Translations under genes and position numbers: made by a program
Notes under the pieces: generated by a model
Database searches by the model: none
What the model saw: only the letters and a program-made list of their open reading frames with translations
What the model was told of the DNA's origin: nothing
Shown: positions 1 through 64,000 of the stretch, in pieces
Layout of the letters: the number at the start of each line of letters is the position of its first letter
How positions within the stretch are numbered: the first letter of the stretch is position 1
Assembly (NCBI GenBank): GCA_934176955.1
Contig: CAKPOS010000003.1
Location: 53,411 to 117,410, forward strand
Reading direction: 5' to 3'
DNA from: an uncultured Bacilli bacterium
GTDB taxonomy: Bacteria; Bacillota_I; Bacilli_A; RF39; UBA660
DNA: 64,000 nt

Positions 1-1
1 A

Positions 2-244
2 GAAGGATTTGATCGTTTAGCGTATCTTTTTGAAGGCGTAGCACAAATCGAAAAAGAACATGAAGAAAGATATCGTAAATTATTAGAAAATATTGAAGGT
101 GGCTTAGTTTTCTCTAAAGATGGCGATAAGATTTGGAAATGTCGTAATTGTGGACATATCGTTATTGGGAAAGAAGCTCCAAAGGTTTGTCCAATCTGTG
201 CTCATCCTCAAAGTTATTTTGAAATTAAAGCAGAAAATTACTAA
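2..244 (+). CDS. rbr: rubrerythrin, C-terminal fragment (5' end lies outside the window)
   Basis: Frame-2 translation reads ...EKEHEERYRKLLENIEGG...WKCRNCGHIV...CPICAHPQSYFE*. This is a ferritin-like helix followed by a rubredoxin-type CxxC...CxxC. Stop codon at 242-244. Confidence 0.85.
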   Translation, partial: EGFDRLAYLFEGVAQIEKEHEERYRKLLENIEGGLVFSKDGDKIWKCRNCGHIVIGKEAPKVCPICAHPQSYFEIKAENY

Positions 245-249
245 GAATT

Positions 250-276
250 GTCATGAAATTATTTCATGGCTTTTTT
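250..276 (+). terminator. rho-independent terminator after rbr
   Basis: Stem gtcatgaaa / tttcatggc with a 3-nt loop, followed by tttttt at 271-276. Confidence 0.7.
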
Positions 277-785
277 CTTGATAAAATGTTGCTTTTTTAC
301 GCAAAGAAGTAAAAAAATGCGTAAAAAAGCAACAAATAGTGTAAAATTTTATTGATTGGATTAATATACTAGTATCTAGTATGTAACTCTCTTAGAACTA
401 TTCTTTTAAGGATAATATTTGCATATTGAAAGAAAAAATTGATATGTCAAAATTTAATTTTTTTATATTACTTGTTCATTATTTTTTTAAGATTTTAAAT
501 ATGTTTTTGGTATATTTATTCCATTTGTTTTGTATCCTATAGTTTTATTAATTTTTGTATTTTTCTCTTGAAATAAATTTTTGATTTATATGCAAAATAT
601 TTAGCACATTATGTGATATATGGTTTTTATAAATGAACTTCCTTTACTATTTTTGGTTTATAGTAATTTTAATACGAAGTTCTCTTTTTTTGTGCAGTCA
701 AAATAATTTTACACTATCAAAATTGATTTGACAAATGAAATTAAAATGATAAAATAAGTATATCGTTGTAGAAAGGGGAAGTAAT

Positions 786-1415
786 ATGAATATTGAGATA
801 GAAAAAATAATAAAATTGAAATCAGGAGATAGATTTTTTTTAAAAGCACTAATGGAATTAGGAATATCAACAATAGATGAGTTGATTTCTTTAGATACTA
901 CTGAATTATCAATTAAAGTAAAAGAAGAAATAGGAAATATGGATTTAGAAAAACTTGATCGTATTAAGAATATTTTAATTTTTCAAGTTCATCTTGCGGG
1001 ATATTATTTTGCTGATGAAGATTATTCTGTGGTGGGGATAAATGGATTAATTGCAGAAGAAAAAATTAAAGTTGAAGAGTTTACATCACAAGCTAAAAAA
1101 GAGCTAAAAAAAAGTAAATTTTCTACTTTTGGTGATTTGCTAAAATGTGATGCTGAAACATTATTAAGTTATTTTACACTAGAAACTATTTTTGAACTTT
1201 ATAATTATGTTCATCAATTTGGTGGTTTGTTTCTGGATGAGTATTTAAATCAAATATCTCCTGATTTGTTGACTCCTACTTCCAAAAAACTTGAAAAGTA
1301 TTTAAAGTTAACAATGAAACAAAGAAAGTTAGTAGAGAGAAAAAAACAAATTAAAATTCGTCGAAAAATTTTAACACGAGAATTAAAGAAAAAATCAAAA
1401 ATTGATAAAAGGTAA
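786..1415 (+). CDS. hypothetical protein with two helix-hairpin-helix-like segments and a basic C-terminal tail
   Basis: ORF with GGGGAAG RBS 5 nt upstream. The segments LMELGISTIDELISL and FSTFGDLLKCDAETLL resemble RpoA-CTD-type HhH. No family recognised. Confidence 0.5.
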   Translation: MNIEIEKIIKLKSGDRFFLKALMELGISTIDELISLDTTELSIKVKEEIGNMDLEKLDRIKNILIFQVHLAGYYFADEDYSVVGINGLIAEEKIKVEEFTSQAKKELKKSKFSTFGDLLKCDAETLLSYFTLETIFELYNYVHQFGGLFLDEYLNQISPDLLTPTSKKLEKYLKLTMKQRKLVERKKQIKIRRKILTRELKKKSKIDKR

Positions 1416-1510
1416 CTTAGTTATCTTTGTCAATTTTTTTTCTTTAAATATTAAACATAAATTGACATATTATTTACAAAAATCTTTCTATAATGAGTTT
1501 GGTGATATTA

Positions 1511-2305
1511 ATGAAGATATATGTTGATTTAGTTTTGTTATTAAATTTTGGATTTGATTTAATTTTATTATTTACCGTAGCAATTATTTTAAGAAGACAA
1601 ACCAATTTAAAAAAATTAATCTTAGGAGCTTTAGTAGGAAGTATTACTATTTTATCAATGTTTATTGAAATGAAAAGTTTAGAACTTTTTCTTGTTAAGA
1701 TACTGATTTCTATTTTTATGGTCATCATTACTTTTGGTTATCGAGATATTCATTATATGTTTAAAAATTTATTTTATTTATATACTTCATCTATATTACT
1801 AGGAGGATTTCTTTACTTTTTAAATTTGCAATTTAGTTACCATAATGAAGGATTAGTATTTTATTTTAATGGACTATCTGTCAATGTGATTGCGTTAATT
1901 ATTTTAAGCCCAGTCATTTTATATTGTTATGTAAAACAAGGTTTGCATTTAAAAAATCATTATCATCATTATTATCATGTCGATATTTATTTAAAAAGTA
2001 AGGAGGTGATAGAAGCAACAGCATTCTTAGATACAGGGAATCATTTAACTGACCCCTATAAAAAAAGACCAATTCTTTTAATCAATAAAAACTTAATGAC
2101 TATTGACTATGAAAAAGAATTAGCTCTTTTGGTTCCTTATGATGCCCTAAATTATCATGGACTTTTAAAATGTGTAATTCCCGATAAAATATTTATCCAA
2201 GGAGTAGGGTTTAGAAGTAATTTTTTAATTGGTATTTCTAATGAAGAAATTCATATAGATGGTGTTGATTGTATTATGGGAAGTGGTTTATTAGAAGGAG
2301 CTTAA
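1511..2305 (+). CDS. spoIIGA: sigma-E processing aspartic peptidase SpoIIGA
   Basis: MKIYVDLVLLLNFGFDLILLF... N-terminus, multi-TM N-half and FLDTGNHLTDP aspartyl-protease motif. It lies directly upstream of sigE. The start is moved to ATG 1511; the track gives 1493. Confidence 0.8.
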   Translation: MKIYVDLVLLLNFGFDLILLFTVAIILRRQTNLKKLILGALVGSITILSMFIEMKSLELFLVKILISIFMVIITFGYRDIHYMFKNLFYLYTSSILLGGFLYFLNLQFSYHNEGLVFYFNGLSVNVIALIILSPVILYCYVKQGLHLKNHYHHYYHVDIYLKSKEVIEATAFLDTGNHLTDPYKKRPILLINKNLMTIDYEKELALLVPYDALNYHGLLKCVIPDKIFIQGVGFRSNFLIGISNEEIHIDGVDCIMGSGLLEGA

Positions 2306-2306
2306 T

Positions 2307-2996
2307 ATGAAGAAAATTATTCAATTATTAAAAAAAATCTTAAAAAAATATAATCCTGTTTTTTATTTGGGTAGTAGTGATACTCTTCCTCCTCCGTTGA
2401 CAAAGGAAGAAGAAATTCATTATGTGGAATTAGCTCAACAAGGAGATCAGAAAGCAAGAAATAAATTAATTGAGCATAATTTGAGATTAGTTGTTTTTTT
2501 AGCTAAAAAATATGAAAATACGAAAGTAGATTTAGAAGATTTAGTTTCTATTGGTACGATTGGTTTAATTAAAGGAGTAAATACTTATCGATTAGATAAA
2601 AATATTAAACTAGCAACTTATGCATCACGCTGCATTGATAATGAAATTTTGATGTATTTAAGGAAAACAAAGAGAAAGAGAACCGAGGTAAGTTTTGAAG
2701 ATAGCCTTAGTTTTGACGCTGATGGAAATGAATTACATTTAGAAGATGTTTTAGGAACAGAGAAAGATATTGTTACAAAAGGATTAGAAGAGGAATTAGA
2801 CCGACATCTTTTATATCAAGAAGTTTCTAAGTTAGAAGGAAGGGATAAAGAAATTATTGAATACCGCTATGGATTAAACGGAAAAAAAGAACTTACCCAA
2901 AAGGAAGTTGCTAACTTATTAGGAATTAGTCAATCTTATATTTCTAGAATAGAAAAAAAAGTAATTAAGAAATTAAGTTCTATGATAAAAATATAA
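2307..2996 (+). CDS. sigE: sporulation sigma factor SigE (pro-sigma-E)
   Basis: Shows YLGSSDTLPPPLTKEEE, LIEHNLRLVVFLAKKY, IGTIGLIKGVNTY and a C-terminal HTH (LLGISQSYISRIEKK). Synteny with spoIIGA supports the call. Confidence 0.85.
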   Translation: MKKIIQLLKKILKKYNPVFYLGSSDTLPPPLTKEEEIHYVELAQQGDQKARNKLIEHNLRLVVFLAKKYENTKVDLEDLVSIGTIGLIKGVNTYRLDKNIKLATYASRCIDNEILMYLRKTKRKRTEVSFEDSLSFDADGNELHLEDVLGTEKDIVTKGLEEELDRHLLYQEVSKLEGRDKEIIEYRYGLNGKKELTQKEVANLLGISQSYISRIEKKVIKKLSSMIKI

Positions 2997-3248
2997 TAGA
3001 AAAAATACACCTACAAGACGCTAGGAAGGAGTCAAGTAAAGGTGTATTTTTTCAAATTCCTATGATATCCTAGGAAGAGATTAAAAAATCCCTAGAGAAA
3101 TTTCTTTCTCTAATACTATTGTAACACATATTTTGAAAAAGTATGTAACCAAATAGACTACATTGACACAATTTTTTTCTATAAAATTCCATTCTGTTAC
3201 TGATATGATAATTTTTAGAAAAAGTCAAAGAAAATATTCTTCTATAAC

Positions 3249-3277
3249 TTGATAATTCTAAGTCTTTTTGATACAAT
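3249..3277 (+). promoter_or_regulatory. sigma-A-type promoter candidate for lon
   Basis: TTGATA, 17-nt spacer, TACAAT, located about 25 nt upstream of the lon start. Confidence 0.4.
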
Positions 3278-3302
3278 AATGAGCTAGAAAGAAGGAAGTA
3301 AT

Positions 3303-5639
3303 ATGGTTCAAACAAATTTACCCGTTTTGTTATTAAAAGATACTGTTTTATTTCCTTATAACGAAATTCGACTAGAATTTAGTACAAGCAAAGAAAAATT
3401 AGTATTAGAAACTGCTTATCAGTATTATGATCAACAGATATTATTATTAAATTTGAATGATCCCTTAGAGGAAAATCCCAACCTTGATGATTTGCCGACA
3501 ATTGGTGTAGTAGGAAAAATTAAATCCAAATTATCTTTATCGAATGGAAATGAAAGAGTAGTGATTTCTGGATTAGAAAGAGTACAAGTAGTAAATTATT
3601 TAGAAAACGATTATGGTTATTTAGATTCTTTTGTCATTTCTATTCCAAGAGAAGAGATTGATGAAAAAGAAAATATTGCTTTAAGAAGAATTTTATTTAG
3701 GGATTTAAATACTTATATTGACTCTTCTTCTTTAATGAGTAATAGTGTAATAGGAAAAATTTCTGGAGTAAATGATATTGGAAAACTATCAGATATCATT
3801 TGTGCAGAACTACCTATTTCTTATGCTAAAAAAATAAAATACTTAAGACAAGTAAACCAAGTTAATAGAGTGAAACTTTTATTAGAAGATTTAAAAAGTG
3901 AAATTGAAACCATTCAATTAGAAAATGAAATTGAAACTTCTTTAAAAGATAAAATAGATACTTCTCAAAGAAATTATTTACTTCATGAAAAAATCCGAAT
4001 AATGAAAGAAGAATTAGGAGAGTTCACAATAAAAGATACAGAAGCAAATCAATTACGACAAAGAATTAAAGAGAAGAAATTACCTAATCGGGTAAGAGTC
4101 AGATTAGAAGAAGAATTAAAAAGATATACTTTGTCTTCAGAAGCTTCTCCTGAAGTAACAATAATTAGAACTTATATTGATTGGTTGTTAAATTTACCAT
4201 GGTATGAAGGAACGAGAGCAAGATATCAATTAGATAAAGTAAAAGAAGTTTTAAATGAAAGCCATTATGGATTAGATGCTGCTAAAAAAAGAATTATTGA
4301 ATTTGTCTCTGTAGTAGAAAAATTGAAAAAAACAGAGAGTACAATTATTTGTTTAGTTGGTCCCCCTGGAGTAGGAAAGACAACTTTAGCGCATAGCATT
4401 GCTAATGCCTTGGACAAAAAATTTGTAAAAATTAGTGTTGGTGGAATTTCCGATGAAGCAGAAATTGTTGGACACCGAAGAACTTATTTAGGAGCAAGTC
4501 CTGGAAAAATTATTCAAGGGATGAAAAAAGCTGGTGTTAATAATCCTGTGTTTTTGATAGATGAAGTTGATAAACTAGGTAAAGATTATCATGGAGATCC
4601 TGCTTCTAGTCTTCTAGAAGTTCTAGATAAAGAGCAAAATCAACATTTTTGTGATAATTATATTGAAGAAGAATTTGATTTATCGAAAGTTTTATTTATT
4701 TTAACAGCAAATGATATTTCTAAAATTCCTAATGCACTAAAGGATAGGTTAGAAATCATTGAGATATCTAGTTATACAAATTATGATAAAAAAGAAATTG
4801 CAAAAAAACATTTAATTCCTAAATTACTAAAAGAGTATCGAATTAAAGATAATAATATTACTATTGATGATAATGCAATTACTAAAATTATTGAAGATTA
4901 TACCAAAGAAGCAGGAGCTAGAGAATTAAAACGAAAGATTGAAGAAATTTGTCGAGTAATTGTAACAGAAGATATTCATGATATTGTCATTACCAATGAA
5001 AATCTTGATACTTATCTAGGTACTTCGAAGTATTTTCATTCTAAAAATGAAAAATTTGCAGAAAGTGGAACGATTAATGCATTAGCTTATACCATTTATG
5101 GAGGAGAAATTTTAAAAATATCTGCTACTTCTTATAAGGGAGAAGGAAAATTAAAAGTAACCGGGAATATTGGTAAAGTAATGAAGGAAAGTGTTGAAGT
5201 AGCACTTAGCTTTGTTCGAAGTAATGCAGATAAATTTGGAATAGATGATTTATTATTTCAGTTTCGAGATTTTCATGTTCACATTGAAGAAGGTTCAACG
5301 CCAAAAGATGGCCCAAGTGCTGGTGTTGCCATTGCTACTTCGTTAATCAGTTTGTTAAAGAATAAAATTATTCCTCATGATATTAGTATGACAGGGGAAA
5401 TTACTTTAAGAGGTTCAATTCTTGCTATAGGGGGATTAAAAGAAAAATTAATTGCCGCTATGGACAATGGAATAAAAAGAGTATTCATCCCCATTATGAA
5501 TAAACATGATTTAGAAGATGTACCAGATGAGGTAAAGAAAAGTTTAGATTTAGTTTTTGTGAAAAATTATTTTGATATTTATTATTATTTATTTAATATG
5601 GAAGGAAATCCAATCATAGAAGAGGAGCAAAAAGATTAA
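3303..5639 (+). CDS. lon: ATP-dependent Lon protease (LonA type)
   Basis: 778 aa with a Lon N-domain, Walker A GPPGVGKTT and protease motif PKDGPSAG. Confidence 0.95.
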   Translation: MVQTNLPVLLLKDTVLFPYNEIRLEFSTSKEKLVLETAYQYYDQQILLLNLNDPLEENPNLDDLPTIGVVGKIKSKLSLSNGNERVVISGLERVQVVNYLENDYGYLDSFVISIPREEIDEKENIALRRILFRDLNTYIDSSSLMSNSVIGKISGVNDIGKLSDIICAELPISYAKKIKYLRQVNQVNRVKLLLEDLKSEIETIQLENEIETSLKDKIDTSQRNYLLHEKIRIMKEELGEFTIKDTEANQLRQRIKEKKLPNRVRVRLEEELKRYTLSSEASPEVTIIRTYIDWLLNLPWYEGTRARYQLDKVKEVLNESHYGLDAAKKRIIEFVSVVEKLKKTESTIICLVGPPGVGKTTLAHSIANALDKKFVKISVGGISDEAEIVGHRRTYLGASPGKIIQGMKKAGVNNPVFLIDEVDKLGKDYHGDPASSLLEVLDKEQNQHFCDNYIEEEFDLSKVLFILTANDISKIPNALKDRLEIIEISSYTNYDKKEIAKKHLIPKLLKEYRIKDNNITIDDNAITKIIEDYTKEAGARELKRKIEEICRVIVTEDIHDIVITNENLDTYLGTSKYFHSKNEKFAESGTINALAYTIYGGEILKISATSYKGEGKLKVTGNIGKVMKESVEVALSFVRSNADKFGIDDLLFQFRDFHVHIEEGSTPKDGPSAGVAIATSLISLLKNKIIPHDISMTGEITLRGSILAIGGLKEKLIAAMDNGIKRVFIPIMNKHDLEDVPDEVKKSLDLVFVKNYFDIYYYLFNMEGNPIIEEEQKD

Positions 5640-5730
5640 TTTTATCTTTAAAGCTTCTTTTTTTGAAATTTTCTCTTGAAGTATTTTCCTTTTTTGAAAA
5701 TTATTATATAATTAGAAAAGAAAAGAGGCT

Positions 5731-6000
5731 ATGAAAATGGAGATTCAAAAGAGAGTAAGTGATATTTCAAAAGTTGTTGATAGTCAGTGGCAAGCCAATC
5801 ACAATTATCATCAAATTAAACAAGCTAATGAACAAAGACAACAACATTTTAATAAAATGTTTAACATTAAAGATAAAAAAGAAAGGGATAAAGAAATATT
5901 AGAAGCAAATAGTATTGAAGGAAGATTAAAGAGACTAGAAGGAAATATGCAAGCTTCTAAAGGAAATGAACTATTTAGAAATAGAAATAACTTTAGGTGA
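5731..6000 (+). CDS. hypothetical small charged protein
   Basis: ORF only. An AAAGAGG RBS sits near ATG 5731/5737. Confidence 0.4.
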   Translation: MKMEIQKRVSDISKVVDSQWQANHNYHQIKQANEQRQQHFNKMFNIKDKKERDKEILEANSIEGRLKRLEGNMQASKGNELFRNRNNFR

Positions 6001-6003
6001 AAT

Positions 6004-6645
6004 ATGGAAGATTTATATTGCTATGAAAGAGAATTAATTCAAAAAGGAATCAAAGTCATTGCCGGTGTTGATGAAGTAGGAAGAGGCCCTTTAGTAGGAA
6101 ATGTTGTTGCTGCTTGTGTAGTTTTGCCATTAAATTATCAATTAGAAGGATTAACGGATTCTAAAAAACTTTCTGCTAAAAAAAGAGAACAATTTTATGA
6201 TATCTTAATGAAAGATGCTTTAGCTATTGGTATAGGAGAAATTTCTCCAAAAGTAATCGATGAAGTGAATATTTATCAAGCAACAAAATTAGCAATGAAA
6301 GAAGCTATCGAAAAGGCTAATGAAAAACTAAAACTGGAATATATTTTAATTGATGCTATGCCGTTAGATTTAGAAATTCCAACAACATCAATAATTAAGG
6401 GAGATAGTAAAAGTTTATCTATAGCAGCTGCTTCTGTAATTGCAAAAGTAACAAGGGATAGAGAACTTTGTGAATTGGATAAAAAATATCCAATGTATGA
6501 TTTTGCAAATAACAAAGGGTATGGAACGAAGAAACATTTGGAAGCAATTTCAACGTATGGAATCTGTAAATATCATCGCTTAAGTTATGCTCCTGTTTTA
6601 AAATATAAAGATAAAATTAATGAAATTGATAAAAACCATCTCTAG
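6004..6645 (+). CDS. rnhB: ribonuclease HII
   Basis: [15 protein letters not shown] catalytic motif, DSKKLS and [11 protein letters not shown]. Confidence 0.9.
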
Positions 6646-6849
6646 TTGAGGTGGCTTTTGGTTCTTCGAAATTCGATGGACCTAACAAAAAATATTCATT
6701 ATATTTACTTAATGTGAATTTGAATTTTTTAAAGAATGATTTAGTTTTTTTAAATTTTAAGAAATAAAATAGGAGAAAATCACGCAATTTAGATGTGATT
6801 TTTTAGACCCACCTAATTTTGAAGAACATGGCTTTTTTATATTTGTAAG

Positions 6850-6877
6850 AAAAAAATTCGTATCATAGAAATACGAA
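6850..6877 (-). terminator. terminator after def
   Basis: Hairpin ttcgtat/atacgaa at 6857-6877, followed on the minus strand by a 7-nt U-run (6850-6856). Confidence 0.55.
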
Positions 6878-6878
6878 C

Positions 6879-7427
6879 TTAGATTTCTCTCATTTCTTCG
6901 GCATTTTTAAAAGGATCTTTAGGATCGATATGGTCATAAAATAAAATTCCATGTAAATGATCCATTTCATGTTGAAAGGCTATCGCTAGTTCTTCTCTAG
7001 CACGATACTTAATTTTATTTCCCTCTACATCGTAGCCAGTAAAAGTAACCCTAGCGTATCTAGGAACAATTCCTTCAACATCACGATTCACGCTTAAACA
7101 TCCTTCTCCTCCAGAAGAATAAATTAATTCTTCAGAGTGAGAGATTAATTTAGGATTAATTAAAACATAATTTTTAAAAACATTTTCTTTTTCTTCATGA
7201 CAAACAACAAAAAAATTTTTATTTAATCCGACTTGAGGAGCAGCAAGCCCCATACCGGGTCTTAAATGATATTTTTCTGCTTTTTCTTCTATTTGAGAAA
7301 AGTGTAAGTGTTCTAGCATATCATGAATTAATTTTTTATCTTTATCACTTAAAGGAAATTCCATATCTGTATTTTTAGCACGAATTCTTTTGTCTTTTTC
7401 ATCTAATATATCACTTGTTAAAAGCAT
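6879..7427 (-). CDS. def: peptide deformylase
   Basis: GLAAPQVG, EGCLS and HEMDH motifs. Confidence 0.9.
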   Translation of the reverse strand: MLLTSDILDEKDKRIRAKNTDMEFPLSDKDKKLIHDMLEHLHFSQIEEKAEKYHLRPGMGLAAPQVGLNKNFFVVCHEEKENVFKNYVLINPKLISHSEELIYSSGGEGCLSVNRDVEGIVPRYARVTFTGYDVEGNKIKYRAREELAIAFQHEMDHLHGILFYDHIDPKDPFKNAEEMREI

Positions 7428-7499
7428 AAAATCACTTCCTTGTGAATATATATTATCACAAATTGAAAAAAAAAGAAAGGATTTCTTCCTTCCTTATTG

Positions 7500-7679
7500 C
7501 TAGACAGTAACTCTAGCACCAATAATAATAACCAGTAAAATAAATAAGACTAGGATAATTGCAGCACTATAACCAGTTCCTCCACCATAGCCGTATCCAC
7601 CATAAACGGGATAGCTTCCTGTATTATTGCAACCGCAAGAATTGTTATATCCACTACTATATCCACCGTAGTAATACAT
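7500..7679 (-). CDS. YjcZ-like tiny Gly/Tyr-rich transmembrane (sporulation) protein. It is absent from the ORF track because it is 59 aa.
   Basis: My translation: MYYYGGYSSGYNNSCGCNNTGSYPVYGGYGYGGGTGYSAAIILVLFILLVIIIGARVTV*. GGAGG RBS lies 7 nt upstream. A hairpin plus T-run follows on the minus strand at about 7466-7497. Confidence 0.65.
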   Translation of the reverse strand: MYYYGGYSSGYNNSCGCNNTGSYPVYGGYGYGGGTGYSAAIILVLFILLVIIIGARVTV

Positions 7680-7751
7680 AATTTTACCTCCTTTACATAT
7701 CTAATATAGTTTACGCGCTAAAAGAATATATGACATTATTTTTAAATCATA

Positions 7752-7780
7752 TTTACAATTAAATTCTTTTTTGTTATAAT
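7752..7780 (+). promoter_or_regulatory. sigma-A-type promoter candidate for uppP
   Basis: TTTACA, 17-nt spacer, TATAAT. Confidence 0.45.
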
Positions 7781-7807
7781 GACTAAAGAAAAGAGAGGGA
7801 TTCATTC

Positions 7808-8611
7808 ATGAATATTATTAGGTGCATTGTTTTAGGAATTGTTCAAGGAATAGGAGAATTTTTACCCATTTCTTCTTCAGCACATTTAATTTTAGTTCCT
7901 TATTTATTAGGTTGGAAAGAGTCTTCAATGGCTTTTGATATTGCCCTACACTTTGGAACTTTAATGGCTGTTTTAGTAATTTATTTTAAAGATTGGTGGA
8001 ATTTATTCATTGGAGCTTGTAAAAATCTCTTTAAAAAGGAAGATACAACAGAAGGAAAAATGTTTTGGTATTTAGTAGTAGCAACAATACCAGCTGCTTT
8101 AGTAGGACTCCTATTAGATGATGTTATTGAAGGATTCTTTCGTAATCAGATATGGGCAATTGCTTTATTATTAGCACTAATGGGAGTATTTATTTATGCT
8201 GGAGATAAATGGGCTAGTAAACATTATCGAAAAAAAGAAGTACCTTTTGAAAAAATAACTTTAAAGCAGGCGTTTTTAGTAGGATGTTCTCAAGCATTTG
8301 CTGTTTTTCCAGGATTTTCTAGAAGTGGTACCACAATATTAGCAGGAAGATTAATGGGACTTAGCAAAGAGGCAATTACTAAATTTACTTTTTTAATGTC
8401 TGTTCCTATTATTGCAGGGGCTACAGTACTAAAAATAGGAGAATTGCAAATGACTAGTGAAGTGATTGCTGGAATTGTAACTTCTTTTGTAGTAGGAGTA
8501 ATAAGTATCAAGTTCTTACTTCGTTATATTAAGAAACATGATTTTTCTATCTTTGCTTTTTATAGAGTTATCATTGCAATATTAGTATATATTAAATTAA
8601 TTTGGTTTTAA
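7808..8611 (+). CDS. uppP: undecaprenyl-diphosphate phosphatase
   Basis: GEFLPISSSAHL and PGFSRSG motifs, with about 8 TM helices. Confidence 0.9.
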   Translation: MNIIRCIVLGIVQGIGEFLPISSSAHLILVPYLLGWKESSMAFDIALHFGTLMAVLVIYFKDWWNLFIGACKNLFKKEDTTEGKMFWYLVVATIPAALVGLLLDDVIEGFFRNQIWAIALLLALMGVFIYAGDKWASKHYRKKEVPFEKITLKQAFLVGCSQAFAVFPGFSRSGTTILAGRLMGLSKEAITKFTFLMSVPIIAGATVLKIGELQMTSEVIAGIVTSFVVGVISIKFLLRYIKKHDFSIFAFYRVIIAILVYIKLIWF

Positions 8612-8623
8612 TAACCAATTCTT

Positions 8624-8697
8624 GCCGTAATAGTATAATGGTATTACGAGGCCATGGTAAGGCTTTAACGTAGGTCCGATTCCTACTTACGGCACCA
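8624..8697 (+). tRNA. tRNA-Thr (anticodon GGT), CCA encoded
   Basis: Hand-folded cloverleaf. Acceptor GCCGTAA/TTACGGC, anticodon arm AGGCC-ATGGTAA-GGCTT, T arm GTAGG-TCCGATT-CCTAC, then A-CCA. The T-loop has C where the near-universal U55 is expected. Confidence 0.8.
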
Positions 8698-8807
8698 TTA
8701 TTTTTTTATGAACCAAAAATACTTATTTAGATAATTCTTTATTTAAGAGAATGAAACTAGTTAAGTATTTTAATTGTATATAAGAAGTGTTAGGGAAGAG
8801 GGATAGA

Positions 8808-9383
8808 ATGGCTTATGCAAAATATGAATTAAATGGCAAAAGTTTATTAAATTTAAATCATATTGGGATGGTAGATTATGATGAATATTATTTAATGAGG
8901 AGTAAAAGTATTGAAAGAAGAAATAATATTGCTGATAAATATATTTCTATACAAAATACTCATTTGCTTCAAAATGAACCAGGTATTAATTATTCAGTAT
9001 TATATAAACGTTTTTTAGAAGAATTGAAAAGTACAAATCTTGAATTGTATAATCAAAAATTAATGTTCTATAATGAATTTAAGAGTGAATTAAATGCAGA
9101 AGAAAAAATGTTCGATGAAGAAAAAAGACAGCTATTAATAAAAGGATATCCATTTGATAAAAGTTTAAAAAAATATGGCTATTATATTGTTAAAATTGAT
9201 GATGATTATTATCAATACAAATGGGTTACGGAAAAAACTAAAGTAGATATGGGGGATAGATTCCTTCCTCAAAATGCTATTATTAGTGGTTATCGATTTG
9301 TTCCTCTAACGATTGAAGAACTACAAGAAATAAAATTAAATATTACAAATTCAGGTACAAATGGTTTAAAGCGTTTTAGATAG
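8808..9383 (+). CDS. hypothetical protein
   Basis: ORF with a purine-rich RBS (GGGAAGAGGGA) before ATG 8808; the track start is 8787. No recognisable motif. Confidence 0.5.
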   Translation: MAYAKYELNGKSLLNLNHIGMVDYDEYYLMRSKSIERRNNIADKYISIQNTHLLQNEPGINYSVLYKRFLEELKSTNLELYNQKLMFYNEFKSELNAEEKMFDEEKRQLLIKGYPFDKSLKKYGYYIVKIDDDYYQYKWVTEKTKVDMGDRFLPQNAIISGYRFVPLTIEELQEIKLNITNSGTNGLKRFR

Positions 9384-9447
9384 AAAAATAGTTTAAATGT
9401 TTTATTATAATTCATCAAAAGTATATGGATATTTTAGGAGAAAAAAA

Positions 9448-10008
9448 GTGGGTAATAAGGAAAAAAATTATAAAAATCAATTTTTAGGGGTTGTTAGTAC
9501 AATTATTAAAAGCATGGTTGTATTGGTAATAATGGGAGTTATAATGTTTTATCTATCTAAGTTAGGCTCTAAGATTTATCTTTATCATTCAATTGATTAT
9601 GATGGAGTTAAATGTAGTAAAGGTGTATGTTGGCATGAAACTTTTTTGACTAATATTAAATGGATAGATTCTTTTTATGGATCAATAGGTATAATTATAT
9701 TTATTTTCATTAATTGTTTTAGTTTTTTATTTTATAATTATATGATAAAGAAATTTAAGAATTGTAAAATTGTTGTTAGTAAAATTTTATTTATCATATT
9801 TAGTTGTCTTGTTAATTTTTCAATGTCATTGTCATATAGAATCGATGTTACCCCTTGGTTTGTTACCCCTTGGTTTAAAAATAATATTCTTAATATTTTA
9901 AATAAAATAATAATACTTCGTGGACTTAAATTGTGGCCAATAATATTTTTAAGCATTTATATTGGGGAATATCTTTATCATAAAAAGAAAAAGTTAAAGG
10001 ATTCTTAA
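9448..10008 (+). CDS. hypothetical multi-pass membrane protein
   Basis: About 5 hydrophobic helices. AGGAG RBS lies 8 nt before GTG 9448; the track start 9397 is also possible. Contains the VTPWFVTPWF duplication. Confidence 0.5.
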   Translation: MGNKEKNYKNQFLGVVSTIIKSMVVLVIMGVIMFYLSKLGSKIYLYHSIDYDGVKCSKGVCWHETFLTNIKWIDSFYGSIGIIIFIFINCFSFLFYNYMIKKFKNCKIVVSKILFIIFSCLVNFSMSLSYRIDVTPWFVTPWFKNNILNILNKIIILRGLKLWPIIFLSIYIGEYLYHKKKKLKDS

Positions 10009-10118
10009 ATTACTGTTTCATTTTTAGTTATAAGTTTAGATGAAGATTTAATGTGAATACTTATAATATGATTAATTTATTTTTTATGAAATTAAGGAAA
10101 GGGGAATGAAATATGTGT

Positions 10119-10163
10119 AAAAACAATTAAGTAATATATGTGATATATCCTTAATTGTTTTTT
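10119..10163 (+). terminator. strong hairpin terminator
   Basis: 13-bp perfect stem aaaaacaattaag / cttaattgttttt with an 18-nt loop and a T-rich tail. Confidence 0.6.
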
Positions 10164-10277
10164 GTTATTGTATCAAATTTATTTTGAGAAGTCTTTAGTT
10201 TTAATTTTATTTACAAAATAAAACTTGTGTGAAATAAATTTAAATGGTAATATAAGAAATGCTTAAAAGGAGGAATT

Positions 10278-11378
10278 ATGGAAAATAATAAATTTAAACA
10301 ATTTTGTAGTTCTATTGATTATGATACTTATTATAAACTTCAAACTATTTTTGGATTTTCTAGTGTTGGGGTTTCTTTGACTAGTGATTTGATGTTATCA
10401 CAATATCCAATTTTGGGTAGTTCATTTGAAGTTTTAACATATCTTTTGTTTTCTGTATATTGTGGATTGTTTTTTTCGAAGGGTAAATATTATACAAAAG
10501 ATTTTAATCAAATTAGAAGTTTATATCAAGAGTTTATTACTAATTATAATCAATTAAATGAAATATTTGATTTTAATGATCCTATTCAAATTTATGTAAT
10601 GTATAATTATTTATTGGAAAAAGGTTATTTGTCTGTGAATAAAAAATTTGAATATTTAAACCAAGCGGGAAAGGATATTAAAATATTATATGGTGCAGAT
10701 GTTATAATGGGAAAAGGATGTTGTCGACATATTTCTGCTATGCTTACAGATATTTTAAATGATTATGGAATTGAATCTAGTCAATTAGGAGTATATTCAT
10801 TTAGATATGGTGTAAATGTAAAATTTTTAGAATATCCAAAATATACAAAAGAGGAATTAATTGATTGGGTTCAAACTCATATAACTGCTGAAAATACGTA
10901 TATGAAAATGATGGAGATTATTAAAAATTTAGTTGATGAAGAAGGATTAAGTATTGAATTGTCAACTAGGATTACTAAAGATAAAAATATATTAAAAAGA
11001 AAAATTGGTAATCATGCAATAACTTTTTCAGTTAAAGATGGGAAGAGTTATTATTTGGATCCTACTGAAGTGGTAATTTATAGGGTGAATGAGGAAGATA
11101 AAAATATATTGTGTGATGGAAAAGGAAATGCTATTTCAATTAAATTTTTGGGCTCAACTATTTTAAATGATTTTTCAGATTATTTGAAAAAAGAGGTATT
11201 ACAGCAATATCCTAGTGTTACTCGGGAAGAAGAGAAGAAAATGATTGTAAAAACGACTATGGATTGTAAAAATAATATGGATATATTTGAAAAGTTTTAT
11301 CATGAAAATAAGGATTTATATGGTGATATTTCTGATAAAATGTTAAAAATTAAGAAGAAGCCATTTATGGGCAGATAA
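10278..11378 (+). CDS. membrane-anchored transglutaminase-like cysteine peptidase (putative)
   Basis: Two N-terminal hydrophobic helices. GKGCCRHISAMLTDILNDYGIES resembles the transglutaminase-core G-x-C-x-x-F/I-A motif. A later GNHAITF...YYLDPTE gives a Cys-His-Asp arrangement. Confidence 0.55.
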   Translation: MENNKFKQFCSSIDYDTYYKLQTIFGFSSVGVSLTSDLMLSQYPILGSSFEVLTYLLFSVYCGLFFSKGKYYTKDFNQIRSLYQEFITNYNQLNEIFDFNDPIQIYVMYNYLLEKGYLSVNKKFEYLNQAGKDIKILYGADVIMGKGCCRHISAMLTDILNDYGIESSQLGVYSFRYGVNVKFLEYPKYTKEELIDWVQTHITAENTYMKMMEIIKNLVDEEGLSIELSTRITKDKNILKRKIGNHAITFSVKDGKSYYLDPTEVVIYRVNEEDKNILCDGKGNAISIKFLGSTILNDFSDYLKKEVLQQYPSVTREEEKKMIVKTTMDCKNNMDIFEKFYHENKDLYGDISDKMLKIKKKPFMGR

Positions 11379-11528
11379 GTGAAAAATACTTATTTAGATG
11401 ATTTCTATAAAAGAGAAAGAATTTATTTAGGTATTTTTTTAATTAAATGGTTTAATATTTTTAGAAAGTGGTATTAAAAAAGGAGGTTGTATATTCTTAA
11501 AATATATGATTATTTGTCTAAATACAAG

Positions 11529-11549
11529 TGTAACTATTTACACCCTAAA
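11529..11549. repeat. left arm of a 21-bp inverted repeat (tgtaactatttacaccctaaa)
   Basis: The reverse complement of 11992-12012 matches at 20/21 positions. Confidence 0.8.
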
Positions 11550-11566
11550 AAAATACATAACAAATG

Positions 11567-11590
11567 CCAGCTACTTAAGTAGCTGGTTTT
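11567..11590. terminator. hairpin terminator between convergent genes
   Basis: ccagctac-ttaa-gtagctgg followed by tttt on the + strand. Confidence 0.6.
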
Positions 11591-11620
11591 AGCTTATCTA
11601 ATTCATCAAAAGTATATGGT

Positions 11621-11911
11621 TCACCATTTACAAGTTTTTTTATTAACTTCTTTTTGAACTTTTTCTTCAACAGTTTTATTAAAATCATCTGTTAGTGAGA
11701 TATATCCCTTTTTATAATAATTTTGAAGATTATTAACTCTATTGACTTCCTTTTTTAAATCTTTTACTTTGCTTTTCAATTCTTGATTTTTTTGTTCTAA
11801 TTCATCTATTTTTTTTGAAGGAATCATCAAGTTTTTTTTTTTTTTTTTTTTTTTATTTAGTTCATCAATTTGTTCTTTTTCACGATTAATATTATCATCC
11901 ATGATTTTCAC
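11621..11911 (-). CDS. small Lys-rich coiled-coil protein containing an A23 tract
   Basis: 96-aa ORF with heptad-like EQ/K-rich sequence. It stays in frame across 23 consecutive A residues (11832-11854), which encode KKKKKKK. Confidence 0.45.
   Translation of the reverse strand: MKIMDDNINREKEQIDELNKKKKKKKNLMIPSKKIDELEQKNQELKSKVKDLKKEVNRVNNLQNYYKKGYISLTDDFNKTVEEKVQKEVNKKTCKW
11832..11854. repeat. homopolymer T23 (A23 on the coding strand)
   Basis: Counted directly from the sequence. Confidence 0.95.
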
Positions 11912-11991
11912 TACTTTCTACAATACATAGATTATAACAAAAAAGATTATAAATTAAAAGCATAAATTATAGGATATTCGCATACTCAAAA

Positions 11992-12012
11992 TTTAGGGTG
12001 TGAATAGTTACA
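11992..12012. repeat. right arm of the 21-bp inverted repeat (tttagggtgtgaatagttaca)
   Basis: Pairs with 11529-11549. Confidence 0.8.
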
Positions 12013-12041
12013 ACGAACTAGTTATCTACATGTGAAAAAAC

Positions 12042-12070
12042 TTGCTTTTTTTTTTTTTTTTTGATATTTT
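12042..12070 (+). promoter_or_regulatory. candidate promoter whose spacer is a T17 homopolymer (12046-12062)
   Basis: TTGCTT (12042-12047), 17-nt spacer made almost entirely of T, then TATTTT (12065-12070). It lies 57 nt upstream of the GTG start at 12127. Confidence 0.35.
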
Positions 12071-12126
12071 TTAGATAACTAGAAGATAAATAATTTTTAA
12101 TTATAGCGGTTGGAGAGTGGTTCTAG

Positions 12127-14742
12127 GTGAAGAAAGATAAAAGGAAAATAATTGGGGGATTTGTTGGGATAATATTATTTATGTGTTGTGTTACTTATTT
12201 TACGTATGCTTTTTATCAATGGAAGAGTGGTAATAGTGATGTTAATTTAACGATTAAAGATTCAACTGGAGGAGGAGAATGTTCTAATGGACCTAATGTA
12301 GATGTTTCTAATATTGGGCCTGTTTTAAATGTTAGTGATGGAGTAAAAGCTAACTTTTCTGTAAAAAATAAAAGTTCTTCTAGTATTTCTTTAACTTTAG
12401 GGTTAAAGATTACTTCAATTAGTAATCCTCTTAGAGTAGAATCTTTTAAATATGCTTTATATCAAGATACAACAGGGAATGATACTTTTGATTATAGTAC
12501 TAATCCTATTTTATCAGGTGATTTTAGTAAAATGCGTGTAGGAGATAATACATTATCTACTACTTTAACAGTAGAAAAGGAAAGTACTTATTCTTTTCAA
12601 TTTATTGTCTATATAGATGGAAATATGGAGAATGATTCTTCAATGATGAATAGTAGCTTATCCGCTTCAATTACTTATGGAGATTGTACGAATCCTTATA
12701 CCTATTTAGCAAGTGTTGAGCCGGGTAGTTATGTAAAATATATAGGTAATAATGGTTGCTCAGGAAAGTCTTGTGAAGGGCAGAATGCAAACTATGTTAG
12801 TGATACGGATATGGGATATTGTTATGGTTCAAGTTACAAATATAATGCAAATGGATGGCGCGTTGCTTATGTAAAAGATGGTACAGCTTATTTAACTAGT
12901 GCAGGTTCCCCTGAATGTATGTGTACGAATAATGATGGGACATCAGGGACAAGTTGTAATGGTTATGAAACAACGGATGGGATACCTAAGCATATAGCAA
13001 ATTTAAATTCAAAAGCTTTAGCTTACTGCAACAGTACTTATGCGTATGGGGGAAAGTGTGACAGTAATAGTGCATGGAATATGGCAGATGCAGACTTTCA
13101 AACTATTACAGGTGATAATTTAATTACAGCTTATAAAAAATCAAATTATAATAGTTATTCCATTATTAATAATGGGGGATATTATTGGTTTGCGACATCT
13201 GATTTTTCGTCCATGGTTGCGTTCTATTGGTACCCGAGCAATTGGAATGTGAATAGCAGCCGCTCGGAATTTGCGTACGGTCTTCGTCCAGTCCTACGTC
13301 TTGCCTCTTCCGTCATCGTGACAGGAGGCTCAGGTACCTATGAAGATCCTTATACAATTACAAATAAAATCACTAAGTTATCTGAAGCTGGAGAAGGTTC
13401 TTATGTAAAATATACAGGAAATAATGGTTGTTCAGGAAAGTCTTGTGAAGGACAGAATGCAAACTATGTCAGTGATACTGATATGGGATATTGCGATGAT
13501 TCTAGTTATAAATTTAACGCAAATGGTTGGCGTGTTGCTTATGTAAATGATGGTACAGCTTATTTAGCTAGTGCAGGATCACCTGAATGTATGTGTACCG
13601 ATAGTGATGGAACAGCAGGGACAAGTTGTAGTAATGATGAAGAAACAGGCGGATTGCCAAAACATATAGCAAATTTAAATTCAAAAGCTTTAGCTTACTG
13701 CAACAGTACTTATGCGTATGGGGGAAAGTGTGACAGTAATAGTGCATGGAATATAGCAGATGGCGACTTTCAAACTATTACAGGTGATACTTTAAGTACA
13801 CGTTTTAACTACTCAGGTGGTTATTATGATAGTTATTCCATTATTAATAATGGAGGATATTATTGGTTCGCGACGCCTCTTAGTTCCTCGTCCTCGTACG
13901 CTTTCATTTGGGACCCGAGCGGCTATCGAAAAGTGGCCGGCAGCTTCTCCAATATTTCGAACGGTCTTCGTCCCGTCCTACGTCTTGCTTCTTCCGTCGT
14001 CGTGACTGGAGGCTCTGGTACTTATGAAGATCCTTATACGATTTCAAACGGAAACACTAAGTTATCTGAAGTGGCACCCGGTAGTTATGTTAAATATACA
14101 GGAAATAATGGTTGCTCAGGAAAGTCCTGTGAAGGGCAAAATGCTAACTATGTTAGTGATACCAATATGGGATATTGTTATAATTTTGATTATAAATATA
14201 ATGCAAATGGATGGCGCGTTGCTTATGTAAAAGATGGTACAGCTTATTTAACTAGTGCAGGTTCCCCTGAATGTATGTGTACGAATAGTAATGGTGTAGC
14301 TGGAACAAGTTGTGGTAGTGATGATGTGGAAGAAACAAACGGATTGCCAAAACATATAGCAAATTTAAATACAAAAGCTTTAGCTTATTGTAATAGTACT
14401 TATGCGTATGGCGGAAAATGTGATAGTAATAGTGCGTGGAATATGGTAGATGCAGACTTTCAAGCAATAACAGGGGATACATTAAGTGCAGCTTATGATC
14501 AATCAGGTGGTTATTATGATAGTTATTCCATTATTAATAATGGAGGATATTATTGGTTCGCGACGCCTCATAAATCCACGTCCACGTTAGCGTTCTATTG
14601 GGCTCCGAGTGATCGACTCGTGAACAACTACTACTCGAACAGCGCGTACGGCCTTCGTCCAGTCCTACGTCTTCAATCTTCCGTCACTGTGACAGGAGGT
14701 ACAGGAACATATGTAGATCCATATAAGATTGAAATTAAATAA
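12127..14742 (+). CDS. surface/secreted protein with an N-terminal signal anchor, an Ig-like region and three tandem Cys-rich modules ending in GLRPVLRL
   Basis: 871-aa ORF with GGAGAG RBS and GTG start. The TM segment is IIGGFVGIILFMCCVTYFTYAF. The triplicated module is described under findings. Confidence 0.8.
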   Translation: MKKDKRKIIGGFVGIILFMCCVTYFTYAFYQWKSGNSDVNLTIKDSTGGGECSNGPNVDVSNIGPVLNVSDGVKANFSVKNKSSSSISLTLGLKITSISNPLRVESFKYALYQDTTGNDTFDYSTNPILSGDFSKMRVGDNTLSTTLTVEKESTYSFQFIVYIDGNMENDSSMMNSSLSASITYGDCTNPYTYLASVEPGSYVKYIGNNGCSGKSCEGQNANYVSDTDMGYCYGSSYKYNANGWRVAYVKDGTAYLTSAGSPECMCTNNDGTSGTSCNGYETTDGIPKHIANLNSKALAYCNSTYAYGGKCDSNSAWNMADADFQTITGDNLITAYKKSNYNSYSIINNGGYYWFATSDFSSMVAFYWYPSNWNVNSSRSEFAYGLRPVLRLASSVIVTGGSGTYEDPYTITNKITKLSEAGEGSYVKYTGNNGCSGKSCEGQNANYVSDTDMGYCDDSSYKFNANGWRVAYVNDGTAYLASAGSPECMCTDSDGTAGTSCSNDEETGGLPKHIANLNSKALAYCNSTYAYGGKCDSNSAWNIADGDFQTITGDTLSTRFNYSGGYYDSYSIINNGGYYWFATPLSSSSSYAFIWDPSGYRKVAGSFSNISNGLRPVLRLASSVVVTGGSGTYEDPYTISNGNTKLSEVAPGSYVKYTGNNGCSGKSCEGQNANYVSDTNMGYCYNFDYKYNANGWRVAYVKDGTAYLTSAGSPECMCTNSNGVAGTSCGSDDVEETNGLPKHIANLNTKALAYCNSTYAYGGKCDSNSAWNMVDADFQAITGDTLSAAYDQSGGYYDSYSIINNGGYYWFATPHKSTSTLAFYWAPSDRLVNNYYSNSAYGLRPVLRLQSSVTVTGGTGTYVDPYKIEIK
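12691..14715 (+). repeat. three tandem coding repeats: R1 12691-13344, R2 13345-14028, R3 14029-14715
   Basis: Unit boundaries are set at the recurring (D/N)PYT(I/Y) motif. R1 and R2 share a 92-nt perfectly identical stretch (12991-13082 = 13663-13754). Confidence 0.9.
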
Positions 14743-14927
14743 GTTAAGTTCTTATAAGTAGAGATTGACTTTTATGTGGAAAGATAATGAATATTTTATT
14801 ATATGGCATGTAAATTCTTCAATGAATTTCATGTCATATTTTTTATGGATAAAAGAGTAATGATATTTGCAAAATTTAAAAACTAATGGGATAGAATATT
14901 TATAAGTATTTTACTTTTTAAAAAAAA

Positions 14928-14954
14928 TTAGCAATTATTTCTTGACATTGCTAA
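14928..14954 (+). promoter_or_regulatory. CIRCE-like HrcA operator 1, overlapping the hrcA promoter
   Basis: TTAGCAATT-N9-CATTGCTAA. TTGACA (14942-14947) lies inside the spacer, and TATAAT (14965-14970) is 17 nt downstream. Confidence 0.7.
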
Positions 14955-14974
14955 TATAATATACTATAATGAAT

Positions 14975-15001
14975 CTAGCATTCGGGAAAAGGAATTGCTA
15001 A
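14975..15001 (+). promoter_or_regulatory. CIRCE-like HrcA operator 2, overlapping the hrcA RBS
   Basis: CTAGCATTC-N9-AATTGCTAA. Confidence 0.55.
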
Positions 15002-15014
15002 GGAGTGGTAAAAG

Positions 15015-16010
15015 ATGATATCTGAAAGAGAAAATCAAATTTTAAGAATCATTGTAGAAGAATATATCAAAACAGCTAAACCAGTAAGTTCCTCTCATAT
15101 TTGTAAAAACATCAAATGTTCTAGTGCTACCATTCGTAATGAAATGGTATACTTAGAAGATTTAGGATATTTAGAGAAAAATCATTTTGCATCAGGAAGA
15201 ATTCCTAGTGAAAAGGGATATAAGTATTATGTAGATAATTTAATGCAACCAAAGAATATGACTGGGGAAGATATGTTAAAACTACAAACGATTTTTAAAA
15301 ATCAATCTCTTGATTTATCAGATACGATTAAGAAGAGTATTGAACTTGTTTCAGAAATTACCAATTACACTTCAATAGTATTAGGGACAAGTGCTAAAAT
15401 TAATCGGTTGAAGCAGGTAGAAATTGTTCCTCTAGAAGAAAATAAAATTCTTACAATTGTTATTACGGATAAAGGAGTTGTAGAACATAAGAATCTTTAT
15501 TTACCTAATAATATTTCAACAGATGATGTCAGAAAAACAGTAGAGTTAATTAATAAGCTAGTTGTGGGTACTCCTATTAATGAGATATCAGAAAAACTAG
15601 AATATGAAGTAAAGCCGATTATTGGTAAGTATGTTAAACAACATGAAGTATTATACAATGCCTTTTATGATGCCTTCTCTGAATTTACTAGCAATAATAA
15701 TGATGTTCATTTTGTAGGAAAGAATAATTTTTTAAAGCAACCAGAGTTTTCTAATATTGAGAAAGTAAAAGAAATTCTTTCTAAGTTTGAAGATGTGAGT
15801 TCTATTAAGGAAGAAGAAAATAATGGGATTCATATTTATGTTGGTAGTGAATCAGAAATTACCAATGATACATCTGTTGTTAAGACAAAATATAATGTCA
15901 ATGGAGAAGAAGGAACGATTGCAATTGTAGGACCAAAAAGAATGGAATATGATAAAGTAGTGAGTCTACTAGATTATATTAAAAGTCATTTAGGAGGCGA
16001 AAATGAGTAA
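15015..16010 (+). CDS. hrcA: heat-inducible transcription repressor HrcA
   Basis: N-terminal winged-helix region (ERENQILRIIVEEYIKTAKPVSS). It is the first gene of the hrcA-grpE-dnaK-dnaJ order. Confidence 0.9.
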   Translation: MISERENQILRIIVEEYIKTAKPVSSSHICKNIKCSSATIRNEMVYLEDLGYLEKNHFASGRIPSEKGYKYYVDNLMQPKNMTGEDMLKLQTIFKNQSLDLSDTIKKSIELVSEITNYTSIVLGTSAKINRLKQVEIVPLEENKILTIVITDKGVVEHKNLYLPNNISTDDVRKTVELINKLVVGTPINEISEKLEYEVKPIIGKYVKQHEVLYNAFYDAFSEFTSNNNDVHFVGKNNFLKQPEFSNIEKVKEILSKFEDVSSIKEEENNGIHIYVGSESEITNDTSVVKTKYNVNGEEGTIAIVGPKRMEYDKVVSLLDYIKSHLGGENE

Positions 16011-16629
16011 ACATAAAAATCATCATGAAAAAGAAATGGTTGCTGCACCAGAAGAACAAGAAGTATTAAATGAAGAAAATACTAATCAAGAAGTACCTGT
16101 GAAAGAAAAAGAATGCAAGTGCAGTAAAGAAAAAGAAAAAACAATAGAATTACAAAAAGAACTAGAAGAGGGCAAAAAACAAATAGAAGTTTTGAATCAA
16201 AAAATTTCTTCTTTTCAAGAAGCACTTTTAAGAAATCAAGCAGAACTTCAAAATTATAAGAGAAGAAAAGAAGAAGAAAGTGAAAAAGTTTTAAAATATA
16301 AAAATGAAGACTTAATCAAGGAATTATTAACTGTTATAGATAACTTTGAAAGAGCAATCTCGATGGATGATAATGATTTGTCTGATGAAGTATCTAAATT
16401 CTTGGCAGGATTTAAATTAATTTATACTACAATGATAGGAATTTTAAATAAGTTTGAAGTAAAAGAAATTCAAGCCGAAGGAATAGAATTTGATCCTGAG
16501 TATCATCATGCTGTCCTAACAGACCATGATGAAAATAAACCAGCAGGTGTTGTTTTAGAAGTATTGCAAAAAGGTTATATTTATAAGGATAGAGTAATAA
16601 GACCTGCTATGGTAAAGGTAAACGAGTAA
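16003..16629 (+). CDS. grpE: nucleotide exchange factor GrpE
   Basis: A coiled-coil followed by the GrpE C-terminal region (VLQKGYIYKDRVIRPAMVKV). Confidence 0.9.
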   Translation: MSKHKNHHEKEMVAAPEEQEVLNEENTNQEVPVKEKECKCSKEKEKTIELQKELEEGKKQIEVLNQKISSFQEALLRNQAELQNYKRRKEEESEKVLKYKNEDLIKELLTVIDNFERAISMDDNDLSDEVSKFLAGFKLIYTTMIGILNKFEVKEIQAEGIEFDPEYHHAVLTDHDENKPAGVVLEVLQKGYIYKDRVIRPAMVKVNE

Positions 16630-16639
16630 GGAGATATAA

Positions 16640-16864
16640 ATGAATAAAGAAAAAATAAAGAATATCATTTATATTGTAGTAGCGATATTACTATCTTACT
16701 TTGCTATTCACTTTATGATTTGGGTATTACCATTTATTTTGGTTGCTTTACTTGCTTATTTCATTTATGAAAAATTAAAGACAAGTGATAAAAAAGTGAA
16801 TAGCAATAAAAAGAAGAAGAAAAAAATAGTCATTATTGACGAAGAAAGTCATGATAATAAATAA
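16640..16864 (+). CDS. small two-helix membrane protein with a poly-Lys tail
   Basis: Strong AAGGAG RBS. Hydrophobic helices are followed by NKKKKKKIVIIDEE. It is inserted between grpE and dnaK. Confidence 0.55.
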   Translation: MNKEKIKNIIYIVVAILLSYFAIHFMIWVLPFILVALLAYFIYEKLKTSDKKVNSNKKKKKKIVIIDEESHDNK

Positions 16865-16876
16865 AAGGAAAGGTGA

Positions 16877-18715
<1,839 letters not shown>

Positions 18716-18787
18716 TAAAGAAAACAAGTTCTAGGTAACTAGAACTTCTTCTTTATCAAAAAATAACAAAAGAAAGTAGGAATAAAG

Positions 18788-19921
18788 ATGGATAAAAAAG
18801 ATTATTATGAAGTCTTAGGTGTTTCTAAGGATGCAACTGATGCTGAGATTAAGTCTGCTTTTCGTAAATTAGCAAAAAAATATCATCCTGATGTTTCAAA
18901 AGAACCGGATGCTGCTGAAAAATTTAAAGAATGTCAAGAAGCTTATGCTGTATTATCTGATCCAAGTAAAAGAAAACAATATGATCAGTTTGGTCATGCT
19001 GCTTTCCAACAAGGAGCAGGAGGAGCTGGAGGATTTAGCAACTTTGACTTTGGAGACATGTCAGATATTTTTGAAGACTTGTTTGGTGGCATGGGTGGAT
19101 TTGGAGGATTCTCTGGATTCACACAATCAGGATCAAGAAGAAGTTCTAATGGTCCAAGAAAAGGCAATGATGTTTTGTATAGGATGACCATTGATTTTGA
19201 AGAAGCTGTTTATGGATGTAAGAAAGATTTAAAATTGGATATTGTAGATACTTGTCCAGAATGCGATGGAAAAGGTGGTTTTAATCCTAGTACTTGCTCA
19301 ACATGTAGAGGTTCAGGAACAGTAACTTCTGAACAAAGAACTATGTTTGGAAGTTTCTTAACCAAAACAACTTGTCCAGATTGTAAAGGCTCAGGAACAA
19401 GTTTTGAGAAAAAATGCTCAACATGTAGAGGAACAGGTACAGTAAAAAAGAACAAAACCATAACGATTACTATCCCAGAAGGAATTGATACCGATAATCG
19501 ACTTCGAGTAGCAGGAAAAGGAGAAGCTGGAGCAAACGGAGGAAAACCAGGAGATCTATATGTCGAGTTTACAGTAAGAGACCATGAATTTTACCAAAGA
19601 GATGAAGATGATATTTATATTGAACTTCCTCTAACGATTACAGAAGCCATTTTAGGATGCAAAAAAGAAGTTCCAACTCTTTATGGAAATGTTAACTTAT
19701 CTATCCCTTCAGGTACCCAATCTGGTGCAAAGTTGCGCCTAAAGGGAAAAGGGGTTACTAATGTTAGTACCAAAAGAAAAGGGGATATGTATGTTATTAC
19801 AAAAGTTATCATTCCAGAAAAATTAACAAGGGATCAAAAGAAATTAATTGAATCATTAAATAATACTTCATTAGATAATTCCCAAGAGTTTAAGAAATAT
19901 TATAAATTTTTAAATAAATAA
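18788..19921 (+). CDS. dnaJ: molecular chaperone DnaJ
   Basis: J-domain with HPD, a G/F region and four CxxCxG zinc motifs. Confidence 0.95.
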
Positions 19922-19949
19922 AGTGTCAAATTGCTTTATTTATTTTTTT
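19916..19949 (+). terminator. terminator after dnaJ
   Basis: Stem aaataaag/ctttattt followed by a T-run. Confidence 0.6.
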
Positions 19950-20012
19950 CTTCTTTTTCGTTTTTAGAATTTATGATATACTTAAAAAGAATAAAAAGAA
20001 GAGGAGAGTAGT

Positions 20013-20324
20013 ATGGATATTGTTTTAATTTTATTAGTAATTGCTATTATTATAGTAGGATTATTTTTTAAAGATTTTAAAAGTGTAGTTTATTTTCTAG
20101 GAATTATCGATATTATTTTTAGATTATTCCATAAATTCATTGAATTAGTAAAAATACAAGGAATTACTGATTTTGTAAATGGTTATGTTCCTGCTTCTTT
20201 AGAAGCAATTATTAATTATTATTCTACAGGAATATTAAATACAGTATTAATTTGGGTATTATTTTTCCTTTATGTATATTTTTTAGTCTATCTAATAAAA
20301 TATTTTATCCAAAAGAAAAAATAA
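20013..20324 (+). CDS. small hypothetical membrane protein
   Basis: Three hydrophobic helices and a GAGGAG RBS. Confidence 0.5.
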   Translation: MDIVLILLVIAIIIVGLFFKDFKSVVYFLGIIDIIFRLFHKFIELVKIQGITDFVNGYVPASLEAIINYYSTGILNTVLIWVLFFLYVYFLVYLIKYFIQKKK

Positions 20325-20365
20325 TATCCTTTTCTTTAACCAAAGAAAAAAGAAAATGAAGTATT

Positions 20366-20575
20366 TTATAAAAATAAAGTCCAAAACCATAGGGATAGTA
20401 GGAGTAAATACTGAACTAGCAAAATTAATACATTATAAAAGCAAGGAATAAATAAAGTTAAAATTAATTGATAAACAGTAACAATAGGTAAAATAATAAT
20501 GCAGATAATGGCTACATAAAATTTAAAACCAATACAATTTCTAAAAAAACGATTTAAATTATTTCGCATCATCAA
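20366..20575 (-). CDS. small hypothetical membrane protein
   Basis: Hydrophobic ORF with an AGGTGA RBS on the minus strand. Confidence 0.35.
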   Translation of the reverse strand: MMMRNNLNRFFRNCIGFKFYVAIICIIILPIVTVYQLILTLFIPCFYNVLILLVQYLLLLSLWFWTLFL

Positions 20576-20707
20576 TCACCTAAAATAGTTTATGAAAAAA
20601 ACTTTACATCGTAACAAAAACTTTAAAAATATTTTTAATAATTGTTCTGCATTTCTTTTATTTTTAATCATTTTATTATATAATGAAATAAGTAAAGGTG
20701 ATGAAAA

Positions 20708-21556
20708 ATGAAAAAAAGAAAAAACGGAAAAAATAGACGCTTATTTTTAGTCATTTTAATTATTGTAATTGTATCAGCAGTATTATTTTATACTATTAAA
20801 AAAGATAGAAGTCTAAATACTTTTGAAGCATTTACTAAAGATATTGTTGTAGAAGTACAAAAGATATTTTATCAACCCATTCATGGCTTTTCTAAGATGA
20901 TAGAAGAATTCACTTCTTTAAAGGATGTTAAAAAAGAAAATCAAATTTTAAAATCAAATGTGGAGAAAATGGAAGCAACAGAGACGGAGAATATTGAATT
21001 AAAACAAGAAATAGAAAGATTAAAAGGGGAATTAAATATTGAACATGTTTTAACTGATTATGATTATTTAAATGCAACGGTAATTAGTAGAAATTCTTTT
21101 TATTGGTATAATATGCTAACAATTGATAAAGGAAGCCATAACGGAATAAAAGAAGGAATGGTAGTCATTAATTCAACAGGATTAATTGGAAAAATTACGA
21201 ATGTTTCGACTTTCTCTTCAGACGTAAAGTTAATTACGACTAATGATACCAATAATAAAATTTCGGTAACAGTAACGAATGGGGATACCAAATTAACGGG
21301 AATTATTAATGGCTATGATTATAAAAAAGGATTATTAACCGTAGAGGGAATTAGTAATACGGCAACGGTCAATAATGGAGATTATGTTTATACTTCAGGA
21401 TTAGGTGGAGTATTTCCTAGTGGAATTTTAATTGGAAGGGTTGAAGGAATTACAACAGATGATTATGATTTATCCAAGATTATTAATGTAAAACCATCAG
21501 CTAAATTTGATGATATTAACTTTGTTACGGTGTTAAAAAGGAATGATGCTTCATGA
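20708..21556 (+). CDS. mreC: rod shape-determining protein MreC
   Basis: N-terminal TM, a coiled-coil (ENQILKSNVEKME...) and the beta-rich MreC C-terminus. It is followed by mreD. Confidence 0.85.
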   Translation: MKKRKNGKNRRLFLVILIIVIVSAVLFYTIKKDRSLNTFEAFTKDIVVEVQKIFYQPIHGFSKMIEEFTSLKDVKKENQILKSNVEKMEATETENIELKQEIERLKGELNIEHVLTDYDYLNATVISRNSFYWYNMLTIDKGSHNGIKEGMVVINSTGLIGKITNVSTFSSDVKLITTNDTNNKISVTVTNGDTKLTGIINGYDYKKGLLTVEGISNTATVNNGDYVYTSGLGGVFPSGILIGRVEGITTDDYDLSKIINVKPSAKFDDINFVTVLKRNDAS

Positions 21557-22062
21557 TGATTGTTAGTATCATAACGTTGCTTTTTTCTTATCTTTTTCAA
21601 ACGATATCTTCTAATTATGCGGGGTATATTTATCATGATTTATCTTTATTTACAACAATATATATTTTAATTGCTTTATTTGTGATAAAGCCTTATTTTG
21701 AAAACGAAAAAAAATACTTAGCAATATTGGTGATTACAGGATTTTTGATGGGCATTACTTATACCAATGCTGTTTTTCTAAATGTTTGTCTATTTTTAGT
21801 AGCTTACTATTTTACAAAATTCTTTCATTTTTATTTTCCTTATAATTATGTAACCATAAATATTAGTAGTTTAATGGGGATTTTTATTTATCATATTACA
21901 AGTTTTTTCTTTCTTTATGCTGTAGGCTATGACCACTATAGTATTGGAATTTTATTGGAAATTTTACTTCATAGTATTCCGATGACTTTAATTTATACAA
22001 CGATTGTTTATTTTATTGTAGATACTTTGTTTCATCGATTGAATTTAAGAGAAATTAAATAG
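21553..22062 (+). CDS. mreD: rod shape-determining protein MreD
   Basis: A 169-aa polytopic membrane protein overlapping the mreC stop codon. Confidence 0.7.
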   Translation: MMIVSIITLLFSYLFQTISSNYAGYIYHDLSLFTTIYILIALFVIKPYFENEKKYLAILVITGFLMGITYTNAVFLNVCLFLVAYYFTKFFHFYFPYNYVTINISSLMGIFIYHITSFFFLYAVGYDHYSIGILLEILLHSIPMTLIYTTIVYFIVDTLFHRLNLREIK

Positions 22063-22121
22063 TTAGGAATTTACAATAAAATTGAGATTTGCTATAATAA
22101 AAAAGAAAGTTTAGGTGACTT

Positions 22122-22691
22122 ATGAATTTTACGAAGAAAAATACTTTAATTGTTTTAGTCGCGGGTAAGGCAAGAAGTGGTAAAGGTGAGGTTGCTTCTT
22201 ATATGGAAAAAATTTTAAAAAAAGAAGGAAAGAAAGTGATTTTATCTCCTTACACAAAATACTTAAAAAGATATATTGCCGAAGTAACAGGAGAAGACTT
22301 TGATGATGAAAATAAACCAAGAGATTTACTTCAAAAGATTAGTTCAGAGTTAATTAAAAAGAAGCTTTCTAATCCTAACTTTTTTATCCATAGACAACAA
22401 GAAGATTTATCTTTTTATCTTTATTTTATGGATGTTGTGATTATTCCTGATGTTCGATTTCCAGAAGAAATTAATGCAATTAAAGAGAAGTTTTCTAATG
22501 TCTTCTCTATTGGAGTAAAAAGAAAGGACTATATCAGTACTTTAACAAAAGAACAACAAGAAGATATTACAGAGATAGCACTAGATGATTATCACGATTA
22601 TGATATAGAATTAGAAAATACTTCTTTAGAAAAGTTACAATCTGATGTTGGAGACATGATCAAAAAATTAGAGAAAGAGGGAAGAATATGA
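22122..22691 (+). CDS. P-loop nucleotide (dNMP)-kinase-like protein
   Basis: Walker A-like motif VAGKARSGKG at the N-terminus. Confidence 0.4.
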   Translation: MNFTKKNTLIVLVAGKARSGKGEVASYMEKILKKEGKKVILSPYTKYLKRYIAEVTGEDFDDENKPRDLLQKISSELIKKKLSNPNFFIHRQQEDLSFYLYFMDVVIIPDVRFPEEINAIKEKFSNVFSIGVKRKDYISTLTKEQQEDITEIALDDYHDYDIELENTSLEKLQSDVGDMIKKLEKEGRI

Positions 22692-23230
22692 ATAAAATCG
22701 TAGCCATTGTAGGAATGTGTGGAAGTGGAAAAAGTATCGCTTCTGATATTTTAGAAAAAAAAGGATTTAAAAAAGTTTATTTTGGAGGAGTAACTTTAGA
22801 AAAATTGAAAGAAAAAGGTTTAGAAGTAACCCCTGAAAATGAAAAAATGATGCGTGAAAAATTAAGAGAGGATTTAGGAATGGGAGCATTTGCAAAAATA
22901 TTACTTCCCAAAATTAAAGAATTATCTATAGAAAACAATGTCGTTTTAGATGGATTATACTCTTGGGATGAATATAAAATATTAAATGAAGAATTAGGCA
23001 AAGACATGAAAACCATTGCTATTATTACCGATAAAAAAATTCGTTATAAACGCCTTACAGAAAGAGAAGTAAGACCACTCACAAAAAAAGAGGCTAAAGA
23101 AAGAGATTTAGCGGAGATTGAAAATATTGCTAAGGCGCCTCCTATTGCGTATGCGGATTATTTCATTTTAAATAATGGAACATTAGAAGAATATGAAAAA
23201 AGATTAGAAGAAATTATTAAACAGATATAA
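22688..23230 (+). CDS. P-loop kinase-like ATPase (adenylate/dephospho-CoA kinase-like fold)
   Basis: IVGMCGSGKS Walker A motif in a 180-aa protein. Confidence 0.45.
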   Translation: MNKIVAIVGMCGSGKSIASDILEKKGFKKVYFGGVTLEKLKEKGLEVTPENEKMMREKLREDLGMGAFAKILLPKIKELSIENNVVLDGLYSWDEYKILNEELGKDMKTIAIITDKKIRYKRLTEREVRPLTKKEAKERDLAEIENIAKAPPIAYADYFILNNGTLEEYEKRLEEIIKQI

Positions 23231-23243
23231 GGAAGTGTTAAAA

Positions 23244-25937
23244 ATGAAACAAATGACAGGTGAACAAATTATTAGAACATATATTGACTTTTTTGTAAGT
23301 CATGGACATCTAGAAGTAGAAAGTGCTTCTTTAATTCCTAAGGATGATCCTAGTGTTTTATGGATAAATGCAGGAGTAACTCCTTTAAAAAAATATTTTG
23401 ATGGTAGTATTGTTCCTAAAAATAGAAGATTAACGAGTTGTCAGAAATGTATTCGTACAAATGATATTGAAAATGTAGGGGTAACCGCAAGACATCATAC
23501 TTTCTTTCAAATGTTAGGAAACTTTTCTGTGGGAGACTATTTTAAGAAGGAAGCATTAAGATGGGCTTTTGAATTATTAACTGGTAAAGAATATTTTGCC
23601 TTTGATAAAAATAAACTTTATATGACAGTATATCCTCAAGATAAAGAAGCTTATGATTTATGGATTAGTCTTGGAGTAGATCCCACTCATATTATTCCTT
23701 TAGAAGGAAATTTCTGGGAAATAGGAGAAGGACCAAGTGGACCTGATAGTGAAATCTTTTATGATAGAGGAGAAAAGTTTGATCCTGAGAAAAAAGGAAT
23801 TCAATTATTAAAAGAAGATTTAGAAAATGATCGCTATATCGAAATATGGAATAATGTCTTTAGTCAATATAATGCTAAAAAGGGAGTTCCTCGTGATCAA
23901 TATGAAGAATTACCAAGTAAAAATATTGATACAGGTATGGGTGTTGAAAGAATGGCTTGTATTATGCAAGGAGCAGTAACCAATTATGAAACCGATCTTT
24001 TCTTGCCAATAATGGATAAAATAGCAAAAATTAGTGAAATTCCTTATCAAGGACAAAAAGAATTTAAAGTAATCGCTGACCATATCAGAACATTAACTTT
24101 TGCCCTATCTGATGGAGCTACTTTTGAAAACTATGGAAGAGGATATGTTTTAAGAAGATTATTAAGACGCTCTGTTATGATGAGTCGAAAACTTAATATT
24201 AATAAGACTTTTATGGCAGAATTAGTTGATATCGTAATGGAAAAATATGGAAATATTTATCCTGATTTGCTTCCTAATAAAGAAATCATTAAAGAACAAA
24301 TTACGAAAGAAGAAGATTTATTCCATAAAACATTAATTTCTGGAGAAAAAAGACTAGAGGAATTATGCAAAAATAATACTTCAAAAGAAATTTCTGGGGA
24401 AGATGCTTTTAAATTATATGATACTTATGGTTTTCCTGTAGAATTAACCATAGAATATGCAAATGAACTAGGACTTAGTGTAGATAAAGATGGATTCTAT
24501 AAATATATGGAAATGCAAAAAGTAATGGCAAGACAAAATCGTAAAGTAGTTAGTAGTATGAATCTTCAAAATGAACAATTAATGAACTATAAGAAAGAAA
24601 GTAAATTTGTTGGCTATGAAAAGTTAGGGAATAAAACCATTGTGATGGATATCATGAAAGATAATCAATTTGTAGATTCTATCACTGATGAAGGATATGT
24701 TTTCTTAGAAGAAAATCCCTTTTATGCAGAGTCTGGTGGACAAATTTACGATATTGGTTATTTAAAAAATGATGACTGTAAAGTAGAAGTAGATGAAGTC
24801 GTAAAAGCACCTAATAAACAGCATTTATTACATGTTAAAATTTTAGAAGGAACACTAAAAAAAGGAAGTACAGTATTAACTCATGTTATGCAAGAACGTC
24901 GTGAAGAAATTATGAAAAATCATAGTGCTACGCATTTGTTACAAAAAACACTTCAAGAATTTTTAGGAGACAACGTTCATCAAGCAGGAAGTAGAGTAGA
25001 TGAAAATACATTCCGATTTGATTTTACTTATCATGGAAGATTAAGTGATGATTTAATTATTAGAATTGAAAAAAGAGTAAACGAAAGAGTTGCTCAAAAT
25101 GTTGACACTGTTATTGAATATTTACCAATTGAAGAAGCCAAGAAAAAAGGGGCTATGGCTCTATTTGATGATAAGTATGGAGATATCGTTCGTGTAGTAA
25201 CGATTGGAGATTCAATAGAATTATGTGCAGGAACCCATGTGCCAAATACGAGTATGATTGGTAAAATTGCCATTATTTCAATTGAAAATAAAGGAGCAGA
25301 TACTTTTAGAATTGAAGGAACATCAAATAAAAAGATGAATGACCTTCTTCACCGTGTTGTTGATCCTTATCAAGCTGAAATCAAAAAATTACTTTCTAAA
25401 GCAAAAAATATTTTAGTAGAAGCCAAAGAACAAAATATTCATTTGGATTTTCAATTTGATTTTCAAGATAAAGAACTATCTAGCTATGAGGGAGTAGTAG
25501 AATACAAACATAAATTAGCAGAGTTAAAAGAACAAATTAAAGAATTGGAAAAGAAATATAAAAATCTAAAAATGCAAAGTACAGTAAGTGATATTACAGC
25601 ATTTACTACCAATATGGAAGTCATTAATGGAATTAAGACAAGTATTGTGATATTAGAAGATTATGACATTGATAGTATGAGAGGCTTAGCTGATGCCATT
25701 ATTAGTAAATATGAAAACTGTTTTGTTTTATTAGCTAATGTTAAAGATAATCATGTCAATATCATTTCTAAATCCAATAGTGATAAAATAAATTGTGGTG
25801 TCTTTGTCAAAGAACTTTCTGTAAAATGCAAAGGAAATGGTGGAGGAAGTCCTAAATTTGCCCAAGGTGGTGGTAGTGAAGCCTTACATTTAGCAGAATA
25901 TTTAAATGAATTGAAAGAACAAATTAAGAATAATTAG
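23244..25937 (+). CDS. alaS: alanine--tRNA ligase
   Basis: Class II core (FFQMLGNFSVGDYFK), editing-domain HSATHLL and C-terminal DHHA1 GGG. ATG 23244 is preferred over the track start 23235. Confidence 0.95.
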   Translation: MKQMTGEQIIRTYIDFFVSHGHLEVESASLIPKDDPSVLWINAGVTPLKKYFDGSIVPKNRRLTSCQKCIRTNDIENVGVTARHHTFFQMLGNFSVGDYFKKEALRWAFELLTGKEYFAFDKNKLYMTVYPQDKEAYDLWISLGVDPTHIIPLEGNFWEIGEGPSGPDSEIFYDRGEKFDPEKKGIQLLKEDLENDRYIEIWNNVFSQYNAKKGVPRDQYEELPSKNIDTGMGVERMACIMQGAVTNYETDLFLPIMDKIAKISEIPYQGQKEFKVIADHIRTLTFALSDGATFENYGRGYVLRRLLRRSVMMSRKLNINKTFMAELVDIVMEKYGNIYPDLLPNKEIIKEQITKEEDLFHKTLISGEKRLEELCKNNTSKEISGEDAFKLYDTYGFPVELTIEYANELGLSVDKDGFYKYMEMQKVMARQNRKVVSSMNLQNEQLMNYKKESKFVGYEKLGNKTIVMDIMKDNQFVDSITDEGYVFLEENPFYAESGGQIYDIGYLKNDDCKVEVDEVVKAPNKQHLLHVKILEGTLKKGSTVLTHVMQERREEIMKNHSATHLLQKTLQEFLGDNVHQAGSRVDENTFRFDFTYHGRLSDDLIIRIEKRVNERVAQNVDTVIEYLPIEEAKKKGAMALFDDKYGDIVRVVTIGDSIELCAGTHVPNTSMIGKIAIISIENKGADTFRIEGTSNKKMNDLLHRVVDPYQAEIKKLLSKAKNILVEAKEQNIHLDFQFDFQDKELSSYEGVVEYKHKLAELKEQIKELEKKYKNLKMQSTVSDITAFTTNMEVINGIKTSIVILEDYDIDSMRGLADAIISKYENCFVLLANVKDNHVNIISKSNSDKINCGVFVKELSVKCKGNGGGSPKFAQGGGSEALHLAEYLNELKEQIKNN

Positions 25938-26008
25938 TGTCAACTAAGGCTAAAAATACTTAACAAGAAATTAATTTTATAGTATACTAATATTCAAGTA
26001 GGTGGAAC

Positions 26009-26467
26009 ATGAAAAAAATTTGTTGTCTTATTTTAATACTATTTCTCTTTACAGGATGTGAAAATCAAGAAGAACAAGAAAAAAATGATTATATTGCTTA
26101 TAAAAACAATTTATTAAGTACAAAAGAATACTCCAAAGATCTTCCCTTAGATATCATTATTGATATAAAGAGGGAAGATGAACAAACTGTTGATTATACT
26201 GTAAAGTTAGCTAATCCAAAAGAGAATATGCACAAAGTAAGAGCAATGGTTGTTAATAATTATAGCAATGAGGCAGTATTTCCAACAATAGGTTTATTTG
26301 ATGAAAAAGAAGAATTGTTGGTAGAAAATAAAGATTTCAATGAAGTAGAATTAGAAGGGACAATCGAGTCTACTAAGAATATTAGTTCTTTAAAATTAAA
26401 GTTAAAAGTATGGATAGAGTATCAGAGTGATACTGGAGAAAAAAAAGAAGTTTATTATCAGATGTAA
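26009..26467 (+). CDS. putative lipoprotein
   Basis: Signal peptide MKKICCLILILFLFTGC with a lipobox-like FTGC. Confidence 0.6.
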   Translation: MKKICCLILILFLFTGCENQEEQEKNDYIAYKNNLLSTKEYSKDLPLDIIIDIKREDEQTVDYTVKLANPKENMHKVRAMVVNNYSNEAVFPTIGLFDEKEELLVENKDFNEVELEGTIESTKNISSLKLKLKVWIEYQSDTGEKKEVYYQM

Positions 26468-26552
26468 GTTGGTTACTTAAGTAATCAGCTTTTTTCCTAT
26501 TTTTCGACAAAAAAATAATCACACTTTTGAGATAATTTTTTTGGTGATGAAG

Positions 26553-26735
26553 ATGAAAGTAAAAATTTTTGATGAATCTCATGAGAAAGATTTAGAAGAA
26601 GATATTAATGAATTTTTAAAAGAAAAGGATAGGGAAATTGTTAGTATTCAGTTTAATGTATCGAATGCAATTTATGGAGAAGAACAAATTTATTGTTTTT
26701 CTGCCCTTATTTTATATCAAGAGAAAAAAATATAG
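26553..26735 (+). CDS. Cse60-family sporulation protein (putative)
   Basis: MKVKIFDESHEKDLEEDINEFL...EEQIYCFSALILY matches my recollection of the Cse60/YteV pattern. Confidence 0.55.
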   Translation: MKVKIFDESHEKDLEEDINEFLKEKDREIVSIQFNVSNAIYGEEQIYCFSALILYQEKKI

Positions 26736-26760
26736 AGCCCTTTAAAACTCTATATTTTTG
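26730..26760. terminator. bidirectional terminator between Cse60-like gene and clpB
   Basis: Stem atatagag/ctctatat, flanked by an A-run and a T-run. Confidence 0.6.
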
Positions 26761-28866
26761 TTATTTTAGAAGAAATTTACCTTCACAAGCATCAATCGTA
26801 ATGGTGCTATTATATTTAATTTTATCTTGTAAAATAGCATTCGCAATTAAAGATTCGATATTTCTTTGGACAAATCTTTTAATTGGTCTTGCTCCAAAAT
26901 TTTCATCGTAAGCACTATCGATAATTAAATTTTTAGCTTCCTCAGTAAGAGAAATTTTTATTCTCTTATCATGAAGTCTAACCTCAATTTCATGAATAAT
27001 TTTATCTAGAATATGAGTAACAACTTCTTTAGATAAAGAATGGAAAATAATAATTTCATCAATACGATTAATAAATTCAGGTTTAAATGTTTGACGAAGA
27101 TCATTCATTACCAACTCATTAGCATTTTCCTTTTTCTCTAAGATATATTCACTTCCTAAATTAGAAGTCATAATAATAATGGTATTCTTAAAATCAACAG
27201 TTCTTCCTTGACCATCTGTAATTCGACCATCATCTAGGATTTGAAGTAAAATATTAAAGACATCTTTGTGCGCTTTTTCAATTTCATCAAATAAGACAAT
27301 AGAGTAAGGATTTCTTCGAACAGCCTCAGTTAACTGACCACCATCATCGTAGCCAACATATCCTGGAGGAGAGCCAATTAATCTAGCAACAGAATGGGGT
27401 TCCATATATTCACTCATATCGATTCTGACCATGTGTCTTTCATCATCGAATAATTCGTAAGCTAAAGTTCTAGCCACTTCTGTTTTTCCAACGCCAGTAG
27501 GACCTAAGAAAATGAAAGAACCAATCGGGCGGTTAGGATCTTTAATTCCTGCTCTAGCTCGAATGATTGCTTCACTGACTAAATGAATAGCTTCTTTTTG
27601 ACCAATAACACGCTCATTCATATTTTTTTCAAGATTTAATAATTTATCTCGTTCACTACCAACAAGTTTCTGAACGGGAATCATTGTCCATTTAGAGATA
27701 ATAGCAGCAATATCTTCTTCATCAACAGTATCAGACAAAATATCATTCTTATTTTGTTTGTTTAATTCTTGAAGTTCACTTTCCAATTTAGGAATTACTC
27801 CATGACGCAATCTAGCAGCAGATTCTAAATCATAATTTGCCTCAGCTATCTCCAAACGATAGTTTGCTTTTTCAATTTCTTCTTTTTTCTTACTAATGGC
27901 AGTGTTTATCTTTTTTTCTTCTTCCCAAGCACGACTAATTTCCTGTTCTTTTTCGTGTAAAATACTTAAATTTTTTTCAATTTCTAATTTTCTTGCTTTT
28001 GAAATATCATCTTTTTCTTTTTTTAAGGCTTCTTTTTCAATTTGTAAGCGCATAATTTTTCTTGTTAAAGCATCCAGTTCGGTAGGAACAGATTCCATTT
28101 GTACTTTAATCGTAGCACAAGCTTCATCAACTAAATCAATCGCTTTGTCAGGTAAGAAACGACTAGTAATATAACGATCTGATAAAGTAGCAGCGGCAAC
28201 TAAGGCACGGTCTTTAATGTTTACGCCATGATAAACTTCAAATCTTGATTTTAATCCTCTTAGAATTGTAATAGTATCTAAGACAGTAGGTTCTTTGACT
28301 TGTACTTTTTGAAATCTTCTTTCTAAGGCTCCATCTTTTTCAATATATTTACGATATTCATTTAAAGTAGTAGCCCCAATGCAATGGATTTCTCCTCGAG
28401 CTAACATTGGTTTTAGCATATTTCCAGCGTCCATTGCACCTTCCATACCACCAGCACCAACAATCATATGAATTTCATCAATAAACATAATGATATCTCC
28501 GTGGCTATCTTTTACTTCTTTTAGAACAGCTTTTAGCCGTTCTTCAAATTCTCCACGATATTTTGCACCAGCAATTAAAGCCCCCATATCTAATTCCCAA
28601 ATGGTTTTATTTTTTAAACTATTTGGTACATCACCTTTAATAATACGACTGGCAAGGCCTTCTACAATAGCCGTTTTACCAACGCCAGCTTCACCAATTA
28701 AAACAGGGTTATTCTTTGTTTTACGAGATAAAATTCTAGTAATACTTCGAATTTCTTCATCACGACCAATAACAGGATCAATTTTTCCATCAACAACCAT
28801 TTTAGTAATATCTCGACCATATTTTTCAAGTGGTTTTACTTGTTCTTCTTGATAATTATTTTGCAT
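26761..28866 (-). CDS. clpB: ClpB-type AAA+ disaggregase lacking the N-terminal domain
   Basis: Two AAA modules (GEAGVGKTA and GPTGVGKTE) and a long middle coiled-coil. The sequence begins at the position equivalent to E. coli ClpB residue ~150. ATG 28866 is preferred. Confidence 0.9.
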
Positions 28867-28899
28867 ATATAACACATCCTTTCTTCATTATATGTACTT

Positions 28900-28940
28900 A
28901 TTATAGCACTTTTTTAGCAATTGTCAAGTTAGATTGCTAA
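28900..28940 (-). promoter_or_regulatory. clpB promoter with embedded CIRCE-like operator (28914-28940)
   Basis: TTAGCAATT-N9-GATTGCTAA. On the minus strand TTGACA (28922-28927) sits in the CIRCE spacer and TATAAT (28900-28905) follows after 16 nt. Confidence 0.65.
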
Positions 28941-28966
28941 TAGTTCCTTAAAAGTTAAAAAATACC

Positions 28967-28995
28967 TTGACAATCAGTTTTTAAAGTGTTAAAAT
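28967..28995 (+). promoter_or_regulatory. sigma-A-type promoter candidate for the sortase gene
   Basis: TTGACA, 17-nt spacer, TAAAAT. Confidence 0.5.
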
Positions 28996-29072
28996 AGTTA
29001 ACCAAATCAAGGGAAATACAAAAAGAAAACAAAGGGTGAAATGAATTTTTAAGTAGTTTCCCAATTAATATT

Positions 29073-29744
29073 ATGGGGAAGGTGATGAGAATGAATACAA
29101 AAAAGTTAAAAAATAAAATACTTTTATGTCTTATTCTAATCGTTATTGGGGTTTCTCTATTATTAAATGATTATGTTGTTGCCAAAAGAGAAAAAGTATT
29201 TAGTGCAACAAATCTAGAATTAACAGAACTTTTAAAAGAAGAAAAAGAAGCAGAAGCAAAAAAACAAGCAGAGCAACAAAAAGAAGAGAAAAAAGAGGAA
29301 CAACAACCACAACAACCAGTAACAACTAATAATAATTATGAAACTTATGCGGGAATATTAGAAATTCCTAAAATTAGTTTTAATAAAGGTTTTTATCAAA
29401 AAGAATCATCACTAAACAATGTAAAATTTAACTTAAAAGTATTAGATTCATCTAGTTATCCAGATGAAAAAAACGGAAATACCATTATTATTGGTCATTC
29501 TGGAAATTATAGTAATAGTTACTTTGGAAATTTATATCAATTAGTAGTAGGAGATACAGCAACCATTACTTATCAAAATAAAAAATATACTTATAAAATT
29601 GTTAATATTTATGATGATACCAAAGATGGAACGGTAACAATTTATCGTGATGAAAGTAAAACTTGCTTAACTTTAATTACCTGTACAAAAGATGATGAAA
29701 CAAAGCAAACGATTTATATATTTGAATTAGAAAGTGTTGAGTAG
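29073..29744 (+). CDS. sortase family transpeptidase
   Basis: N-terminal TM anchor, IIIGHSG histidine and TLITC active-site motif. The start may be ATG 29085 or 29091. Confidence 0.8.
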   Translation: MGKVMRMNTKKLKNKILLCLILIVIGVSLLLNDYVVAKREKVFSATNLELTELLKEEKEAEAKKQAEQQKEEKKEEQQPQQPVTTNNNYETYAGILEIPKISFNKGFYQKESSLNNVKFNLKVLDSSSYPDEKNGNTIIIGHSGNYSNSYFGNLYQLVVGDTATITYQNKKYTYKIVNIYDDTKDGTVTIYRDESKTCLTLITCTKDDETKQTIYIFELESVE

Positions 29745-29755
29745 GGGGGATAAAA

Positions 29756-30979
29756 ATGAAGTATACAAGTATTTTTGAAAAATTATTTAGTTTAATTTCA
29801 ATAATTAATACTACTTGGATTAACTTAGTATTTTTAGGAATTATTGTTTTATCTATCATTTTCTATTCTAGAAAAAAGATTTCTAAAAAGACTTGCTTTA
29901 TTTTATCCACAATAAGTACTTTTCTTCTTATTGGTTATGTTATTTTCAATAATAGTTCATCTTTAGCCACTGTATTTGATAGCATTATGGATGATTTATT
30001 TACCAATATCTATTTCCCATCAACTTATGCGTATTTGTTCGTTTATTTCTTTATGAATATTTCTATTTTAGGAAGTTTAATCAATATTAAACATAAAAGT
30101 ACTTATAAAACAATTCATGGGGTATTCTTTATTATTATCAATTTTCTATTTGCTCTTATTTTAGAGTTTATTGCTAGTAATAAGATTGATATTTTTAAGA
30201 AAACTTCTTTATTTTCTAATAAGAACTTAATTATTTTACTAGAATTAAGTATTATGGTCTTTGTATTTTGGCTACTTACTTTGGGATTAGTATATTTAAG
30301 TACAGTGATTTCTGATAGAATTATATTAAAGCAAGAAAAGAAGGAATTGGAAAAAGACGCACATTTGAAAAATGCAAATGTATTAGAAGCAACAGTAGCT
30401 ATTCCAGAAGAAGTAGGGGAGAAAAATACTTCATCAGTGCCTGCAATGAATACTAATTTGATTGAAAATAATGAGAACTTAAATACAGATACTACACCAA
30501 GTTATCACTTTATTCCAACGATGCCAAATCATTCGATGAATCAACAAACAACAGAATCTATTAAAGATACAATTCCACCATTTATGACATCGTATCCAAC
30601 TCATGAATTTGCAACTCCAGTAAACAATAGAAATGATATCCAAGAAAACAGTTTTGACTTAAGCTCATTTATTCCTAAAAAGCCAGAGAGACAAATTATT
30701 GCTCCAATGAACAATAACAATACTGTTTTAGAGCAAATTTTAAATAATAGTCTACCATATATTCAAGAGAATCCTGAACAAATAAAATTAGAAGAAGAAA
30801 AAAATACGTATACATTAAATGATTATCGAATATTTAATAAAATGTTAAAGGATATTCGAGAACATAATCATAACAATTCTATTACAATTGATAAAAATTT
30901 AGAGTATCGTTTAATTACCAAATATTCAACAGAAACTTATGATCTTTTTAAAAGAATGTTAAAAAATTATTCTAATTAG
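29756..30979 (+). CDS. hypothetical polytopic membrane protein with a soluble C-terminal region
   Basis: About 6 TM helices. The C-terminal ~60 aa resemble those of the next ORF. Confidence 0.55.
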   Translation: MKYTSIFEKLFSLISIINTTWINLVFLGIIVLSIIFYSRKKISKKTCFILSTISTFLLIGYVIFNNSSSLATVFDSIMDDLFTNIYFPSTYAYLFVYFFMNISILGSLINIKHKSTYKTIHGVFFIIINFLFALILEFIASNKIDIFKKTSLFSNKNLIILLELSIMVFVFWLLTLGLVYLSTVISDRIILKQEKKELEKDAHLKNANVLEATVAIPEEVGEKNTSSVPAMNTNLIENNENLNTDTTPSYHFIPTMPNHSMNQQTTESIKDTIPPFMTSYPTHEFATPVNNRNDIQENSFDLSSFIPKKPERQIIAPMNNNNTVLEQILNNSLPYIQENPEQIKLEEEKNTYTLNDYRIFNKMLKDIREHNHNNSITIDKNLEYRLITKYSTETYDLFKRMLKNYSN

Positions 30980-30996
30980 TAGGAGGTGTATGAAAA

Positions 30997-31911
30997 ATGT
31001 TAAAAGAATTATTATCGACTAATCCTTGGTTACTTATTTTAGAAATTTTATTTTGGATAGTTGCTATGTTATTTATGGATAAAAAGAATTTAGAGAAAAA
31101 ATATAAAGTAATTTTTACTATAGGGTATATCATTATCAGTATTTTAACATTCTCCTACCTTAATGGACTTGTTGTCAATATCTTTAAATTAAAATATTTA
31201 TCGGTAAAAACTTATTTAATTGTTATTGTGATAGTGAATGCCATTAGTTTATTTACGATGAATAAAAAAATAAAGCCTATTTATTCTGCATTAAATTATA
31301 TTTTATTTATTACGATGATTATTATATTAGGTTCAACAATTGCAATTATTTTAGGAAATAAAATCCCTGTTTTTTATGTGATGGATGTAAATAATGCGGT
31401 AAATTTTATTGATCTTAGTATGATTATTTTCATTTTCTATTTAATTTGTCTTTGTCTTACTTATATTGGATATTCTTTCTTTGAAAATAAGGAAGAAATT
31501 CAAGAAAAAAGCAAAGAAAAATTTACTTTATGGAAAAAAGAAAAAGAGAATAAGAAAAAGCAGTTATCCTTTGTGAAAAAGAAAAAAGAATCTATTCCTT
31601 CTATAACGAAAGAAGAATTATTAATGCATGATAGAACGATTCCTCTTTATATTCATGATGAAGATTGTAGTATTATTTTTGAAGATAGTAATACAGAAAA
31701 TATCTACCAAAATTATCAAATATTAGAGCATGATATTCATGCTAAAATGGTTAATGGATATACGTTAGAAGAGAATAAAATGTTAAAAAATATTTGCTTA
31801 AAATTACAAGTTACTAGATTGGCTAATATTGATATGAATAATGTTAGTATTTTAAATAAAATTAGTATTGAAGAATATCAATTATTAAGAAATATATTTA
31901 ATTTAAATTAA
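30997..31911 (+). CDS. hypothetical polytopic membrane protein (paralogous C-terminus)
   Basis: About 6 TM helices. The C-terminal GYTLEENKMLKNI...SIEEYQLLRNIF compares with YTLNDYRIFNKMLK...STETYDLFKRML in the previous ORF. Confidence 0.55.
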   Translation: MLKELLSTNPWLLILEILFWIVAMLFMDKKNLEKKYKVIFTIGYIIISILTFSYLNGLVVNIFKLKYLSVKTYLIVIVIVNAISLFTMNKKIKPIYSALNYILFITMIIILGSTIAIILGNKIPVFYVMDVNNAVNFIDLSMIIFIFYLICLCLTYIGYSFFENKEEIQEKSKEKFTLWKKEKENKKKQLSFVKKKKESIPSITKEELLMHDRTIPLYIHDEDCSIIFEDSNTENIYQNYQILEHDIHAKMVNGYTLEENKMLKNICLKLQVTRLANIDMNNVSILNKISIEEYQLLRNIFNLN

Positions 31912-31945
31912 AAGAAAGAACCAAGTAAAATTGATTCTTTCTTTT

Positions 31946-33718
31946 CTATTCAACGGTAACAGATTTAGCAAGATTTCTAGGTTTATCGATATCTAGGTTC
32001 TTCTTTTTTGCTGTATAATAAGCAATTAATTGAAGAGGAATAACACTTAAAATAGGGCTAGTATATTCATCTGCTTTAGGTAAGTAAATGATTTCATCAT
32101 AACAATTTTTATCGATAGAATCGATGATGCCTTCTTTTATAATTAAAACAACATAAGCTCCTCTTGCTTTTACTTCTTTAATATTACTAATTGTTTTAGG
32201 TGCTGTTTCTTCGTGAGTAATTAAAGCAATAACAGGAGTATTTTCTTCAATTAGAGAAATAGGGCCATGTTTAAGTTCCCCAGCTGGGAAAGCTTCACTG
32301 TGAATATAAGTAATTTCCTTTAGCTTTAAAGAGCCTTCTAGCATACTAACATAATCGATATTTCTTCCTAAATAGAAAATATCTTTCTTTTGATAAAGAT
32401 GTTTTACAATAATAGAGTAATCATATTCCATTAACTTATCTATCTTAGCTGGTAATTCTTGATAAGTATTTTTCTTTTCTCTTTTGTTTTGATATTCTAA
32501 AGCAAGTAATCCTAAAATATATACTTGAGAAGTATAAGCTTTCGTCGAAGCAACGGCTACTTCACAACCAGCATGTGTGTAGATTACGGCATCAACAGTT
32601 CTAGCAATAGAACTATTATAAACATTAATAATTCCTAAAGTAGTAGCCCCTTTTTCTTTAGCCATTTTGACACAGGCTAGAGTATCTGCTGTTTCTCCTG
32701 ATTGAGAGATGGCAATGACTAAAGTATTTTTATCTAAAAAATTTCTTTGATAGCGATATTCCGAAGCAACATAAACATTGACTTCAAAATCAGTATTTTT
32801 TTCAAATAAATACTTCCCAATAAGTCCAGCATGATAAGCAGTACCGCAAGCAACAATATGAATGTGATGATAAGCAGTAATATCAAATAATTTTTCTTTT
32901 TTGTTAAAATAAAGGTCATTCCATTTTTTAATTAGATTACTTTGTTCTTTTATTTCTTTCATCATATAATGTTCTTGATTACCTTTATTAGAAATCTCTA
33001 CTTCCTCATTTAAAGTTTTAACGACATAGTCTTTTAAAATACCATTATGATAAATAGAAACATTATTCATAGAAAGTACACCTATTTCGTTGTCTTCTAA
33101 AATAATATAATCTTTTGTTTCCTCTAAATAAGCAGAAAAATCAGAAGCAACAAAATATTCTTCTTTTCCTATTCCAATAACTAAAGGACTTTCTTTCTTC
33201 ATGACATATAATTTATCTTGTTCCCCCCGAACCATTACTACAATTGCATAGCTCCCTTTCAACTTCTTCATCGCCGAATTTAACACATCAACCATTTTTA
33301 AAGAAGAATGCGTTTTCTTTATCCAATCAATTAAAGCACAAGCAACCTCTGTATCTGTTTCTGATTGAAATAAATAACCATTGTTTTCAAGTTCTTTTTT
33401 GATTTCTAAATCATTTTCAATAATTCCGTTATGAACAATGGTAATATTTCCTACTTGATGAGGATGACAATTTGTTGTAGTAACTTTCCCATGTGTTGCC
33501 CATCTCGTATGCCCAATACCCACATGACTAGAAAGAGAATAATCTAACTTTTTTTCTAATTTCTGAATTCTTCCTACACTTTTTTGAAGAATAATGTCTT
33601 CGTTTTGGAAAAAAGCAATTCCTGCAGAGTCATATCCTCTATATTCCAACCTTTTAAGCCCCTTAATAAGAATTGGTAACACTTGTCTTTTACCAATATA
33701 TCCAACAATACCACACAT
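31946..33718 (-). CDS. glmS: glutamine--fructose-6-phosphate aminotransferase
   Basis: MCGIVGY N-terminal nucleophile and two SIS domains. The C-terminus reads ...KPRNLAKSVTVE. Confidence 0.95.
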   Translation of the reverse strand: MCGIVGYIGKRQVLPILIKGLKRLEYRGYDSAGIAFFQNEDIILQKSVGRIQKLEKKLDYSLSSHVGIGHTRWATHGKVTTTNCHPHQVGNITIVHNGIIENDLEIKKELENNGYLFQSETDTEVACALIDWIKKTHSSLKMVDVLNSAMKKLKGSYAIVVMVRGEQDKLYVMKKESPLVIGIGKEEYFVASDFSAYLEETKDYIILEDNEIGVLSMNNVSIYHNGILKDYVVKTLNEEVEISNKGNQEHYMMKEIKEQSNLIKKWNDLYFNKKEKLFDITAYHHIHIVACGTAYHAGLIGKYLFEKNTDFEVNVYVASEYRYQRNFLDKNTLVIAISQSGETADTLACVKMAKEKGATTLGIINVYNSSIARTVDAVIYTHAGCEVAVASTKAYTSQVYILGLLALEYQNKREKKNTYQELPAKIDKLMEYDYSIIVKHLYQKKDIFYLGRNIDYVSMLEGSLKLKEITYIHSEAFPAGELKHGPISLIEENTPVIALITHEETAPKTISNIKEVKARGAYVVLIIKEGIIDSIDKNCYDEIIYLPKADEYTSPILSVIPLQLIAYYTAKKKNLDIDKPRNLAKSVTVE

Positions 33719-33737
33719 AAAAAATTTAATTCCTTTC

Positions 33738-33858
33738 TTAAAGATATATTTTTGTTACAATTTTGATTTTGCTTTTTGAATATATCTTTCACTTGTAGCA
33801 TCCGCCGAAATTTCGATAACTACAATCCTCGTCACCTGATATAGGTCTGGCGCTAGAT
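33738..33858 (-). ncRNA. glmS ribozyme (compact form)
   Basis: The minus strand reads A-GCGCCAGACC...GGUGACGAGGAUUGUAGUUAUCGAAAUUUCGGCGGAUGCUACAAG. An AAGAUAUAU/AUAUAUCUU helix follows. This matches the conserved glmS ribozyme core and lies directly upstream of glmS. Confidence 0.85.
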
Positions 33859-34086
33859 TCCTATTTTTCTCCTTCCTGCTAGGTTAATCTTAATTTTATT
33901 ATATAAGATAAATCTAAAATTTGAAGTAGACTAGACAGAAATTTTACATTAATTGATAAATTCTTTATTTTTTTTGATTTGAATAAAATACTGATAAAGA
34001 TGCTTTTTTATTAGAAAGATTTAAGTTAATAATTTAAAAAAATATGATTATTTGTTATAATATAAGTAATAAAGTAGGTGTTATAT

Positions 34087-37000
34087 ATGGTAGAACATAT
34101 AAAAGAAGTACTAAGAGAATCTGTAAATAGAAAAAATCCTTCTTATGCTAGAAACAATCTAACGGAAGAAGAAAAAGACTATTTTTTTAATAATTTAGAT
34201 TTCTTTTTAAAAGTTAGTAATGAAGAAAATTTTAATAGAGATTCAGTTCTAAATATTATTTCAGAGATGTCCACGCAAGAGAAGGCAATGAAGAGACTTA
34301 AAAATATACAAGAAATGAATCAAATGCAAAAATTTATAATCATTAATAATTTGCCAAACGATAAACTGAAAACAGAAAATTTACCATTATTAGATGATGA
34401 AGATTCTAAGTTTAAGATAATCTGTAATATGGTAGATGATGGAGAAAAAATTAAAGTTTTACCATTATTAAATGATATTGATAGATATGTCATAATGTAT
34501 GGAATGACAGATGATGAACAGATAAAAAAAGGAATCCCCTTAATTGAAAATGAAAAACATAAGGCTGAGATCATACAACGTCTGGGAACAGACAAATTAA
34601 AATATGAGACCATAGATAATTTGAAAGAAGATAAATATATAACAGATGTAGTAACAGGATTGTCATTTGAATATCAATATCATTACCTACTAAAAATACT
34701 GAAAACAGACAATAAGAATGAACTTATATATCAAATTTTATTAGGAATACCCCAAGAAGAAAAGACTAAGATTTTTTCATTGCTAGAGAATAGGGAAAAA
34801 GAAGTAATGGTAATGAATCTATCAAATAATGAAGAAAAAAAGTTTTTTATTGATTTATTGAATGAAGAATCTAAACTAAAAGTACTAAAAAAAATGTCAA
34901 ATGATGAAGAAAGAATATTAGTATTTAATTCTATTTCATCTCCAAATACAAAAATAGAGAATTTGCCATTGCTAGAGAATGAAGAGTCTAAATCTATGGT
35001 AATCCAATCCCTTTCAACGGATGATGAAAAAATTAAAGGATTAAATTTCTTAAAAAGAAATTCTGAAAAATTTAATGTAATCAATACTTTATCAACAGAT
35101 GACAAGAAAATAGAGGGATTAAGTCACTTAGAAGGAGATTTTGACAAAGTTAAAGTAATAAAAAAATTATCAAATGATAGAAAAAAATTAGATAGTTTAC
35201 CTTTATTAACAGATGAAACTCAAAGGAGTGAGGTAATAGAGACTTTTTCAATCGATAGGATGAAAATAGAAGCCCTAAAGTTTTTAAATTCGGATTGGGA
35301 AAAGGTTAAAATAATAAAAGCGTTAACGATTGGAGATAAAAAACAAAATTTGTCACAATTAAAAAATGATAAAGCAAAAACAGAAATAATACTTACTTTC
35401 CCAGGAGAGGATGAAAAAATAAAAGAATTATCTATATTGCAAGATGATTATGCAAAACTTCTAGTAATATATAGCTTGTCGCCTGACGAAAAATTTAATC
35501 ATTTGATGGAGATTAAAAAAGCAGAAAATCGTCTTATTTTAATAAAAAGTATGAATGAAGAATATAAAATTAAGGCATTAAATAAAGAATATGGATTGAT
35601 ATTTAAAAAAAATTTTTCTAACAATTTAAATAATAAATACAGTGATTTACAGCCAATGAATGAAAATCTATTGGCAGAAATTGTTATCTCATTAACTGAC
35701 ATAGAACAAAAAGTAAAATTATTACCATATTTTAAGGAAAACAATGTTTTAAGTATTGTTTATTCTTTAAAAACAGAAACCCAAAAATTAGAGGCACTTA
35801 AATATATTAGTAGTAATACTATAAAATTAGAAATACTTTCACAACTTTCTCCAGAAAATATAACTTCAGGATTAGATGATTTAACATGGTTTAGTAATGA
35901 AGAAGATAGAGGATATAGTAAAAAGTTAAAAATTATTGAAGAATATCAGAAAATGTTAGAAGAAAAAAATGACTATCAAAAAAATGCTTTTGTAAATTAT
36001 ATCGAAAATCATCATGAAAATTTAGAGGAAAGTTCAATAAGTCAGATTACAAATATTCTAAGTCGATTTAGTAAATCTAATTCTTTAGAATTATCTAATT
36101 TAAAAGAACAATTAACCCCATTAGTACTTTCAACACAAAATCCTATAGAATCATTTAATAAAATAGAAAAAATATTTTTAAAAAACAATATTCCTATGTT
36201 TGGAAAAGAATTTTTATGTTTTCAAAACCTATATCCAGAATTTCAAAAAGAACAAGGAGAAGAAAAAATATTTGATTTTACAGAAGGAAGTAGGATATCT
36301 CCTGAACTTCTTCATCCTACTCAAACAAGAAAAATGAAAGTAGTATCAAAAAATGCTACAAATAAAGATATTCGCTTTCAAATTGTATTCAATGATTTAC
36401 TAAGAATTGCCAGTCGTTCAAATAATCGTTCTTTAATAGAGTATCTAAATAATATTGAATATGGAAATACTTTATTTTTAGGAATATCAAAAGGAATAAT
36501 AACGTTTAATGACTTAGATGATAAATCAAAACAAATATTAGATGTTTTTTCCAATCATTTAGCAGCCTTATACGAAAATACTGAAAAAGGATCAGAAGAA
36601 ATTTTTGAAAATTTATCTACTGTGGAAAAGATTGCTTACTTTTCTCGAAAATTTAGTCCGACCAGCAGGTATGATTTACCTGATAGAATTGTTAGAAGTT
36701 TTGCTTATCAAGCAGGAATTGAAAGTTTTGAACAATTTAAGGACATTGTGATAAATTCTGTCCGAGAAAAAGAAGTAGTTTCAAAGAAAAAATCAGAAGA
36801 GTTAAAAAACGGAAAAAAGTTAGTTTTAGAACCAGGAGATTTTATTAGAGGTATAGGGAATATTGATTGCGTGGAAAGTTCTTTAAATAATGGCAATATA
36901 TGTAAAGAATTTTTAGGAACATTTTTGGGGGAAAGTAAATCTGATACGACGCCATTAGATGTTGATTTAACTTTAATTACCGAAGAAAATACGGATATTT

Positions 37001-38553
37001 ATCATAATATTGAAAATACTCCAACAGGCTTTGGTTTTGGTAATATTTATGTCATTTTAAAAAAAGATAATCCCAATTTAAATATTACTCGTGATAAAGA
37101 GGGAAATTTAACAGGTAAAGAATATAATCCATCTAAAGTAGAAGTATTTGGAACAAATACGCAGAAAGGTGGTTATGAAGCACACTGGGGAGCGCGGACA
37201 GGAATTGCTTCATCAGACATAGATTACATTTTATTTAAAGAAGACTTAACAATTGATCCCGAAAATCCATATTCTGAAGATGGAAAAGTAAATTATATTT
37301 TACCTAAATCAGAATTTGAAAAGAAAGAGTATTATGGTAAGCATCAAAATGATTTAGCAATCTTAAAAAATGAAGTAGTAAAAAATGGATTTTATATTCC
37401 TATTGTAGATTTTTCGGGAAAAATTATTTTTACTGATGAAGAGTATCAAGAATTAAAACAAAAGATGGAAGGATTATCACATTATGAAAGTAAAGAGTAT
37501 CATTTAAAACAGCACCAATATAGTGATTACACAGAAAGAATAAAAGGATTGTTAGCTAGTAACAAACAAGAAACAAAAATTCAATCACAAAAAGTATATC
37601 AAGCACTATCTAATATCATTCAATCCATTCCTATAGATGAAAATTCAACTAAAACCTTACAAGCTAAAAACAAAATAGGAATTGATTTAACGCCTGGAAG
37701 TGTAGAAGTATTAGAAACTGGATCATCAGTTAGAGGAACAAATGTTCCATATGATTTTGACTTTGACTATATTTTTAGATTAGATTCTAATATGATTAAC
37801 AATGCCGAAAAAATGCATCAGTTCCGTACAAAAATATGTGAAGCATTAAATATTACTTCAGTACCATCTGGTGAATTCCGAGATGTAGAAGCAACTATTC
37901 CAGGACTAGGAACAATAAAATTAGACATTACTTTCATTCAAAAAAATGATAAAGTAGAATATTCCACAGAAATGGCTTTGCAAGATAGAATGGATACTAT
38001 TTATAAAAGTAACCCAGCAGTAGGAGATGAAGTAACAGCAAATATCATACTAGCAAAACTACTTTTAAAACAAGCTGGCTGCTATAAGCCAGAGAGAAAA
38101 GATTCAAATCAAGGTGGATTAGGTGGAGTAGGAATAGAAAACTGGATTACCCAAAATGGAGGTACCCTAGAAACTGCTGCTAATAGTTTTTTAAAAGCAT
38201 CTGAAGGCAAAACATATGAAGAATTCAAACAAATTTACCATATTCATGATTATGGAAAAAATCACTTGTATAAAGAAAAGAACAAATATCCTTATGATGA
38301 TTTTATCTTTAATAACATGAATCGTATAGGATATCAAAAAATGCAAGAAGTATTAAGAAAATATATTCGATATTTATCAGGAGAAAAAGACCTTTTCCCA
38401 GAGTTAGAAGAAGTTTTAAATGCATTAGAACAACAACAAGAAAAAGAAGTAACAATTACACATAGTAGAGGAATAGTTTCTTTCTTTATCTTAATTAGTT
38501 TAAGTTTATTGATTTCTATCATAACCATTATTGATATCCTTTTAAGAAAATAG
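34087..38553 (+). CDS. giant repeat-containing protein with a Pol-beta-type nucleotidyltransferase signature and a C-terminal TM anchor
   Basis: AGGTG RBS 7 nt before ATG 34087; the track start is 34078. Carries a 26-aa repeat array, GSSVRGT...DFDFD and a terminal hydrophobic helix followed by RK. Confidence 0.75.
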   Translation: MVEHIKEVLRESVNRKNPSYARNNLTEEEKDYFFNNLDFFLKVSNEENFNRDSVLNIISEMSTQEKAMKRLKNIQEMNQMQKFIIINNLPNDKLKTENLPLLDDEDSKFKIICNMVDDGEKIKVLPLLNDIDRYVIMYGMTDDEQIKKGIPLIENEKHKAEIIQRLGTDKLKYETIDNLKEDKYITDVVTGLSFEYQYHYLLKILKTDNKNELIYQILLGIPQEEKTKIFSLLENREKEVMVMNLSNNEEKKFFIDLLNEESKLKVLKKMSNDEERILVFNSISSPNTKIENLPLLENEESKSMVIQSLSTDDEKIKGLNFLKRNSEKFNVINTLSTDDKKIEGLSHLEGDFDKVKVIKKLSNDRKKLDSLPLLTDETQRSEVIETFSIDRMKIEALKFLNSDWEKVKIIKALTIGDKKQNLSQLKNDKAKTEIILTFPGEDEKIKELSILQDDYAKLLVIYSLSPDEKFNHLMEIKKAENRLILIKSMNEEYKIKALNKEYGLIFKKNFSNNLNNKYSDLQPMNENLLAEIVISLTDIEQKVKLLPYFKENNVLSIVYSLKTETQKLEALKYISSNTIKLEILSQLSPENITSGLDDLTWFSNEEDRGYSKKLKIIEEYQKMLEEKNDYQKNAFVNYIENHHENLEESSISQITNILSRFSKSNSLELSNLKEQLTPLVLSTQNPIESFNKIEKIFLKNNIPMFGKEFLCFQNLYPEFQKEQGEEKIFDFTEGSRISPELLHPTQTRKMKVVSKNATNKDIRFQIVFNDLLRIASRSNNRSLIEYLNNIEYGNTLFLGISKGIITFNDLDDKSKQILDVFSNHLAALYENTEKGSEEIFENLSTVEKIAYFSRKFSPTSRYDLPDRIVRSFAYQAGIESFEQFKDIVINSVREKEVVSKKKSEELKNGKKLVLEPGDFIRGIGNIDCVESSLNNGNICKEFLGTFLGESKSDTTPLDVDLTLITEENTDIYHNIENTPTGFGFGNIYVILKKDNPNLNITRDKEGNLTGKEYNPSKVEVFGTNTQKGGYEAHWGARTGIASSDIDYILFKEDLTIDPENPYSEDGKVNYILPKSEFEKKEYYGKHQNDLAILKNEVVKNGFYIPIVDFSGKIIFTDEEYQELKQKMEGLSHYESKEYHLKQHQYSDYTERIKGLLASNKQETKIQSQKVYQALSNIIQSIPIDENSTKTLQAKNKIGIDLTPGSVEVLETGSSVRGTNVPYDFDFDYIFRLDSNMINNAEKMHQFRTKICEALNITSVPSGEFRDVEATIPGLGTIKLDITFIQKNDKVEYSTEMALQDRMDTIYKSNPAVGDEVTANIILAKLLLKQAGCYKPERKDSNQGGLGGVGIENWITQNGGTLETAANSFLKASEGKTYEEFKQIYHIHDYGKNHLYKEKNKYPYDDFIFNNMNRIGYQKMQEVLRKYIRYLSGEKDLFPELEEVLNALEQQQEKEVTITHSRGIVSFFILISLSLLISIITIIDILLRK

Positions 38554-38615
38554 CGCTTGCTATTTTTTTTAAATAGGGATAAATTATGTTATAATATGAA
38601 TTGGAAGTGTTAGAA

Positions 38616-39452
38616 ATGGAAAAAAAGAAAGAAGAAAATATAGATTTGATAAAATACTTATCAAGCTTAGGATATGCGAAGAATAAAGCAAAAACTTATG
38701 TAAGGTTAGGTTTTGTTAAAGTCAATGGAAAAGAAATCAATAAATTACCTTATTTATTAAAAGAAAATGATATCGTAAAAATAGAGAAGAAAGAAGAAAA
38801 AAACTATAATATCCATATTGTTTATGAAGATGACCATTATTTAGTTGTAGATAAAGAAGCAGGCTTATTAACGATAAGTACTTCTAATCAAACCAAAAAA
38901 GAAGAAGATACCCTTTATAAAAGAGTAAGAGCATACTTAAACCATAAACATGAATATGCATTTATTGTCAATCGAATTGATAAAGAAACCTCAGGTCTAG
39001 TTATCTTTGTTAAAGAAGAAAAATTAAAAGAACAACTCCAAAAAGATTGGAATACAATTGTTAAAAAAAGAAATTATATTGCAATTGTACCAGGTGTGAT
39101 GACAAAAAAAGGACATATTGATAATTATTTATATGAAGATAAAATGACTTTTACACATTCTACTAAAGTAGGAGGAAAAAGAGCAATCACAGATTATTTT
39201 CCCATCAAAAATAATCATCAATATACAATGCTTAATGTAGAAATAAAAACAGGACGAAAAAATCAAATTCGTGTTCACTTAAAAGAGTTGGGTTACCCCA
39301 TTTTAGGAGATAAAAAATATGGAAGTAGAATTAACCCTCTAAAAAGATTAGCCCTTCATCATGATAAAATCTCGTTTATAGATCCAATTTCGAATAAAAC
39401 TTTAACATTCACCTCAAGCGTTCCAAAGGAATTTTATGTTTTATTTCATTAG
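38616..39452 (+). CDS. RluA-family pseudouridine synthase with an S4-like N-terminus
   Basis: NRIDKETSGLVIF catalytic Asp motif and KNQIRVHL. Confidence 0.85.
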   Translation: MEKKKEENIDLIKYLSSLGYAKNKAKTYVRLGFVKVNGKEINKLPYLLKENDIVKIEKKEEKNYNIHIVYEDDHYLVVDKEAGLLTISTSNQTKKEEDTLYKRVRAYLNHKHEYAFIVNRIDKETSGLVIFVKEEKLKEQLQKDWNTIVKKRNYIAIVPGVMTKKGHIDNYLYEDKMTFTHSTKVGGKRAITDYFPIKNNHQYTMLNVEIKTGRKNQIRVHLKELGYPILGDKKYGSRINPLKRLALHHDKISFIDPISNKTLTFTSSVPKEFYVLFH

Positions 39453-39684
39453 CATTAATCTCTTAAGTCTTTTTTTGTGTAAATTAGATAAAATAAAATC
39501 TATTCACCACAAGTGGAGAATTCCTGAAAAAGTATTATTAACCATCTCTCTTTTAGGAGGATGTTTTGGAATGCTAATAGGAATGCACTTGTTTCACCAC
39601 AAAACGAAAAAGAAAAAATTTTATTTCGTTTATTTATTTAGCATAGTTTGGATTGTTATTTTATTATCAATTTGTTATAATTAA
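39436..39684 (+). CDS. DUF1294-type small membrane protein
   Basis: KWRIPEKVLLTISLLGGCFGMLIGMHLFHHKTKK pattern. Confidence 0.6.
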   Translation: MFYFISINLLSLFLCKLDKIKSIHHKWRIPEKVLLTISLLGGCFGMLIGMHLFHHKTKKKKFYFVYLFSIVWIVILLSICYN

Positions 39685-39690
39685 AAAAAG

Positions 39691-41499
39691 GTGCGTGATA
39701 GAGTGAACCAAGAAAAAATTAGAAATTTTAGTATTATTGCCCATATTGATCATGGAAAAAGTACATTAGCAGATCGAATCTTAGAAAAAACAAATGCTGT
39801 AGATAAAAGAGTAATGAAAGAACAAATTCTAGATAATATGGATATTGAAAGAGAAAGAGGAATAACCATTAAATTAAATGCAGTAAGACTAAATTATAAA
39901 GGATATATATTAAATTTAATTGATACCCCAGGTCATGTTGACTTCAGTTATGAAGTATCCAGAAGTTTAGCGGCATGTGAAGGAGCAATCTTAGTAGTAG
40001 ATGCAACCCAAGGAATAGAAGCCCAAACTCTTGCTAACGTTTATTTAGCCCTAGATAATGATTTAGAAATTATTCCTGTTGTGAATAAAATAGACCTTCC
40101 TAATGCAGAACCAGAACTAAGACGCCAAGAATTAGTAGATACTTTTGGATTTGATTCTAACGATATTGTTTTTACTTCGGGGAAAACTGGAGAAGGAGTA
40201 GAAGAATTATTAGAAAAAATTATCACTAAAATTCCTCCTCCAAAAAAGCAAGAAGATGATCATTTAAAGTGCTTAATCTTTGATAGTTATTTTGATCCTT
40301 ATAAGGGAGTCGTTGCTTATGTAAGAGTAGTATCAGGAGAACTTCATCATAATGATAAAATCATGATGAAAACGACAAATTCTACTTATGATGTAACAGA
40401 ATTAGGATTTCATACTCCAAGTAACGTAAAAACAGATACCTTAAGAGAAGGAGAAGTAGGCTACGTTTGTGCAAGTATCAAAGATATTGCTGATGTGAGA
40501 GTAGGAGATACCATCACTTTAGCCAATAATCCTTGTAAAGAATCTTTACCTGGTTATAAAAAAATGAAACCAATGGTATATTGTGGTCTTTATCCAATTG
40601 ACTCCAAAAAATATCCAGCCCTAAGAGAAGCCCTAGAAAAATTAAAAATTAATGATGCTAGTTTAGTCTTTGAAACAGAATCTTCAACAACACTAGGTTT
40701 TGGATTTCGTACAGGATTTCTTGGCTTATTACATATGGAAATTATCGTTGAGAGAATTGAAAGAGAATTTCATGTAGAATTAATCGCAACCTCACCATCC
40801 GTCATTTATGAAATTACATTAACCGATGGAACAATCATTCATATTGATAATCCAAGTGAATTTCCAGAAAGAGTAAAAATCAAAGAAATCAAAGAACCAT
40901 ATGTAAGAACAAGTATTTTTGTTCCCAATAATTATGTCGGAAATATTATGGAGCTTTGTCAAAATAAAAGAGGAACTTATTTATCGATGGAATATGTGGA
41001 TGAAACAAGAGTCAATATTCATTATGAATTACCACTTTCCGAAATTGTTTATGATTTCTTTGATAAACTAAAAAGTTATACCAAAGGATATGCTTCTATG
41101 GATTATGATATTATTGGCAATAAACCAAGTGATTTAGTCAAAATGGATATCTTATTAAATGGAGAAATTGTTGATGCTTTATCGGTTATTGTACATAGAG
41201 ATTTTGCTTACAATAGAGCAAGAATTATCGTGGATAACTTAAAAAAATTAATTCCAAGACAAATGTTTGAAGTTCCTATTCAAGCAACCATTGGAAGTAA
41301 AGTTATTGCTAGAGCAGATATCAAAGCTATGCGAAAAAATGTTTTAGCAAAGTGCTATGGAGGAGACATCACCAGAAAAAGAAAACTATTAGAAAAACAA
41401 AAAGAAGGAAAAAAGAAAATGAAACAGATTGGTCATGTGGAAATACCAAGTGAAGCCTTCTTATCAGTCTTAAGTACAGAAGAAATCAAAGAAGATTAA
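39691..41499 (+). CDS. lepA: translation elongation factor 4
   Basis: [29 protein letters not shown] and the LepA C-terminal domain. Confidence 0.95.
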
Positions 41500-41562
41500 A
41501 TTAGCATTTATTAGTGTCCTGAAAAAGAAATTTTAATAAAATAAAGTAGTAGGGGGATTTTT

Positions 41563-43419
41563 ATGGGGAAATTACCAGTAAATAGTAAAGAAATTAAAAA
41601 ATACATTTTAAATGTAGAAAATGATTTAGAGGGATTAATTGAGTATTTAGAAGAAGATTATCAAAATACAACAGCAGGTATCTTTAATGCTCTTTTTACC
41701 TTAATGCGGCATTATGAACAAAATAAAAGTAGAGTGCAATATTTAATCTATTTAATTGAATCGACGTTATCAGTAAAACAAAGTAAAGAATTGAAAGGAC
41801 TATCAGGTCAAATTATTGATTTAGATAATAAAGTAAGTCAGCTTAAGCTAAAGGATAGGATAGCAATTCAGGAGCCATTAAATCAAATTCATGAAATCTT
41901 TCTAGCCGTCAATAGAAATGCAGATGCTGTTCCAAATGAAAAAATAAAATACTTATCTTTTCAAATATTTCAAGAAAAGAATATTCCTTTAATTGAGAGC
42001 TTTTTAAAAGAAAATCAAGGAATACTTTCTAGTCGAAATAAAGAAGGGGAAAATATCTTTGATATTCTTTTAAAACAATACTTATATCTAGATGAAAAAA
42101 ATATTGAAGAAATTGCTTATTATTATCATATTATCTTACTATTTTTGAATAGTTCTTGTCGAAAAGAGATTATTCATAATAAAGAAAAATATCTTGATTT
42201 TATTAAGAAATCAAAGTTAGAATGTAGGGAGCATATCATTCGATTAATTGAATTATTTGATCCTAATTATCAGGTTACTTTAGATAAAATAGAAAAGAGA
42301 TATCATGTTAATTTTGATTTTTTTTCTTCTGTTTTAGAAGAAATGAATACTTTTAAGATGGATAATACGAATCGAATAAACTTTTTACATCAAGAATGTA
42401 TTACGATTGATGGAGAGAGTACAACTTGTTTAGATGATGCCCTTTATTTGGAAAAAAATTTAGATGGTACTTATACTTTGTATGTTCATATTACAGATAT
42501 TCCTTCTTTTGTTCCGTATCAATCTATTGTAGATATGGAAGCCAAAAAAAGAGCAGAAACTTTGTATTTAAAAGATAGAAAAATTTCTTTATATCCAGAA
42601 GAAATTAGTGATGGAATTTGTTCATTGATTCCGAATAATCATCGTAATGTAATTAGTTATATTTTTCATTTAGATAGTAATTTTTCATTAATTGAAGATG
42701 ATTTCTCTTTTGTTAAAGGGAAAATTCAAGTGAAACATCGTTTAACTTATCAAGCTGCTGATCAAATTATTTTTGGAGAAGAAAATACTTCTTTAGCTGT
42801 GATGCTAAAAAGATTAGTATTGTTTGCTGAAGTACGGAAAAAAGGAAATATTATTCGAGATATTTACCGAGAATATCAAAATGCTATCGATTTTGATCCA
42901 AATCATGAATCATTTAAAACAAGTGTTTCTCCCAGTGCAAATATTGTGCATGAATCGATGGTATTGACAAATTATCAGATAGGAAAATATTTTAAAGATA
43001 GTAGTTTACCTTATTTATATCGAAAGATTGATTTACCAAGTGAAAGCTTTATTCAAGAACAGTTATTGAAACTTAAAAATCTTGATCCTAGTTTTTTAAA
43101 AAACAAAGAATATTATCAAAAAATTAAAGATAGTTATACAAAAGCCCAATATACAGATAAACCTGTTTATCATAAAGGACAAAATCTAGAGTGCTATTCT
43201 CATTCTAGCAGTCCTGCTAGAAGATATGCAGATGCTTTTAACCAATATTTATTATATGATTTTATTTTTCGAAATGAACAAAGTAATCAAAGTATCTATA
43301 AATGGGAATACCAGCTCCATGATTTAGCCTATTATTTAAATCAAAAGAAAAAAGAAAATGAAGTATTTTCTAGTCATTATAATTATTTAGCAAGTAAAAG
43401 TTTAATTAAAAAGAAGTAG
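41563..43419 (+). CDS. RNB-domain exoribonuclease (RNase II/R family, divergent)
   Basis: ITIDGESTTCLDDALY and HSSSPARRYADAFNQ motifs. The N-terminal ~270 aa are unrecognised, with no obvious cold-shock or S1 domain. Confidence 0.7.
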   Translation: MGKLPVNSKEIKKYILNVENDLEGLIEYLEEDYQNTTAGIFNALFTLMRHYEQNKSRVQYLIYLIESTLSVKQSKELKGLSGQIIDLDNKVSQLKLKDRIAIQEPLNQIHEIFLAVNRNADAVPNEKIKYLSFQIFQEKNIPLIESFLKENQGILSSRNKEGENIFDILLKQYLYLDEKNIEEIAYYYHIILLFLNSSCRKEIIHNKEKYLDFIKKSKLECREHIIRLIELFDPNYQVTLDKIEKRYHVNFDFFSSVLEEMNTFKMDNTNRINFLHQECITIDGESTTCLDDALYLEKNLDGTYTLYVHITDIPSFVPYQSIVDMEAKKRAETLYLKDRKISLYPEEISDGICSLIPNNHRNVISYIFHLDSNFSLIEDDFSFVKGKIQVKHRLTYQAADQIIFGEENTSLAVMLKRLVLFAEVRKKGNIIRDIYREYQNAIDFDPNHESFKTSVSPSANIVHESMVLTNYQIGKYFKDSSLPYLYRKIDLPSESFIQEQLLKLKNLDPSFLKNKEYYQKIKDSYTKAQYTDKPVYHKGQNLECYSHSSSPARRYADAFNQYLLYDFIFRNEQSNQSIYKWEYQLHDLAYYLNQKKKENEVFSSHYNYLASKSLIKKK

Positions 43420-43431
43420 GAGTGTGAAGAA

Positions 43432-44856
43432 ATGAATTTACCAAATATTAAAGAAGCAAGAGCAAGAACGAATAAAAAAGTAGAAATTAAAAGAGATGAA
43501 TATCACCTATCTTCATCAGCAAGACAATTAGGAATAGGGAAAAATTATTGTATTTATACTTATGGTTGTCAAATGAATGTTCATGATAGCGAGAATATTT
43601 CTGCAATCATGGAAGAAATGGGATATAGCAAGAAAGAAGATATGGATGAGGCGGATGTCATTATTTTAAATACTTGTGCGATTCGTGAAAATGCACACAA
43701 TAAAGTTCATGGCATGTTAGGAAGAATTAAGCATTTAAAAGAAACCAAGGAAGATATTATTACTGTATTTTGTGGTTGCATGGCACAAGAAGAAGGAATT
43801 GCTTTAGAATTAAAAGAAAAATTTCCTTGGGTAGATATTGTGATGGGAACGCATAATTTTCATCAATTACCTCTTTACCTAGAAAATGTGATGACTACAA
43901 AGAAACAAGATATTGAAGTATTTTCTATTGAAGGAGATGTTATTGAAGGAATTCCTGTAAAAAGAGATTCTAAGTACAAAGCATGGATTAACATTATGTA
44001 TGGATGCGATAAATTCTGTACTTATTGTATCGTTCCTTATACAAGAGGAAAGCAAAGAAGTAGACTTCCAGAAGATATTATTAAAGAAGTAAAAGAATTG
44101 GTAAAAGATGGCTACCAAGAAGTCACTTTATTAGGACAAAATGTCAATGCTTATGGAAAAGATTTAAATCTTCAGTATGGAATGGATAATTTATTAGAAG
44201 ATGTTGCTAAAACAAATATTCCAAGAATTCGTTTCGTTACCTCACATCCTTGGGACTTTACGGATGAAATGATCGATATGATTGCCAAATATGATAATAT
44301 CATGCCTTATATTCATCTTCCTTTACAAAGTGGATCAACTAAAATTTTGAAAAAAATGGGAAGAAAATATACAAAAGAAGAATACAAGAAATTATTTTAT
44401 AAAATTAAAGATAAGGTAAAAAATGTTTCTATTACAACAGATATTATTGTAGGATTTCCAGGAGAGACAAAAGAAGACTTTCATGAAACTCTAGATTTAG
44501 TTGATGAATTAAAATATGATTTAGCGTATACTTTCATCTATTCAAAAAGAGAAGGAACACCTGCAAGCCAGTTTAAAGATGAAACATCAATGGAAGAAAA
44601 GAAAGAAAGATTAGCACTTTTAAATAAAAAAATTAATCAATATGCTTTAGAAAATAATCAAAAATACTTAAATAAAATTGTTGATGTGTTAATTGAAGGA
44701 CCAAGTGAAAAGGAAGGAAAATTAATGGGATATACTGATACCATGAAACTCGTTAATGTGAAAGCTTCGGATAAAACTATAGGAAAAATTGTTAAAGTAA
44801 AAATTACTGAGGTTAAAACTTGGAGTTTGGATGGTGAAGTAGTCGATGAAAAATAA
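43432..44856 (+). CDS. miaB: tRNA-2-methylthio-N6-dimethylallyladenosine synthase
   Basis: UPF0004 N-domain (YTYGCQMN), radical-SAM CDKFCTYC and a TRAM C-terminus. Confidence 0.9.
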   Translation: MNLPNIKEARARTNKKVEIKRDEYHLSSSARQLGIGKNYCIYTYGCQMNVHDSENISAIMEEMGYSKKEDMDEADVIILNTCAIRENAHNKVHGMLGRIKHLKETKEDIITVFCGCMAQEEGIALELKEKFPWVDIVMGTHNFHQLPLYLENVMTTKKQDIEVFSIEGDVIEGIPVKRDSKYKAWINIMYGCDKFCTYCIVPYTRGKQRSRLPEDIIKEVKELVKDGYQEVTLLGQNVNAYGKDLNLQYGMDNLLEDVAKTNIPRIRFVTSHPWDFTDEMIDMIAKYDNIMPYIHLPLQSGSTKILKKMGRKYTKEEYKKLFYKIKDKVKNVSITTDIIVGFPGETKEDFHETLDLVDELKYDLAYTFIYSKREGTPASQFKDETSMEEKKERLALLNKKINQYALENNQKYLNKIVDVLIEGPSEKEGKLMGYTDTMKLVNVKASDKTIGKIVKVKITEVKTWSLDGEVVDEK

Positions 44857-45172
44857 AATGCAAGAACTATTTCAAGCTATCCAAGAATCACCAGAATATA
44901 GAAGTTATTTAAATATTGGGAGTGTCATTGAACAAGATGATGAAATTGTATCTTTAGTGAATGAAATTAAAAGACTTCAACAAAAATCAGTAGAATTAGA
45001 ATATCATCATGATGAAGGATATAAAGAGATTGATAAAGAAATCGATAAGAAAGTAGCCGATTTAAATAGTAGACCAATTTATCAAGAATACTTAAGAAGA
45101 ATGAATGAATTTAATAATATTCTAGCAGAATCTAGTAATCAGATTGAAAAATATGTGAATAGTAAAGTTTAG
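44846..45172 (+). CDS. ricA: YlbF/YmcA (RicA)-family regulator
   Basis: A helical 108-aa protein immediately after miaB, matching the B. subtilis ymcB-ymcA synteny. Shows the ...EIKRLQQK...YQEYLRRMNEFNNIL pattern. Confidence 0.6.
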   Translation: MKNKMQELFQAIQESPEYRSYLNIGSVIEQDDEIVSLVNEIKRLQQKSVELEYHHDEGYKEIDKEIDKKVADLNSRPIYQEYLRRMNEFNNILAESSNQIEKYVNSKV

Positions 45173-45198
45173 TTGATAAAAAAAGACAAAGAGTTATT

Positions 45199-45396
45199 AT
45201 GGATTTAGGAAAAATATTATCTAGTAAAAATAATAGTGTGCTAGTAGATTATCTATTATTTTTGCTAAAGAAAAAGCAAGCTAGTATTATTTTAGAAAAA
45301 TTAGATAATGAATTACAAAGTCAAATTGATGCAAATAGGACAGTGCATAATTGTGGGGCGCAATATGAAACTTATGCTTATTTAAAGAAAAGATGA
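45199..45396 (+). CDS. hypothetical small protein
   Basis: ORF only, with a weak RBS. Confidence 0.3.
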   Translation: MDLGKILSSKNNSVLVDYLLFLLKKKQASIILEKLDNELQSQIDANRTVHNCGAQYETYAYLKKR

Positions 45397-45451
45397 AGTT
45401 TAGTCGAATAGCTAGGCTTCTTTTCTATACTTGATTAGAAATAAGTAAAAT

Positions 45452-45520
45452 ATCACAAAATGATGAAATGAAATACCACAAAATGATGAAATGAAATACC
45501 ACAAAATAGTGAAATAAAAT
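45452..45520. repeat. 3 x 23-bp tandem direct repeat (a[tc]cacaaaatgatgaaatgaaat)
   Basis: The three copies are at 45452-45474, 45475-45497 and 45498-45520. The third copy is diverged at 3 positions. Confidence 0.9.
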
Positions 45521-45571
45521 GTTTGTTTTCATACTAAAAAAGTGTATAATATACATAGGAGGAGATTTTTT

Positions 45572-46840
45572 ATGAATTATATTAAAAGAATTGTAGACAA
45601 AGAAATTGATGAAAAATTGTCTATTATGGGTGCTGTATTGATAAAAGGTCCAAAATGGTGTGGAAAAACTACTAGTGCAAAGCAAGTAGCAAAAAGTGTT
45701 TTAGAAATGCAAAATCCTGATTTGCAAGAAAATTATATTGAATTGGCAAATACCAAACCATCATTATTATTAGAAGGGGAAAAGCCTAGATTAATCGATG
45801 AATGGCAATTGGCACCAAAGTTATGGAATGCTGTTAGATATTCAGTAGATAACATTGGACTTCCTAATCAATATATTTTAACTGGATCAGCTACGCCTAA
45901 TGAAGATGATACCCTTCATAGTGGTGTAGGAAGGTTTGCTTTCGTTGCAATGAAACCAATGACTTTATATGAAAGTGGAGATTCTAATGGAGAAATTTCT
46001 TTATTCAATTTATTGAATGGAAAACGTAATATTGATGGGATTAAAACAGATTTAACTTATGAAAAAATAGCCTATGTCCTTTGTCGTGGTGGGTGGCCTA
46101 GTGCTTTAAAATTACCAGAAAAATCTGCTTTAGAAATTGCTAAAAATTATATTGATGTATTATGTAATTCTGACATTTCTAGAATAGATGGCACTAAAAG
46201 GGATCCGTCACTTGCTAAAATGATTTTAAAGTCTTATGCAAGACAAGTTTCAACAATTGATTCTAATCAATCATTATTTGATGATGTAAAGGCAAATTAT
46301 TCAGATATAAGTGATAGAACGATTATGGATTACTTAAATGTATTGAAAAAATTATACATTATTGAAGAAATTGAGGCTTGGAGTCCTAATATTAGAAGCA
46401 AAACTGCCATTAGAACTTCTCCTAAGAAAAGTATGATAGATCCTTCTCTTGCTGTAGCGGCTTTAGGATGTTCACCTAAAGATATCATGATGGACATTAG
46501 AACATATGGATTATTATTTGAAAATTTAGTAAATAGAGATTTAAGTGTTTATGTAAAATCAATTGGAGGTACCTTAAAACATTATAGAGACAGATATGGC
46601 CTAGAATGTGATAATGTTATTCATTTTGATGATGGTAGGTATGCTTTAATTGAAACAAAACTTGGAGGGACTAGGATAAAAGAAGCAGAAAACCATTTAA
46701 TCACTTTAAAAAATTTAATTTTAGAAAATGAACCAAAAATAGGTAGTCCAGAATTTTTAATGGTTATTACGGGAACCGATATGGCTTATACTACAGAAAA
46801 AGGAGTATTGGTAGTTCCGATTGGATGTTTAAAAAATTAA
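45572..46840 (+). CDS. AAA-family ATPase with a DUF4143-like C-terminus (COG1373 type)
   Basis: AGGAGG RBS 9 nt before ATG 45572. Walker A GPKWCGKTT and a restriction-endonuclease-like C-terminal part (ECDNVI...ALIETKLGG). Confidence 0.7.
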   Translation: MNYIKRIVDKEIDEKLSIMGAVLIKGPKWCGKTTSAKQVAKSVLEMQNPDLQENYIELANTKPSLLLEGEKPRLIDEWQLAPKLWNAVRYSVDNIGLPNQYILTGSATPNEDDTLHSGVGRFAFVAMKPMTLYESGDSNGEISLFNLLNGKRNIDGIKTDLTYEKIAYVLCRGGWPSALKLPEKSALEIAKNYIDVLCNSDISRIDGTKRDPSLAKMILKSYARQVSTIDSNQSLFDDVKANYSDISDRTIMDYLNVLKKLYIIEEIEAWSPNIRSKTAIRTSPKKSMIDPSLAVAALGCSPKDIMMDIRTYGLLFENLVNRDLSVYVKSIGGTLKHYRDRYGLECDNVIHFDDGRYALIETKLGGTRIKEAENHLITLKNLILENEPKIGSPEFLMVITGTDMAYTTEKGVLVVPIGCLKN

Positions 46841-46868
46841 TAAAAACGAAAAAAAGAATAGTTATAGT

Positions 46869-48173
46869 CTAATAATTCTTCTTTTCATTTAAGCTTTTAT
46901 AAACATAATAAAAGTGATGAATAGTAATGAACGTAATATTAACGAGAGTTGCTGTTAATAGTCCCCACATTCCAATATGAAGTAATGATAAGCCAAATAA
47001 TAAGAAGAGACGAAGAATTGAACCATAAAAAGTCCCCATCATTGCCTCTTTTGCTTTCCCCATAGCTTGCATACTAGCAGTAAGAGGTCCTTGAATATAA
47101 TGAAGAAGAAAAATAGGAGCAATAACTTTAATATAGATAAGTCCTTCTTTGGTATTATAAATAAACTTTAATAAATATTCGGGAAATCTCATCAAAATAA
47201 TTGTACAAGGAATGCCAATAAGTAAAGAAATTCCTATAGCTTGTTTAATTTTATATTTTGTATAAGCGTAATTTCTATTACTATAGGAATGAGAAACTAC
47301 AGGAAGCAATGCATTAGAAATTGCCATAGTAAAGAAAGAAGGAAGTAATAATAAAGAATAAACATAACCATTAATAATACCATATTCAACAGTAATATAA
47401 TCTGTTGTATAGCCAATTTTGGTTAAAGTAAAAGTTAAAATAATCGGTTCTAAAAAGTAAGAAAAGGAACCAATTAACCGACTTCCCGTAGTAGGAATAC
47501 TAATATCTAGTAAATCTTTTAAAATCATCTTATCTTGTTTAAAATCATGAAGAGAAATCTTTTTTCCTGGAGGAATAAATGCTAAAAGAACAAAGATAGA
47601 AGCCCCTTCACTTAGAATATTAATTAAAACAACTCCAATAATCGCTCTTTCAAGGGAGTATCTCATTAAGTATTTTACTACGGTTAAAGTAAGGATAAGA
47701 CGAACAATTTGCTCAATAATATTAGCAATCGTGGTAGGAAACATTTTTTCTAGACCAAAGAAATAGCCTTTCATGATAGAAGAAATACAAATAAAAGGCA
47801 AAGTCAGCCCAATAGCCATTAAAGGATAATAAGTCATTTTATTATGAAGAAGATTTTTACTTAAAAAAGGGGCAATGAAAAATAGGGAAATCATTAATAA
47901 AAAATTAAAAAGAAGAATAAAAGGCACACTCGTTAAAACAATTTTTTTATGATTTCTTTCCTCTTCACTAATTAACTTAGAAATGGCAACAGGTAGCCCT
48001 AATGAACATAGAGTAATAAATAAATTAAAGGTAGGAAGAATTAAAGAATAAATTCCTATTCCTTTTGTGGTAATGGTTCTCGTTAATACAATTTTAATGA
48101 ACATTCCTAAAATTTTACTAATAAATCCGCCAATAATTAAGATAATTGTTGATTGAATAAACTTGTTTTTCAT
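46869..48173 (-). CDS. MOP-superfamily flippase (SpoVB/YtgP/MurJ-like polysaccharide or lipid II exporter)
   Basis: 434 aa with about 12 TM helices and the typical N-terminus MKNKFIQSTIILIIGGFISKILG. Confidence 0.6.
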   Translation of the reverse strand: MKNKFIQSTIILIIGGFISKILGMFIKIVLTRTITTKGIGIYSLILPTFNLFITLCSLGLPVAISKLISEEERNHKKIVLTSVPFILLFNFLLMISLFFIAPFLSKNLLHNKMTYYPLMAIGLTLPFICISSIMKGYFFGLEKMFPTTIANIIEQIVRLILTLTVVKYLMRYSLERAIIGVVLINILSEGASIFVLLAFIPPGKKISLHDFKQDKMILKDLLDISIPTTGSRLIGSFSYFLEPIILTFTLTKIGYTTDYITVEYGIINGYVYSLLLLPSFFTMAISNALLPVVSHSYSNRNYAYTKYKIKQAIGISLLIGIPCTIILMRFPEYLLKFIYNTKEGLIYIKVIAPIFLLHYIQGPLTASMQAMGKAKEAMMGTFYGSILRLFLLFGLSLLHIGMWGLLTATLVNITFITIHHFYYVYKSLNEKKNY

Positions 48174-48257
48174 AGTAAAATATATGCAGGGGATTCAAAA
48201 AATAATCTAGTAAAATTATCATTATTAGTGTATACTTAAGAGTAGGGAGGACGAAAA

Positions 48258-48782
48258 ATGGATAGTTATACAATTATTGTTATTATTTTTGGAATGATCA
48301 TTTTAAGTATTTTAATCCTATTATATTTTTATAATAAAATTGTTATTCAAAAAGCAAAAATATTAAAAAAATATAATAATGTTAAAGGATATATTTTAGA
48401 GGAGAGAAATGCAACTTTGGAAATGATTACTTTTATTCAAAATAATTTAGAACATGAAGAAGACTATATCAGTACCTTAAAGAAAACTGTTGAGATATTT
48501 GATTATTTAAAAAATACAGATGGTGGATTAAAACAATTGAAGAAGGCTCAAAATACTTATCGAGATTTTTCTAAATTAGATAAAGTTTATTCCTCATTAA
48601 AGAAGAATAAAGAATATATTCAATTAAAAGAAAAAGCAAATACAGCTGAAGATAGATTAAAATATTCTTTTGATGATTATAATAAAGAAGTAAAAAAATA
48701 CAATGCTTTTGATAAAGAAAAAGGATATGCTTTTATTAAAAAAATAGCCAGATTTCCAAAGTATGATAGTTACAAAATATGA
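48258..48782 (+). CDS. LemA-like membrane-anchored protein (tentative)
   Basis: Single N-terminal TM followed by YNKIV...; the neighbouring gene is a DUF45 peptidase. Confidence 0.4.
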   Translation: MDSYTIIVIIFGMIILSILILLYFYNKIVIQKAKILKKYNNVKGYILEERNATLEMITFIQNNLEHEEDYISTLKKTVEIFDYLKNTDGGLKQLKKAQNTYRDFSKLDKVYSSLKKNKEYIQLKEKANTAEDRLKYSFDDYNKEVKKYNAFDKEKGYAFIKKIARFPKYDSYKI

Positions 48783-49414
48783 AAGAATTTATTTATCAAG
48801 AAAAAGCATATCCTATTGTTATTGTTAGAAAACAAAATAAAAATACTTATATTCGGATTAAAGAAGAAAAAATTGTTGTTACAACTTCTTATTTAATGCC
48901 TACCATAAAGATTACTAAGTTAATTCAAGATAATCAGAAAGCAATTGAAAAAATGTTAGAGCGTTCAATAAGAAATCAAGAAAAAGAGCATCATTTTTAT
49001 TTATTAGGAAAAGAATATTTCCTCGAATTTAATCCTAAATATACAGAACCTAAAATTGAGGAGAATAGGATTGGGGTAAAAGATGAAAAAGCATTAGAAT
49101 CATTCCTGAAAGAATATAGAAATTCTCTTTTTTTGACTCATTTAGAGAAATGTTATTCACAATTTGATGAAAAAATTCCTTTTCCTAAGTTAAAGTGCCT
49201 TAAGATGAAAACAAGATGGGGAGTATGTAACACAAAAACAAAAACAATTACCTTAAATAGTGAATTGTTACGATACGAAGTAGAATGCTTAGATTATGTG
49301 ATTATTCATGAATTAAGCCACTTACTTGTTCCTAACCATTCTCCAAAATTTTGGAGCGTTGTTGTAAAATATTGTCCCAATTATAAAGAAATTAGAAAAA
49401 AGTTAAGGAGTTGA
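48779..49414 (+). CDS. YgjP/DUF45-type (M48-like) metallopeptidase
   Basis: IIHELSHLLVPNHSPKFW motif, which contains HExxH. Confidence 0.75.
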   Translation: MKEFIYQEKAYPIVIVRKQNKNTYIRIKEEKIVVTTSYLMPTIKITKLIQDNQKAIEKMLERSIRNQEKEHHFYLLGKEYFLEFNPKYTEPKIEENRIGVKDEKALESFLKEYRNSLFLTHLEKCYSQFDEKIPFPKLKCLKMKTRWGVCNTKTKTITLNSELLRYEVECLDYVIIHELSHLLVPNHSPKFWSVVVKYCPNYKEIRKKLRS

Positions 49415-49418
49415 GAAG

Positions 49419-50150
49419 ATGTTGATTACCTCGGTTCATAATGAACATATTAAAGAATTAGAAAGATTAAAAGAAAAAAAATATCGTGATCAAACAGGAC
49501 TCTTTTTGGTTGAAACCAGTCATTTAGCAATCGAAGCTTATCGTGCAGGATTATTAAAAGAATTACTAGTGGAACAAAATGAAATTTTTCCTATAGATGT
49601 TCCTATTACTTATGTTTCTAAAGAAATCTTAAAAAAATTAAGTTCTACGAAAACTCCACCAAAAGTAATTGCTGTGGTGAAGAAAAAAGAAGAAAGAGAA
49701 GAAATTGGAGAAAAAGTTCTCATATTAGATAGAATTCAAGACCCAGGTAATTTAGGAACCATTATCCGAAGTGCTGTTGCTTTTAATATTGATACCATTA
49801 TTTGTAGTCCAGATACTGTTGATTTTTATAATCCTAAAGTCGTTAGAGCAAGTCAAGGAATGATGTTTCATCTTCCCATTCTTGTTCTAGATACAGAAAA
49901 AACGATTCAAGAATTAAAGAAAAAAGATTATAAAATTATTGGAACGAAAGTAACAAATGGAGAAGATGTAAGAAACGCAGCTATCTATTCTCATTTTGCT
50001 TTAGTCATTGGAAATGAAGGACAAGGAATCAGTGAAATGATTGAAAAATTATGTGATCAGTTTTTGTATATTAAAATGAATGGGAACTGTGAAAGTTTAA
50101 ATGCAAGTGTAGCAGCTTCCATTTTATTGTATGAAATTAGTAATAAGTAG
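49419..50150 (+). CDS. TrmH/SpoU-family RNA 2'-O-methyltransferase
   Basis: DRIQDPGNLGTIIRSA, VIGNEGQGIS and SLNASVAASILLYE motifs. Confidence 0.85.
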   Translation: MLITSVHNEHIKELERLKEKKYRDQTGLFLVETSHLAIEAYRAGLLKELLVEQNEIFPIDVPITYVSKEILKKLSSTKTPPKVIAVVKKKEEREEIGEKVLILDRIQDPGNLGTIIRSAVAFNIDTIICSPDTVDFYNPKVVRASQGMMFHLPILVLDTEKTIQELKKKDYKIIGTKVTNGEDVRNAAIYSHFALVIGNEGQGISEMIEKLCDQFLYIKMNGNCESLNASVAASILLYEISNK

Positions 50151-50158
50151 GTGAGATT

Positions 50159-50647
50159 ATGGAATATATTTATTTAGGAAAAATTGTCGGTACCCATGGA
50201 ATAAAAGGGGAGATAAGAATTATCTCTGATTTTCGTTATAAAGAAAAAGTTTTTGTAAAAAATTTCCCTATTTATATTGGAAAAAAATATGAAAAAGAAG
50301 TGATTGAAACCTATCGCGTTCATAAATCATTTGATATGATTACGATGAAGGGATATACCAATATTAATGAAGTTTTAAAGTATAAATCATATCCTGTATA
50401 TATCAAAAGAGAAGATTTAAAATTAGCAAGTAATGAAATTTTAGATGAAGATTTAATTGGTCTTCCCATTATGGTGAATAATGAAGTAAAAGGTATAGTA
50501 GAAAAAGTTATTTTAGGTAGTCAAGATAAATTATTAATCAAAAATGGGGAAAAAATTTATTATATTCCTTATGTAAAAGAAATTGTTAAGGAAATTATTC
50601 CCAGAAAAAAAATCATTATTGAAAATATTTCTGGTTTATTAGATTAA
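50159..50647 (+). CDS. rimM: 16S rRNA processing protein RimM
   Basis: GKIVGTHGIKGEIRI N-terminus and a PRC barrel. It lies upstream of trmD. Confidence 0.85.
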   Translation: MEYIYLGKIVGTHGIKGEIRIISDFRYKEKVFVKNFPIYIGKKYEKEVIETYRVHKSFDMITMKGYTNINEVLKYKSYPVYIKREDLKLASNEILDEDLIGLPIMVNNEVKGIVEKVILGSQDKLLIKNGEKIYYIPYVKEIVKEIIPRKKIIIENISGLLD

Positions 50648-50759
50648 TTTTTATCTAAGGAAAAATCTTCATCAGTATTTTTCGTAAACAAATAGATAAA
50701 AAGAATATTTATTCTCAAAATAATGATATAATAATAGCAATTAGTTAGAAGGTATAATT

Positions 50760-51413
50760 ATGAAAATCGATATTTTAACACTATTTCCAGATATGTTTAC
50801 AGGATTTTTAAACGAATCCATTATCAAAAGAGCTATCGAAAAAAAATTAGTTACCATAAAAGTTCATAATATTAGAGATTATTCTCCTTTTAAAAACAAA
50901 CAAGTAGATGACTATCAATATGGAGGAGGAGCAGGAATGGTGTTAATGTGCGAACCTATTTTTGCAGCAATCGAAGACTTAAAACAAGATGATACCTTCG
51001 TGATTATGATGTCTCCTAGCGGAAAAAACTTTAAAGAGCAAATTGCCAAAGAATATTCAAACAAAAAACATATCATTTTATTATGTGGTCACTACGAAGG
51101 TTTTGATGAGAGAATCAAAACAATTGTTGATGAAGAAATCTCTATTGGTGAATTTATTTTAACAGGAGGCGAAATTCCTGCTATGGCCATAACGGACGCC
51201 ATCACTAGACTAATCCCAGGAGTAATCAACGAAGAAAGTTTACTCAGTGAAACATTTACTGACGATTTAGTCGATTATCCAGTTTATACTAAGCCAGCGG
51301 TTTTTAGAGGAATGGAAGTACCTAGTGTGCTATTAAGTGGACACCATGCTAATATTCAAAAATGGCGAGAGGGAAAAAGGCAAGAATTAACCAAAAAACG
51401 AAACGGGGAATAA
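50760..51413 (+). CDS. trmD: tRNA (guanine37-N1)-methyltransferase
   Basis: MKIDILTLFPDMF, YGGGAGMV and LLCGHYEGFDERI motifs. Confidence 0.92.
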   Translation: MKIDILTLFPDMFTGFLNESIIKRAIEKKLVTIKVHNIRDYSPFKNKQVDDYQYGGGAGMVLMCEPIFAAIEDLKQDDTFVIMMSPSGKNFKEQIAKEYSNKKHIILLCGHYEGFDERIKTIVDEEISIGEFILTGGEIPAMAITDAITRLIPGVINEESLLSETFTDDLVDYPVYTKPAVFRGMEVPSVLLSGHHANIQKWREGKRQELTKKRNGE

Positions 51414-51416
51414 CAA

Positions 51417-51913
51417 TGGGGAAAAATTATTACTTACATAAAAATAAAAAAACAGGTGAAGTTTTGTATTTAGAATATGATAAAATAAAAGGGTACCCCA
51501 TTACGCCCAAAACGAAAATAGAAGATGCTATTGAAGTTCATAAAATTATTTTTGCTAATAAGACTTTGCAAGAGAAGTTAGTGAAGAAAAAAGTAGAAAT
51601 TAAATTAAGATATTTGATACAAAAATTAGAAGAATTTGATACTTCAGATGACTCTAGTAGTGGAGAAGTTCAAAACACAATATTAGAGGCCGAAAGATTA
51701 AGAATTAATATATTAAATCGCTATGTTCATTATTTAGGGAATACTTATGCTAGCTATACCTTAAGTAAAATTCAAGTGATTATTAATCAACTAAAAGTAA
51801 ATTTATATCAAAAATTAAAAAAAGAAAGATATCAGTCCTTTAAAAAACAAACGGATATCCAAAATTTATATTATTTAGATGAAGAAGAACCAAAGAAAGG
51901 TAGGGGAAGATAA
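51417..51913 (+). CDS. hypothetical protein occupying the slot usually held by rplS
   Basis: ORF starting MGKNYYLHKNKKTGE..., with no motif recognised. The track start 51362 overlaps trmD. Confidence 0.45.
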
Positions 51914-53202
51914 TGTATTATTTTATTGGAATCAAAGGAACAGGAATGAGTGCATTAGCCGTTATTTTAAAACAATTATCTTATGAAGTAGCAGGAAGTG
52001 ATGTAGAAAAACATTTTTTTACAGAATCAGAATTAATTAAAAATCATATTCCTTTCTATTCCTATGATGAAAAAAATATTAAAGAAAACGATATCATTAT
52101 TAAGGGAGCATCTATCAAAGAAGATAATGTTGAATTAAAAAAAGCAAGAGCATTAAATTTAAAAATTTATGAGTATAATGAAATGGTTGGAGAATTAACC
52201 AAAAAATTTAAAACGATTTGTATTGCCGGTTGTCATGGAAAAACAACTACAACGAACATGATGGCTTTAGCTTTTAGCAAAGAAGGAATTAATTATTTAG
52301 TCGGAGATGGAACAGGATGTGGAAATAAAAACAATACTTATTTTGCCCTAGAATCTTGTGAATATCAAAGACATTTCTTAGCCTATCATCCAGAAATTGC
52401 TGTAATTACCAATATTGATTTAGATCATGTCGATTATTATAAAGATATTAATGATGTTGTTGATGCTTATACTAGTTATGCTAATTTAGCTAGTAAAGTG
52501 GTTATTGCCTATGGAGATGATCCTTATACTAGAACAATGAAATTAAACAAACCTGTAATTTATTTTGGATTAAGTGAAAAAAATGATGTAAGGGCAGAAA
52601 ATGTTGTTTATAGCAAAGAAGGAATATCCTTTGATGTTAAAGATTATGGACATTTTGATTTACCATTATTTGGACATCATCAATTATTAGATGCCCTAGC
52701 CGTAATCACCGTTGCTAAAGAAGAAAATTTACCTTTTGAAGAAGTTAATGCTAACTTAAAACAATTCCATGGGGCTAAAAGAAGATTTACCGAAACAAAA
52801 GTAGGCAATAATATTATAATTGATGATTATGCGCATCATCCCAATGAGGTTAAAGCAACCATTGAGGCAATAAAACAAAAGTATCCTGAAAAAAAACTTG
52901 TTATCATTTTTCAACCTCATACATTTACTAGAACAAAAGAATTTGCTAAAGATTTAGTAGAGGTATTTAAAGAAGCAGACCAAAGTTATATTTTACCAAT
53001 TCATCCCGCTAGGGAAAAACAAGAAGACTATAAGGAAGTAACCTCTAACTTAATTATTGATAATTTATCTTCTGCTCATGCAATTACAATAGATGAGGCA
53101 AAAACTTTAAGCCAATATGATAATACAGTCTTTGCTTTTATGAGTCCAAATGACATTAGTAAATTAGAACAAGAATTAAAAAGATTATTAGAAGAAAAGT
53201 AG
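51913..53202 (+). CDS. murC: UDP-N-acetylmuramate--L-alanine ligase
   Basis: FIGIKGTGMSALA, GCHGKTTTT and the Mur ligase layout. Confidence 0.9.
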   Translation: MYYFIGIKGTGMSALAVILKQLSYEVAGSDVEKHFFTESELIKNHIPFYSYDEKNIKENDIIIKGASIKEDNVELKKARALNLKIYEYNEMVGELTKKFKTICIAGCHGKTTTTNMMALAFSKEGINYLVGDGTGCGNKNNTYFALESCEYQRHFLAYHPEIAVITNIDLDHVDYYKDINDVVDAYTSYANLASKVVIAYGDDPYTRTMKLNKPVIYFGLSEKNDVRAENVVYSKEGISFDVKDYGHFDLPLFGHHQLLDALAVITVAKEENLPFEEVNANLKQFHGAKRRFTETKVGNNIIIDDYAHHPNEVKATIEAIKQKYPEKKLVIIFQPHTFTRTKEFAKDLVEVFKEADQSYILPIHPAREKQEDYKEVTSNLIIDNLSSAHAITIDEAKTLSQYDNTVFAFMSPNDISKLEQELKRLLEEK

Positions 53203-53215
53203 GATAGAGAGTAAA

Positions 53216-54148
53216 ATGAAAAAAGAAAAACCATATATTATTTACACAAAAAAGAATAAAGAACAAGTCATAAAATACTTAAATAGTTTTAATACTTCTA
53301 AAGTATGGCAATTGATGACTAAAAATAATAGAGGATATGATTCAAAATATTGTTTTGAATTAGCAGATGATATTGAAGAAGTGATCTTCTGTAATGTAGA
53401 AATTCCCTCTACTTGGGAACAAAAATTTAAAATAGACGAAAATCAAACAGTAGTTTTTAAAAATTGTACTTTTTGGGGAAATAAGCTTGAATTTATTGGA
53501 GGAGAGTTCTTTGTTATTGATTCAAACTTTAAAAGTCTTTTTTCTACAATTAGTACATATGGAGTTGAAAATCTTTATCTAAAATTATTAAAAGAAGAAA
53601 AGGATAAAGAAATAAAATGCTATTTTTATCAAGGAAAAAAAGTAGAATTAGTAGCCAATAAATCGGTTAAGGAATTAGAAATTGTAGATTATCAAACGAT
53701 AAAATTATCTAATTTAGATTTCTTAGAACACTTAAAATTAGAAAGTAATACGGTAGAAATTGCTAAAAAAACACATTTAGTTGTTTCAAATTTAGCAACA
53801 TTAAAAGTCAAAAATTTAATTTTGGGAGAAGATTCTTTATTATACGCTATTGGTATGCAAATCAAGGATGTTGAAAAAATTATTGGTACTAAGTTTAAAT
53901 TGGTTTCAATGGAAGATATAAAAATTAATACTACCAAATACTTTAATCATCATAGTGAAATTGTAACGATTACCAATGAAGATTTACAAGAAAAATCTTT
54001 AATGGATAAAAGAAGAAAATTATGTTCTCAATTAAAAGGAATGAAAGATTATTTAAATATTCAGTCTAATAAAGAATTAGAAGAACAAACTAAAATATTA
54101 AAAAAGAAATTACTGCAAAGAAAAATTAATGATCAGTATTTTCAGTAG
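53216..54148 (+). CDS. hypothetical protein
   Basis: ORF with RBS. The repetitive beta-strand-like centre (ELEIVDYQTIKLSNLDFLEHLKLESN...) may be LRR-like. Confidence 0.45.
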   Translation: MKKEKPYIIYTKKNKEQVIKYLNSFNTSKVWQLMTKNNRGYDSKYCFELADDIEEVIFCNVEIPSTWEQKFKIDENQTVVFKNCTFWGNKLEFIGGEFFVIDSNFKSLFSTISTYGVENLYLKLLKEEKDKEIKCYFYQGKKVELVANKSVKELEIVDYQTIKLSNLDFLEHLKLESNTVEIAKKTHLVVSNLATLKVKNLILGEDSLLYAIGMQIKDVEKIIGTKFKLVSMEDIKINTTKYFNHHSEIVTITNEDLQEKSLMDKRRKLCSQLKGMKDYLNIQSNKELEEQTKILKKKLLQRKINDQYFQ

Positions 54149-54157
54149 AAAGAGATT

Positions 54158-54865
54158 ATGCAGCGTTATTTTGTAAAAAAGAAGCAAGAATCCTTTTTAG
54201 AACTAGAACTTTCTGATGTTCATCATATCAAGAATGTTATGCGCTATCAGAAGGGAGAGAAAATTGAATGTATCTATCAACAACAAGGCTATCTTTGTGA
54301 GATAATTGACCCTAGTTCTAATCAAGTAAAAATCATTTCAACTCTCGAAAATACTTCTCTTGAAAAATGCCCACTAACCATAGCAGTAGGGTTAGTAAAA
54401 GAACAAAAGTTTGATTTAATTATTCAAAAATTAACTGAATTAGGGGTAAAGGAAATCATTCCCATTAAAATGGAAAGAAGTATTGTAAAATTAGGAGAAG
54501 AAAAAATAACTAAAAAGTTAGAGCGGTGGCAAAAAATTGCAAAAGAAGCCGCAGAACAATCTAAGAGAACGACTATTCCTACTATTTATTCTCCTCTTTC
54601 CATTAATGAACTAAGTAGGTTATCGTATGATAAAAAATTTGTGTGTAGCACGAAAAAGTGTGAAAAATTAAATGTCAATTATTTGCAGAATTTAAAAGAA
54701 TATGCTACAATGATATTCGTAATTGGTCCTGAGGGGGGGATCACAGAAAAAGAAGAAGAGGTTCTTTTATCGTCTGGTTATGCTCCCATTTCCTTCGGTG
54801 AACAAATAATGAGGGTGGAAACGGCAACAATCTATGTTGCTAGTGTTGTCCAATTTATGAAATAG
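54158..54865 (+). CDS. rsmE: 16S rRNA (uracil1498-N3)-methyltransferase
   Basis: MQRYFV N-terminus, a PUA-like domain and IGPEGG...E motif. Confidence 0.85.
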   Translation: MQRYFVKKKQESFLELELSDVHHIKNVMRYQKGEKIECIYQQQGYLCEIIDPSSNQVKIISTLENTSLEKCPLTIAVGLVKEQKFDLIIQKLTELGVKEIIPIKMERSIVKLGEEKITKKLERWQKIAKEAAEQSKRTTIPTIYSPLSINELSRLSYDKKFVCSTKKCEKLNVNYLQNLKEYATMIFVIGPEGGITEKEEEVLLSSGYAPISFGEQIMRVETATIYVASVVQFMK

Positions 54866-54866
54866 G

Positions 54867-55532
54867 GTGATTAAGATGATAGAAATTTTTTTACTATTTA
54901 CCACTTTTCTTTTCTTCTTTTTTTCTGCCCATTTATGGAAAGAAAATCAAGAATTAAAAAGAAAATTAACAAAAACTGACAACAAAGAGAAAGATTTTTC
55001 CAACGAAGGCAACGATGTATATGGTATAGAAAAAATTTCTCATCTTAATCCTTCCACTCAATCGAAAGAAGCACTAAAAAAAGATTTTCAAAAAGTTCAA
55101 GAAATAATGGAAAAAAGTCATCAGTCAGAAAAAAAGACACAAGCAGGAAATCAACCGACAAAAATTTATACTATACCCCAAAAAGAACCAACTTATCATA
55201 TGAATAACATACAAGCACACGCAAATTTAAATTCTGAACAATTAAATTTTCAAGATTTTATTCAAGAACAAGAAGAAAGAAAAATAGTAAATACCCGTAT
55301 CCAAAATCAACCAATGGATTATCTTCAAAATTTATCTAAGAAATTAGAAGAAGAGATAAAACCACAAACGATAGAGCTTACTGATTATGAAAAACGACAA
55401 GAAGAAAATGCGATTATTAGTTATCAAGAATTATTATCTTCTCATGAAAATCAATCTCAAAAGGAAGAAAAATATGATGAGGAACAAAAAATTTTAGAAG
55501 AATTAAAACGATTTCGAGATGATTTAAACTAA
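54867..55532 (+). CDS. hypothetical membrane-anchored Gln/Glu-rich protein
   Basis: N-terminal TM followed by a low-complexity charged region. Confidence 0.45.
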   Translation: MIKMIEIFLLFTTFLFFFFSAHLWKENQELKRKLTKTDNKEKDFSNEGNDVYGIEKISHLNPSTQSKEALKKDFQKVQEIMEKSHQSEKKTQAGNQPTKIYTIPQKEPTYHMNNIQAHANLNSEQLNFQDFIQEQEERKIVNTRIQNQPMDYLQNLSKKLEEEIKPQTIELTDYEKRQEENAIISYQELLSSHENQSQKEEKYDEEQKILEELKRFRDDLN

Positions 55533-55552
55533 AAATAAACATATACTGTAAT

Positions 55553-55858
55553 ATGGAAAAACAAAATAGAGAGACCTCTAAATTGATTACTATTACAGCT
55601 TTTTTAATTGGCTATGTTCTAATAGACAGATTAAATAGCAATGAACAAAATGCTTTAGGCAATTTTTTTATGTTAATTGGACAGACACTCTGTACATCAG
55701 GAAGTGAAAATTTTAGAAGAGATTGTAAAAATATTTCTAATCCTATCAATCAAGACGTGAATCAAAATCATCAACAAGATCTTTCAAAAGAAGATTTAGT
55801 GCGTGTACTTAAAAATGCTAGAGATGTTTTTAATGATGAGATTAATAAGTTGGACTAA
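55553..55858 (+). CDS. hypothetical protein
   Basis: ORF only. Confidence 0.4.
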   Translation: MEKQNRETSKLITITAFLIGYVLIDRLNSNEQNALGNFFMLIGQTLCTSGSENFRRDCKNISNPINQDVNQNHQQDLSKEDLVRVLKNARDVFNDEINKLD

Positions 55859-55921
55859 AAAATACTTTTCTTTTTTTCTCGTTTTTGGTAAAATAATTAT
55901 AGAATAGAAAGAGGCAAAAAA

Positions 55922-57508
55922 ATGATAAAGTCGTTTATATTTCTATTAAAATACAAAATATTAAAAGATCCAATCAATCTATCTTATCATCCACAAGAGT
56001 TTTTTCAATTAAATAAAAATACCCAAAGAAAAGTTCTAGATCAGTATTTTCTTAAATTAGAAAAAACATTTCCTATAGATACTTACTTTAATACTAAGGA
56101 AGCAAGATATTACCAAGATAATGAAGAAGTTAGTTTTTATCACTGCTACTATTTTGACAAATTAGCAATAGAATTAAATCCTAATAATATTTCATTAATT
56201 GATAAATTTAAACTTGATCAAGAAAAACTAGATTATTTAGTGTCTTATTATTTAACTATTGTTCAAGAAGATAATCTATCCTTTAACATTGAAAATTTAT
56301 TAATCTATCCTGAAAAACTTCCTTTAGCGCTAAGTCAAAATATTGATTTTATGCATTATGCTATAGAAAAAGATTTTAAAAATATAAAATATTTAGTTTA
56401 CAATGAAAAATGTTTTACTCAACAAAGAGCATTAATTCAACTTTCTTTAGTCAAAGCAAGAGAAATTAATGCTCCCTTAGATATATTCTTAAAAAAAGAT
56501 CATACTCTTTCTAAAGAGTTAAAAAATAACTTTGATTTTATTTTATATTTAATCGAAAATAATATTTGCTATATTGAATATTTAACAGAAGAAATTCTAA
56601 ATCAAACTACTCCTACTAGTAAAGATTTATTAACAAAAACAATTATTACTTCATTAAAGAAAAATCCAGAATCATTAAAAATCGTAGAAAAGAACTTTGC
56701 TATTGCAACAGAATTAAATGAAAATTTAGAATTTATTGAATACTTAATTTCTGATAATATTCAAAATATTTCTTATATTAATTGGCAACATTTACCAGAT
56801 AAAGCAAGAAATGATATGATTAATTATCTAACAAAAAAACTAGAAGAAAATCATCAGACAATTGATATTATGAAGTATCCTTTTTATCATTTCTTCTTTG
56901 AAAATTATGCTTTTATGAATTATCTTATTCAAAGTGATTTTCGCTGGATAGCAGTAAGCCAAGTAAACGAAAAGGAAAACCAAGATAAATTAATTGATTT
57001 AAGCTTAAAAAAAATGAAACAAACAAATTATAAATTTAAATTAGAAGATTTTTTAGAAGATGGCAAACACATGAATTCTCATTTAGTTGAAAATAAAAAG
57101 ATGCTAGGATATTTTTTTCAAAATCAAGTTCCTATTGTTTGGTATATCAATTTTTTTCAATTAAATCATCCTAAAAATGTTGTGGAAAATATCCTCTTTT
57201 TCATTGAAAAAAAAGATTACGAATTTCATAATGAAGAATTTTTAGTGAATGGGAAATATCCTATTCCTTTAAGCAATAGTTATCGTTTTATGCGTTTTTG
57301 TATTGATAAGAATTTTAACAATTTAGCTTATATTGATTTATCAATGTTAGACAAAAGAGAATTAAAAAGAATCATCAATTATGCTTTTAGAATGGTCTAT
57401 TACATTAGAGGAAATAACAAAAAGTTAAATTTTGATTTTGAAGGGTATTTTCAAAATTCCGATATTATTCATGATCAGTATTTTCAGGAATGTTTAAAAA
57501 GTTTATGA
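55922..57508 (+). CDS. DUF4116-like repeat protein
   Basis: The unit [DE]F..Y.I..[DN]...[IL].Y[IL] recurs at least 5 times, for example DFMHYAIEKDFKNIKYL, DFILYLIENNICYIEYL and EFIEYLISDNIQNISYI. Confidence 0.5.
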   Translation: MIKSFIFLLKYKILKDPINLSYHPQEFFQLNKNTQRKVLDQYFLKLEKTFPIDTYFNTKEARYYQDNEEVSFYHCYYFDKLAIELNPNNISLIDKFKLDQEKLDYLVSYYLTIVQEDNLSFNIENLLIYPEKLPLALSQNIDFMHYAIEKDFKNIKYLVYNEKCFTQQRALIQLSLVKAREINAPLDIFLKKDHTLSKELKNNFDFILYLIENNICYIEYLTEEILNQTTPTSKDLLTKTIITSLKKNPESLKIVEKNFAIATELNENLEFIEYLISDNIQNISYINWQHLPDKARNDMINYLTKKLEENHQTIDIMKYPFYHFFFENYAFMNYLIQSDFRWIAVSQVNEKENQDKLIDLSLKKMKQTNYKFKLEDFLEDGKHMNSHLVENKKMLGYFFQNQVPIVWYINFFQLNHPKNVVENILFFIEKKDYEFHNEEFLVNGKYPIPLSNSYRFMRFCIDKNFNNLAYIDLSMLDKRELKRIINYAFRMVYYIRGNNKKLNFDFEGYFQNSDIIHDQYFQECLKSL

Positions 57509-57560
57509 TTTACACTGCACTAATTTTGTGCTAAAATACTTAATCAAATGAGGTGTAAAA

Positions 57561-58481
57561 ATGAGAAAGAACAATACCAAACAATTAGAAGATTGGATTA
57601 GCATTGCAGCAACTATTCAAAAAATATATCAGGATTTAGCAAAAGATAAAATCAATCATCAAGAAGAAAAATATCAAAGTGATTTAGAAATGCTAAAAAT
57701 GTGTATTGATTTAGAAAACAAAATTTATCAAAGTTTAGGAGTAACAGTAGCCAATCTTGAAGATTATTATCAACAAATTGAGCAATTAGTCCAACAAAAA
57801 AAATATTCTTTTCAAAAGAAAGAGGCTATTTGGAATCGATTAGATAGATATCTTTTAACTTTAGAATTTTTAAATCCTTTTCTTTCTATGCAAGAAGATA
57901 TTAATATGAATGAACTAGAAAATGAAATAGCAATTGAAATTCAATTTGATACAGAATATCTTAAACATTTCTTTTTTAGAATAAAAGAAGAATTAAACCA
58001 AGCAAAGACTAAAAGAGAAAAAGAGAGAATCATTCATTGTTATTATGATACTTTATTTGAATTTAAGTTATCTGAACATTTATTAGCAAATCCTAGGGTA
58101 TTAAAAGATTTCACTTTATCTGAAAGAGAGAAATGTCTTTTGTTTTATCAAAATCCATATGAAGTAAATGAATATTATCGATCACAAAGTAATCATTGGA
58201 TTGATGAAATCATTCAACAAATATTTGATAAAAATTTTTCCATAAAAAGTATTAAAGGAATCAAAACAAAAATTAATTTAGAAGTCATTCTTTCTATTTT
58301 AACGAAAGAAGAAGCCTCTAATCTTCTTCATCAGATTTATCGAAATTTTTTAAATAATCCCAATTATAATGGCAATTCTGTTATTAAAGAAAAATTAAAT
58401 TTTTTAAGTACAACAATAGGAGAATTTTATCAAAATCCAATTTCTGTTTCAAACAAGTCTAAGGTGAGAACATTATCTTAG
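57561..58481 (+). CDS. hypothetical protein
   Basis: ORF preceded by a TTTACA-17-TAAAAT promoter candidate (57509-57537) and a GAGGTG RBS. Confidence 0.5.
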   Translation: MRKNNTKQLEDWISIAATIQKIYQDLAKDKINHQEEKYQSDLEMLKMCIDLENKIYQSLGVTVANLEDYYQQIEQLVQQKKYSFQKKEAIWNRLDRYLLTLEFLNPFLSMQEDINMNELENEIAIEIQFDTEYLKHFFFRIKEELNQAKTKREKERIIHCYYDTLFEFKLSEHLLANPRVLKDFTLSEREKCLLFYQNPYEVNEYYRSQSNHWIDEIIQQIFDKNFSIKSIKGIKTKINLEVILSILTKEEASNLLHQIYRNFLNNPNYNGNSVIKEKLNFLSTTIGEFYQNPISVSNKSKVRTLS

Positions 58482-58558
58482 ATTCTTTTTATTTACTATT
58501 AATTAAACTTCTACCTCAAGTAGGATAGACTATGATATAATGATATTGTGATTAGGAT

Positions 58559-59257
58559 ATGAAAAAGAAGATAAATTATTATACCTATACTTTTGATATG
58601 AAATGGTTAAATATTTTAGCTATTGTCCTTTTTCTCCTCATTTCTATTCCTATTTATTGGTTAGAAAAAAAACAAATTTTCATCATTCATCTTGATATAA
58701 TAGAATTATTTATTGCCATGTTTTTTTATTTAATTCTTCATGAACTTTTTCATGGAATAGGTTTTTTACTGATAAAAGATATCAATTTAAGGAATATAAC
58801 TTGGGGAATAGCCTTAGAAAAAGGAGTTTTCTATTGTATGTGCAAGAAAAACATTCATAAAAAAGATATTTTACTTACCTTATCTTTACCTGTTGTATTT
58901 TTAGGAGGAGTAACTTTACTCATAGGTCTTATGATTCATTCTTATGAATTAACCTTTTTGTCCATTTTAAATATAACAAGTTCTATTGGAGATATAATGA
59001 TGATGATTTATTTTTTTAAATGTCCTAGTGATATTATTTACCTTGATCTAGATGACGCTACTTCCTTTACTGTAATTTCTTTTGATGATTTATCTAAAAT
59101 AAAAGTTTTAGGAATAGCTTTAAAAGAAAAGGGAATCTATACTTCTAAAATGAAAAGTCATGATCGAAGAAATTTGGTAATTTCTAAACCATCTTATTTC
59201 TTAATAGGATTTATTCTATTCTTAATTGTTTTGAAAATAGTAGGAGGGATAATGTGA
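58559..59257 (+). CDS. DUF3267-like putative membrane zincin
   Basis: LHELFHGIGF (HExxH) lies between TM helices. Confidence 0.55.
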   Translation: MKKKINYYTYTFDMKWLNILAIVLFLLISIPIYWLEKKQIFIIHLDIIELFIAMFFYLILHELFHGIGFLLIKDINLRNITWGIALEKGVFYCMCKKNIHKKDILLTLSLPVVFLGGVTLLIGLMIHSYELTFLSILNITSSIGDIMMMIYFFKCPSDIIYLDLDDATSFTVISFDDLSKIKVLGIALKEKGIYTSKMKSHDRRNLVISKPSYFLIGFILFLIVLKIVGGIM

Positions 59258-60156
59258 ATTTAGTAGTAATGGCTGCTGGTATGGGAAGTCGTTTTGGTGG
59301 ATTAAAGCAACTAACGCCAGTTGGCCCACATGGGGAATTTTTGATTGATTACTCAATATATGACGCCAAAAAAGCTGGAGTGAACAAAGTAATTTTTGTC
59401 ATCAGAAAAGATATGGAAGAAGATTTTAGAAAAACAATAGGAAAAAGAATAGAAAAATTTATTGAAGTTTGTTATGCCTATCAAGAATTAGAAGATACAC
59501 CAATTTTAGTAGAGCAAAAAAGAAGTAAACCTTGGGGAACAGGACAAGCCTTACTTGCTAGTAGAAACCAAGTCGATGCACCATTCATGGTCATTAATGC
59601 AGATGATTTTTATGGAAGAGATGCTTTTATGAAATTAGGAAAATTTTTAAAAGAAATCAAAACAACAGAAAAAAATCATTATGCTATGGTAGCGTATTTG
59701 TTAAAAAATACTTTAAGCGATAATGGCAGTGTATCAAGAGGAATCTGTGAAATTGATGATGGTTTCTTAAAGAAAGTAACAGAATGTACAAAGATTGAAC
59801 GACAAGGAAATAAAATTATTTCGTATGGAGAAGAAGTACAAGAATTAGCAGAAGATACATTAGTATCTCTTAACTTATTTGGGTTTACCAAAGAAATATT
59901 TAAAGAAGCAAGCAAATATTTTAAAGAATTTTTGCTTCAAGAAAAAGACTTAGAGAAAAAAGAATTTTATTTACCATCTATCGTTCAAAAGACAATTGAT
60001 GAAGGAAATTCAGATATGAAAGTTCTTTCAACAACCTCTTCCTTTCATGGAATGACTTACAAGGAAGATATGGATAAATTAAAAGAATACATAAAAGGGT
60101 TAATTCAAGAGGGAATTTATCCCGAAAAACTATGGGAGGAAAATAATGAAAAATAA
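59254..60156 (+). CDS. sugar-phosphate nucleotidyltransferase
   Basis: MAAGMGSRFGGLKQ N-terminal signature and INADDFYG. Confidence 0.7.
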   Translation: MNLVVMAAGMGSRFGGLKQLTPVGPHGEFLIDYSIYDAKKAGVNKVIFVIRKDMEEDFRKTIGKRIEKFIEVCYAYQELEDTPILVEQKRSKPWGTGQALLASRNQVDAPFMVINADDFYGRDAFMKLGKFLKEIKTTEKNHYAMVAYLLKNTLSDNGSVSRGICEIDDGFLKKVTECTKIERQGNKIISYGEEVQELAEDTLVSLNLFGFTKEIFKEASKYFKEFLLQEKDLEKKEFYLPSIVQKTIDEGNSDMKVLSTTSSFHGMTYKEDMDKLKEYIKGLIQEGIYPEKLWEENNEK

Positions 60157-61636
60157 CAAAAGACCACTAATTATTGTGAGCATCATCATCATCTTAATGA
60201 TATGTGCTGCTTTTACATCAAGAAGTTTTCAAAATGACACATTTTATACCATTAAAGTAGGGGAATCTATTGTCAAAAATGGAATAGATATGAAAGATCA
60301 TTTTTCTATTCACAAATTAGCGTATACTTATCCGCATTGGCTATATGATGTTATCACCTATAAACTATATCAACTAGGAGGATTAGAAGGATTATATCAA
60401 TGTACAATACTGATTTTTATGATTATTGGTATTATTTTCTATTTGATGAATATTAAGAAAAATAAAAGTTATTTTGTTAGCTTATTGTTTAGTATTTTAG
60501 CTATGATTATGCTAGCAAGATTTGTAACAGCAAGAGCACAACTCATTACCTATTTACTATTTTTAATTGAAATTATCTTCATCGAAAATCTGCTACAAGA
60601 TGGGAAAAAATGGAATCTGATAGGTTTATTCCTAATCAGTATTTTAATCGCCAATCTTCATGCAGCAGTATGGCCATTTTACTTCATTTTAATGCTACCA
60701 TATTTATTTGAGTATCTAATAACAAAAATAGTTAGCAAAATAAAAAATAAACCTAAACTAGGTATCTTTGAAAAGAAAATAGACCTTGTCCAAAATAAAA
60801 ATATTAAATATTTGGGATTCATTTTTCTAATTAGTTTACCTCTAGGATTATTAACACCAATTGGGGATGTTCCTTATACTTACTTTATTAAAATTTTACA
60901 AGGAAACACTATGCAATATATCAATGAACATAAACCATTAGTATTAATTGAAAACTTCTTTGTTATCGGCTATCTTTTCATCTTACTGATTCCTTTAATT
61001 TTCACTAAAGTAAAAATTCGTCTTTCTGATTTAATCATGATATTAGGCTTATTATTCATGTCATTTTTATCCGTAAGACATATTGCCTTATTAGCAGTAG
61101 TAGGAATGTTTTATTTATGTCGTTTAATCTCTAATATCGGCTTAATCAACAGCAAAAAAACATTAGATTTTGAATTGCCTTGGTATAGTGTCTTTATCGT
61201 TTTAGTAACGATTATCATTACATCAGGAATTGTTTATAACATTAATAGAAAAGAAGAGTTTATTGATACCAATACTTATCCTGTAACAATGGTAGATTAC
61301 ATGAAAAAAAATCTAGATATGAAAAAAGTCAAACTTTATAATGAATATGATTTTGGTAGCTATCTAATTTATCAAGACATTAAAGTATTTGTTGATTCAA
61401 GAAGTGATTTATATACTAAACCATTCAATCATCAAACCGATATCTTTAATGAATCGATGAAAATCACGGAAAAATATGGTAGAGTATTTCAAAAATATGG
61501 AATTACCCATATCTTAATTTATAAAGATACTGACTTAAATCAAATTTTAGCCGCATCACCAAATTATAAACTTCTTCATAAAGAGGGAAGATTCATGCTA
61601 TATGAATATACGGTTAATGTTGAAAAGGAAGCATAA
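60146..61636 (+). CDS. polytopic membrane protein, possibly a GT-C-type glycosyltransferase
   Basis: About 11 TM helices plus a C-terminal soluble domain. The context is a nucleotidyltransferase and a GT2. No motif is certain. Confidence 0.35.
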   Translation: MKNNKRPLIIVSIIIILMICAAFTSRSFQNDTFYTIKVGESIVKNGIDMKDHFSIHKLAYTYPHWLYDVITYKLYQLGGLEGLYQCTILIFMIIGIIFYLMNIKKNKSYFVSLLFSILAMIMLARFVTARAQLITYLLFLIEIIFIENLLQDGKKWNLIGLFLISILIANLHAAVWPFYFILMLPYLFEYLITKIVSKIKNKPKLGIFEKKIDLVQNKNIKYLGFIFLISLPLGLLTPIGDVPYTYFIKILQGNTMQYINEHKPLVLIENFFVIGYLFILLIPLIFTKVKIRLSDLIMILGLLFMSFLSVRHIALLAVVGMFYLCRLISNIGLINSKKTLDFELPWYSVFIVLVTIIITSGIVYNINRKEEFIDTNTYPVTMVDYMKKNLDMKKVKLYNEYDFGSYLIYQDIKVFVDSRSDLYTKPFNHQTDIFNESMKITEKYGRVFQKYGITHILIYKDTDLNQILAASPNYKLLHKEGRFMLYEYTVNVEKEA

Positions 61637-61638
61637 TA

Positions 61639-61884
61639 CTATTGCTTCTTTTTTAAACACATCATTTGGGCAAATTTCTCATAAACGTTATATAAATGTG
61701 CAAAAGTTGTTTCTTCTTCCTCTAACAAAAAATTATATTTCTCATTCCATTTTTCTTTATCTTGAAAAGAAAATCCATACTCTTTAAGTGTAGCATGATG
61801 TTCTTTTTCTAAAGCAATTCTCTTTAATTTTAATTCTAAAAGTTTGATTTTTGTCACAAAGTATTCATAATCATATTTGTTCAT
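61639..61884 (-). CDS. hypothetical small helical protein
   Basis: GAGGTGG RBS before ATG 61884; the track start is 61926. Confidence 0.4.
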   Translation of the reverse strand: MNKYDYEYFVTKIKLLELKLKRIALEKEHHATLKEYGFSFQDKEKWNEKYNFLLEEEETTFAHLYNVYEKFAQMMCLKKKQ

Positions 61885-62066
61885 ATTTGTACCACCTCTA
61901 TTAAATTTCTTACCTAATTTTAACATAAATAAAAAAAATTTAAGATTAGTCTAGCTGAAAGTTAATTTTAAGAACGGAGAAGTGAAAAGTTTAACTAGAG
62001 GTTAGTTTACTATCACAAATAAAAAAATTGGCGTATAATAAAAATACTGTTAAGGAAGTGATATCG

Positions 62067-63092
62067 TTGAATAAGAATAAAGTAAGTATTATTATTCCTG
62101 TATACAACGGAGAACGATACTTAAAAAATTGTTTAGATTCATTAATTCATCAATCATTAAAAGAAATCGAAATTATTGCCATTGATGATGCATCAACAGA
62201 TCATTCATTTTCTATATTAAAGGAGTATTCCAGGAAAAGTTCTAAAATAAAAATTTATCAAAATCTAAAAAATCTCGGTACTGGGGCAACAAGAAATAGG
62301 GGATTAGCGCTTGCTGATGGAGAATATATTGGTTTTGTCGACTGTGATGATTATGTTAGTAAAACAATGTATCAAGTAATGTATGAATTAGCTAAAGAAA
62401 ATAAGTCACCAGATATCATTGAAACAAAAATAATGTTCGTTAAAGATAATTGTTATTTAAATCAAGATTTATCTTATTTATTTAACAAAGGGAATCAATT
62501 AATTCAAAAAAAAACTAAAATTACAGAGTTACCCAATTTAAGTCCATCTGTTTGTAATAAAATTTTTAAAAAATCCTTTTTAAAAGGAAAAAAATTTATC
62601 GAAAACTGTAAATGGGAAGACATTTTATTTACCACTGTATCAGGAATCAAAGCCAAAAGTATTTTAGAAGTAAGAAGTAGTGATTATTTTTATCGAAGAG
62701 ATATTTCAAGGGGAGTTTCTTCAATCAATTATCAACCTAACGATAAAATTTTAGATATTTTTAAAATTACAGATGGAATCATGAATTCCGTTCACTTTAT
62801 CCAAAAGAAAAAGTATCAAGAATCTTTGAAGATGATTTGCTTTGCTGCTATTTTTAAAAGAGTAGAAGAATTGGAACACTGGAATATTAGCAAGCAAAAA
62901 ATTAACGAAATAAAAAAACTAATCTATCAATTGGCCTATCAGAAGTATGGCAATCTTAAAAATATTGATTTTAATCTCTTTAGTGCCATGGCAAAAGAAG
63001 ACATTACCAAAGAGTATATTCAACTTGCCAATGAACAAGAAAACTTAAGTCAGCATAACTGTAAAGTTAGAAAAAAAGGGAGAAAGAATTGA
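62067..63092 (+). CDS. family 2 glycosyltransferase
   Basis: VSIIIPVYNGERYL...IAIDDASTD...FVDCDD motifs. AAGGAAG RBS lies 8 nt before TTG 62067, and a TATAAT sits at 62034-62039 inside the track's longer ORF. Confidence 0.85.
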   Translation: MNKNKVSIIIPVYNGERYLKNCLDSLIHQSLKEIEIIAIDDASTDHSFSILKEYSRKSSKIKIYQNLKNLGTGATRNRGLALADGEYIGFVDCDDYVSKTMYQVMYELAKENKSPDIIETKIMFVKDNCYLNQDLSYLFNKGNQLIQKKTKITELPNLSPSVCNKIFKKSFLKGKKFIENCKWEDILFTTVSGIKAKSILEVRSSDYFYRRDISRGVSSINYQPNDKILDIFKITDGIMNSVHFIQKKKYQESLKMICFAAIFKRVEELEHWNISKQKINEIKKLIYQLAYQKYGNLKNIDFNLFSAMAKEDITKEYIQLANEQENLSQHNCKVRKKGRKN

Positions 63093-63154
63093 CAAGTGAA
63101 TTTAAAAATTCATATAATGGAGATAGATAAAATTTAAAGGAAAGAAGGGAGAAA

Positions 63155-63736
63155 ATGGGCAAAAATAAATTACAAAAAATTTTTAATATCATTACCTTAA
63201 TTACAACTGTACTATTAATTGCTTTTATTATTTATGCCTTTAAATTAGGACTATTAGAAGATAAGAATATTCTTATTCAATATATGAAAAAATTTGGAAT
63301 ATTTGCGGGTTTATTCTTCATTCTTTTACAAATTGCTCAAGTTGTATTTCCGGTTATTCCAGGAGGGGCAAGTTGTTTAGCTGGTGTTTTAGCATTTGGA
63401 CCAGTATTAGGATTTATTTATAATTATATTGGACTTGCCTTAGGTTCATTAATTGCCTTTCTTCTTTCTAGAATTTATGGAATAAAAATAGTAGAAAAAT
63501 TCTTCCCTGAAGAAACAATTAATAAGTATTTAAAGTATATCCAAAATAATCGATTTACCTCTATCTTCTTTTGGGGAATTTTTTTACCAGGACTTCCAGA
63601 TGATTTATTATGTTATATAGCAGGATTAAGTAAAATGAGATTAAAAACTTTTATCTTAATTATTTTGATTGGAAAACCTTTTGCCTTAATTTTTTATAGT
63701 TTATTTTCTTATTATCTACCAGCACTTTCCGATTGA
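63155..63736 (+). CDS. TVP38/TMEM64 (DedA-related) family membrane protein
   Basis: VFPVIPGG motif and 5 TM helices. Confidence 0.6.
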   Translation: MGKNKLQKIFNIITLITTVLLIAFIIYAFKLGLLEDKNILIQYMKKFGIFAGLFFILLQIAQVVFPVIPGGASCLAGVLAFGPVLGFIYNYIGLALGSLIAFLLSRIYGIKIVEKFFPEETINKYLKYIQNNRFTSIFFWGIFLPGLPDDLLCYIAGLSKMRLKTFILIILIGKPFALIFYSLFSYYLPALSD

Positions 63737-63787
63737 CAAAGTGTTTTTCTTTTTGTATGATAAATATCATGAAAGAAGGATGAAATT

Positions 63788-64000
63788 ATGTCATGCAGTT
63801 ATTACCAATTTCATGAGGGAATATTTAGTGGAGACTATTGGTGCAATAAAACAAACCAAAGAGTAGCAGAAGCAGAGTATTATAAATATTGCCGTGATTA
63901 TAACTATAACGAATGTCCAATCTATCGAAAAGAAGAATCAAGTGGTTGTTTTATCACAACGGTTTGCTGTCAAATTTTAGGATTAAATGATCACGATTTA
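63788..64000 (+). CDS. Cys-rich hypothetical protein, N-terminal fragment (runs off the window)
   Basis: My translation: MSCSYYQFHEGIFSGDYWCNKTNQRVAEAEYYKYCRDYNYNECPIYRKEESSGCFITTVCCQILGLNDHDL. An RBS is present. Confidence 0.5.
   Translation, partial: MSCSYYQFHEGIFSGDYWCNKTNQRVAEAEYYKYCRDYNYNECPIYRKEESSGCFITTVCCQILGLNDHDL

Follow-up and report, generated by a model that had tools for sequence, protein, structure and literature searches.

Features of the locus

The window, the whole stretch of DNA analysed here, is 64 kb of chromosomal sequence (27.7% G+C) from an uncultured spore-forming Firmicute (‘Bacilli bacterium’ or ‘Tenericutes bacterium’ in the labels of MAG pipelines), with genes for SpoIIGA, sigma-E, Lon, BacA and a sortase, and an hrcA-grpE-dnaK-dnaJ cluster. 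A 484-bp segment bounded by inverted repeats sits in it between the gene for a 366-aa protein, upstream, and the gene for an 871-aa predicted surface protein (Table 1). The 871-aa protein is a member of a large family of variable proteins, and its residues 192-418 are about 75% identical to residues 644-871. Other strains carry alleles of 643, 740, 869 and 875 aa, and the 5′ part of this gene is where many metagenome contigs break off; 12127-14742 is a hypervariable surface-protein locus. Neither paralogues of the 871-aa protein nor further copies of its upstream region were found in the window. Elsewhere in the gene neighborhood, an AAA_14/DUF4143 ATPase gene lies between dnaK and dnaJ in three other contigs (L005, 10859-12172; L009, 6382-7725; L012, 4900-6213) and is absent there in the window, which has a gene with AAA_14 and DUF4143 domains at another place, 45542-46840.

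Table 1. Coordinates of features of the 484-bp segment and of the adjoining surface-protein gene, with the identities proposed for them
Feature	Position	Strand	Remarks
Left arm	11529..11549	+	TIR at the 3′ (transposase-distal) end, called IRR; IS terminus proper, GTAAC, from 11530
G+C-rich hairpin, transposase 3′ end	11566..11587		Stop codon in loop; same hairpin and place in the L018 relic
Last ~19 transposase codons (LVNGEPYTFDELDKLKPAT, then stop)	11575..11634	-	Out of frame with the N-terminal part; within a 37-aa ORF
Internal deletion junction, T7 run	11635..11641		Zinc finger and DDE domain of the transposase lost here, ~1.2 kb
96-aa ORF, N-terminal coiled coil of IS66-family transposase, pseudogene fragment	11621..11911	-	GTG start; ATG at 11902
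T23 tract, poly-Lys within the 96-aa ORF	11832..11854		Hypervariable homopolymer
Probable transposase 5′ UTR and promoter region	11912..11991	-	Extended -10 TGtTATAAT; conserved in the L017, L018 and L048 relics
Right arm	11992..12012	-	TIR at the transposase-proximal end, called IRL; 21/21 identical to the IRL of L016
Probable surface-protein gene promoter	12042..12070	+	Outside the element; TTGCTT, 17-nt spacer that is mostly T17 (12046-12062), TGaTATTTT
871-aa predicted surface protein gene	12127..14742	+	N-terminal hydrophobic segment, no Pfam hit; neighbor of the relic, not part of it

The two arms, TGTAACTATTTACACCCTAAA and TTTAGGGTGTGAATAGTTACA, are complementary at 20 of 21 positions and lie 442 nt apart. 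With up to 3 mismatches allowed, the 21-mer has only these two copies in the 64-kb window, where about 0.01 would be expected by chance. None of 100 shuffles held two copies, which rules out a chance origin of the inverted repeat. The arms reported in the earlier note are therefore real.

Other parts of that description needed correction. The hairpin exists, at the coordinates of Table 1 rather than at 11567-11590; our scan called it terminator-like on both strands, with the T-run on the plus strand. The 3′ end of a 37-aa ORF (11688..11575), in a frame other than that of the 96-aa ORF, falls inside it. The 96-aa ORF, which is lysine-rich and coiled-coil, is also there, although it is no complete gene, as described below. 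The right arm is indeed close to the T17 tract, at a distance of 33 nt instead of 34. This tract and T23 are the only homopolymers of at least 10 nt in the window. Pfam gave no informative match for the 96-aa ORF or for the 871-aa, 366-aa, 198-aa and 203-aa neighbors.

Identity of the arms

The arms read (T)GTAACTATT[T/C]ACACCCTAAA and start with 5′-GTAA, as in the ISBst12 group of the IS66 family. We scanned GTDB, one genome per species, with the pattern TRTAACYATTYAYACCCTAAA, which began with T so that AGTAAC variants were missed; the one relevant match was in an uncultured Tenericutes MAG (L016). There the exact right-arm sequence forms the left end of a complete 1743-bp element, consisting of IRL TGTAACTATTCACACCCTAAA, a single 535-aa ORF and IRR TCTGGGCTGTGAATAGTTACA, and the termini GTAAC...GTTAC are bounded by a perfect 8-bp direct repeat, ATTAGTTT. 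The ORF matches Pfam DDE_Tnp_IS66 (PF03050) at 9e-17, as well as zf-IS66 and DUF6444, and it matches NCBIfam transpos_IS66 (NF033517) at 5.6e-48 over 383/387 profile positions, with a score of 164 bits that is slightly below the curated cut-off of 180 bits. Its closest relatives among annotated plasmid genes are labelled ‘IS66 family transposase’, from Bacillus, Geobacillus and Deinococcus, at about 29% identity. The 484-bp element of the window had no blastn match among plasmids.

The ISBst12 group comprises single-ORF IS66 members with ends of the GTAAC/GTGAC type and 8-bp direct repeats; ISDge4, for example, has the TIR GTAACTGCTCAGCA and an 8-bp direct repeat (PMC12898284). The present elements resemble this group (ISBst12 of Geobacillus stearothermophilus, ISDge4 of Deinococcus geothermalis) in repeats that start with GTAAC (here GTAACTATTCACAC), in having one transposase ORF rather than tnpA/B/C, in the 8-bp direct repeats of the intact relative L016, and in a transposase built of N-terminal coiled coil, zinc finger and IS66 DDE domain. 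They differ in that the window copy lacks zinc finger and DDE domain (~1.2 kb) as well as a target duplication, and in their distance from the named members at the protein level, to judge from the low identity between L016 and the Bacillus copies. These comparisons identify the arms as the terminal inverted repeats of an IS66-family element that belongs to the single-ORF ISBst12 type. We also considered that the 21-mer might encode a peptide, CNY[S/L]HPK, conserved at the C-termini of one gene family; the resemblance proved to be an artefact of ORFs running into the IS end.

Transposase fragments in the segment

Aligned with the N-terminal coiled coil of the L016 transposase, the 96-aa ORF shows 32% identity, and the short 3′ frame shares 12 of 23 residues with its C-terminus (..LFDNNPYTVDELRNLKTA). 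The last ~100 nt of the L016 IS, through IRR, align with the left end of the segment at 72.5%. Since L016 is so distant over the shared N-terminus, the link to it rests on the identical 21-bp end and on intermediate relics. Two proteins, P0126 and P0127, open with MDDNINCEKKQNDELNKLKKQLDDS.., at about 81% identity to the window ORF, then pass into IS66 DDE sequence (..HWDDTCATIGKN..VVHDHYKHNY..) and match NF033517 transpos_IS66; the next ORF in contig L018 matches IS66 models. The 3′ end, hairpin and IRR of the L018 relic, whose C-terminal codons read ..DYDELDKLKPAA before the stop, are 91% identical to 11530-11611 of the window. It is L016 together with the relics P0126, P0127 and L018 that shows descent from an IS66 transposase.

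The extent of the loss can be read from another relic, L048, whose match to the window spans 11637 to 12011 only (91.8%). After ..KEFNKK both L048 and the protein P0121 go on with INIIKHEYDL.., a stretch that the window lacks, and because they continue where the window homology stops, at 11637, the T7 run at 11635-11641 is the junction of the ~1.2-kb deletion. An alternative view of the small ORF as a gene with two homopolymer frameshifts was dropped, because P0121 and L048 account for the T7 break as a deletion junction; the A8 frameshift of the L005 type stands.

These comparisons show the 96-aa ORF to be the N-terminal coiled-coil portion of a transposase from which the zinc-finger and DDE parts have been deleted, and show the hairpin and the short out-of-frame reading frame beside the left arm to be the transposase 3′ end. 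The small ORF is thus a truncated fragment, and the hairpin the transposase gene’s own. About 86 N-terminal and 19 C-terminal codons remain, and the window copy has no IS66 match in Pfam or NCBIfam; on its sequence, the element is a relic of an ISBst12-group member and not a functional one. The whole of 11529-12012 is very probably an immobile, internally deleted IS66-family copy of this single-ORF type.

The state of the internal T23 tract is in keeping with such a fragment. In other strains the site reads TTGTTTTTTTAATTT (strains with the 643-aa or 875-aa allele) or T21, T24, T25, T26 or T29, with T14 implied by P0122, and contigs often break at the tract. Because some strains carry the non-homopolymeric TTGTTTTTTTAATTT, the homopolymer is derived from a run of Lys-rich codons, and it now varies freely. 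The reading frame is kept across the tract at 2/5 loci that were found independently of frame; such lack of conservation fits a pseudogene.

When 5.8 billion proteins were searched, the reconstructed ORF matched 7, all of them short fragments and P0126 and P0127 among them. No intact transposase with the window-type N-terminus was among the proteins searched, so that the window’s particular IS lineage looks extinct or very rare; nor did we find a full-length transposase closely related to the window relic. What is recorded here is an unnamed lineage of ISBst12-type insertion sequences in uncultured low-GC gut Firmicutes, with the window copy as a defunct member; the kind of element is well known. 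Relics of the same IS in L017 (3821-4230), L018 (3950-4995) and L048 (150-530) are other copies with different deletion end points.

Mobility

As an alternative to a switch, the earlier note had offered a non-autonomous, MITE-like insertion. The derivation from a mobile element has held up, with IS66-family TIRs for arms and a transposase remnant for an ORF; the MITE label fits less well. By its make-up (484 bp, 20/21 TIRs, transposase fragments as sole coding content) the segment qualifies as a short TIR element of the MITE type, and it shares with MITEs its small size, TIRs inherited from an IS and the lack of a functional transposase. It differs from them in that the deletion form has not been amplified: a 68-aa ORF specific to this form was confined to the locus that precedes hrcA, in 23 contigs read with 10 places shown. 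It differs also in lacking an intact 8-bp target duplication. Its flanks are ATACAAGT vs AACGAACT, and in L033 the two sides have only ACAAG in common, which gives no sign of a simple insertion at this site. Occurrence at one locus and the missing duplication together favor an internally deleted IS relic over an amplified MITE.

A related question is whether a full-length IS66-family transposase, encoded at another place in the genome, might still mobilise the 484 bp in trans. Both terminal repeats are intact, at 20/21, elements of the ISBst12 group can be active (PMC12898284), and a ~110-bp element with the same ends is present in another low-GC contig, L028; against these points stand the single locus, the missing target duplication, the seven short fragments that were all the protein search yielded, and the absence of any other copy of the repeat in the window. 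We consider an active non-autonomous element very unlikely, and regard the segment as an IS relic that would be unable to move by itself and would not flip. The L028 element (~620-730 of JAEEGG010169156.1) has ends GTAACTATTCACACCCTAAA and a near-perfect inverse, is without coding capacity, and is perhaps a true MITE derived from this IS family in another low-GC organism.

Orientation in other assemblies

The earlier note had proposed a recombinase-driven invertible switch, of the kind known from Clostridioides difficile cwpV/flgB and from Bacteroides, in which a tyrosine or serine recombinase encoded elsewhere would flip the 484 bp, turn the internal promoter and the small ORF towards the 871-aa gene and so alter its expression. 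The resemblance to known invertons is in part close: a near-perfect 21-bp inverted repeat encloses ~440 bp, with 33 nt between it and the T tract in the promoter of the surface gene, and invertible promoter switches such as cwpV/flgB, the Bacteroides capsule promoters and E. coli fimS likewise have ~20-bp inverted repeats around a few hundred bp upstream of a gene for a surface structure.

We gathered the locus from independent metagenome assemblies by exact-protein look-ups with the 871-aa protein, HrcA, the 68-aa core of the small ORF and the 366-aa protein. Both junctions were in the native orientation in 18/18 assemblies (17 samples and the window), which report the majority orientation only, and the left junction was native in all three further contigs that cover that junction alone. 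Both arms are invariant in all samples, the single T/C mismatch included. None of the collected contigs ends at an arm; they stop instead at T tracts (L054-L057) or within the surface-protein gene, in its 5′ part (L008, L009, L012-L014). Scanning the JGI metagenomes returned neither inversion-specific nor native junctions and carries no weight, because the species is absent from that collection. Pfam gave no recombinase or transposase domain in 50 ORFs scanned in the 64-kb window.

The putative internal promoter of the segment belongs to the transposase fragment, and the promoter-like site of the 871-aa gene (12042-12070) lies outside it. The segment thus departs from the known switches in its single orientation across assemblies, in having no recombinase nearby, in the external position of the gene’s probable promoter and in repeats that are transposon ends. 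With the arms fully accounted for as IS termini, and with a sister strain (L002, below) in which the gene’s promoter works without the segment, to go by the intact state of the gene and the conservation of the promoter, the proposed switch is not supported, and we consider it extremely unlikely. One further point in its favor, the opposite orientations of IS relics against the same flank nucleotide in L017-type and L018-type loci, is taken up in the next section. If the segment is an IS relic, as we think, an inverton-like repeat pair beside a surface-protein gene has turned out to be a transposon scar, and a false lead is removed.

Relics and rearrangements beside related promoters

Decayed copies of this ISBst12-type lineage recur beside surface-protein promoters. 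The relics in L017 and L018 abut a homologous poly-T promoter (T16-T18, TGATATAAT or TGATAAAAT; 75-85% identical) upstream of genes for 443-aa and 444-aa surface proteins. At the L018 type of locus, IRR abuts the flank T|AAAGATGAGTTAC, and at the L017 type it is IRL that meets this nucleotide; in L048 the same relic end adjoins an unrelated flank. Because the same promoter flank meets IRL in some genomes and IRR in others, rearrangements that broke the DNA precisely at the IS termini took place at some time. They could stem from old intramolecular transposition (of a copy-and-paste IS), from repeated insertion at a preferred target, or from flipping in situ.

A bolder reading is that the ends of this dead IS family still are, or until recently were, precise recombination points that move or flip DNA by poly-T promoters of surface genes. 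The meeting of the T|AAAGATGAGTTAC..Tn.. flank with either IRL or IRR, the unrelated flank in L048 and a deletion in L002 that stops exactly at a terminus are in its favor; we give it very little credence. If a host recombinase or a trans-acting transposase did act reversibly on the ends, a domesticated IS could make the window element a switch that flips on rare occasions. A gene for a tyrosine recombinase (Phage_integrase) of 266 aa or 295 aa is found in L018 (1607-2407) and in L019-L022, where some 1.6 kb separate it from the IS relic and the surface-protein cluster downstream. The enzyme, which has no equivalent in the window, is perhaps a housekeeping Xer recombinase.

In strain L002, which is syntenic with the window, the 366-aa gene is missing, as is almost the whole element. 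What is left is a diverged 31-bp remnant, TATAACCATTCATACCCTAAAaaatacataa, joined exactly where the other terminus would end. The strain retains the promoter region, with T19, and the surface-protein gene, which is intact at 869 aa; since promoter region and gene persist there without it, the element is dispensable for the surface gene. The window has two copies, 82% identical, of the 5′ fragment of a gene (MKNTYLDDFYKRERIYLG..; 11382-11437 vs 8715-8771), and the fragment occurs at 2770-2828 of L002, which lacks 10091-11381, the stretch with the 366-aa gene between those repeats. The position of this gap between repeats suggests cassette-like gain or loss of the 366-aa gene region through recombination between them.

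The recurrence of relics also raises the possibility of domestication, in which the immobile element would be retained for the surface-protein locus as a terminator for both directions or an insulator, as a promoter element lying upstream, or through a small coiled-coil protein with a regulatory role. The hairpin is terminator-like on both strands, and relic end, ~33 nt of flank and poly-T promoter recur together, at the 75-85% identity given above, upstream of surface-protein genes that are only distantly related (444-aa family). These points are outweighed by L002, which manages without the element, by the variation of the ORF frame across strains, and by conservation among samples that is uniformly ~98-100%, so that no part bears a sign of selection. 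Retention for a function is unlikely. Any present effect of the relic would rather be incidental; a candidate is that the hairpin keeps transcription of the 366-aa gene upstream from running on into the promoter.

The promoter T tract

The surface-protein gene would be transcribed from its own promoter outside the element, with TTGCTT at 12042-12047, TATTTT at 12065-12070 and TG at 12062-12063, the last giving an extended -10. The slippage-prone T tract that fills the spacer, rather than the segment, is the more likely source of any on/off variation in expression of the gene. Its length is 17, 18, 19, 20 or 22 nt among human-gut metagenome samples, figures to which assembly error at homopolymers may contribute. 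Phase variation by a homopolymer in the promoter spacer is known for Mycoplasma hyorhinis vlp, M. arthritidis maa2 and M. mycoides vmm (PMC2268961). The tract, as distinct from the element, is like these in that the -35-like and -10 hexamers have a homopolymer as their spacer, 17 T giving the 17-nt spacer, and in that its length varies among samples; it is unlike them in its host, a spore-forming, walled, low-GC Firmicute, and the likeness is one of sequence. A similar T tract by the vpma promoter of M. agalactiae is without on/off switching (PMC2268961), and for this reason we do no more than infer a function for T17. The tract is a plausible phase switch for the surface gene, a candidate for slipped-strand variation like that of Vlp.

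A perfect 11-bp inverted repeat, CTAGTTATCTA and TAGATAACTAG (12018-12028 and 12072-12082), brackets the T-tract promoter. As an invertible unit it was rejected, the 43 bp between its arms being too short and one arm being mutated in L006. The repeat could be an operator, or could be due to chance.

Follow-up and report, generated by a model that had tools for sequence, protein, structure and literature searches.

A homopolymer of 17 T residues fills almost the entire spacer of a putative promoter in the 64-kb stretch of uncultured Bacilli DNA analysed here (the window), and it is probably best explained as part of a slipped-strand contingency promoter, in which the tract length sets the spacing of the promoter of a surface-protein gene. 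The T tract would be the spacer of a sigma-A-type promoter with an UP-like A6 run, the -35 element TTGCTT, T(n) and the extended -10 element TGA-TATTTT, and the gene expressed from it would encode a large Cys-rich repeat protein that is secreted or anchored in the membrane. By slipped-strand mispairing in replication T residues would be gained or lost, every such change would displace the -35 and -10 elements relative to each other, in distance as well as in rotation, and the rate of transcription initiation would change with it. A clonal population would keep yielding cells with differing levels of the protein, which is the behaviour of a contingency locus. At least one paralog in the same genome has the same cassette, so that the expression of each family member might vary on its own, as is the case for the vlp genes of Mycoplasma hyorhinis. 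The identity of the promoter, its start site, slippage in vivo and the effect on expression are what we infer here.

The tract and the promoter layout

The T17 homopolymer is located at positions 12046-12062 of the plus strand and is uninterrupted. According to a census of the 64-kb window, the only runs longer than nine nucleotides are T17 and T23 (11832-11854), as had been reported in a previous inspection of this DNA (the sequence-only reading). The histogram of T run lengths stops at 9 and continues only with 17 and 23. With a G+C content of 27.7% and the T-to-T transition frequency of the window itself, approximately 0.004 T runs of at least 17 nucleotides are expected in 64 kb. The T17 tract is a non-chance feature.

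The putative -35 hexamer TTGCTT (12042-12047) overlaps with the tract, its final two T residues being the first two of T17. The -10 hexamer TATTTT is found at 12065-12070, and the 17-nt spacer between the hexamers consists of 15 T residues followed by GA. These positions and the GTG start codon at 12127 had been given by the sequence-only reading and were confirmed. Other elements had not been mentioned there: T12062 together with the subsequent G and A forms a TGn extended -10 ahead of TATTTT (12062-12070 altogether), a run of six A residues (A6, 12035-12040) lies one base 5′ of the -35 element, and an exact 11-bp inverted repeat flanks the promoter (CTAGTTATCTA at 12018-12028 and TAGATAACTAG at 12072-12082, arms separated by 43 bp). 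Judging from its position, the A6 run is UP-like and may be a proximal UP-element subsite. Transcription is predicted from the position of the -10 element to start at approximately 12077-12078, a site that is spanned by the right arm of the inverted repeat. A ribosome-binding site (GGAGAG, 12112-12117) is located 9 nt ahead of the GTG of the gene for the 871-aa protein (12127-14742, plus strand).

The -35 hexamer TTGCTT fits the consensus at three of six positions (TTG), and its assignment is in effect set by where the T tract starts. Because of this 3/6 match the site was not listed by a generic promoter scan, which requires at least four of six matches per hexamer. From the divergent ORF to the GTG, the same scan revealed no further promoter on the plus strand, and the 140 nt that precede the gene contain exactly one TTGNNN-N(15-20)-TGn-TANNNT site, as is the case for each ortholog and paralog examined. 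Both results agree with the earlier statement that this is the only plausible promoter of the gene. Approximately 4% of random 140-nt stretches of the window would hold such a site with a spacer of 16-19 nt.

A scan for terminators found two terminator-like sites, compared to 0.0 expected in shuffled sequences. The GC-rich hairpin followed by T residues at 11566-11587 would insulate the surface-protein gene from the plus strand ORF upstream. A role of the T tract itself as terminator or RNA structure was rejected: the region 12010-12130 folds no better than its shuffles (z = -0.74), and the T run is not preceded by a GC-rich stem. A search of positions 11300-12400 against Rfam yielded no meaningful match.

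Tract length in related assemblies

Loci from eight further assemblies were retrieved via the exact 871-aa protein, the exact HrcA protein and close homologs. All sequences are short-read metagenome assemblies (MEGAHIT k141, SPAdes NODE, scaffolds) and each gives a consensus only; several of them share one study (ERZ272869xx-ERZ272870xx) and are possibly not fully independent. A pure T tract is present in all eight. It is 17 nt long in one assembly (ERZ28614021, L021), as in the window, 18 nt in five (ERZ27286996, L001/L014; ERZ27287018, L013; ERZ27287024, L015/L023; ERZ28615059, L019/L024; ERZ4562321, L022/L025) and 19 nt in two (ERZ28616343, L002; ERZ27286913, L018). The modal length is thus 18 (five of nine assemblies), which is also the length in the paralog described below. 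Invariance among related strains, the outcome on which the sequence-only reading had made its proposal depend, was not found: 17, 18 and 19 all occur across the nine assemblies.

The surroundings of the tract vary far less. The nine assemblies agree in both hexamers, in TGn and A6 and in the left inverted-repeat arm, and the right arm differs solely by a C-to-A exchange in L001. Four of the assemblies (L015, L018, L019 and L022) match each other with 0 mismatches for 1500 bp to the left and to the right of the tract, while their tracts measure 18, 19, 18 and 18 in the short-read consensus. Over 8.6 kb the window differs from L001 by two substitutions and two indels, and the indels are found solely in homopolymers (17 vs 18 and 23 vs 29). 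Since the flanks are identical and the tracts differ, no other site of the locus comes close to the tract in variability.

In the Illumina consensus of a 17-19-nt homopolymer, one-base differences could be technical. If all length differences were sequencing or assembly artefacts, the tract would have a fixed length in vivo and no phase variation would take place; the exclusive use of short-read metagenome assemblies and lengths that deviate just one base to either side of 18 would be in line with that. We consider this explanation very improbable, because the paralog and every one of the nine assemblies have the pure tract, and because the neighbouring tract differs by 6 nt (T23 vs T29) between two near-identical assemblies, more than consensus errors typically amount to. 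To our knowledge, homopolymers of at least 17 nt are unstable in every bacterium examined.

The confinement to 17-19 nt and the purity of the tract, which is not interrupted by another base in any of the ten copies (nine assemblies and the paralog), argue for selection that would hold the tract at lengths compatible with promoter function. Alternatively, the tract might be hypermutable but near-neutral. The extended -10, maybe together with AT-rich upstream DNA, would then drive transcription, TTGCTT would not be a working -35 element, and the tract would be an expanded, slippage-prone T-rich spacer in which one-base changes matter little. The -35 match of 3/6 that escaped the promoter scan is compatible with this, as are the TGn extended -10 elements, which are the norm among the candidate promoters of the window, those of housekeeping genes included, and the T-rich spacer of the tract-free paralogs (AATCTTCTCTTTTTATGA), which could seed a tract by drift. 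On the other hand, TTG is unchanged at the left edge of the tract in the orthologs and the paralog, the length is held to 17-19 in copies that have diverged elsewhere, and not a single substitution is present within the tract in ten copies, although a neutral tract is expected to wander and decay. A near-neutral tract therefore appears unlikely to us, and the contingency promoter is preferred.

The promoter cassette in other contexts

The conserved cassette is approximately 85 bp long and comprises one arm of the inverted repeat, A6, the -35 element, T(n), the extended -10 and the second arm. Assembly L002 carries it in a different context: its upstream DNA differs wholly, as both the 366-aa ORF and the 442-bp small-ORF segment described below are missing, and the homology restarts exactly at the left arm and runs to the start codon. 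The 5′ UTR of L002 (2449-2462, corresponding to approximately 12083-12089 of the window) contains seven additional bp (GATAAGT), by which a GATAA motif is duplicated in tandem. They sit between the right arm and the ribosome-binding site and extend the leader from 56 to 63 nt.

A second family locus with the tract cassette, besides the gene adjacent to hrcA, is that of the paralog P0061 (605 aa, 60% identity). It is encoded on the same contig as L001, adjoining gap, within a cluster of related genes. The P0061 promoter reads GTTATCTACATGTGAAAAAACTTGC-T18-GATATTGTTTAGATAACTAGAA; its homology to the cassette starts at the left arm, A6 and TTGCTT are unchanged, the -10 element is TATTGT and the inverted repeat is kept as 8 bp, while the flanking sequence is otherwise unrelated. 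In all cases the cassette is located 5′ of a family gene in one orientation. Because it is found in unrelated contexts but always before a family gene, the cassette travels with the family genes.

The cluster around P0061 (L026, 1-4818) consists of related secreted-protein genes upstream of gap and includes an 854-aa family member in addition to P0061; within the L026 DNA examined, the P0061 promoter is the only one covered among the cluster genes. A 558-aa protein encoded there has four internal repeats of approximately 125 aa and, past the N-terminal hydrophobic segment, a TYAKFTS motif, which we take to be reminiscent of SipW/TasA-type signals.

Other paralogs are free of the tract. These are encoded at the MMPL/PBP5 locus (L003, L004, L006-L012), and the single-unit relative L005 belongs here as well. 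Their promoters contain TTGAAA, a fixed 18-nt T-rich spacer, TGn and TAAAAT or TAGAAT. The T tract is therefore not a family-wide mechanism, the closest paralogs at the MMPL/PBP5 locus being without it. A protein scan of species-representative genomes revealed one locus, L005, which encodes a tract-free relative of 415 aa. DNA-pattern scans of JGI metagenomes for the cassette, with both flanks or the left flank alone, gave no match, and neither did a scan of a viral contig collection for the cassette.

The different contexts also bear on two candidates that we rejected. A role of the tract, as A17 on the minus strand, for the divergent small ORF does not fit, since the cassette is present in L002 and L026 without a divergent gene (two of three contexts) and always lies 5′ of a family gene. 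An invertible promoter was discarded as well, as the arms are just 43 bp apart, ten copies have one orientation and no recombinase gene is located nearby.

The arms might however have a regulatory function. A putative DNA-binding protein could bind to the near-palindromic arms TAGTTATCTA and TAGATAACTA, and the tract length would then shift the phasing of these operators, together with the -35/-10 spacing or instead of it. Several features are in line with such a protein: the arms bracket the promoter, one lying 5′ of the -35 element and the other over the start site; each arm is self-complementary at 8 of 10 positions; the exact repeat is conserved with 11 bp in L002 and with 8 bp in the paralog; and the homology of the cassette reaches from the left arm past the right arm to TAAATAA, approximately 25 nt after the -10 element. 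A precedent is described in PMC2791445, where operators of NadR flank a phase-variable tract. But no candidate regulator gene adjoins the locus, the right arm of L001 carries the C-to-A exchange, and exact copies of the arms are not found elsewhere in the 64-kb window, in which matches with one mismatch occur at chance level (5 vs 2.25 expected). The arms could also simply mark the edges of a segment that was copied between paralogs. Altogether, we regard control through operator phasing as quite unlikely. A broader version, to which we likewise assign a low probability, would make the cassette of approximately 85 bp a portable variable-expression module that is copied between paralogous surface-protein genes, with the arms as putative operators and a tract that sets both spacing and operator phasing, so that control would be stochastic as well as responsive.

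Variation in the upstream region

The second long homopolymer of the window, T23 at 11832-11854, is A23 on the minus strand and encodes seven lysine residues (K7) in a putative 93-aa Lys/Glu-rich coiled-coil ORF (11621-11902, minus strand) with a weak ribosome-binding site. The L001 counterpart is A29, which is 6 nt longer and keeps the frame. Six other assemblies have AAATTAAAAAAACAA at this site and no long run; there the ORF is split into pieces of 30 aa and 68 aa in different frames. T23/A23 thus has the appearance of a coding homopolymer whose recent expansion fuses two reading frames.

A 21-nt inverted repeat (11529-11549 and 11992-12012, 20 of 21 positions complementary) brackets a 442-bp segment that harbours the small ORF as well as the terminator-like hairpin (11566-11587). 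The segment is missing from L002, where a single arm of this repeat abuts the promoter cassette. No inversion of the segment was seen, as all eight assemblies carrying it have it in one orientation. Further upstream, a 366-aa ORF (10278-11378) is present in the window and most assemblies and absent from L002. This presence or absence identifies the region upstream of the surface-protein gene as a hotspot of presence/absence variation.

Downstream, a gene for an AAA_14/DUF4143 ATPase of 437-447 aa is located between dnaK and dnaJ in L013, L015, L017 and L020 (equivalent to 18716-18787 of the window). The window, L014 and L016 are without this insertion, and a related gene also flanks the paralog at the PBP5 locus.

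The protein and its host

The surface-protein gene is located immediately upstream of hrcA-grpE-dnaK-dnaJ on a chromosome with a strong purine skew on the coding strand. An AlphaFold model of the 871-aa protein (mean pLDDT 77.6) contains an N-terminal helix (residues 6-25), a beta-sandwich domain (approximately 40-185) and three well-predicted Cys-rich units of approximately 225 aa each, with 28 Cys residues in total. The N-terminus, VKKDKRKIIGGFVGIILFMCCVTYFTYAFYQW, is without a canonical lipobox. From its N-terminal helix, beta-sandwich domain and Cys-rich units the protein is plausibly extracellular, either secreted or membrane-anchored.

The 871-aa protein, the small ORF and the 366-aa ORF had no significant family match in Pfam, NCBIfam, PHROGs, PADLOC or a PDB sequence profile. 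With Foldseek against the PDB the N-terminal domain gave weak matches only, to carbohydrate-binding, pre-peptidase C-terminal and enterotoxin receptor-binding modules, and the repeat unit of approximately 225 aa gave none. A megablast search with 8 kb against phage records was without a match. Elsewhere in the window, a 1491-aa ORF (34078-38553) has no Pfam match at E<=1e-5, and the ORFs for 528 aa (55922-57508) and 496 aa (60146-61636) have no match either.

The size of the gene varies: three units of approximately 225 aa (869-871 aa) are encoded in the window, L001 and L002, while the genes of six other assemblies have only two (643 aa). The gene bodies of the latter six are approximately 91% identical to that of the window, compared to approximately 99% for the upstream DNA. 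The coding region therefore diverges much faster than its flanks.

All 254 homologs of the 871-aa protein are sequences of uncultured Bacilli from metagenomes, mostly of the human gut and including Hadza samples. Hadza samples and European-type cohorts have identical strains in common. Genes for BacA, GlmS and a PBP5-type carboxypeptidase are present in the host, and its long ORFs stay open under code 11, with TGA as stop codon. It therefore belongs to a walled low-G+C Bacilli lineage and is not a mycoplasma.

Expected output and relevance

The sequence-only reading had proposed phase variation through tract length, with 17 nt as the optimal ON length. The comparison of assemblies supports the first part, since the tract is conserved and varies between 17 and 19 nt, but a clean ON/OFF switch is doubtful with an extended -10. 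Promoters of this type tolerate poor or mis-spaced -35 elements, and all observed tract lengths are in or beside the functional range. Graded control is at least as likely as ON/OFF control, and because of the extended -10 and the natural lengths of 17, 18 and 19 nt, a stepwise output (strong, intermediate, weak) would be likelier than a strict switch.

The optimal length is a different matter. The six clearest intergenic promoter candidates of the window have TGn -10 elements and spacers of 16-17 nt, which favours 17 as ON length. The modal tract length is 18, however, and so are all spacers of the tract-free paralogs, so that 17 is not established as the optimum. Counting a loose motif (TTGNNN-N-TGnTANNNT) over the whole window gave background frequency at every spacing and is uninformative on the preferred one. 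We expect an output of approximately 17 ≈ 18 > 19.

Promoter switches driven by slippage have been described almost entirely in cultured pathogens, namely mycoplasmas, Neisseria, Haemophilus and Helicobacter. The mechanism itself is not new, but the same design would now be present in an uncultured, widespread Bacilli lineage of the human gut and in a novel protein family. At least two members of this large uncharacterised Cys-rich repeat family appear to have the design, which would make them likely targets of host or phage selection. The tract length at the two loci might serve as a marker that can be scored from reads to follow the within-host population dynamics of a commensal.

Comparison with known systems

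The closest architecture is that of the M. hyorhinis vlp genes. As summarised in PMC10502178 from Citti & Wise 1995, a poly-A tract between the -35 and -10 elements undergoes frequent insertion and deletion there, the genes of the family switch independently and the products vary in size. Both systems share an A:T homopolymer of approximately 17-20 nt that fills the promoter spacer and would be altered in length by slippage (seen here as natural polymorphism), a multi-gene family of surface proteins (putative ones here) with more than one member under the same promoter cassette, and size variation by gain or loss of repeats (three units vs two here). The proteins themselves are different. The protein described here, with no family match in Pfam or NCBIfam and homologs from uncultured Bacilli throughout, has no sequence relation to Vlp and no lipobox, its N-terminal helix is followed by folded domains, and its repeats are Cys-rich domains of approximately 225 aa, whereas those of Vlp are short tandem peptides. 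In addition, the host makes peptidoglycan (BacA, GlmS, PBP5) and uses TGA as stop, the -10 element is extended (TGn) and some paralogs are without the tract. The locus is thus an architectural analog of the vlp system and not a member of the Vlp family.

The vmm gene of Mycoplasma mycoides SC has a TA repeat in its promoter spacer (PMC10502178). As in the present locus, a simple-sequence repeat separates the -35 from the -10 element, so that the spacing of the vmm promoter governs transcription of this surface protein gene. Promoter-spacer repeats are also found in Neisseria and Haemophilus, in opc, porA and hifA/B. The vmm, Neisseria and Haemophilus repeats are dinucleotides or poly-C/G and belong to other phyla, and their correlation with expression is experimental.

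In Helicobacter pylori, a poly-T tract in the sabA promoter acts as a 'rheostat' for graded, multi-level expression of the adhesin (PMC4081817). Graded behaviour like that of sabA seems more likely for the locus described here than a binary switch. The sabA tract reportedly adjoins the -35 element on the upstream side instead of lying in the spacer, and is said to act via the DNA geometry relative to UP-like elements.

Repeat length can also alter the spacing of protein-binding elements, as outlined in PMC2791445 for nadA and its regulator NadR in Neisseria meningitidis, where operator sites flank the phase-variable tract. In nadA a tetranucleotide is repeated, at a site upstream of the core promoter, and the repressor has been identified; for the present locus, a role of the arms as operators is speculative. 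With a repeat in the spacer and a polymorphism with conserved flanks, the locus fits, in these sequence-level features, the transcriptional (promoter-spacer) class of SSR contingency loci.

Follow-up and report, generated by a model that had tools for sequence, protein, structure and literature searches.

The window, the whole 64-kb stretch of DNA that was analysed, corresponds to positions 3488-67487 of a 122-kb ENA contig, about half of it. It carries a gene for an 871-aa protein in which a hydrophobic anchor and a ~190-aa N-terminal domain stand ahead of three tandem modules (R1 to R3). The features are listed below, where VR stands for variable region, TR for the template repeat of a diversity-generating retroelement (DGR), and IMH for the 3' recognition element of such a system.

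12127..14742, forward strand: target gene, 871 aa (open reading frame and translation)
12700-13374, 13372-14058 and 14056-14742, forward strand: three tandem ~225-aa modules (module alignment)
13207..13290, forward strand: VR1, TR-homologous candidate variable region of module 1 (TCG TCC ATG ... CGT CCA), from the alignment with TRs
13291..13302, forward strand: IMH-like 3' element of VR1, GTCCTACGTCTT
13303..13338, forward strand: GC-rich tail after the VR1 IMH-like element (TCTTCCGTC..GTGAC.GGAGG, encoding SSVxVTGG)
13888..13974, forward strand: VR2, candidate variable region of module 2, one codon (GGC) longer than the TR family
13975..13986, forward strand: IMH-like 3' element of VR2, GTCCTACGTCTT
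13987-14020, forward strand: equivalent GC-rich tail after the VR2 element
14578..14661, forward strand: VR3, candidate variable region of module 3 (... GTG AAC AAC TAC TAC TCG AAC AGC GCG TAC GGC CTT CGT CCA)
14662..14673, forward strand: IMH-like 3' element of VR3, GTCCTACGTCTT
14674-14700, forward strand: equivalent GC-rich tail after the VR3 element

The target protein is membrane-anchored and presumably surface-exposed, and Pfam returned only DUF6273 (residues 805-850, 13.5 bits, below the 23.5-bit cut-off). An AF2 model of one of the Cys-rich, ~225-aa modules reached a pLDDT of 96.5; Foldseek matched it to the T. ramosa IgA peptidase (E 1.5e-4), and weak matches were obtained with phage DUF6273/DUF1566 proteins (E 0.02-0.2) and the Lcl C-terminal domain (E 0.19, TMt 0.53), along with many CTLDs at E>1. 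Judging from this model, the VR-bearing modules may be lectin-like, the match to a C-type-lectin-like fold being weak (Foldseek E 0.02-0.2, TM about 0.5).

Each module contains a block whose composition differs sharply from that of its surroundings. The blocks at 13190-13338, 13865-14020, and 14555-14700 have G+C contents of 77/149 (51.7%), 88/156 (56.4%), and 79/146 (54.1%), with 12, 18, and 16 CpG, respectively, and they are the only places within the 64 kb where 120-nt windows exceed 0.50 G+C (mean 0.277, sd 0.055; 28% G+C for the window as a whole). Sliding GC3 is 0.47-0.70 in the blocks and 0.03-0.27 in the remaining gene, while A content falls from 34% in the module flanks to 13-21% and C content rises from 12% to 26-31%. 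The original prediction, which had placed the blocks at these sites with ~55% G+C from a hand count of 84/150 (close to the 88/156 measured here) and had proposed profiling GC3 and CpG along the gene, is borne out on all of these points. The codons that it had singled out as rare are truly rare in the nine long open reading frames of the window, which served as the background: GCG makes up 4.6% of block codons against 0.13%, TCG 3.95% against 0.21%, CCG 1.97% against 0.09%, GGC 3.3% against 0.31%, and AGC 3.95% against 0.33%. Overall, the block codons are ~10-fold rarer elsewhere in the window, and codons ending in C reach an enrichment of about 5- to 10-fold or more in the blocks (AAC 3-fold). 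However, the view that the block is the only strongly divergent part of the module was overstated, as identity between modules drops to 67-80% in two further patches (alignment columns 240-300 and 420-480), compared with a mean column identity of 90% across the three modules.

The blocks also vary in a distinct manner. The ratio of variable columns at codon positions 1 and 2 to those at position 3 is 29:14 for the blocks but 44:48 for the flanks (Fisher p=0.04), and in a codon-by-codon alignment the variable codons fit an origin from AAC or AAT (NNC/NNT, changed at the first two positions), set among scaffold codons without A. Reading the first variable codons of R2 and R3 directly, we found, as had been claimed, that all seven differences involve an A.

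In a DGR, the TR is transcribed, the reverse transcriptase (RT) copies it faithfully except opposite adenines, and the resulting cDNA replaces the VR up to the IMH. Neither an RT, Avd, MSL, small accessory open reading frames, or the TR-RT spacer (blastn, and tblastn, where matches at E<10 were noise) nor a TR (blastn and repeat search) was found in the 64-kb window, in agreement with the original prediction. Templates were sought elsewhere through RT homologs, cluster members, and contig look-ups, which yielded seven TR variants. The viral collection (IMG/VR) returned no target homologs and no TR-like patterns, so that the element is not represented there. The pattern CTTCGTCCNGTCCTNCGTCTT gave 18 matches in genome and viral contigs, all of them unrelated GC-rich sequences; because it spans the VR-specific IMH-like element, it was unable to find a TR, but it did show that the GTDB representatives scanned do not include the source genome.

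A complete DGR was present on a related gut-metagenome contig (L030), in the order target, small open reading frames, TR, RT, and target, with both flanking targets being homologs of the window gene. Its RT matches RVT_1 (E=3e-15) and carries an IGxxxSQ motif, one of the small open reading frames matches MutS_I (E=5e-8), and another weakly matches bAvd. The RT family of these cassettes reads YQDD. The L030 TR (90 nt, 30 A, AAC/AAT-rich) differs from its two VRs at 18/30 A and 0/60 non-A sites and at 18/30 A and 1/60 non-A sites. For L029, a different contig from that assembly, the VR departs from this TR at 13/30 A and 0/60 non-A sites. Throughout this lineage the TRs are non-coding, AAC/AAT-rich, and located just upstream of the RT genes, and AAC/AAT codons are interspersed among scaffold codons free of A (TTC, TGG, CCG, CGG, GTG, TCG, GCG, GGC, CTT, and CGC). 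The conserved TR-RT spacer includes CCATTCCTAAATGATTAGG and TATTATTTAGGACAGATTTTATTCCTTGTATTT, and Rfam assigned it only a sub-threshold match to RT-14. Synteny between the L030 cassette site and the window was uninformative, with one flanking gene having an ortholog at 46% identity.

The window blocks align codon for codon and without a change of frame to the seven TR variants, and the A-free GCG, TCG, CCG, ACG, and CGN scaffold codons are common to the blocks and the TR family. The same composition accompanies TR homology in other targets: in the two-module protein of L029, GC3 is 0.63 in the TR-matching module and 0.07-0.10 in the equivalent stretch of the other module, and distant homologs without TR-like sequence have a GC3 of 0.07-0.20 at that place. 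At the orthologous locus upstream of hrcA in L053, whose flanks share 93.8% nucleotide identity with the window, a one-module allele carries a single VR that differs from the TR of L049 at 16/25 A and 0/44 non-A sites. This VR is entirely different from those of the window gene: identity is 63% over the alignment segment that includes the initial part of the VR and 95% in the segment just upstream.

The sharp compositional switch, together with the evident mosaicism among alleles, could also reflect a segment from a GC-richer donor that recombined into a module, was then duplicated, and diverged under ordinary diversifying selection. We consider this very unlikely, since the homologs of the block include non-coding, AAC/AAT-rich TRs that directly precede RT genes, its variable codons are of the NNC/NNT type and change at their first two positions, only adenines differ in verified TR/VR pairs from this family, and all contigs bearing the TR/target family are about 26-32% G+C, with no GC-rich donor among them. 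In contrast, the earlier suggestion that the blocks are DGR targets, current or fossil, is supported by the L030 cassette, by the TR homology, and by the adenine-only differences between the L053 VR and the L049 TR. On these sequence comparisons, the three blocks are very probably VRs written by DGR retrohoming.

The segment 3' of each VR is consistent with this origin. All three window VRs share the 12-nt GTCCTACGTCTT, without a single difference, with the verified VRs of L030, L029, L053, L054, and L056, and the TRs carry TTCCTAAATGAT in its place; by its position, GTCCTACGTCTT is inferred to be an IMH-like homing element. The GC-rich IMH of the original prediction was right in spirit: what follows each VR is a conserved 12-nt element that differs in the TR. 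In the alignment, the GC-rich tail beyond it is kept among VR-bearing homologs and missing from the TR. Across lineages, synonymous sites are conserved both in the 12-mer and in the ~35 nt after it, which could alternatively mean that selection acts here on the nucleic acid itself and preserves the GC-rich stretch independently of any retroelement, for example as a structure in RNA or DNA or as a site of recombination. This explanation is barely credible, as the conservation of the 12-mer is predicted by DGR target recognition and neither inverted repeats nor recombinase genes were found near the blocks. A hairpin or cruciform after the VR was also dropped, the predicted stems of these 3' segments being no more stable than those of shuffled sequences (z -0.4 to +1.2).

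How the window VRs relate to individual templates is less simple, and none of the seven sampled TR variants is their cognate. Against six of the variants, the window VRs differ at 11-15 of 24-26 A sites and at 6-15 of 43-45 non-A sites, the latter overlapping the 4-10 non-A mismatches that verified VRs show to non-cognate TR variants. In the 69-nt core, VR1 has 11-12 changes at the 24-26 TR adenines. Of the 28 columns where all six TRs have the same base other than A, the window VRs differ at two or three (three in VR1). Comparing the window VRs pairwise over this core gives differences at 12-15 of the 23 always-A columns and 0-3 of the 28 invariant non-A columns (p=1.5e-7 to 2e-3), most clearly for VR2 and VR3 (15/23 and 0/28, p=1.5e-7), a contrast that is partly confounded with protein constraint because the non-A columns code for scaffold residues. 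Among themselves, the window VRs also differ at 5-9 of the 18 TR-polymorphic columns, mostly third positions of AAY codons. Given these non-A differences, two private C-to-T changes in R1, and the extra codon in R2, a single current TR cannot have written all three VRs as they stand. Single-codon indels between the copies, which had been counted against a DGR, carry less weight than supposed: TR length variants exist, and in the related cassettes some VRs are unequal in length to the neighbouring TR.

A serious possibility, falling just short of an even chance, is that the VRs are relics of DGR activity in an ancestor or donor allele, since altered by ordinary mutation and by recombination of alleles and modules in a strain that now has no working DGR. 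This is favoured by the following observations: (i) DGR parts are absent from the 64 kb and a cognate TR from the seven variants, and the differences among the VRs include non-adenine third positions and one codon; (ii) no hypervariation was seen between samples, the exact 871-aa protein recurring in both ENA assemblies in which the gene was called (ERZ27286996 and ERZ27287106) and VR3 being nearly unchanged (1 difference over 90 TR-aligned nt) in the one-module allele L028 from another sample, whose IMH-like element has drifted to GTTTTACGTCTT; (iii) the identity profiles between alleles are mosaic, which indicates that recombination moves VR-bearing segments; and (iv) stale VRs exist even within a genuine cassette, VR1 of L054 having 9/60 non-A mismatches to its own TR. 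However, the IMH-like 12-mer is intact in all three window VRs, which match verified VRs in G+C and CpG richness and so show little amelioration. In addition, two changes present in none of the sampled TRs (CGG to CGA and CGC to CGT) are common to R2 and R3, as a single unsampled TR would produce; distances of more than 100 kb between a target and its RT are on record (PMC5758913), and the 64 kb covers only about half of the source contig. Whether the three VRs are still rewritable in this strain could go either way, with the intact IMH-like elements and retained G+C and CpG standing against the fact that no single identical TR was the last to write all of them.

Under the preferred reading of the blocks as DGR-written VRs, each would be the product of mutagenic retrohoming and would have inherited the G+C- and CpG-rich, A-poor scaffold codons of a TR along with its NNC/NNT variable codons. 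The abrupt change in composition would then arise because TR-type codons are foreign to a 28% G+C genome. Lying at the C-terminal end of each module, the VR would vary what may be a ligand-binding face. Since the cognate RT and TR lie outside the 64 kb, the window gene would be a non-adjacent (remote) or orphan DGR target. More doubtfully, all three VRs may be live trans-acting targets of a chromosomal DGR at a distance of over 50 kb or on a different replicon, with module number, which is one in L053 and L028 and three in the window gene, tuned by recombination between VR-bearing modules. If so, one surface protein would present three independently randomised lectin-like binding faces, and retrohoming would be combined with module copy-number variation.

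C-type-lectin-fold DGR variable proteins include Mtd of Bordetella phage, TvpA of Treponema, and the type represented by the DUF1566/Legionella Lcl C-terminal domain. As in these, the window VR stands at the C-terminal end of its domain, and an aromatic/Gly scaffold (YYWFAT ... W.P ... G.RP) alternates with AAY-coded variable positions; unlike them, the window module is larger (~225 aa), Cys-rich, and tandem, and the similarity is weak (TM about 0.5). The DGR mechanism itself is known, and this case leaves the understanding of it unchanged. What the locus offers is a signature readable from raw sequence, a short A-poor, C- and CpG-rich, NNC-codon block in an AT-rich genome, which flags a DGR target when the retroelement is not on the contig; by the surveys' own account, remote and orphan targets escape contig-based metagenome surveys (PMC8144416).

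Remote targets and MSL accessory genes have been documented for "Architecture D" and remote-target DGRs with MSL and Avd, with examples in Treponema denticola and Legionella (Wu et al. 2018, PMC5758913). The related cassettes resemble these: the TR directly precedes the RT, small open reading frames are MSL- and Avd-like, a TR has several targets, targets also lie on other contigs, and TR/VR differences are confined to adenines. They differ in that the RT lineage comes from uncultured low-G+C gut Bacilli, the target family has no Pfam model, and the RT/TR partner of the window gene was not seen. A chromosomal MSL/Avd-type lineage with many TR variants and a Pfam-less target family is documented in uncultured gut Bacilli, and it includes a rare three-VR open reading frame with strain-variable module number.

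Such an open reading frame is rare but has precedent. Several VRs per target open reading frame have been reported for 31 DGRs (Yan et al. 2019, PMC6642488), and MarpuDRAFT_1558 of Marichromatium purpuratum has three VRs in one open reading frame of three tandem FGE-sulfatase paralogs (Schillinger et al. 2012, PMC3521204). The window gene likewise consists of three tandem VR-bearing modules. In contrast to MarpuDRAFT_1558, its domain is DUF6273/DUF1566-like rather than FGE-sulfatase, its VRs are unequal in length and at some non-adenine sites, and other strains hold a one-module allele at the same locus.

The blocks lie in one ORF, with hrcA-grpE-dnaK directly downstream:

12127-14742, + strand, target ORF of 871 aa (ORF call and translation)

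At its N-terminus the protein has a hydrophobic segment and a domain of ~190 aa; three tandem ~225-aa modules (R1, R2, and R3) follow, between which mean column identity at the DNA level is 90%. The original prediction of a GC-rich hypervariable block in each module was confirmed by composition, codon use, and codon-position bias. The blocks (13190-13338, 13865-14020, and 14555-14700) have 51.7%, 56.4%, and 54.1% G+C, respectively, within a window of 27.7% G+C, and nowhere else in the 64 kb does a 120-nt window exceed 0.50 G+C. A sliding plot rises sharply there, with GC3 of 0.47-0.70 vs 0.03-0.27 in the remainder of the gene and 8-12 vs 0-3 CpG per 90 nt, while A falls to 13-21% (34% in the flanks) and C rises to 26-31% (12% in the flanks). 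Relative to nine long ORFs of the window, GCG, TCG, CCG, GGC, AGC, TAC, and TTC are enriched in the blocks, by factors from several-fold up to 35-fold. Variable columns at codon positions 1 + 2 and at position 3 stand at 29:14 in the blocks vs 44:48 in the flanks (p=0.04). That the block is the only strongly divergent part of the module was, however, overstated, as two further patches are only 67-80% identical between copies.

With one module as the query, 44 homologs were found, all from gut metagenomes and none with a Pfam domain (0/44), in which the scaffold residues YYWFAT, W.P, and G.RPVLRL are interleaved with freely varying positions; a metagenome scan gave 19 further homolog loci. The GC-rich block is confined to closer relatives, and distant homologs have a GC3 of 0.07-0.20 at the equivalent stretch. 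No reverse transcriptase (RT) lies within 10 kb of three homolog loci, which have ordinary chromosomal neighborhoods. The AlphaFold model of one module (pLDDT 96.5) had a single significant Foldseek match, the Thomasclavelia ramosa IgA peptidase (E 1.5e-4), and weak-scoring matches to the Legionella Lcl C-terminal (DUF1566-type) domain, many C-type lectin domains, and phage DUF6273/DUF1566 proteins. The predicted fold is thus compatible with the lectin-like scaffolds usually diversified by diversity-generating retroelements (DGRs), although this falls short of proof. A more distant homolog, P0014 (L007:8027-11182), has a prepilin-like N-terminus (…KGYMMVELV…) and is encoded one ORF downstream of a divergently oriented T2SSE-family ATPase gene, a hint that a pilus-like structure may display part of the family. 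Candidate defense genes (RloB with an AAA_21 ATPase, and DUF6088 with AbiEii) surround another homolog, P0009 (L004:4424-6342 and 16668-18244).

When the window blocks were compared with all fetched loci by blast, a third, shorter, intergenic copy appeared in the metagenome locus L030, within the following cassette (in order):

5517-7001, first target
between first target and repeat, four small ORFs
about 8456-8551, 90-nt AAC/AAT-rich repeat
313-aa ORF, reverse transcriptase (RVT_1, E=3e-15)
9686-11653, second target

The translated 313-aa ORF contains IGxxxSQ, a motif characteristic of DGR RTs. Of the small ORFs, one has a match to MutS domain I (E=5e-8) and a second a weak match to bAvd. Against both flanking variable regions (VRs) the repeat differs at 18/30 adenines, and at 0/60 other bases in one case and 1/60 in the other. 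It therefore behaves as a template repeat (TR). From the VR of L029, a second contig of the same assembly, it differs at 13/30 adenines and 0/60 other bases; because the contigs match in coverage (3.51x vs 3.54x, from the contig names) and G+C (0.27 in both), the L029 VR is probably a non-adjacent target of the L030 element. The two-module protein of L029 (8792-10663) also serves as an internal check on the compositional signature: only its C-terminal, TR-matching module is GC-rich (GC3 0.63), whereas the equivalent stretch of the N-terminal module is AT-rich (GC3 0.07-0.10), and therefore the anomaly in this target family marks TR-derived sequence. The ~190-nt TR-RT spacer (L030:8546-8740; also L047, L049, L054, L058, and L061) varies less among cassettes than the TR does and gives a full-length but sub-threshold match to RF02921 RT-14 RNA (28.1 bits vs a gathering score of 48.1 bits, E 0.07); this spacer may be the structured part of the DGR RNA.

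The RT had 1423 homologs at E<1e-20, one annotated from a 'Bacilli bacterium' MAG, and contig look-ups yielded seven TR variants. The window blocks align with these codon for codon: their unusual codons are the TRs' own A-free scaffold codons, and their NNC/NNT codons occupy TR AAC/AAT positions. Six equal-length TR variants were used to divide a 69-nt core into column classes, within which the window VR pairs differ as follows:

Always-A TR columns (n=23), 12-15 differences
Invariant non-A TR columns (n=28), 0-3 differences

R2 and R3 differ at 15/23 always-A and 0/28 invariant non-A columns (p=1.5e-7), a contrast to which protein constraint on scaffold residues also contributes in part. The block's homology to a template that is non-coding, combined with its C-ending codons, is the stronger argument. 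In addition, GTCCTACGTCTT lies directly 3' of all three window VRs and all verified VRs, where the TRs carry TTCCTAAATGAT, as expected for an IMH/IMH* pair. Together with the VRs of L030, L029, and L053, which differ from a sampled TR almost exclusively at adenines, the TR-family homology supports the proposed DGR origin of the window blocks. Structure prediction gave no support for a hairpin 3' of the VR. Single-codon indels, raised as an objection, carry little weight, since TR length variants and VRs unlike the adjacent TR in length occur in related cassettes. The L058 TR has a 9-nt duplication (AACGCGTTC) and lacks one AAC; TR length is polymorphic (L054:4878, L056:4869, and L058:2700-2800) and some VRs match in length a variant other than the adjacent one, which points to turnover of TRs or to their exchange among strains.

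In another strain the orthologous locus, L053, also lies upstream of hrcA, and 2.3 kb of its flank shows 93.8% identity. Between the L053 VR and the TR of L049, 16/25 adenines and 0/44 other bases differ; that TR comes from an unrelated run, and the RT beside it shares 83% identity with the L030 RT. This adenine-only match at an orthologous position indicates that the locus is a genuine non-adjacent DGR target in the species group. One-module alleles of this locus in other strains (L053:503-1345 and L028:608-1285, vs three modules at window 12700-14742) and mosaic identity profiles (L028 vs module 3, 100% for about 180 nt but about 90% outside that stretch) indicate that module number and VRs are reshuffled by recombination. 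Nearby, the interval between grpE and dnaK holds a small 74-aa ORF (window 16640-16864) whose N-terminus is hydrophobic and whose tail is Lys-rich, with a similar 73-aa ORF called at the matching position in L053, which also carries an AAA_14/DUF4143 ATPase gene between dnaK and dnaJ (L053:5475-6788) that the window lacks (18715-18788).

The absence of RT, TR, and Avd from the window, already noted from the sequence, was upheld. The window was searched with queries from the related cassette, whose RT family has YQDD: its RT and its MutS-like, Avd-like, and other small ORFs gave only noise in tblastn (E<10), its TR-spacer DNA matched only the three blocks themselves in blastn, and no fourth block copy occurs in the 64 kb. 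The window VRs are about as likely as not to be active at present in this strain. Against activity, no cognate TR is among the seven sampled (non-A mismatches, 6-15 of 43-45, a range overlapping the 4-10 of verified VRs vs non-cognate TRs); the VRs differ mutually at 5-9/18 TR-polymorphic columns and by one codon, and therefore in their present form they cannot all have come from a single TR. The exact target protein occurs in two samples, and the one-module allele L028, in which the 12-mer has drifted, carries VR3 (of R3) almost unaltered. In favor of competence or recent writing, the 12-mer is intact at all three window VRs, they are as rich in G+C and CpG as verified VRs, and the window covers 64 kb of a contig of 122 kb. 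Relative to every sampled TR, CGG->CGA is common to R2 and R3 and CGC->CGT to all three, which would be the product expected of an unsampled cognate TR.

Remote targets, MutS-like (MSL) accessory genes, and avd/MSL cassette architecture have been described for DGRs (PMC5758913), and contig-based surveys miss remote targets by their own statement (PMC8144416). Several VRs per ORF were reported for 31 DGRs (PMC6642488). The three tandem VR-bearing modules of the window ORF have a precedent in the Marichromatium purpuratum ORF with three tandem VR-bearing paralogous domains (PMC3521204).

Follow-up and report, generated by a model that had tools for sequence, protein, structure and literature searches.

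The 64,000-nt window analyzed here, a stretch of the genome of an uncultured Bacilli bacterium, contains a large forward-strand gene flanked by housekeeping genes. A glmS ribozyme lies beside it on the reverse strand (33733-33865), as had been predicted. The features of the locus are listed below with the evidence for each; conservation counts here and throughout refer to 151 divergent representatives of the protein family.

34033-34061, forward strand: promoter-like TTTAAA, 17-nt spacer and TG-extended TATAAT (consensus scan, 10 of 12 positions matching)
34076-34080, forward strand: Shine-Dalgarno sequence AGGTG, 6 nt 5′ of the ATG at 34087 (direct reading of the sequence)
34087-38553, forward strand: complete coding sequence, 1,488 aa plus stop codon (list of open reading frames)
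34087-34347, forward strand: N-terminal leader, residues 1-87, without signal peptide and kept only in the close clade (homologue sequences)
34348-35856, forward strand: 26-aa repeats in a variable array, residues 88-590, of which some 11 units are recognizable (self-HMM searches, TRF)
35974-36801, forward strand: conserved all-helical domain, residues ~630-905 (alignments A1 and A2, AF2 model)
36802-37524, forward strand: alpha/beta domain, residues ~906-1146, with a probable ADP-ribosyltransferase (ART)-like fold (AF2 model, Foldseek)
37525-38406, forward strand: predicted Pol-beta nucleotidyltransferase (NTase) with PAP/OAS-type helical lobe, residues ~1147-1440 (AF2 model, Foldseek, profiles)
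37720-37767, forward strand: NTase catalytic motif G1212-S1213 ... D1225-x-D1227 (kept in 151/151, 151/151, 149/151 and 150/151 representatives, respectively)
37924-37926, forward strand: third carboxylate D1280 in the strand IKLDITF (D or E in 148/151)
38056-38145, forward strand: putative NTP-binding helix, K1324-x8-Y1333 plus GGLGGVGIENW at 1343-1353 (conserved columns)
38470-38550, forward strand: C-terminal hydrophobic helix, residues 1462-1486, then RK; predicted tail anchor (hydropathy scan)

Other metagenome assemblies contain twelve near-identical orthologues, which match the protein at 93-97% identity and share its length of 1,488 aa; all orthologues begin with MVEHIK. Because comparison with the L002 orthologue gives the core a dN/dS of 0.19-0.29, and because the G+C content of the gene equals that of the flanking DNA, the open reading frame is, judged from its sequence, a real, intact and functional gene under purifying selection. 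The promoter-like site is a candidate only, since sites of the TTTAAA-17-TATAAT type are no more numerous in the region than in shuffled sequence.

The N-terminal array had been described as ~16 repeats of 26 aa ending near nt 35640. The repeats are real: an HMM built from the four units quoted in that description recovered seven units at E<1e-3 and none when the N-terminal 620 residues were shuffled 100 times. The iterated HMM, however, resolved 11 units at i-E<1e-4 and 13 down to an i-E of 0.6, spanning residues 91-584 (nt ~34357-35838), so that the array holds fewer clear units than predicted and reaches ~200 nt further. A strict 26-aa phase is kept by eight units (residues 285-466, the best-preserved stretch), and TRF picked up the 78-nt period only at 34999-35188; on these counts we describe the array as some 11 clear units accompanied by degenerate ones. 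From its composition, it presumably forms a helical solenoid. Whereas the core is 92-94% identical to that of the L002 orthologue (dS 0.13), the repeats share only 36% amino acid identity with theirs (dS 0.92). The 26-aa repeat is limited to close relatives of the protein, and across the family the N-termini are wholly unrelated, consisting of 26-aa repeats, DUF4116 repeats or other sequences. The N-terminal regions thus look recombined among relatives, and the array is presumed to be a specificity or scaffold module.

At the other end of the protein, the hydropathy scan confirmed the hydrophobic helix, with a 19-residue window starting at residue 1462 that is free of charges and of N, Q, H and P; the mostly hydrophobic stretch up to residue 1486 holds one Asp. 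A similar tail anchor occurs in only 13 of the 151 representatives. The description of the protein as membrane-tethered and repeat-scaffolded therefore suits the lineage of the window but not the family, given also the narrow distribution of the repeat. None of the 151 has an N-terminal hydrophobic segment or signal peptide, which argues for a cytoplasmic location.

The protein is not the orphan it was first taken for. Searches returned 23 close homologues, then 429 sequences by profile search, and an exhaustive HMM search yielded 1,150 clusters at 50% identity (794 at E<=1e-30) that share a C-terminal module of ~800 residues, so the family comprises at least 1,150 such clusters. The module, which consists of the helical, alpha/beta and NTase parts, defines a large unnamed family and is nearly always C-terminal, in proteins of 730-6,100 aa. 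The hosts are gut and oral bacteria, represented by MAGs of uncultured small-genome gut Bacilli and of Candidatus Saccharibacteria. Multiple copies occur in several genomes, in some as tandem paralogues. Because family sequences are nameless or annotated only as "hypothetical protein", the earlier statement that no described family has this combination may still hold. Neighborhoods were not conserved among the homologue loci checked, and we therefore regard the gene as stand-alone.

The C-terminal assignment to a Pol-beta-fold NTase of the PAP, class-I CCA, OAS and CD-NTase type is upheld by structure prediction and conservation. The AF2 model of residues 620-1458 (pLDDT 90.1, pTM 0.90) shows a spine helix, a catalytic sheet and a C-terminal helical domain, and its top 50 Foldseek matches in the PDB are all Pol-beta NTases with a PAP/OAS lobe, including CD-NTases, the A. 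fulgidus CCA-adding enzyme, GLD-2, OAS1, cGAS, TUT4 and Trf4. Pfam NTP_transf_2 (PF01909) scores above its cut-off in two relatives, and profile matches over the GS..DxD motif are to CdnE and an MNT-like NTase. This signature, ETGSSVRGTNVPYDFDFDYIF, begins at nt 37714, and its G1212-S1213, D1225 and D1227 are essentially invariant. The third catalytic carboxylate was found as D1280 in the alignment of the representatives and in the model, which places it on the strand following the DxD strand. Past the catalytic core, the segment K1324-x8-Y1333 plus GGLGGVGIENW (nt 38113-38145 for the latter) is likewise invariant or nearly so: K1324, E1351 and W1353 are each kept in 150 of 151; alignment A2 columns N700, K705, G725, G730, E732 and W734 are invariant; and columns Y714 and K715 are near-invariant in A2 (>=90%) and invariant in an 18-sequence NTase alignment. 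K1324 and Y1333 would be the counterparts of the K/Y pair known from PAP and class-I CCA enzymes; presumably, the K-x8-Y plus G-[FL]-x-G-x-x-x-E helix corresponds to their NTP-binding pair and "GFSGY..ELL" helix. According to the model, then, an NTase fold with a complete, invariant catalytic set is present.

Which enzymes of this fold the domain resembles in function is less clear-cut. Like CD-NTases, cGAS and OAS1, it combines a Pol-beta core bearing GS..DxD..D with a long N-terminal spine helix and a C-terminal helical lobe; CdnC (6u7b), CdnE, CdnD, cGAS and OAS1 are among its best structural matches, and its "GSxxRGTN...DxD" spelling aligns with CdnE. These likenesses, together with marginal PADLOC matches to an "oligonucleotide cyclase" of CBASS (the only hits PADLOC gave) and the CdnE sequence match over the motif, speak for the signaling-nucleotide synthase that the original prediction had offered, beside an NMPylator or a polymerase, as a candidate role. 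On that reading, the NTase would make a cyclic or linear oligonucleotide messenger for an effector whose gene lies elsewhere, and the middle domain would be regulatory, not catalytic. We nevertheless judge this improbable. The cyclase and CdnE matches are confined to the universal GS..DxD segment, the resemblance to the fold of CCA, PAP and TUT enzymes is equally good (4x4u, 1r89, 6lbj, 2ikf, 3nyb), and identity to CD-NTases is only ~10-13%. As had been noted for the window, where neither a CBASS operon nor an effector neighbor is seen, no effector or Cap gene adjoins the gene at any examined locus. Unlike CD-NTases, moreover, the NTase ends a 1,488-aa protein, behind a second conserved, catalytic-looking domain whose own set of invariant polar residues argues for catalysis rather than regulation, and at its C-terminus follows a conserved extension of ~90 aa (WDFGxNH...HDNF...GYxKM), traced by this analysis to no known family.

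Upstream of the NTase lie the ~650 aa in which nothing had been recognized. It is true that the whole protein gave no significant match in Pfam, NCBIfam or PDB sequences, but this region is strongly conserved and well folded by alignment and model: it consists of the helical domain followed by the alpha/beta domain, which with the NTase make up the most conserved part of the protein. The helical domain contains only helices in the AF2 model (pLDDT mostly 85-97) and has invariant polar residues K707, D770, S778, D866 and R867; neither structural nor sequence searches returned a match for it. The original prediction had overlooked the probably ART-like alpha/beta domain within this "unknown" stretch.

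The alpha/beta domain (pLDDT 86.5) has as its invariants D918, [KR]921, T955-P956-x-D958-x-D960, E1019, H1033, R1037-T-G1039 and NGFYIP (residues 1100-1105), with D918, T955, D958, D960, E1019 and R1037 each kept in 149-151 of 151. Its best Foldseek match in the PDB is Tpt1 (7yw4, prob 0.98, E 0.03), followed at low probability by DarT, PltA, pertussis S1 and PARP1; low-probability BFVD matches include DarT and ART-PolyVal. Among the top 40 PDB matches, members of at least four ART families come up repeatedly (Tpt1, DarT, pertussis/PltA and PARP1), and no second fold does so with similar coverage. The model runs strand, helix, strand, helix and five strands, which we take to be the order of ART cores. 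The placement of a basic residue on strand 1, of S/T on strand 2 and of an invariant E where strand 5 begins resembles the R-S-E pattern, and as in PARPs and some toxins a helical domain precedes the fold. We conclude that the middle domain is probably a second catalytic domain with an ART-like fold.

That the domain is instead a new fold variant, for instance a metal-dependent transferase working through its invariant DxD, is somewhat unlikely. The structural E-values are weak (0.03 at best), and sequence and profile methods, Pfam included, link the domain to no ART. At the first putative catalytic position, where R or H is canonical, 103 of 151 representatives have K, which is commoner there than R. 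The motifs GD918F, TPxDxD, H1033-x-G-x-RTG and NGFYIP are additions to the ART pattern; TPxDxD and R1037-T-G are foreign to ARTs, and the DxD is without counterpart in known ones. The best PDB sequence match of the domain profile is a GT-A glycosyltransferase (E 0.07, not significant), but GT-A structures are absent from the Foldseek list, and the recurrence of ART families and the strand/helix order also count against this alternative. Were it correct, the protein would be an NTase fused to an enzyme of unknown class. A full-text literature search found no ART fused to a PAP/OAS-type NTase.

Since the middle domain is structurally best matched by Tpt1, and the archaeal class-I CCA-adding enzyme, GLD-2, TUT4 and Trf4 are among the top matches of the NTase, the protein might repair or process RNA ends: a Tpt1/KptA-like NAD+-dependent phosphotransferase domain would remove or cap terminal RNA phosphates, a CCA-adding/PAP-like NTase would rebuild or extend 3′ ends, and the repeats would bind RNA or a ribonucleoprotein. 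KptA is an ART acting in RNA repair (PMC9503650), and RNA-related housekeeping genes lie near the gene in the window (an RluD-like synthase, an RNB-domain RNase and a MiaB-like enzyme). We give this reading a low probability. Judged by its inferred catalytic residues, the middle domain resembles a [KR]-[ST]-E type, against H-H-h in the KptA clade; hhalign of E. coli KptA with the middle domain returned nothing; and the body/tail tRNA-binding and RNA-binding domains of the CCA/PAP/TUTase group were not detected in the protein, the model showing no body/tail domains after the NTase. Several copies per genome, hypervariable N-termini, a restriction to few lineages and unconserved neighborhoods are also unlike a single-copy housekeeping repair enzyme.

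Saccharibacteria are episymbionts, and the concentration of the family in them and in small-genome gut Bacilli MAGs would fit an effector or toxin delivered by host-dependent bacteria, with the ART-like and NTase module as payload against a host or competitor cell and the variable N-terminus serving trafficking or target recognition. The multidomain members of the family reach a very large size, up to 6,114 aa; one has a transglutaminase-like domain, and one relative adjoins an integrase/Mob/Fic element. Polymorphic toxins vary in their C-terminal toxin, behind which lies an immunity gene; in this family, by contrast, the C-terminus is constant, and no conserved small downstream gene exists at the examined loci. 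No recognizable export signal occurs in the 151 representatives, and a C-terminal tail anchor fits poorly with export. Although polymorphic toxin systems commonly use both ART and NTase domains as toxins (PMC3482391), we regard delivery as quite unlikely.

The reading we favor, at slightly below even probability, is a stand-alone, cytoplasm-facing protein of a large unnamed family that couples a sensor or scaffold to two enzymes. The fast-changing N-terminal repeat solenoid would be the specificity part, binding a protein or nucleic acid, and once bound would position or switch on both catalytic domains via the helical domain. The ART-like domain would use NAD+ and the Pol-beta NTase domain NTP and Mg2+, so that ADP-ribosyl transfer and nucleotidyl addition on the inner side of the membrane would modify a nucleic-acid end or a nucleotide. 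The closest parallels in layout, by analogy only, are single-polypeptide sensor-effector defense proteins such as DSR2, in which a Sir2 NADase is joined to a helical-repeat sensor, and CapRel: large, stand-alone cytoplasmic proteins, sometimes in several copies, in which a fast-evolving helical-repeat or variable region accompanies a constant enzyme using nucleotides or NAD+. Unlike these, the protein has two enzymatic domains in a different domain order. Against a defense role, the gene is not inside a recognizable defense island, and no family copies were found on viral contigs. Because the layout of variable sensor, constant enzymatic output, several copies per genome and no partner resembles that of DSR2 and CapRel, the most likely biological role of the family may be in conflict or immunity, a tentative choice that falls well short of an even chance.

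An uninterrupted ORF occupies 34087..38553 (+) and codes for a protein of 1,488 aa. The features around its start are as follows:

33733-33865, minus strand: glmS ribozyme, upstream of the window gene, with glmS also on the opposite strand
34033-34061, plus strand: promoter-like site with a TG-extended -10
6 nt 5′ of the ATG at 34087, plus strand: AGGTG

A start at GTG 34078 is unlikely because every orthologue begins with MVEHIK. On the 3′ side follow an RluD-like pseudouridine synthase, DUF1294, LepA, an RNB-domain RNase and a MiaB-like enzyme. The original prediction had placed the gene between the glmS ribozyme and housekeeping genes, and this layout bears it out. Recent horizontal acquisition was rejected, as the G+C content of the ORF (0.24-0.28) matches that of its flanks and of the remainder of the window, and no copy of the family was found on viral contigs. 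There is a 17-nt overlap between the 3′ end of the RluD-like gene and the small DUF1294 membrane-protein ORF (39436-39684, +). Further upstream, a sortase-domain gene (29073-29744) is directly followed by two ORFs (407 and 304 aa), each with multiple hydrophobic segments and a C-terminal half rich in Asn/Glu, and neither matched by Pfam; the cluster spans 29073-31911 (+), and the two products may be a sortase-associated membrane-protein pair.

The first homologue search returned 23 matches, of which 12 came from independent metagenomes, were 93-97% identical and measured exactly 1,488 aa, the others ranging down to 34% identity. Distant homologues align with the window protein over residues ~630-1440 only, and a profile of this core retrieved 429 proteins from a 90%-clustered database. 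Across 1.84 billion representatives, an exhaustive HMM scan identified 1,150 clusters at 50% identity that share the core module (794 at E<=1e-30), so the protein is not the orphan it had been taken for. The ~790-residue module is nearly always C-terminal, in proteins of 730 to 6,114 aa. No relative bears a name beyond "hypothetical protein," neither Pfam nor NCBIfam covers the core, and searches of the full window protein against Pfam, NCBIfam and PDB sequences gave nothing above threshold; the whole-core profile had 0 matches among PDB sequences at E<=10.

The GTDB representative genomes that carry the family comprise MAGs of uncultured gut Bacilli (human Hadza, rabbit, goat, and deer) and numerous MAGs of Candidatus Saccharibacteria, with a small number under the labels Clostridia, Mycoplasma, Erysipelotrichaceae or Muribaculaceae. 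Several genomes hold two or more copies. One rabbit-gut Bacilli MAG carries three full-length tandem paralogues of 1,167, 1,420, and 1,407 aa (locus L031, 1092-13190; equivalent to L082, 120-12218; also L083 and L015), which differ in their N-termini and share the same C-terminal module. Two MAGs labelled Clostridia have the gene divided into two overlapping ORFs (L041, 5619-10308; L050, 5613-10317), in both cases at core position ~245, immediately 5′ of an L-x-DRIVR motif; one part holds the N-terminus and most of the helical domain and the other the ART-like and nucleotidyltransferase (NTase) domains. Possible explanations are a frameshift common to both, programmed frameshifting or a genuine two-gene version. 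Another relative, P0019 (L085, 941-7527; 1,664 aa), has ~30 divergent 26-aa repeats and no tail anchor, and adjoins a phage-type integrase, a Mob_Pre relaxase, an AAA_25 protein, HTH regulators and a Fic-domain gene; this neighbourhood forms the border of an integrative mobilisable element.

AlphaFold2 modelling of residues 620-1458 with a 60-sequence alignment gave a pLDDT of 90.1 and a pTM of 0.90. All top 50 Foldseek matches of this model in the PDB were Pol-beta NTases with a PAP/OAS-type helical lobe (prob 0.97-1.0, ~10-14% identity), namely CdnC, CdnD, CdnE, the A. fulgidus CCA-adding enzyme, GLD-2, OAS1, cGAS, NF90, TUT4, TUT7 and Trf4. The GS..DxD motif and post-core helix read in the original prediction hold across 151 representatives of at most 50% mutual identity, with conservation in 148-151 of them. 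G1212-S1213, D1225 and D1227 are kept in 149-151 and K1324, E1351 and W1353 in 150; the third catalytic carboxylate, for which a search had been suggested, was found on the next strand as D1280 (D or E in 148). The domain thus carries the Pol-beta superfamily motif hG[GS]-x9-13-[DE]h[DE]h together with this third carboxylate, and the model and Foldseek matches show the alpha-beta-alpha-beta-alpha-beta core fold. In addition, Pfam NTP_transf_2 (PF01909) scores above gathering in two relatives (P0238 and P0223), and a profile of the NTase domain only gave marginal matches to CdnE and an MNT-like NTase across the motif. Similarity of the modelled fold does not separate a second-messenger synthase from a 3′-end polymerase or an NMPylator.

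CBASS cyclases are encoded in an operon with a nucleotide-activated effector, often with Cap2/3 or HORMA/TRIP13. A CBASS-like signalling synthase is a rival reading of the family, given that the window protein has the cGAS-like two-lobe architecture with a spine helix found in CD-NTases and aligns with CdnC, CdnD, CdnE and cGAS over 270-390 columns (target-normalised TM 0.41-0.49). However, no CBASS effector or Cap-type neighbour was found at the window locus (glmS, RluD-like synthase, DUF1294, LepA) or at four other loci, and membership fails because the gene context lacks an effector operon. PADLOC cyclase matches were marginal and confined to the motif, and assignment to CBASS was rejected. 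Class-I CCA-adding enzymes continue from the head/neck NTase into a body and a tail, the domains to which the tRNA acceptor/T-arm binds. The model has neither after the NTase, where ~100 conserved residues follow the helical lobe, and Foldseek gave a target-normalised TM of 0.31-0.39 only; membership in this class fails because the body and tail domains are absent.

The ~650 aa in which the original prediction had recognised nothing comprise two conserved domains, one all-helical (~630-905) and one alpha/beta (~906-1146). The former is confidently modelled, has invariant K707, D770, S778, D866 and R867, and yielded no match. The latter, modelled alone (pLDDT 86.5), found yeast Tpt1 as its best PDB match by Foldseek (prob 0.98, E 0.03, target-normalised TM 0.67), followed at prob 0.01-0.18 by further ADP-ribosyltransferase (ART) folds, namely DarT (three organisms), PltA, pertussis toxin S1 and PARP1 catalytic domains. 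In BFVD, the search matched uncharacterised viral proteins and, at low probability, DarT and ART-PolyVal, and the order of secondary-structure elements in the model is compatible with an ART core. Catalytic signatures of ARTs are H-H-h, H-Y-[EDQ] or R-S-E (PMC9503650). By strand order, the candidate positions here are K/R921 (K in 103, R in 48), S/T962 (C in one relative) and E1019 (149 of 151), a triad like that of R-S-E ARTs, but with K commoner than R at the first position and unlike the H-H-h signature of KptA. We conclude that the middle domain is probably ART-like.

Two of the rival readings concern this domain. One is an enzyme of RNA repair or processing with both Tpt1-like and CCA-like activities, for which the Tpt1 match and the CCA-adding enzyme among the NTase matches speak; the lack of KptA's H-H-h signature and of CCA body and tail domains speaks against it. 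Alternatively, the middle domain may not be an ART at all, a reading that fits any of the proposed roles. Pfam scans of the window protein and 10 relatives gave no ART family at E<=1, the middle-domain profile found no ART among PDB sequences, and known ARTs have no counterparts of the invariant GD918F, T955-P-x-D958-x-D960, H1033 and R1037-T-G; the Tpt1 match and strand order argue for the ART-like assignment. Whichever applies, the domain is as conserved as the NTase active site and therefore, judged by its sequence, very likely catalytic or ligand-binding. A relation to E. coli KptA was tried by hhalign of the middle-domain alignment and rejected (prob 0.1). A GT-A glycosyltransferase, suggested by a non-significant profile match (E 0.07) with unaligned DxD motifs, was likewise rejected because Foldseek gave no GT-A structure. 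An invariant hairpin, NGFYIPVVDxxGKLIFT (window 37384-37470, residues ~1100-1128, NGFYIPIVDFSGKIIFTDEEY), separates the ART-like core from the spine helix of the NTase. It resembles the beta2-beta3 signature of the CBS domain (non-significant match to the CBS-domain protein 9e6q, E 0.8) and could be a small nucleotide-binding element.

The N-terminal part behaves differently. The 26-aa repeats described earlier are real: an HMM built from the four quoted units only found 7 units at E<1e-3 in the window protein and 0 in 100 shuffles of its N-terminal 620 residues. Iteration gave 11 units at i-E<1e-4, or 13 counting marginal ones, over residues 91-584, eight of which keep a strict 26-residue phase (285-466). 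Just 2.4 copies of the 78-nt period are still detectable in the DNA, and the array is therefore old rather than recently expanded. TPR, HEAT, ARM, Sel1 and DUF4116 profiles had no significant match to the window protein, the sole repeat-family match being TPR_COPA_B (16.3 bits against a cut-off of 33); from its composition, we infer a helical solenoid. A word-indexed protein search with the repeat region alone (window 34939-35562) gave no match, although 97%-identical orthologues are present in that database; sequence composition or filtering is probably the reason, and the search has no bearing on whether further proteins contain this repeat. Among relatives, N-termini consist of 26-aa repeats, DUF4116 repeats of very variable copy number (as in P0020 and P0021), other repeats or non-repetitive sequence. 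In the giants P0270 (6,114 aa) and P0271 (4,932 aa), the module is internal, e.g., residues 3385-4071, and P0271 has a transglutaminase-like core at residues 220-321.

Comparison with L002, the closest genome-derived orthologue, locates this variability. The three core domains are 92-94% identical, with a dS of ~0.13 and a dN/dS of 0.19-0.29, and the gene is therefore functional. In contrast, the repeat region is 36% identical with a dS of 0.92, and the N-terminal 600 codons (window 34087-35886 versus L002 6072-~8000) have a dS of 0.8-0.9, ~7x that of the remaining gene (0.13). This difference argues for replacement by recombination (or out-of-register repeats) and not merely relaxed selection. 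The breakpoint falls near residue 600-620, where the conserved module begins, and on these alignments the N-terminus constitutes a variable cassette. The identical-length orthologues and the core dN/dS of 0.2-0.3 led us to reject a pseudogene or an artefactual fusion.

The window protein ends in a hydrophobic segment (1462-1486) followed by RK, a single helix within the last ~30 residues, and an N-terminal hydrophobic segment is absent from all 151 representatives; a tail-anchored topology is therefore predicted, with most of the protein in the cytoplasm. A single C-terminal hydrophobic helix occurs in 13 of the 151, this protein included, and the anchor is a feature of lineages, not of the family. 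The description "membrane-tethered, repeat-scaffolded" accordingly suits the window protein, with its predicted anchor and 26-aa repeats, but does not extend to the family with its varied N-termini. The hydrophobic segment with its basic tail was considered as a sortase sorting signal, given the sortase gene 5 kb upstream, but the protein lacks both an LPXTG motif and an N-terminal signal peptide, and this reading was rejected. A short basic-Gly motif (HSRG, YSRG, NKG, RMG, RTMG, IRG, RTLG, KRG) usually precedes the hydrophobic helix, in P0020, P0162, P0163, P0191, P0206, P0207, P0215, P0238, P0286 and the window protein (residues 1459-1462), even among tail-anchored members otherwise <50% identical.

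The layout is that of a stand-alone gene in multiple copies, with a constant two-domain enzymatic module, a variable N-terminus and a predicted cytoplasmic location. DSR2 and CapRel, single-polypeptide sensor-effector conflict proteins, have what we take to be a similar layout. By this analogy, we tentatively rank a conflict (sensor-effector) role first, in which the repeat array would confer specificity and the module would perform NAD+-dependent and NTP-dependent transfer on a nucleic-acid end or nucleotide. Anatomy and conflict role as one statement have somewhat under an even chance of being right. A further rival is a delivered effector of host-dependent bacteria; the many Saccharibacteria among the carriers speak for it, the missing signal peptide against it. 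OAS enzymes are known from biochemistry of the 1980s to 2′-adenylate NAD+ and ADP-ribose in vitro, which makes a coupling of the two domains' reactions conceivable. Bolder, and on balance improbable, is the proposal that the family comprises previously unrecognised single-polypeptide immune or conflict proteins of small-genome symbionts among gut Bacilli and Saccharibacteria, in which a recombining repeat "receptor" switches on a coupled ART and OAS/cGAS-like NTase pair that makes a new kind of product. If true, possible products would be an ADP-ribose-linked or nucleotidylated nucleic-acid end or an NAD-derived oligonucleotide signal. Animals use PARPs and OAS/cGAS separately in antiviral defence; the bacterial proteins would then fuse two enzyme types that animals keep apart.

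The original reading of the sequence was largely right, and the component folds are already known. In the profile libraries and literature searched, we found no description of the family, of its three-part module or of an OAS/cGAS/CCA-type NTase paired with an ART-like domain. The module marks >1,000 sequence clusters in gut and oral microbiota, yet has no Pfam/NCBIfam model, name or solved structure; it joins a complete OAS/cGAS/CCA-type NTase to a second, equally conserved catalytic-looking domain, probably ART-like. The high-confidence model and few invariant residues make its enzymology directly testable. Family genes are among the largest in organisms with very small genomes, and the retention of several copies of a 4-5 kb gene in reduced genomes, with N-termini swapped by recombination, argues for an important, probably conflict-related function. 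That function is relevant to RF39-like Bacilli and Saccharibacteria, lineages whose biology is largely unknown.
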